Assembly: GCA_016839745.1 (NCBI GenBank)
Contig: JAEOTS010000062.1
Location: 1-13,807 of the forward strand
From: Promethearchaeota archaeon
GTDB taxonomy: Archaea; Asgardarchaeota; Lokiarchaeia; Sigyniarchaeales; SOKP01
Length of the DNA stretch: 13,807 bases
Direction of reading: 5' to 3'
Made by a program: the position numbers and the translations under genes. The notes beneath the pieces are model-generated. The model saw nothing but the letters and a program-made list of their open reading frames with translations, was not told the origin of the DNA and did not search any database. Numbering within the stretch: the stretch's first letter is position 1; the number at the start of each line of letters is the position of its first letter. Below, one piece after another: positions 1-13,807 of the stretch.

Positions 1-632
1 AGAAATCCTGTGTTTGAATAATGCCTTTCTGTTCCACCAGGTTGTGTATCCCAGTTATCTGAAACATAATAAGGACCAGCAGGATTTAAGGACCCATTTA
101 AGAATTCCCCTAATGTAGGACGTGAAAACCAGAGTGGGAAAGTTGTTCCTAAATTATTGTTAGTCCAATTAAGCATCTCCCAATCAAAATCCCAGAGTTC
201 ATTGTCAGAAACATCATCGCTTATTCCGGATCTATGAGTTAAAAGCAATCGCGGTGTTATTGGAGTGCCTGGATAGCTCGGATGCGTAACATTGAACGGA
301 ATGTAATCATTAATATTAGTGTCCAGATCAAGCGAACCATTATCATATAGTTGCATTATGGCTGTTGCTGTAAACATTTTTGTTACTGAACCAATCATAT
401 AGACAGTATCTAAGTCAGATTGGTCACCAAAACCTTTGGACCAAATTAAAGTATCGTTAATAACTATACCCGCAGCGAAAGAAGGGATATGCCCCTGTGA
501 CATCAATCTACTTATTCTTGAATCCAGAGTTTCTTCATTTTGAGGCTGGAATATAATTACAGCAGAGATTATTCCCGCAGTTAGAATGACTGCTATAATA
601 CTTATCCCTAAGATATATTTTTTATTCACCAT
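1..632 (-). CDS. Serine hydrolase, beta-lactamase class C/AmpC-like family, with N-terminal membrane anchor or signal (3' end outside window)
   Basis: Absent from the ORF track, translated by hand from ATG at 632: MVNKKYILGISIIAVILTAGIISAVIIIFQPQ... (hydrophobic N-terminus), IPSFAAGIV...WSKGFG, catalytic SxxK (IGSVTK), LLTHRSG, and YSN (RHYSNTGF, nt 20-12) in frame. SD-like AAGGGGA just upstream. Confidence 0.93.
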   Translation of the reverse strand, partial: MVNKKYILGISIIAVILTAGIISAVIIFQPQNEETLDSRISRLMSQGHIPSFAAGIVINDTLIWSKGFGDQSDLDTVYMIGSVTKMFTATAIMQLYDNGSLDLDTNINDYIPFNVTHPSYPGTPITPRLLLTHRSGISDDVSDNELWDFDWEMLNWTNNNLGTTFPLWFSRPTLGEFLNGSLNPAGPYYVSDNWDTQPGGTERHYSNTGF

Positions 633-730
633 TTAATCCCCTTTTATGTTATCTTCAAAAATTTAGTTAATTAATTTATTTTCGATGTTAAAATATTTAA
701 ATTTTCATTACCCATTACACAAATTTATCA

Positions 731-1207
731 TTACCAACAGGTTGGATCAAAAAACGTATTATACTTTTTTAACCAATTACAGATCGTATATTCTGAGTAA
801 TCTTCAGTTATTTCTTCTCCGATTTGAATATCTCGTAGAGCTACTGAGCAGAAAGTGGATTCATCTTCAGATATTCCAGAGTTAGGATTGGTAGAATGAT
901 TAAGATATCTAGAATTATCCAAACAGAAAACTATTGCATCGATATCACGCTCGTAATACGAATAAATGAGTAAGATGTTCATAAATTCCTCCATTTGCGG
1001 CGATTTAACGGAGGAATCAAGCGTAAGGAATTGTTCTTTAGTAATAATCATCACATCTTCCTCACGAGCGTACCACCAAACCGTTCCTTTAGGAATTAAT
1101 TTTTTTGCAAACAATCCAAATCCATGAATTTTACTTTGTCCTACTACTGTAAATTCTTCAATAGGATTAATTGAAGTCGGATTAAACGGTACTATTATGT
1201 CGGTCAT
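731..1207 (-). CDS. SET-domain protein (putative protein-lysine methyltransferase)
   Basis: All SET motifs present: SKIHGFGLFA (GxG), IPKGT, RYLNHSTNPN (NHSxxPN), ALRDIQIGEEITEDY. Confidence 0.93.
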   Translation of the reverse strand: MTDIIVPFNPTSINPIEEFTVVGQSKIHGFGLFAKKLIPKGTVWWYAREEDVMIITKEQFLTLDSSVKSPQMEEFMNILLIYSYYERDIDAIVFCLDNSRYLNHSTNPNSGISEDESTFCSVALRDIQIGEEITEDYSEYTICNWLKKYNTFFDPTCW

Positions 1208-1281
1208 TAATTACTGTTAATTTAATAAGTTTTAAATAATTTGTATGTTAAATTTATAATCGTCCCTCCTATATTCATAAC

Positions 1282-1290
1282 TTTTAAATA
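1282..1290 (+). promoter_or_regulatory. Possible archaeal TATA box for the small membrane-peptide ORF
   Basis: TTTTAAATA about 35 nt upstream of ATG 1325. The AT-rich background makes this weak. Confidence 0.3.
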
Positions 1291-1324
1291 ATCTATTTCG
1301 GTAGAATAGAGTGAATAACGGATC

Positions 1325-1444
1325 ATGGGGGAAATGAAAATGGATTTCTTTAAAATTTATACAATTTTTCTTACAATCGTAGGGTTTGCGGTCCTATTTG
1401 CGTTAGGCTACGTATTAGTAAGTTTTGGAAGTCTATTTTTTTAG
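1325..1444 (+). CDS. Small single-pass membrane peptide, 34-39 aa
   Basis: MGEMKMDFFKIYTIFLTIVGFAVLFALGYVLVSFGSLFF*. Three in-frame ATGs (1325, 1334, 1340), GGGGG SD-like run before the later ones, upstream TATA-like box, no overlap with other genes. Confidence 0.55.
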   Translation: MGEMKMDFFKIYTIFLTIVGFAVLFALGYVLVSFGSLFF

Positions 1445-1573
1445 CTCTGATCTTAATTTTCTACCTCACTTTAATTGAACCAGCTAAATAAGAAAAAAGA
1501 ATTTAATCTTTTGATTTTTAACTAAATACAACGGTTCCTTCCGTAAGAAATTAGTATTTTTGTTAGAAAAACC

Positions 1574-1960
1574 TTATAATGGATAATTTGAAGAATGAGT
1601 AGCTCCTTTTTTACCCTCGATTAAATGTTTTACATCTTGTTTAATTAATCTAAAATCGTTTTCTCCTTCTACTTCTATCTCGTAAATTTTTTTTAAATCT
1701 TTATTACCCGAATTTTGCAGTAGTTTTGTAAACAAATCAATGGAATACGAGCATGGATTTTCAGATATCTGTATTAATATACATCTTGTAGTGTTAAGTT
1801 CACGATTAAAATTTGACTCATGTAATGTGATTTCGTACCTACCTTTACAGTATTCTATCTCTATTTTGAAACTATCTTTAAATTCTTTTAACTCCGTTAA
1901 AAGGTTAGAGATATTATCTGGAACATCACTTAATGATGCAATATGATCAATATCATACAT
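1574..1960 (-). CDS. Hypothetical protein, 128 aa
   Basis: ATG start, fills the gap between neighbours on the same strand, globular charged composition. No motif recognised. Confidence 0.7.
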   Translation of the reverse strand: MYDIDHIASLSDVPDNISNLLTELKEFKDSFKIEIEYCKGRYEITLHESNFNRELNTTRCILIQISENPCSYSIDLFTKLLQNSGNKDLKKIYEIEVEGENDFRLIKQDVKHLIEGKKGATHSSNYPL

Positions 1961-2079
1961 GTTAATTACATATACTCTTATCCAATTCCAATATGAAAGA
2001 TTTCCTATTTAAATACTCTTTTTCAGTATTCTATTAAAAATATGTCGGAAGAAACAGATTACATTCTTTTAACTCCTTC

Positions 2080-2796
2080 TTACAATTCCCGCCCGATTCC
2101 ATAATATATAAAAATTGCAGAGGGAATTATAACAAAAGTGGTAATTATACTCCACAGAGAGCTAAATAAAGAGTTTTGCCAGGTTAAATAAAGAACTGTC
2201 CCGTAAATTGAAGAAAGCATTCCATAAATACCAATGATAAAGATGATTAGTTTCCTCTTTAACATCTTATCTTGAAATGTTTTAATTAGGCGCCTTGAAT
2301 ACCATATTGTTGGTAAAACAATAAAAACCGTTAGAGAAATATACACTAAAGTTAAAAAACCCCAACTATAGGATGGACGCCACAGTTCGCTGAATATAAT
2401 TCCGTTGGGAGTAAAAAAAATGATAAAAACTATGAAACCATATATTAATGTGATAATTAATTGCTTTTTAATTGTAAAAACATCTCCTAATCTAAGTATG
2501 CTAATTATAAATGTAAGGATAAAAACTGGTGAAAAAAGCAAAGCAAAGTAACTTAAAAAGTAAATTACTAACAATAATGCAACATTTTCTGGTTGAAACA
2601 CCGCTAAAACTACATGTAGAGCATTAAAAATCAGGCCCGAAGCTGAAAGGAAGTAAAGCATACATAAAGTAAGTGTGGGGCGCTGCTGGTTACGTCTTAA
2701 TAACTTTATAGCAAGGAATAAAAATAAACCAGCCAAAATTAACTGTGGGATAAAAATTATTAATAGTCTTCCTGTATCCGTTGATTGCAGTAGCAC
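2080..2796 (-). CDS. Polytopic (~7 TM) membrane protein without an attached enzymatic domain
   Basis: About seven hydrophobic segments separated by short basic loops (LRRNQQRP, SRRLIKTFQDKMLKRKL). Start placed at GTG 2796 because GAGGT lies 6 nt upstream. The track start at 2817 is an alternative. Confidence 0.8.
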   Translation of the reverse strand: MLLQSTDTGRLLIIFIPQLILAGLFLFLAIKLLRRNQQRPTLTLCMLYFLSASGLIFNALHVVLAVFQPENVALLLVIYFLSYFALLFSPVFILTFIISILRLGDVFTIKKQLIITLIYGFIVFIIFFTPNGIIFSELWRPSYSWGFLTLVYISLTVFIVLPTIWYSRRLIKTFQDKMLKRKLIIFIIGIYGMLSSIYGTVLYLTWQNSLFSSLWSIITTFVIIPSAIFIYYGIGREL

Positions 2797-3000
2797 TTCT
2801 ATACCTCTATAATTCACTAATTACGAAATTAATTCTCTGCTTTATCACTAAAAGTAGTTGTTAAATCATTTAAATAAATATAAATAATATGTGAATATAA
2901 ATTAGTTGTTTTAATCAAGTTTAGCTTATAATTTTAATTCATTTTAATCAAAAAATGTGAGTCTGATTAGACGCTAAATAAATGATTTTATTTCTTTTCT

Positions 3001-3035
3001 AATTTCCGTGAAATCTTTTATACAAAAAGGAAATT
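3001..3035 (-). terminator. Possible hairpin/oligo-T terminator right after the YghO-like GNAT stop
   Basis: AATTTCC (3001-3007) and GGAAATT (3029-3035) form a 7-bp inverted repeat adjoining the stop codon, and the minus strand has a T5 run inside. Confidence 0.3.
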
Positions 3036-4049
3036 TTATATTGAATACTCCAGAATTAGATGCGTTCTCTTATGTTTTTGGCCATATTTTTTCGCAATTC
3101 TAATGCTATGTTTTACATTTTTTTCTATTGGAGATGAATTATAACTTATATTATTATCCCAAGCTTCTTTTCCTGAGTATAGAGTTAACAACCAACCTAA
3201 ACCTTTCCCTTGATGTTCTTTTTCTAATAGGATTATGAATGCCTCCAATGAATCATAAATCTCGCTTTCATTCTTTCTAAAGGGATTAGGCAAGCTAAAA
3301 AAACAACCAACTATATCACCCGTGATTTTATACTTGAGAAAATTAATCATAAAAAGATCGCCATACCGTTTTATAAAATCTATATAGTCCTCGTAAAGAT
3401 GTTCTGTTCCGGGAGTTATAGCGGATTCACGAGGGAGATTTGTGTATAAATCAAAAAATCTTGATTTAAAATTCAAGACTTCTTTCCAGCTTTTTGGATG
3501 GAACATTTCATAGTTTTCAGAATCGAAAATATTTAGACTTTTTGAGTCAATTTTAATCACCGGACCCTCTAAAGACAATTCTTTCGTTTTTAGAGTAAAT
3601 CCTTTATGGAAAAACAATTCTTGATATATTGGGGGATTTATTGGTTTACCTATATATATACTTACTTCGCTTCCCTCCTCCATAAAGCCCCAGCCATAAA
3701 TAACAGTCGGAATATTTATAGGTCCAATTATTTTAGAAAATTTGTTAACTTCTCCATATTCAATCAAATTATCCAATAAGAAGCAAATTTTATTAATATC
3801 GTGATTAAATACACCAAAAAATCCGAAATAGAGAATTTCAGTGTTTTCGTTAAATAATAATACATGTCCAGAGATATTACCATCTTCCGTAAGTAAAATT
3901 GATTTAGCTTGGAAGGTGTTAAGAACATGTATGATATATTGGTAGAATTCGGGCCAAATAGGTAACTCTGTACCAATATATAACCATTTCAGAATCTCAT
4001 CGGTTCTGTCTTCAATTTTAATACCAAAATTTGGATGGGCTTTTTTAAT
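3036..4049 (-). CDS. YghO-like double-GNAT acyltransferase-fold protein (~337 aa), start non-canonical or interrupted
   Basis: Frame is open from 4055 to 3036. The family-type motif LYFGFFGV lies upstream of the track's TTG start. Also IIGPINIP...GWGFMEEG...PINPPIYQELFFHKGF, IVGCFFSLPNP and the acyl-CoA motif EHQGKGLG. AGGTGA (4061-4056) is 6 nt before ATT at 4049. Confidence 0.75.
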   Translation of the reverse strand: MKKAHPNFGIKIEDRTDEILKWLYIGTELPIWPEFYQYIIHVLNTFQAKSILLTEDGNISGHVLLFNENTEILYFGFFGVFNHDINKICFLLDNLIEYGEVNKFSKIIGPINIPTVIYGWGFMEEGSEVSIYIGKPINPPIYQELFFHKGFTLKTKELSLEGPVIKIDSKSLNIFDSENYEMFHPKSWKEVLNFKSRFFDLYTNLPRESAITPGTEHLYEDYIDFIKRYGDLFMINFLKYKITGDIVGCFFSLPNPFRKNESEIYDSLEAFIILLEKEHQGKGLGWLLTLYSGKEAWDNNISYNSSPIEKNVKHSIRIAKKYGQKHKRTHLILEYSI

Positions 4050-4055
4050 TTTAAT

Positions 4056-4061
4056 TCACCT
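4056..4061 (-). promoter_or_regulatory. Shine-Dalgarno-like AGGTGA overlapping an in-frame TGA
   Basis: Plus strand TCACCT at 4056-4061 matches the archaeal GGAGGTGA consensus core, followed by ATTAAA ATT. Confidence 0.55.
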
Positions 4062-4118
4062 ACACTTATGATCTAATTCTACCATAAAATGATAAAAATT
4101 TAAATAAAAGATAAAAGT

Positions 4119-5366
4119 TTATTTTTTCCTTATTTCCTTGAGATATTTTATGGTTTTAAGAAACTCTTCCGTTTCTCGAATTAAGTGAATGTTTTTATTT
4201 AAATTTTTTTCATGATATACAAAAAGTACTTGGTCTTCATATAAATTATTATCTTTATTATACTTGAAAGCCGGAATATAACCTGTAGGTTTAAATCCTG
4301 CGTTATAGAATAGTGTTTGATGAGTAGAATCATATGCAGATAAAAATACTTCCATATATCGTAGTTTAAATTCCAAAATTATTGATTTTATCTCCTCTAA
4401 AAACACATATAGATCTTCTAAAGTCGAAACCTTATAATCGACTTTTTCAACAATATGGATATTCTTGTAATGAAAAAATTGTAAATAATTATTGGTTCCT
4501 TTCATCGAAATTGTTATTAGTTCGGTACCAAATTTATCTTTTTCAATCCTTCTCAATATAATTTTTCTATTGAGTTTGATTTTTTTCTGATCTAATTCCG
4601 ATTCTAAATTACTATCATTCTGTATCACTGGCAATCCTAAATTATACTTCTGAAAAGCATGGAAATAACAGAAGATAGCTGGTGAAATTAATTGAGGTTT
4701 TTGATAGCACCTATAATCGTTTAAAATTTTCTGACAATACGTAACGAATAAAATTTCTGATTCAGGTTGGTTAAAAAAGATATCCTTATTAGGGAGAAAC
4801 CCTACAGGACTTAATCCAGTTAATTTTGCAATATATTGAATACTAGAAAAACCAGATCGAATTTCAGCAAACCAAAGAAATATTTGATTTTTAAATTTTT
4901 GCATAGGAGCTACAACACACGCAATACTCGCAGTAGAAATATCTGCTATATGTTGATATTTCTTTCTAAAGGCAAATCCAAAAAAATTACCAATTTTATT
5001 TTCAAAATCAAGGCGAATTCCTATACAACCTGCAATAATATCTGGTTTTAATGTAAAAATAATCCAATAATAATTAGGATTACTTATCATGTTCTGTATT
5101 TCAGAGACACTCTCTATTTGTTTATAAGGATATGTATTTTGATAGACTTCTTTGAAGATTTTAGTGATTTCTTCAGCATCCTTTCTAGTAGCAAACTTTA
5201 TTGACGGAATTATCTTATCATTCCGAGTAGAATCTTCAAAATTATGCCCTTCTTCTAAGTTTATTTCCCTTGCCCACGGATATGTATTTATCATATCTTC
5301 AATTGAAGTAATCTCTTCTCTAGTTTTAGTCACATTTCTAGAGAACATAGTTAAATGGTCATCCAT
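4119..5366 (-). CDS. GNAT-family N-acetyltransferase-fold protein, 415 aa, probably two GNAT domains
   Basis: IKFATRKDAEEITKIFKEVYQNTYPY (GNAT beta1-alpha1, reminiscent of beta-lysine acetyltransferase AblB/YodP), GLSPVGFLP, and a second C-terminal FYNAGFKPTGYIPAF motif. Confidence 0.8.
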   Translation of the reverse strand: MDDHLTMFSRNVTKTREEITSIEDMINTYPWAREINLEEGHNFEDSTRNDKIIPSIKFATRKDAEEITKIFKEVYQNTYPYKQIESVSEIQNMISNPNYYWIIFTLKPDIIAGCIGIRLDFENKIGNFFGFAFRKKYQHIADISTASIACVVAPMQKFKNQIFLWFAEIRSGFSSIQYIAKLTGLSPVGFLPNKDIFFNQPESEILFVTYCQKILNDYRCYQKPQLISPAIFCYFHAFQKYNLGLPVIQNDSNLESELDQKKIKLNRKIILRRIEKDKFGTELITISMKGTNNYLQFFHYKNIHIVEKVDYKVSTLEDLYVFLEEIKSIILEFKLRYMEVFLSAYDSTHQTLFYNAGFKPTGYIPAFKYNKDNNLYEDQVLFVYHEKNLNKNIHLIRETEEFLKTIKYLKEIRKK

Positions 5367-5519
5367 ACGCTACTTAACATTATCATTATATTATTATTAA
5401 ATTTATGGAATATGTGGAAGATAATTAGCTACGATAATTTATAAAGGAAAAATTTTGGAGTTTACTTTTGAAGAAAATTAAACAAAATTGTCGATTTATT
5501 AGATTAGCTTCTTTTCCAT

Positions 5520-5557
5520 TAGTTCGAACTATACGTGAACTTCACGATTCGAAACTA
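5520..5557. promoter_or_regulatory. Nested palindromes, putative operator between divergent GNAT and MFS genes
   Basis: TAGTTCGAACTA (5520-5531, perfect 12-bp palindrome), CGTGAA-C-TTCACG (5534-5546) and TTCGAAACTA (5548-5557). Confidence 0.5.
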
Positions 5558-5585
5558 TTTATTGAATCTATCGTATCAAATATTA

Positions 5586-5602
5586 AAGAAAAAGGTTTTA
5601 AG
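5586..5602 (+). promoter_or_regulatory. Putative BRE/TATA promoter of the MFS gene
   Basis: Purine run AAGAAAAAGG followed by TTTTAAG, about 36 nt upstream of ATG 5638. Confidence 0.4.
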
Positions 5603-5637
5603 TCGTAAGAATAGAGAATTGAAGGTTTTAAAAAAAA

Positions 5638-6927
5638 ATGGAAGAATTACCAACGAAAAAATCGTTTAGGCACTATCTTTATTTTATGGCTGGACAACAA
5701 TTTTCGTTATTGGGTTCAGGAATTATAGGTTTTGTTATCACTTGGTGGATTACCGTTGAGACGCAGAGCGTTTTTTATCTATCGTTAGCAACCTTCTTGA
5801 TTTTCCTGCCTCAAGTAATAGTCACGCCGTTTGCGGGAGTAATTTCCGATCGACTGAACCGTAAAACCATTATATTTACTGTTGATTCCTTGCAAGCCAT
5901 TTTGACATGTGGCTTGTTTCTGATATTTCTAACTGGCTTTACTCATATTTGGATTATATTAATTATTCACACAATGCGAAATACGCTTTATGCATTTCAA
6001 GTCCCTACATTCTACGCGATACTGCCTTCTATGGTTCCCAAAGATAAAATAAGCAGAGTTAACGGAGCCAACTCTTTATTTTCTGGCTTGGTATTCATGG
6101 TCGGTCCGATCTTATCGGCTTTAATGTTAGAACTGTTCCCAATTACCTATATCTTTCTTGTTGATGTTGTTACATTTTTAATTGCGATTGTTCCTTTATT
6201 ATTGGTAAAGATTCCTTTCAATGCTAAAGAAACTAGGGCTGTTGAGAAAACATCTTTTATGAGGGAATTCAAAGATGGATTCATTATCGTAAAGGCGATA
6301 CCAGGTCTTCTTAGTATGATCATTTTTGCTATGATTTTTAACTTTATATTTAGACCCTTCGGAGTGTTGTGGCCCTATTTTATCAATGTTATACATAACG
6401 GTTCGGCGTTTCATTTAGCGTTCTTATTTGGCTCAATCCAAGTTGGGAATGTGATTGGTTCTTTAATTACATCGATAAAGAAAGAATGGAAGAACAAAAT
6501 TAAAATCAATTTAATCGGAGAAATGGTTTACTTCACGTTTTACACGCTGATAGTTTTAGCACCCTATCAAAATTTCATTTTGATGATGATAGGTGGGTTT
6601 CTCGGAGCGATTATCTTTCCTATTACTGTTTCTACTTACTTAACGATTTTGCAGACCGTTGTTCCATCTGATAAAATAGGGCGCGTTATGTCAATTGATC
6701 ACACGGTATCTATGGCAATTGCTCCCATTGGTGCGTTATTAGTTGGACCACTCGCGGGTTTAATGGGTGTTGTGAATCTATTACTCGCCAGTGCTATAAT
6801 AGGAATTGTAAACCCGATTATTTTATGGTTTTTCACTAAGATAAGATATCTAGATCGTCCACAAGAACCAAAAGTAGAAGTTATGCCTACCCATAAGGTA
6901 ATAGAATTCGAAACAAAAGAAATTTAA
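5638..6927 (+). CDS. MFS transporter, DHA3/MefA-like efflux family
   Basis: About 12 TM helices. GQQFSLLGS N-terminus, motif A (FAGVISDRLNRKTII), LPSMVPKDKISRVNG, FMREFKDGF, LQTVVPSDKIGRVMS. Confidence 0.93.
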   Translation: MEELPTKKSFRHYLYFMAGQQFSLLGSGIIGFVITWWITVETQSVFYLSLATFLIFLPQVIVTPFAGVISDRLNRKTIIFTVDSLQAILTCGLFLIFLTGFTHIWIILIIHTMRNTLYAFQVPTFYAILPSMVPKDKISRVNGANSLFSGLVFMVGPILSALMLELFPITYIFLVDVVTFLIAIVPLLLVKIPFNAKETRAVEKTSFMREFKDGFIIVKAIPGLLSMIIFAMIFNFIFRPFGVLWPYFINVIHNGSAFHLAFLFGSIQVGNVIGSLITSIKKEWKNKIKINLIGEMVYFTFYTLIVLAPYQNFILMMIGGFLGAIIFPITVSTYLTILQTVVPSDKIGRVMSIDHTVSMAIAPIGALLVGPLAGLMGVVNLLLASAIIGIVNPIILWFFTKIRYLDRPQEPKVEVMPTHKVIEFETKEI

Positions 6928-6936
6928 TTTTTTTTT
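6928..6936 (+). terminator. Oligo-T (T9) archaeal-type terminator
   Basis: Nine T directly after the MFS stop codon. Confidence 0.45.
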
Positions 6937-7042
6937 ACCAAATTTGTTGAGTATATCCTTTTTTATCTTATTTTCATTGAAATAAGTAACTCTCAACGAA
7001 ATCGTAAATAATTTTTTATAAGAAATTAGCAATAATAATATT

Positions 7043-7843
7043 ATGAATGGCGAGAAAGGAGTAGGTAAGGTAAATTCTGAATTTGAACAGAAAAAGGACA
7101 AAGTAGTAGAGCTTCCCATTTTGGACTTCTTTAAGATAAATATTATAAGTTTCTTAGTTCCGCTCTACGCCTGTTTAGGTCTTTTTCTGTTATTCGAATA
7201 CGGTTTTATCATAACTTTCTCAATTCCGCTTGCTATTCATTTTTTAATACTTCCTGCGTATCTATTATTTCTTTATTTTGTTTATCTTCTTTTGTTAATT
7301 GAGTTTACAGCGTTATGGGTGCGAAGATGGAATAAAAAATCTCCTCCGGTTGAAGGCGTTTTCAAACGAGTTTTAGACGTTAAGAATAGCGCTGAAGGGA
7401 AAATGATGAAATATTATCACAAACGTGGATTTATAATTAAATTTCCAATGTGGCTAACCTCCAAATCACCATTTCCATGGCTCGTAAATCGGGCGTTGAG
7501 AAGAATTGGTCATAACAAAATTGGAAAGAATGTTATTTATTGCGACGCTTACGTAGGCTTAGAATTTACTGAGCTTGGAGATAATGTATTTTTCTATCCT
7601 ACTTCTGCGTTATCAAGTCACGCGGTTAACACGATCTTTGGAAAGATTACTATGATGAAACTTAAAATGAGTAAGAATACAACTTTCTATCCCGGAATTG
7701 TTATGGGTCCAAATGCCTTGACTATGGATAATTACGTGATTTTTCCAAATACAGTCTTACACAAAAATTGGAGAGGAAAACCGGACAAATACTATTACCA
7801 AGGAAGTCCTGGGCGTCCTATAGATGTAGACCACATTAAATGA
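7043..7843 (+). CDS. Membrane-anchored protein with left-handed beta-helix (hexapeptide)-like C-terminal domain, putative acyltransferase
   Basis: Two N-terminal TM segments, then PPVEGVF, LRRIGHNKIGKNVIY, FTELGDNVFF, LSSHAV, PGIVMGPN and a terminal YYYQGSPGRPI (cf. GxPA at the end of LbH acyltransferases). Confidence 0.7.
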   Translation: MNGEKGVGKVNSEFEQKKDKVVELPILDFFKINIISFLVPLYACLGLFLLFEYGFIITFSIPLAIHFLILPAYLLFLYFVYLLLLIEFTALWVRRWNKKSPPVEGVFKRVLDVKNSAEGKMMKYYHKRGFIIKFPMWLTSKSPFPWLVNRALRRIGHNKIGKNVIYCDAYVGLEFTELGDNVFFYPTSALSSHAVNTIFGKITMMKLKMSKNTTFYPGIVMGPNALTMDNYVIFPNTVLHKNWRGKPDKYYYQGSPGRPIDVDHIK

Positions 7844-7854
7844 TTCTTGTTAGA

Positions 7855-9342
7855 TTATTCGTTGCTTTTAGGATACTTTTCATGTTTTTGCAAGAATTCT
7901 CTATAGGAATTAAGCTTATCTACGACAGTTCCAGCGAGCTCCAACGATTCAAAGACAGGAACATTACGATTAAGCAATTTTAGCTTGAATTTATATCTAC
8001 TTTTGTATTCTTCGAATCCTTCGTTAATTTTTAGCATCACGCAATATAATGGTTTCGTACACACACTTTTTGCTTTAGATATATATCGAATGAACTCTCG
8101 GTTTAAATCTAGTCCCTTGTATCCTAATTCATCTAATAATTTCTCAAATCCCCCAAATCGTTCAGGATCCTTTATAAAAATAATAGCAGAAATATTAGGA
8201 TCTTTATCTAGCGCTAAAATTGTACGGTAATAAATATTAGGTTGTATCCCCATCCCTCCTAAATCAATTGGATTTGAAATGTTGGTATTTACATCTGGAA
8301 TAAACCTTTTCATTTTATTGATTATTCTTTCTGATAATTGGGGAATTTTTAAATTATATCGCTCTAATATGTCAATTGCCTCGATTGTAGAGCCTCCACC
8401 GATTCCAATTACACCAACATTACGCGTGTTTGGTAAGTGTGTTAAGTTAAATGCTGAGGCTAGCGCCGCTAGTTCGTTTGAATTACTAACGATACAACTA
8501 CCAGTTTGTTTTCCTACAGCGTTCCAAATTTCGTTGTTCCCAGCTAAACCTCCTGTATGAGATAAGATTGCTTTCTTAGTCGCTTCACCATATCCCGCTC
8601 TCCATAAAATTACAGGTTTCCTGCTTAAATTGCATTTCTTAACAATTTCCATAAAGTTTCTACCTTGTTCGATGGATCTTAAGTTTTCAATGTATAACCC
8701 AATGATTTTTGTATATTCATCATTTAGGAAATATTCAAGAAACTCAACTGGAGATAAATCCAACGAATTTCCTATAGAAATTAATTTTGACGCATACAAT
8801 CCGTAGGATATAATGAGTTCAGAGATATTTTGAGCAATTCCTCCAGACTGGAAGATTCCTCCGAAGTTTCCGGATTTTCGCGATTGTTCATAAGCAAAAA
8901 AAAGACCTCCTTTCGGGCTGTATACTCCAATACAATTCGGACCTATAATCCTGATATTATATTTACGAGCAGTTTGAATCGTTAATTGTTCAAGTTCTTC
9001 GTTTCCTACTTCCCGGAACCCAGAAGAAAAAATAGTGCAAAAAGGAATCGATTTTTGCCCGACTTCTTCTAAAACTTTTGGTACAACGCGCGCGGGGACA
9101 GCAATTATAACATAATCGATTGGTTCGGTAATTTCTAAGATTGAACTGTAAACTTTTTGGCCCAGCAGTATTTTTCCCGCTAATCTTGGATTAAACAAAT
9201 ATGTTTTTCCTCGAAATTTACCTCTCATAGCTCTAACGAAAAAACCGCCGCCAGCAGGATCATTACTCGCACCAATAATTCCGATAGCTCTTGGAAAAAA
9301 TAATCGTTCGAAATCTATGGAGGCTTCTTGTAATATCGACAT
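7855..9342 (-). CDS. Acyl-CoA synthetase (NDP-forming) alpha subunit / CoA-binding protein
   Basis: LFFPRAIGIIGAS, IDYVIIAVPA, FSSGFREVG, RIIGPNCIG, QSGG, ISIGNSLD, phospho-His motif SHTGGLAG, NPIDLG. No ATP-grasp domain. Confidence 0.92.
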   Translation of the reverse strand: MSILQEASIDFERLFFPRAIGIIGASNDPAGGGFFVRAMRGKFRGKTYLFNPRLAGKILLGQKVYSSILEITEPIDYVIIAVPARVVPKVLEEVGQKSIPFCTIFSSGFREVGNEELEQLTIQTARKYNIRIIGPNCIGVYSPKGGLFFAYEQSRKSGNFGGIFQSGGIAQNISELIISYGLYASKLISIGNSLDLSPVEFLEYFLNDEYTKIIGLYIENLRSIEQGRNFMEIVKKCNLSRKPVILWRAGYGEATKKAILSHTGGLAGNNEIWNAVGKQTGSCIVSNSNELAALASAFNLTHLPNTRNVGVIGIGGGSTIEAIDILERYNLKIPQLSERIINKMKRFIPDVNTNISNPIDLGGMGIQPNIYYRTILALDKDPNISAIIFIKDPERFGGFEKLLDELGYKGLDLNREFIRYISKAKSVCTKPLYCVMLKINEGFEEYKSRYKFKLKLLNRNVPVFESLELAGTVVDKLNSYREFLQKHEKYPKSNE

Positions 9343-9437
9343 TGTTAAGTTGCATAAAATTCGTATAATTTATTAAAAAATATAATAGAGCTTGACTAAA
9401 ATATTTTATTGAGGATTGACATGGTATTTTAATAAAA

Positions 9438-10157
9438 TTATCTACCGAATACCTCGTTAGCTAATGAAATATCATCAGTAATAATTCCATCAACGCCGAT
9501 TTCTATTAATGTTTCCATAATCTCTCTGTCGTTCACTGTCCAAACAATAACTTTAAGACCATAACTATGAGTAAAATCAACAATTTCTTTATCAATAATA
9601 GAATAATGTGGATGAAATGAATAAAAGTTGTTTTTTGCAATCTTGACAATTTTTCTCTTAATTAATTTTGGTCTTACTAGCTCCGCAGGTAAGAGTAAAC
9701 CTACTTTTACGCTAGGCTCGAGAAGTTTCAACTTTAATAATTCATCAAGCATGAAACAGCTAACTATTGATGTACTTAGTAAATTCTCCTCTTTTAGTAT
9801 ATAGATCAGTTTATCAAGGAGGTTTGTCGATTTAATTTCGATTTGTAATCCCATTTTTTTTCTTGCAATACTTATAAGTTCTCGTAATGTAGGGATTTTT
9901 TCCCCTTCCCCCGCATCTAAGTTTTTAATTTGTTCTAAAGTCATATCCCTTATCATTCCTTTGACCCCTGTGGTATTAAATGTGTCAGAATCGTGAATTA
10001 TTACTATTTCCCCATCCTTTGTGACATGAATGTCAAATTCTACATAATCTGCTCTTAATTCAATAGCTTTCTGAAACGCCTTCAAGGTGTTCTCAGGAGT
10101 AATTGAACTTGCCCCTTTATGCCCTATAATAAGGACATCATTTATTTTATTGATCAT
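9438..10157 (-). CDS. Glycerophosphodiester phosphodiesterase (GDPD/UgpQ-like), copy 1
   Basis: IIGHKGAS..PENTLKAF, VEFDIHVTKDG, IIHD, IPTLREL, IEIK, VIVWTVND, GVDGIITD. Confidence 0.95.
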   Translation of the reverse strand: MINKINDVLIIGHKGASSITPENTLKAFQKAIELRADYVEFDIHVTKDGEIVIIHDSDTFNTTGVKGMIRDMTLEQIKNLDAGEGEKIPTLRELISIARKKMGLQIEIKSTNLLDKLIYILKEENLLSTSIVSCFMLDELLKLKLLEPSVKVGLLLPAELVRPKLIKRKIVKIAKNNFYSFHPHYSIIDKEIVDFTHSYGLKVIVWTVNDREIMETLIEIGVDGIITDDISLANEVFGR

Positions 10158-10191
10158 TATGATTTTACCAATTGATTTATAATTTAATATG

Positions 10192-10926
10192 TTAGGTAAG
10201 TGATTTTAAAAGTTCTCTTACGCGAACGATGTCATTAGTAATGATTCCATCAATGCCAAATCTTATGAGTTTCTTGATAGAAACCTTAGAATCAACTGTC
10301 CAAGGAAATACTTTTATATTATTATCGTGAGCGAAGTCAACAAATTGTTGATCTACCATCATAACTATCGGGTTTATTGCGTAAAGTTCGTTATCAATAC
10401 AGTACTGAATCATCGCTTTTTTTTTACTCCAATCAATTTTCATTATTCCTGGGGTAGGTTCAAGCGATGCTAATTTTAGAGAAGCATCTAATTTTTTAAA
10501 TTTTAATAGCTCGTCATGAATAAATGAACTTATTATTGTGGTTTCTATTACATTGAATTCTCTAAAGATTTGGATAACCTTTTCAGCAATTCCTTCGACT
10601 TTAATTTCGCAATTAAGACTTATGTTATTTTTTGCTAGTTTTACCAATTCTTCCAAGGTTGGAATTGTTTCATTTTCACCAAAGTCTAACTTCCTTAACT
10701 CATTGAGGGTCATATCTGTAATCAATCCTTCTTGACCCGTTATTCTTTTTATGTCTTCGTCGTGAGTAATCACTAACTTTCCATCCCGCGTTTCTTGTAC
10801 GTCAAATTCTACGTAATCCGCTTTAAGTTCAATGGCTTTTTCAAACGCTTTTAGTGTGTTTTCGGGGGCATTCACGCTTGCACCACGATGAGCTACTATT
10901 AAAATGTCGTTTTCATTCTTTTTCAT
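10192..10926 (-). CDS. Glycerophosphodiester phosphodiesterase (GDPD/UgpQ-like), copy 2
   Basis: IVAHRGAS..PENTLKAF, VEFDVQETRDG, ITHD, IPTLEEL, CEIK, VFPWTVD, GIDGIITN. Confidence 0.95.
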   Translation of the reverse strand: MKKNENDILIVAHRGASVNAPENTLKAFEKAIELKADYVEFDVQETRDGKLVITHDEDIKRITGQEGLITDMTLNELRKLDFGENETIPTLEELVKLAKNNISLNCEIKVEGIAEKVIQIFREFNVIETTIISSFIHDELLKFKKLDASLKLASLEPTPGIMKIDWSKKKAMIQYCIDNELYAINPIVMMVDQQFVDFAHDNNIKVFPWTVDSKVSIKKLIRFGIDGIITNDIVRVRELLKSLT

Positions 10927-11266
10927 TCTGTAAATCTCACTTAAAAGTTATTACAGCTGAGGAAATTAAATATTTCTTTTTAATTAAACATTTATCTTAC
11001 CAAATTTAAATCGATTGACTATTGAAACTGTGACTTCTGATAATCTCCACTTTCACAAACAGAATTCTCATAGCCAAATTATTATTAATACAATAAATAC
11101 CTAAAACAAAAATTTAAATACTCGATTGCGACATACATAAATGGTCGCCATTAAGTTTAAATATGTTAAGTAGTTTTATAATTAATTGATAAGTGAATAT
11201 TGTATAACATGTTTAAGTAATTGGTATACGATAAAATTTAATAAAAATGTGGTGGTAATCGAAATC

Positions 11267-11518
11267 ATGAAGTTTTGCCCGGATTGCGATAATATAATTT
11301 TACCTAAGAACAAAAAATTATATTGCAAAGCGTGTGATAAGGAATTCGATTTGGACTCAAAGGCAGACGATTTTAAGATAGTAAAGAAAATAAAACACGA
11401 CGAAAAGGAGACCGCTCCTATTGTTGTGAAAGAAACCTTAGCTAGCGCTAAAATTTCTGCACAAGACAGAAAAGCTTATGAAGAATTCTTTGAATTAGGC
11501 GGGGCAGAAGATTTTTAG
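11267..11518 (+). CDS. Zinc-ribbon protein resembling the N-terminal half of TFS/RpoM (Rpb9/A12/C11 family), 83 aa
   Basis: MKFCPDCDNIILPKNKKLYCKACD matches the M-x-FCPxC...L-P...CxxC pattern. Start moved from TTG 11186 to ATG 11267 (GTGGTGG upstream, and family members begin at MxFC). Confidence 0.8.
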   Translation: MKFCPDCDNIILPKNKKLYCKACDKEFDLDSKADDFKIVKKIKHDEKETAPIVVKETLASAKISAQDRKAYEEFFELGGAEDF

Positions 11519-11680
11519 TTTCTTTAAAAAAACACACCATTTTTAGCTTATTTCTTCTCCTATTTTTATATCATAGATTAAAATTAAATTAGTAATTTTA
11601 AATCTTAAAAAAAAATGATAAAATATAATTGGAAAAAAAAATTTCATTTTAGATAATATTACTTCTAAAAACTGATTATT

Positions 11681-12076
11681 ATGAATGAAGAAAAAAAGAA
11701 AAGATTAAGAGGATTTGCTGGCGTTGTATCTAAACAAATTGAACCCCTAAACGACATTGAAAAGTTTAAAGAGGATTTTAAGGATAGAAATGTTAAAATT
11801 CTTTTAAATGCGACCGATGGAAAGAATGCCGCATTAATTGTAATTGATAAAGGAACTATATATGTAGAAGAAGTCAAGAATAACCCAAAGGAAAACATTA
11901 AGAAGAAAAATGCAGGATGGGATGGGCGTATACAAGCGAAGACGAACGATTTTGTTGAGCTTTTAACGAGCGAAGATCTTAGTATTGGCAGTGTAGTAGG
12001 CAAAGTTCTTACTTTCAAGATAAGAATAAAAGGACTCAGGAAAGCACTAACATTATTAGAGTTGTTTAAGTATTAA
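11681..12076 (+). CDS. SCP2 sterol/lipid-binding-like domain protein
   Basis: 131 aa with ILLNATDG..AALIVIDKGTIYV, WDGRIQAKTNDFVELL and VLTFKIRIKG, matching the SCP2 C-terminal pattern (D-x-x-I...F..L...GKLKIKG). Confidence 0.75.
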   Translation: MNEEKKKRLRGFAGVVSKQIEPLNDIEKFKEDFKDRNVKILLNATDGKNAALIVIDKGTIYVEEVKNNPKENIKKKNAGWDGRIQAKTNDFVELLTSEDLSIGSVVGKVLTFKIRIKGLRKALTLLELFKY

Positions 12077-12079
12077 AGA

Positions 12080-12088
12080 TTTTTTTTT
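12080..12088 (+). terminator. Oligo-T (T9) terminator
   Basis: T9 three nt after the SCP2 stop, in a convergent intergenic gap. Confidence 0.4.
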
Positions 12089-12142
12089 CAAACTCCTTTT
12101 TTAAAAATGAAAATCCATAGTAGAAGGAGAAAAGAGAAATTT

Positions 12143-12574
12143 TTAAATTTCTAGCTTAAAAACATTTACTAGAGAAACCAACTTTGCTTTTAATCCCATT
12201 GTATCTTCGTCCTTAACAGATTGTATGATTACATTTTTGTCTTGATCCGAGATATCGTGAAATCTGTCAAGAAAGAGTCTCAAGTAAATTACTTTTTTAG
12301 AGGGATTTTTTTCTATATTAGAAACGAGATTGTCAAGAAGTGAGTTTATTGAAATAACCTCTGGATCCGAAGATATCGGCTCACAAACAAATTCATTGGA
12401 TAAACCATGTTCTTTAATGAAGTTATTCTTTTCAATAATATCGCGGGTAATATCTCTTAGAAGATCGTTTCGTGAGGATATTGACATCTCTGAAAGAAGT
12501 TCTTCTATTTTAAGGTTTTTTTCATTCATATCTTTGAGTATCGAAAGGGCTTTATCAACAATTTCCCGCTCCAT
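12143..12574 (-). CDS. Hypothetical alpha-helical protein, ~143 aa
   Basis: MEREIVDKALSILKDM... charged amphipathic sequence. ATG 12574 is preferred over 12661 because the extension reads like AT-rich intergenic DNA. Confidence 0.7.
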   Translation of the reverse strand: MEREIVDKALSILKDMNEKNLKIEELLSEMSISSRNDLLRDITRDIIEKNNFIKEHGLSNEFVCEPISSDPEVISINSLLDNLVSNIEKNPSKKVIYLRLFLDRFHDISDQDKNVIIQSVKDEDTMGLKAKLVSLVNVFKLEI

Positions 12575-12977
12575 ATATAACCTAACTCTGTTTAAATTAT
12601 TAAACTTTTCCTTACATATTTTATTGATATGGATAAATATACAGAACAAAAATTGAAACATTAAGATCAGAAGAATCTAAACGAAAGAAAGACGCTGAAA
12701 AAGATTTAAGCTATAAAGTTTTAAAGGATTTACAAAAAGAATGAGTTCTTCGCTTATTTTCTAAAAAGTTATCTCTAATTCAGTTTTAATTGCCCATTTG
12801 GGGTAAACCTTGATTTAAGTCGTGATTGTTTTAATGCAATCGGTTTTTATTAATTGTTCGAATAAAGTAGAATCTTAAGGTTTAAAACTTTTTTAACACT
12901 TCTAATCCTACAGCAATAAAGAATATTTTAGTTTTAATTCTTTAAAATTAGTTTTTAAACAAAATGGGTTGATCTTA

Positions 12978-13807
12978 ATGTCTGAAGTGAGAATTGTTAA
13001 AAAAACTCCAGAAATGGATGAGTTTGAAAATGAAACTGGAAAGCTTGCGATTTGGAAAGGAAAAGAAAGTAAAGACTTTCGGAAGTGGCAAGTTAAAAAA
13101 CAGAAGGATTTAATTAAAGATCAAAAAACAGAAATGCTTTCTGTATCTCGTGAGCAAAGAAAGCAAATTAGAGCGGAATTAAAACAAGAAAAAGAGATTG
13201 GGAAAGATTACGAACATTTAATTGTAGTTGAGAATCTCCACAAAACTTACCTACTTGGAACAACTGCTGTTGCAGCACTTCGAGGAGTAGATTTAACAAT
13301 TGATAAAGGAAACTTTATAGATATCATGGGTCCTTCAGGAAGTGGTAAAACAACCCTTTTGAACTTAATAGGAGGACTTGACACTCCAACTCGAGGTAAA
13401 ATTTTCTTAGAGGGTCGTAATATCTCTATGCTTAACGACAATGCTTTAGCAGAGATAAGAAGAGAACGGATTGGATTCGTATTTCAATTTTACAACTTAC
13501 TTCCTCAGATGACCGCATTAGAAAATGTAATGGTGCCTTTACATTTTTCTGGAAAATTAAGCCGTCGTGGTAAGAGGAAAAAAGCGTTTGACTTGTTAAC
13601 GCTAGTAGGATTAGATGAACGTTCTCATCACGCACCTTCAGAATTAAGTGGAGGGGAACAACAAAGAGTAGCAATTGCCAGGGCATTTGCAAACGATCCA
13701 GCCATATGCGTGTTAGACGAGCCTACGGGGGATTTGGATAGTAAAACGGGAGTTATGATCTTAAATTTACTAAGGGATTTAAACAAAAGAGGAGCTACTT
13801 TTATATC
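12978..13807 (+). CDS. ABC transporter ATP-binding protein, LolD/MacB/FtsE-like, with ~80-aa N-terminal extension (3' end outside window)
   Basis: Absent from the ORF track, translated by hand: ENLHKTY, ALRGVDL, Walker A GPSGSGKTT, IGFVFQFYNL, TALENV, signature LSGGEQQRVAIARA, Walker B/D-loop VLDEPTGDLD. Confidence 0.96.
   Translation, partial: MSEVRIVKKTPEMDEFENETGKLAIWKGKESKDFRKWQVKKQKDLIKDQKTEMLSVSREQRKQIRAELKQEKEIGKDYEHLIVVENLHKTYLLGTTAVAALRGVDLTIDKGNFIDIMGPSGSGKTTLLNLIGGLDTPTRGKIFLEGRNISMLNDNALAEIRRERIGFVFQFYNLLPQMTALENVMVPLHFSGKLSRRGKRKKAFDLLTLVGLDERSHHAPSELSGGEQQRVAIARAFANDPAICVLDEPTGDLDSKTGVMILNLLRDLNKRGATFI

Follow-up and report, generated by a model that had tools for sequence, protein, structure and literature searches.

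A tandem-GNAT gene of a Loki-type Asgard archaeon likely starts at an SD-led AUU and belongs to a genome-wide pattern of near-cognate starts

Where does translation begin in a gene whose reading frame offers no ATG, GTG or TTG for 93 codons? The question was raised by a GNAT gene on the minus strand of the window, by which we mean the whole stretch of DNA that was analysed (13,807 nucleotides). The window is the entire contig C27 of a MAG (3.53 Mb, 192 contigs, 89% complete, 32% GC), which homologues place among the Loki-type Asgard archaea (Promethearchaeota). The minus strand reads ATG 4085-4083, then GTA GAA TTA GAT CAT AAG TGT AGG and an in-frame TGA (4058-4056). After this stop the frame continues with ATT 4055-4053, AAA and ATT 4049-4047 and remains open until TAA 3038-3036, giving a stop-to-stop product of 339 aa (P0002). 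The features of the locus are as follows:

3036-4049, minus strand: proposed coding sequence of the tandem-GNAT protein, with ATT 4049 as initiator Met, 337 codons and stop TAA 3038-3036
3774-3776, minus strand: TTG, at codon 93 the first in-frame ATG/GTG/TTG past TGA 4058-4056; it opens the 246-aa ORF (P0004) reported by gene callers
4047-4049, minus strand: ATT, proposed start codon, at spacer 6 (ATTAAA) from the end of GGTGA
4053-4055, minus strand: ATT, alternative and less likely start, directly 3' of the Shine-Dalgarno sequence (spacer 0)
4056-4061, minus strand: Shine-Dalgarno (SD) sequence AGGTGA, the last three bases of which (4058-4056) are the in-frame TGA
4056-4085, minus strand: mini-ORF ATG-MVELDHKCR-TGA of 9 codons, not conserved and without an SD of its own
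4119-5366, minus strand: 415-aa gene upstream, with an ATG start and no Pfam match, syntenic in all related loci

This arrangement had been described in an earlier note, from ATG 4085 through nine codons and TGA 4058-4056 to ATT 4049, and every one of these positions was borne out, as was the distance of 6 nt between AGGTGA (4061-4056) and ATT 4049. The LYFGFFG motif that it had pointed out is present (as ILYFGFFGV) within the 93 codons lacking ATG/GTG/TTG, and its count of 349 residues for a product read from ATG 4085 across the TGA agrees with ours. A gap of 93 codons would be expected by chance in about 1% of equal-length stretches of the same composition (our own estimate, based on rough codon frequencies); it draws its meaning from its location, immediately at the 5' end of a protein that is conserved. 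The 415-aa gene ends 57 nt from the SD of the GNAT gene. It was considered as a paralogue of the GNAT gene and rejected, as BLASTP detected no significant similarity between the two and Pfam detected nothing.

Per-run contigs from three sequencing runs cover positions 3900-4250 at depths of 27, 10 and 60, with zero differences among them. These runs belong to one study and are possibly the source data of the window itself; the GGTGAATT context also recurs identically in independent metagenome contigs. On these two grounds an assembly error was rejected. The lesion or assembly error that the earlier note had kept as an option thus does not hold, given the identical contigs and the related lineages that also lack a canonical start, and the private mutation that it would have inferred from orthologues all starting with ATG is contradicted by the same syntenic loci.

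These relatives were found among 222 homologues of P0002, all of which, where named, came from Asgard MAGs or sediment metagenomes. The order of 415-aa gene, GNAT gene, 238/245-aa membrane protein and 128-aa gene is retained in independent metagenomes and genomes, and eight distinct related lineages with this gene order are likewise without a canonical start. A canonical N-terminal start is absent from loci L003, L004, L005, L011, L021/L033, L022/23 and L024-31. In the relatives and the window, the first ATG, GTG or TTG occurs at codon 20, 24, 27, 36, 46, 49, 65 or 93, at non-conserved sense positions, and this scatter accounts for the ragged gene calls in the clade.

Such calls, which give products of 246-319 aa in the window clade, are what would be expected if translation started further downstream, at a canonical codon (TTG 3776 in the window, 246 aa), or if the gene were a decaying pseudogene, with the upstream open frame as a remnant. 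Stops that relatives have gathered in the first ~10 codons (TAA; TAA+TAG) also fit this reading. However, we regard it as very unlikely. A codon alignment of nine lineages gave pairwise dN/dS values of 0.05-0.4 for the 82 codons that precede TTG 3776, well below 1 and no different from the remainder of the gene. At least eight lineages preserve an uninterrupted frame of 339-345 codons. The positions of canonical starts vary among relatives, and the stops are limited to an unstructured, poorly conserved stretch ahead of residue 10.

The predicted structure bears on the same question. An AlphaFold model of P0002 built with 60 homologues had a pLDDT of 92 and was ordered from residue 10, and two domains were assigned:

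3561-4028, minus strand: N-terminal GNAT-fold domain, P0002 residues ~10-165, assigned from secondary structure, pLDDT and Foldseek
3039-3512, minus strand: C-terminal GNAT domain, with the acetyl-CoA motif Q-x-x-G-x-G and a sub-threshold Pfam Acetyltransf_1 match

More than half of the N-terminal domain lies upstream of TTG 3776; if translation began at this TTG, the domain would lose strands 1-4 together with two helices. In the C-terminal domain, the Q-x-x-G-x-G motif was read from the sequence as QGKGLG (residues 282-287, bases 3195-3212), and G285 is near-invariant in the alignment of homologues (A1). The Acetyltransf_1 match covered residues 214-291 (E 0.014, 16.1 bits) and remained below the cut-off of 20.7; PF00583 was precomputed for many P0002 homologues. 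Foldseek returned full-length matches to tandem-GNAT proteins (5kf1, 2wpw, 7q3a and 2c27; E 4e-13 to 9e-10, TM 0.6-0.7), including the glucosamine N-acetyltransferase 5KF1 (E 8.5e-13, TM 0.66-0.70).

Judged from the dN/dS values and from their share in a confidently predicted tandem-GNAT fold, of which they form the first half, the 93 codons before TTG 3776 are translated, as the earlier note had thought very likely. The structural model shows two GNAT folds in one chain, and we take the gene to encode an intact acetyltransferase of the tandem-GNAT type. The 246-aa product of the gene callers is wrong, and the correct protein has 337 residues with two complete GNAT domains.

A canonical start is therefore absent from a region that is translated, and the in-frame TGA in front of it needs an explanation. 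One possibility is that UGA 4058-4056 is decoded, by selenocysteine insertion or readthrough, giving a 349-aa protein from ATG 4085. The TGA is in frame with this upstream ATG, and the genome has a SepSecS homologue, which makes Sec use conceivable in this lineage. Searches for other parts of the Sec system were negative or uninformative: there was no Rfam match to SECIS in 2000-5500 at E values up to 10 (archaeal SECIS elements may lie outside the Rfam models), Aragorn reported no tRNA-Sec but only 11-16 tRNAs were recovered in the MAG, and PF09107, a bacterial-only profile for the SelB wing, had no match in the genome.

The relatives argue against decoding. In the window, L004, L005, L011 and L021/L033, the last in-frame stop is a TGA inside (A/G/T)GGTGA and is followed by ATT. 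In other clades, the same stretch has a TAA followed by ATT TCA (L022/23, AAGGTGATGTAAATTTCA), TAA ATT ACA (L003) or, in the abundant L024-31 clade, TAA ATT ACA TAG. The position of the TGA is occupied elsewhere by GGA, GAA or TAA/TAG; full-length relatives have Gly, Asp or Glu as the aligned residue, in no case Cys, and the upstream ATG is not conserved. Moreover, the TGA is already accounted for by the SD. It falls in frame as a result of the GGTGA tail combined with a spacer length divisible by three, so that a spacer of 6 forces an in-frame TGA and the stop-embedded SD is a matter of geometry, not a signal. The same GGTGA-as-stop geometry was detected in seven other SD-led ORFs of the genome survey described below. 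Taken together, the varying stops, the non-conserved mini-ORF and the Gly, Asp or Glu at the TGA position were taken to exclude a private lesion, selenocysteine and readthrough; decoding of this UGA, which the earlier note had listed last, is hardly credible.

The mini-ORF itself might nevertheless have a role. In a coupled arrangement, ATG 4085 to TGA 4056 would be translated, terminate within the SD and allow re-initiation at ATT 4049, with the upstream ORF setting the level of expression. In support of this, the mini-ORF ends 6 nt before ATT and has been kept in four sequences (the window, L011, L021 and L033). Among these four, however, 3 non-synonymous changes were found against 1 synonymous change. 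In L004 its start codon is replaced by ATT, in L005 its ATG lies in another frame, and the ORF is missing from the L003, L022, L024, L034, L048 and L043 groups, all of which are likewise without a canonical start. There is also no SD upstream of ATG 4085, and many other genes of the genome that combine an SD with a near-cognate codon have no upstream ORF. Coupling therefore appears quite unlikely. Of the explanation that the earlier note had preferred, AUU initiation was supported by orthologues, selection, fold and the genome-wide positional test, and coupling to the upstream ORF was not, this ORF not being conserved.

Two further observations concern this region. A TATA-like AT-rich stretch at 4109-4099 would, by the 26-27 nt rule, place the transcription start at about 4077, downstream of ATG 4085, which is an inference only. 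Whether the region of the upstream ORF is homologous to the ancestral N-terminus could not be decided, the DNA being too low in complexity.

The SD, on the other hand, is conserved. AGGTGA is a perfect match to the archaeal anti-SD, and the (A/G/T)GGTGA-ATT arrangement is conserved in L004, L005, L011, L021 and L033. The ATT corresponding to position 4049 is common to the window, L005, L011, L021 and L033, which answers the 5' comparison of orthologues proposed in the earlier note. SD and near-cognate codon were accordingly retained in 5 of the 6 sequences of the TGA clade. The exception is L004, in which GGGTGA-ATT is kept, yet TTT replaces ATT at spacer 6. The exact start there cannot match that of the window, and L004 either starts at the SD-adjacent ATT or is impaired.

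Equivalent arrangements (SD-ATT TCA or SD-ATA GTA) were identified in five further groups. AGGTGA/AGGGTGA-5-ATT TCA is found in L022, L034 and L035, and in the latter two (AGGGTGA) the annotated GTG falls within the SD itself. In L048 and L049, with 36-37% identity, GGAGGT/GGAGGA-ATT TCA has a stop just upstream of the SD and is followed by 27-29 codons without a canonical start. L043 and L045 contain AGGTGG-7-ATA GTA. The equivalent ATT of the L003/L024 clade is preceded by no more than a degenerate SD (AAGGATGA / AAAGATGA). Family members with a plain ATG (L006, L010, L012, L016, L037 and L038) are without an SD. A -1 frameshift from an out-of-frame ATG via T_TTA_AAA was considered for L003 and L024; it was dropped because the window clade has no equivalent, its GTG AAT TAA stopping at once.

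An SD next to ATT is weak evidence by itself, since ATT is a very common codon at 32% GC and only positional enrichment counts. We therefore examined all stop-to-stop ORFs in the genome that reach 150 codons (n = 2633). Strong SD 5-mers were defined as GGAGG, GAGGT, AGGTG and GGTGA, and aligned spacers were counted from where the GGTGA register ends up to the start codon. Behind such an SD, first canonical starts were found at spacers of 3-10 nt with a mode of 6-7, so that the GGTGA-6 nt-ATT of the GNAT gene has the modal spacing of its genome. We then selected ORFs in which a strong SD lies at -10 to +30 nt relative to the upstream stop and the first 15 codons or more contain no in-frame canonical start (n = 48), and counted ATT, ATA, ATC, ACG and CTG as near-cognate. 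In-frame codons were near-cognate in 15 of 18 cases at spacer 6, 13/17 at spacer 7 and 6/12 at spacer 5. This corresponds to 34/47 at spacers 5-7 compared to 49/367 (13%) at spacers 8-30 (Fisher's test, p = 6.6e-17). Taken singly, ATA was enriched at p = 4e-7 and ACG, a rare codon, at p = 1e-4; AAG, AGG and unrelated codons showed no enrichment at SD spacing in the same survey. A control with the reverse-complement motif was clean (1/14 near-cognate). The permuted-motif control gave 6/11, and is imperfect because motifs such as GAGTG and GGGAG remain SD-like.

At the same spacing, 122 long ORFs had a canonical first start (82 ATG, 27 TTG and 13 GTG). With ~34 near-cognate cases set against these, ~22% of strongly SD-led long ORFs would be near-cognate. 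Ten such ORFs contain Pfam domains that match from profile position 1-7 onwards and begin well before any canonical start codon. The proposed start and the codon number of the first canonical start are ACG and 98 for SMC, ACG and 53 for IGPD/HisB, ATT and 76 for TFB, ATT and 35 for a RagA-like GTPase, ACG and 77 for a PIN domain protein, ATA and 99 for a C5 methylase, ATT and 106 for a metallophosphatase, ACG and 35 for V-ATPase subunit C, and ATA and 46 for a response regulator (the survey ORFs include V-ATPase C on C86 and C5 60830-61357). ScpB was also in the survey (CTG; first canonical start at codon 80) and adds nothing to this argument, as its Pfam domain, from residue 127, begins downstream of the canonical start. 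The genome's only aIF1 (SUI1) ORF has no canonical start ahead of its domain.

The GNAT gene is thus one instance of a genome-wide and family-wide near-cognate start pattern. As for the individual gene, we consider initiation at AUU 4049, directed by the SD and yielding 337 aa, to be the most likely explanation, although no N-terminal peptide, Ribo-seq or RNA data are available. The choice of AUU 4049 over AUU 4055 is an inference, and the sequence cannot separate the two. A start at ATT 4055 (spacer 0) would yield 339 aa. This ATT lies directly 3' of GGTGA in all six sequences of the TGA clade, is the only ATT common with L004, and has counterparts in the survey, where ATT is frequent at spacers 0-2. 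However, only 7 canonical starts have spacer 0, compared to 63-70 at spacers 6-7, and an ATT adjoining the SD may simply be part of the usual A/T-rich spacer. We regard this start as unlikely.

For initiation at AUU 4049, the following steps are proposed. AGGUGA (4061-4056) would pair with the 3' end of 16S rRNA, and the AUU, lying 6 nt further on, would thereby be brought into the P site and be read by initiator Met-tRNA through a match at two of the codon's three bases. The in-frame UGA would be no more than the last three bases of the SD, with no signal role, and the upstream ATG-ORF would be incidental. That Met is the first residue of the GNAT protein and that a strong SD compensates for the weak start codon are both inferred. 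For the genome as a whole, we favour, with some reservation, a genus-wide relaxation of start selection in which about one fifth of strongly SD-led genes initiate at AUU, AUA, ACG, AUC or CUG, a strong SD being the compensating element. Housekeeping genes are counted under this reading: TFB, SMC, HisB, V-ATPase C and the fidelity factor aIF1.

AUU/AUA starts persist in the GNAT family across homologues of only 36% identity, and essential genes are among the ~34 long ORFs with the same pattern. If the pattern is real, Asgard gene catalogues made with standard gene callers would systematically truncate or miss genes, eukaryotic-signature proteins such as the RagA-like GTPase would be affected, and the closest archaeal relatives of eukaryotes would routinely use the near-cognate codon set of eukaryotes. 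It would bear on Asgard annotation (truncated N-termini and missed genes), on inferences about eukaryotic-signature proteins, and on the evolution of start-codon stringency from archaea to eukaryotes. The literature that we searched contained nothing linking Asgard archaea or Lokiarchaeota to AUU, near-cognate or non-canonical starts, and within that literature near-cognate initiation of main ORFs on such a scale is undescribed for archaea.

The protein resembles the tandem-GNAT enzymes 5KF1 (C. acetobutylicum glucosamine N-acetyltransferase), 2WPW (clavulanate pathway) and MshD 2C27/1OZP (mycothiol synthase), with which it shares two GNAT folds in one chain of ~320-340 residues and the Q-x-x-G-x-G motif in the C-terminal domain. 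It differs from them in its low sequence identity (only 8-17%), in having no known substrate, and in that the family was present, among the matches seen, only in Asgard (Loki-type) genomes and metagenomes.

With regard to initiation, AUU-initiated genes behind an SD are known in bacteria, i.e., E. coli infC/IF3 and pcnB and E. faecalis ebpA (PMC4447247). As in these genes, the main ORF lacks AUG, GUG and UUG, the AUU is set by an SD at normal spacing, and automatic annotation misplaces the start at a downstream canonical codon. In contrast to them, the GNAT gene belongs to an archaeon with eukaryote-type factors (aIF1, aIF1A and aIF2) and not IF3, there is no evident autoregulatory logic for an acetyltransferase, and the case is not isolated, as ~34 long ORFs, or about a fifth of the strongly SD-led ones, share the pattern. 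Near-cognate codons are normally screened out by e/aIF1, the fidelity factor of eukaryotes and archaea, and archaeal aIF1 has been reported to destabilise non-AUG mRNA complexes (PMC6237735). Among the putative alternative initiation sites that ribosome profiling detected in Haloferax volcanii, an archaeon in which harringtonine is effective as an initiation inhibitor, ~30% were near-cognate; these were set aside by the authors (PMC7261190). The codon set is the same as in near-cognate initiation in eukaryotes and H. volcanii, each codon being one base from AUG. Unlike in eukaryotes, the codon is positioned by an SD and not by scanning, and whereas near-cognates in H. volcanii are alternative sites only, in the GNAT gene the near-cognate codon is the sole start of the main ORF.

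Ten long open reading frames (ORFs) that lack a canonical start (ATG, GTG or TTG) and carry a Shine-Dalgarno (SD) sequence with a near-cognate codon were identified in G000, the genome containing the window (loci L057-L072 cover this set):

C38:5436-8927, SMC
C88:138-749, HisB (IGPD)
C180:23514-24473, TFB
C20:11598-12536, RagA/Gtr1-like GTPase
C44:21285-21839, PIN nuclease
C189:208-1329, C5 DNA methylase
C93:60574-61098, metallophosphatase
C86:26981-28051, V-ATPase subunit C
C2:3694-4587, response regulator
C47:13935-14810, ScpB

In every one, no canonical start occurred for 35-106 codons, and ACG, ATT, ATA or CTG was located 5-7 nt after a strong SD. With the exception of ScpB, the Pfam domain began upstream of the first canonical start (nine of ten). 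We also examined the only SUI1/aIF1 ORF of this genome and its relatives (loci L073-L076):

C94:32725-32940, minus strand, aIF1/SUI1 (locus L055)

No ATG, GTG or TTG preceded its zinc-ribbon and SUI1 domains, the first canonical start being codon 43. A canonical start was likewise absent from aIF1 of G060, a genome from another family; aIF1 of two single-contig relatives, G055 and G050, started with ATG.

Two genes flank the tandem-GNAT gene in the window:

2080-2817, minus strand, 245-aa membrane protein, GTG start at 2817
4119-5366, minus strand, 415-aa protein, upstream of tandem-GNAT

The SD-led start that the earlier note had described for the membrane-protein gene is canonical (GAGGT, 6 nt, then GTG 2817); in relatives, the called length was 238 or 245 aa. 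Synteny of the 415-aa gene was kept in all related loci. Pfam gave no match for its product, and similarity to the tandem GNAT was not detectable. By eye only, its C-terminal part appeared GNAT-like.

Among tandem-GNAT relatives, L007 (JAUWGH010000002.1) had an ATG placed out of frame with the gene by a run of ten A residues (ATGATTAAAAAAAAAATT; reference, L006), which, judged from sequence, likely reflects an indel in this homopolymer and not a non-canonical start. At about 1390-1410 of L022 (AAGGTGATGTAAATTTCA), a minimal GTG-ATG-TAA "start-stop" overlapped the SD directly before the ATT TCA start of this orthologue. In another relative, L021, the N-terminal 82 codons were close to L008 and L022 (dS about 0.35) and distant from the window (dS 1.7), whereas its other 250 codons were no farther from the window than from any other sequence (dS 0.5). 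This mosaic signal suggests intragenic recombination between lineages, an inference from codon alignment.

Finally, a homolog of the SepSecS family (E 3e-96) was detected in G000:

C150:5822-6766, plus strand, SepSecS-family homolog (locus L056), extending to the contig end

This genome possibly has genes for Sec or SepCysS-type machinery.
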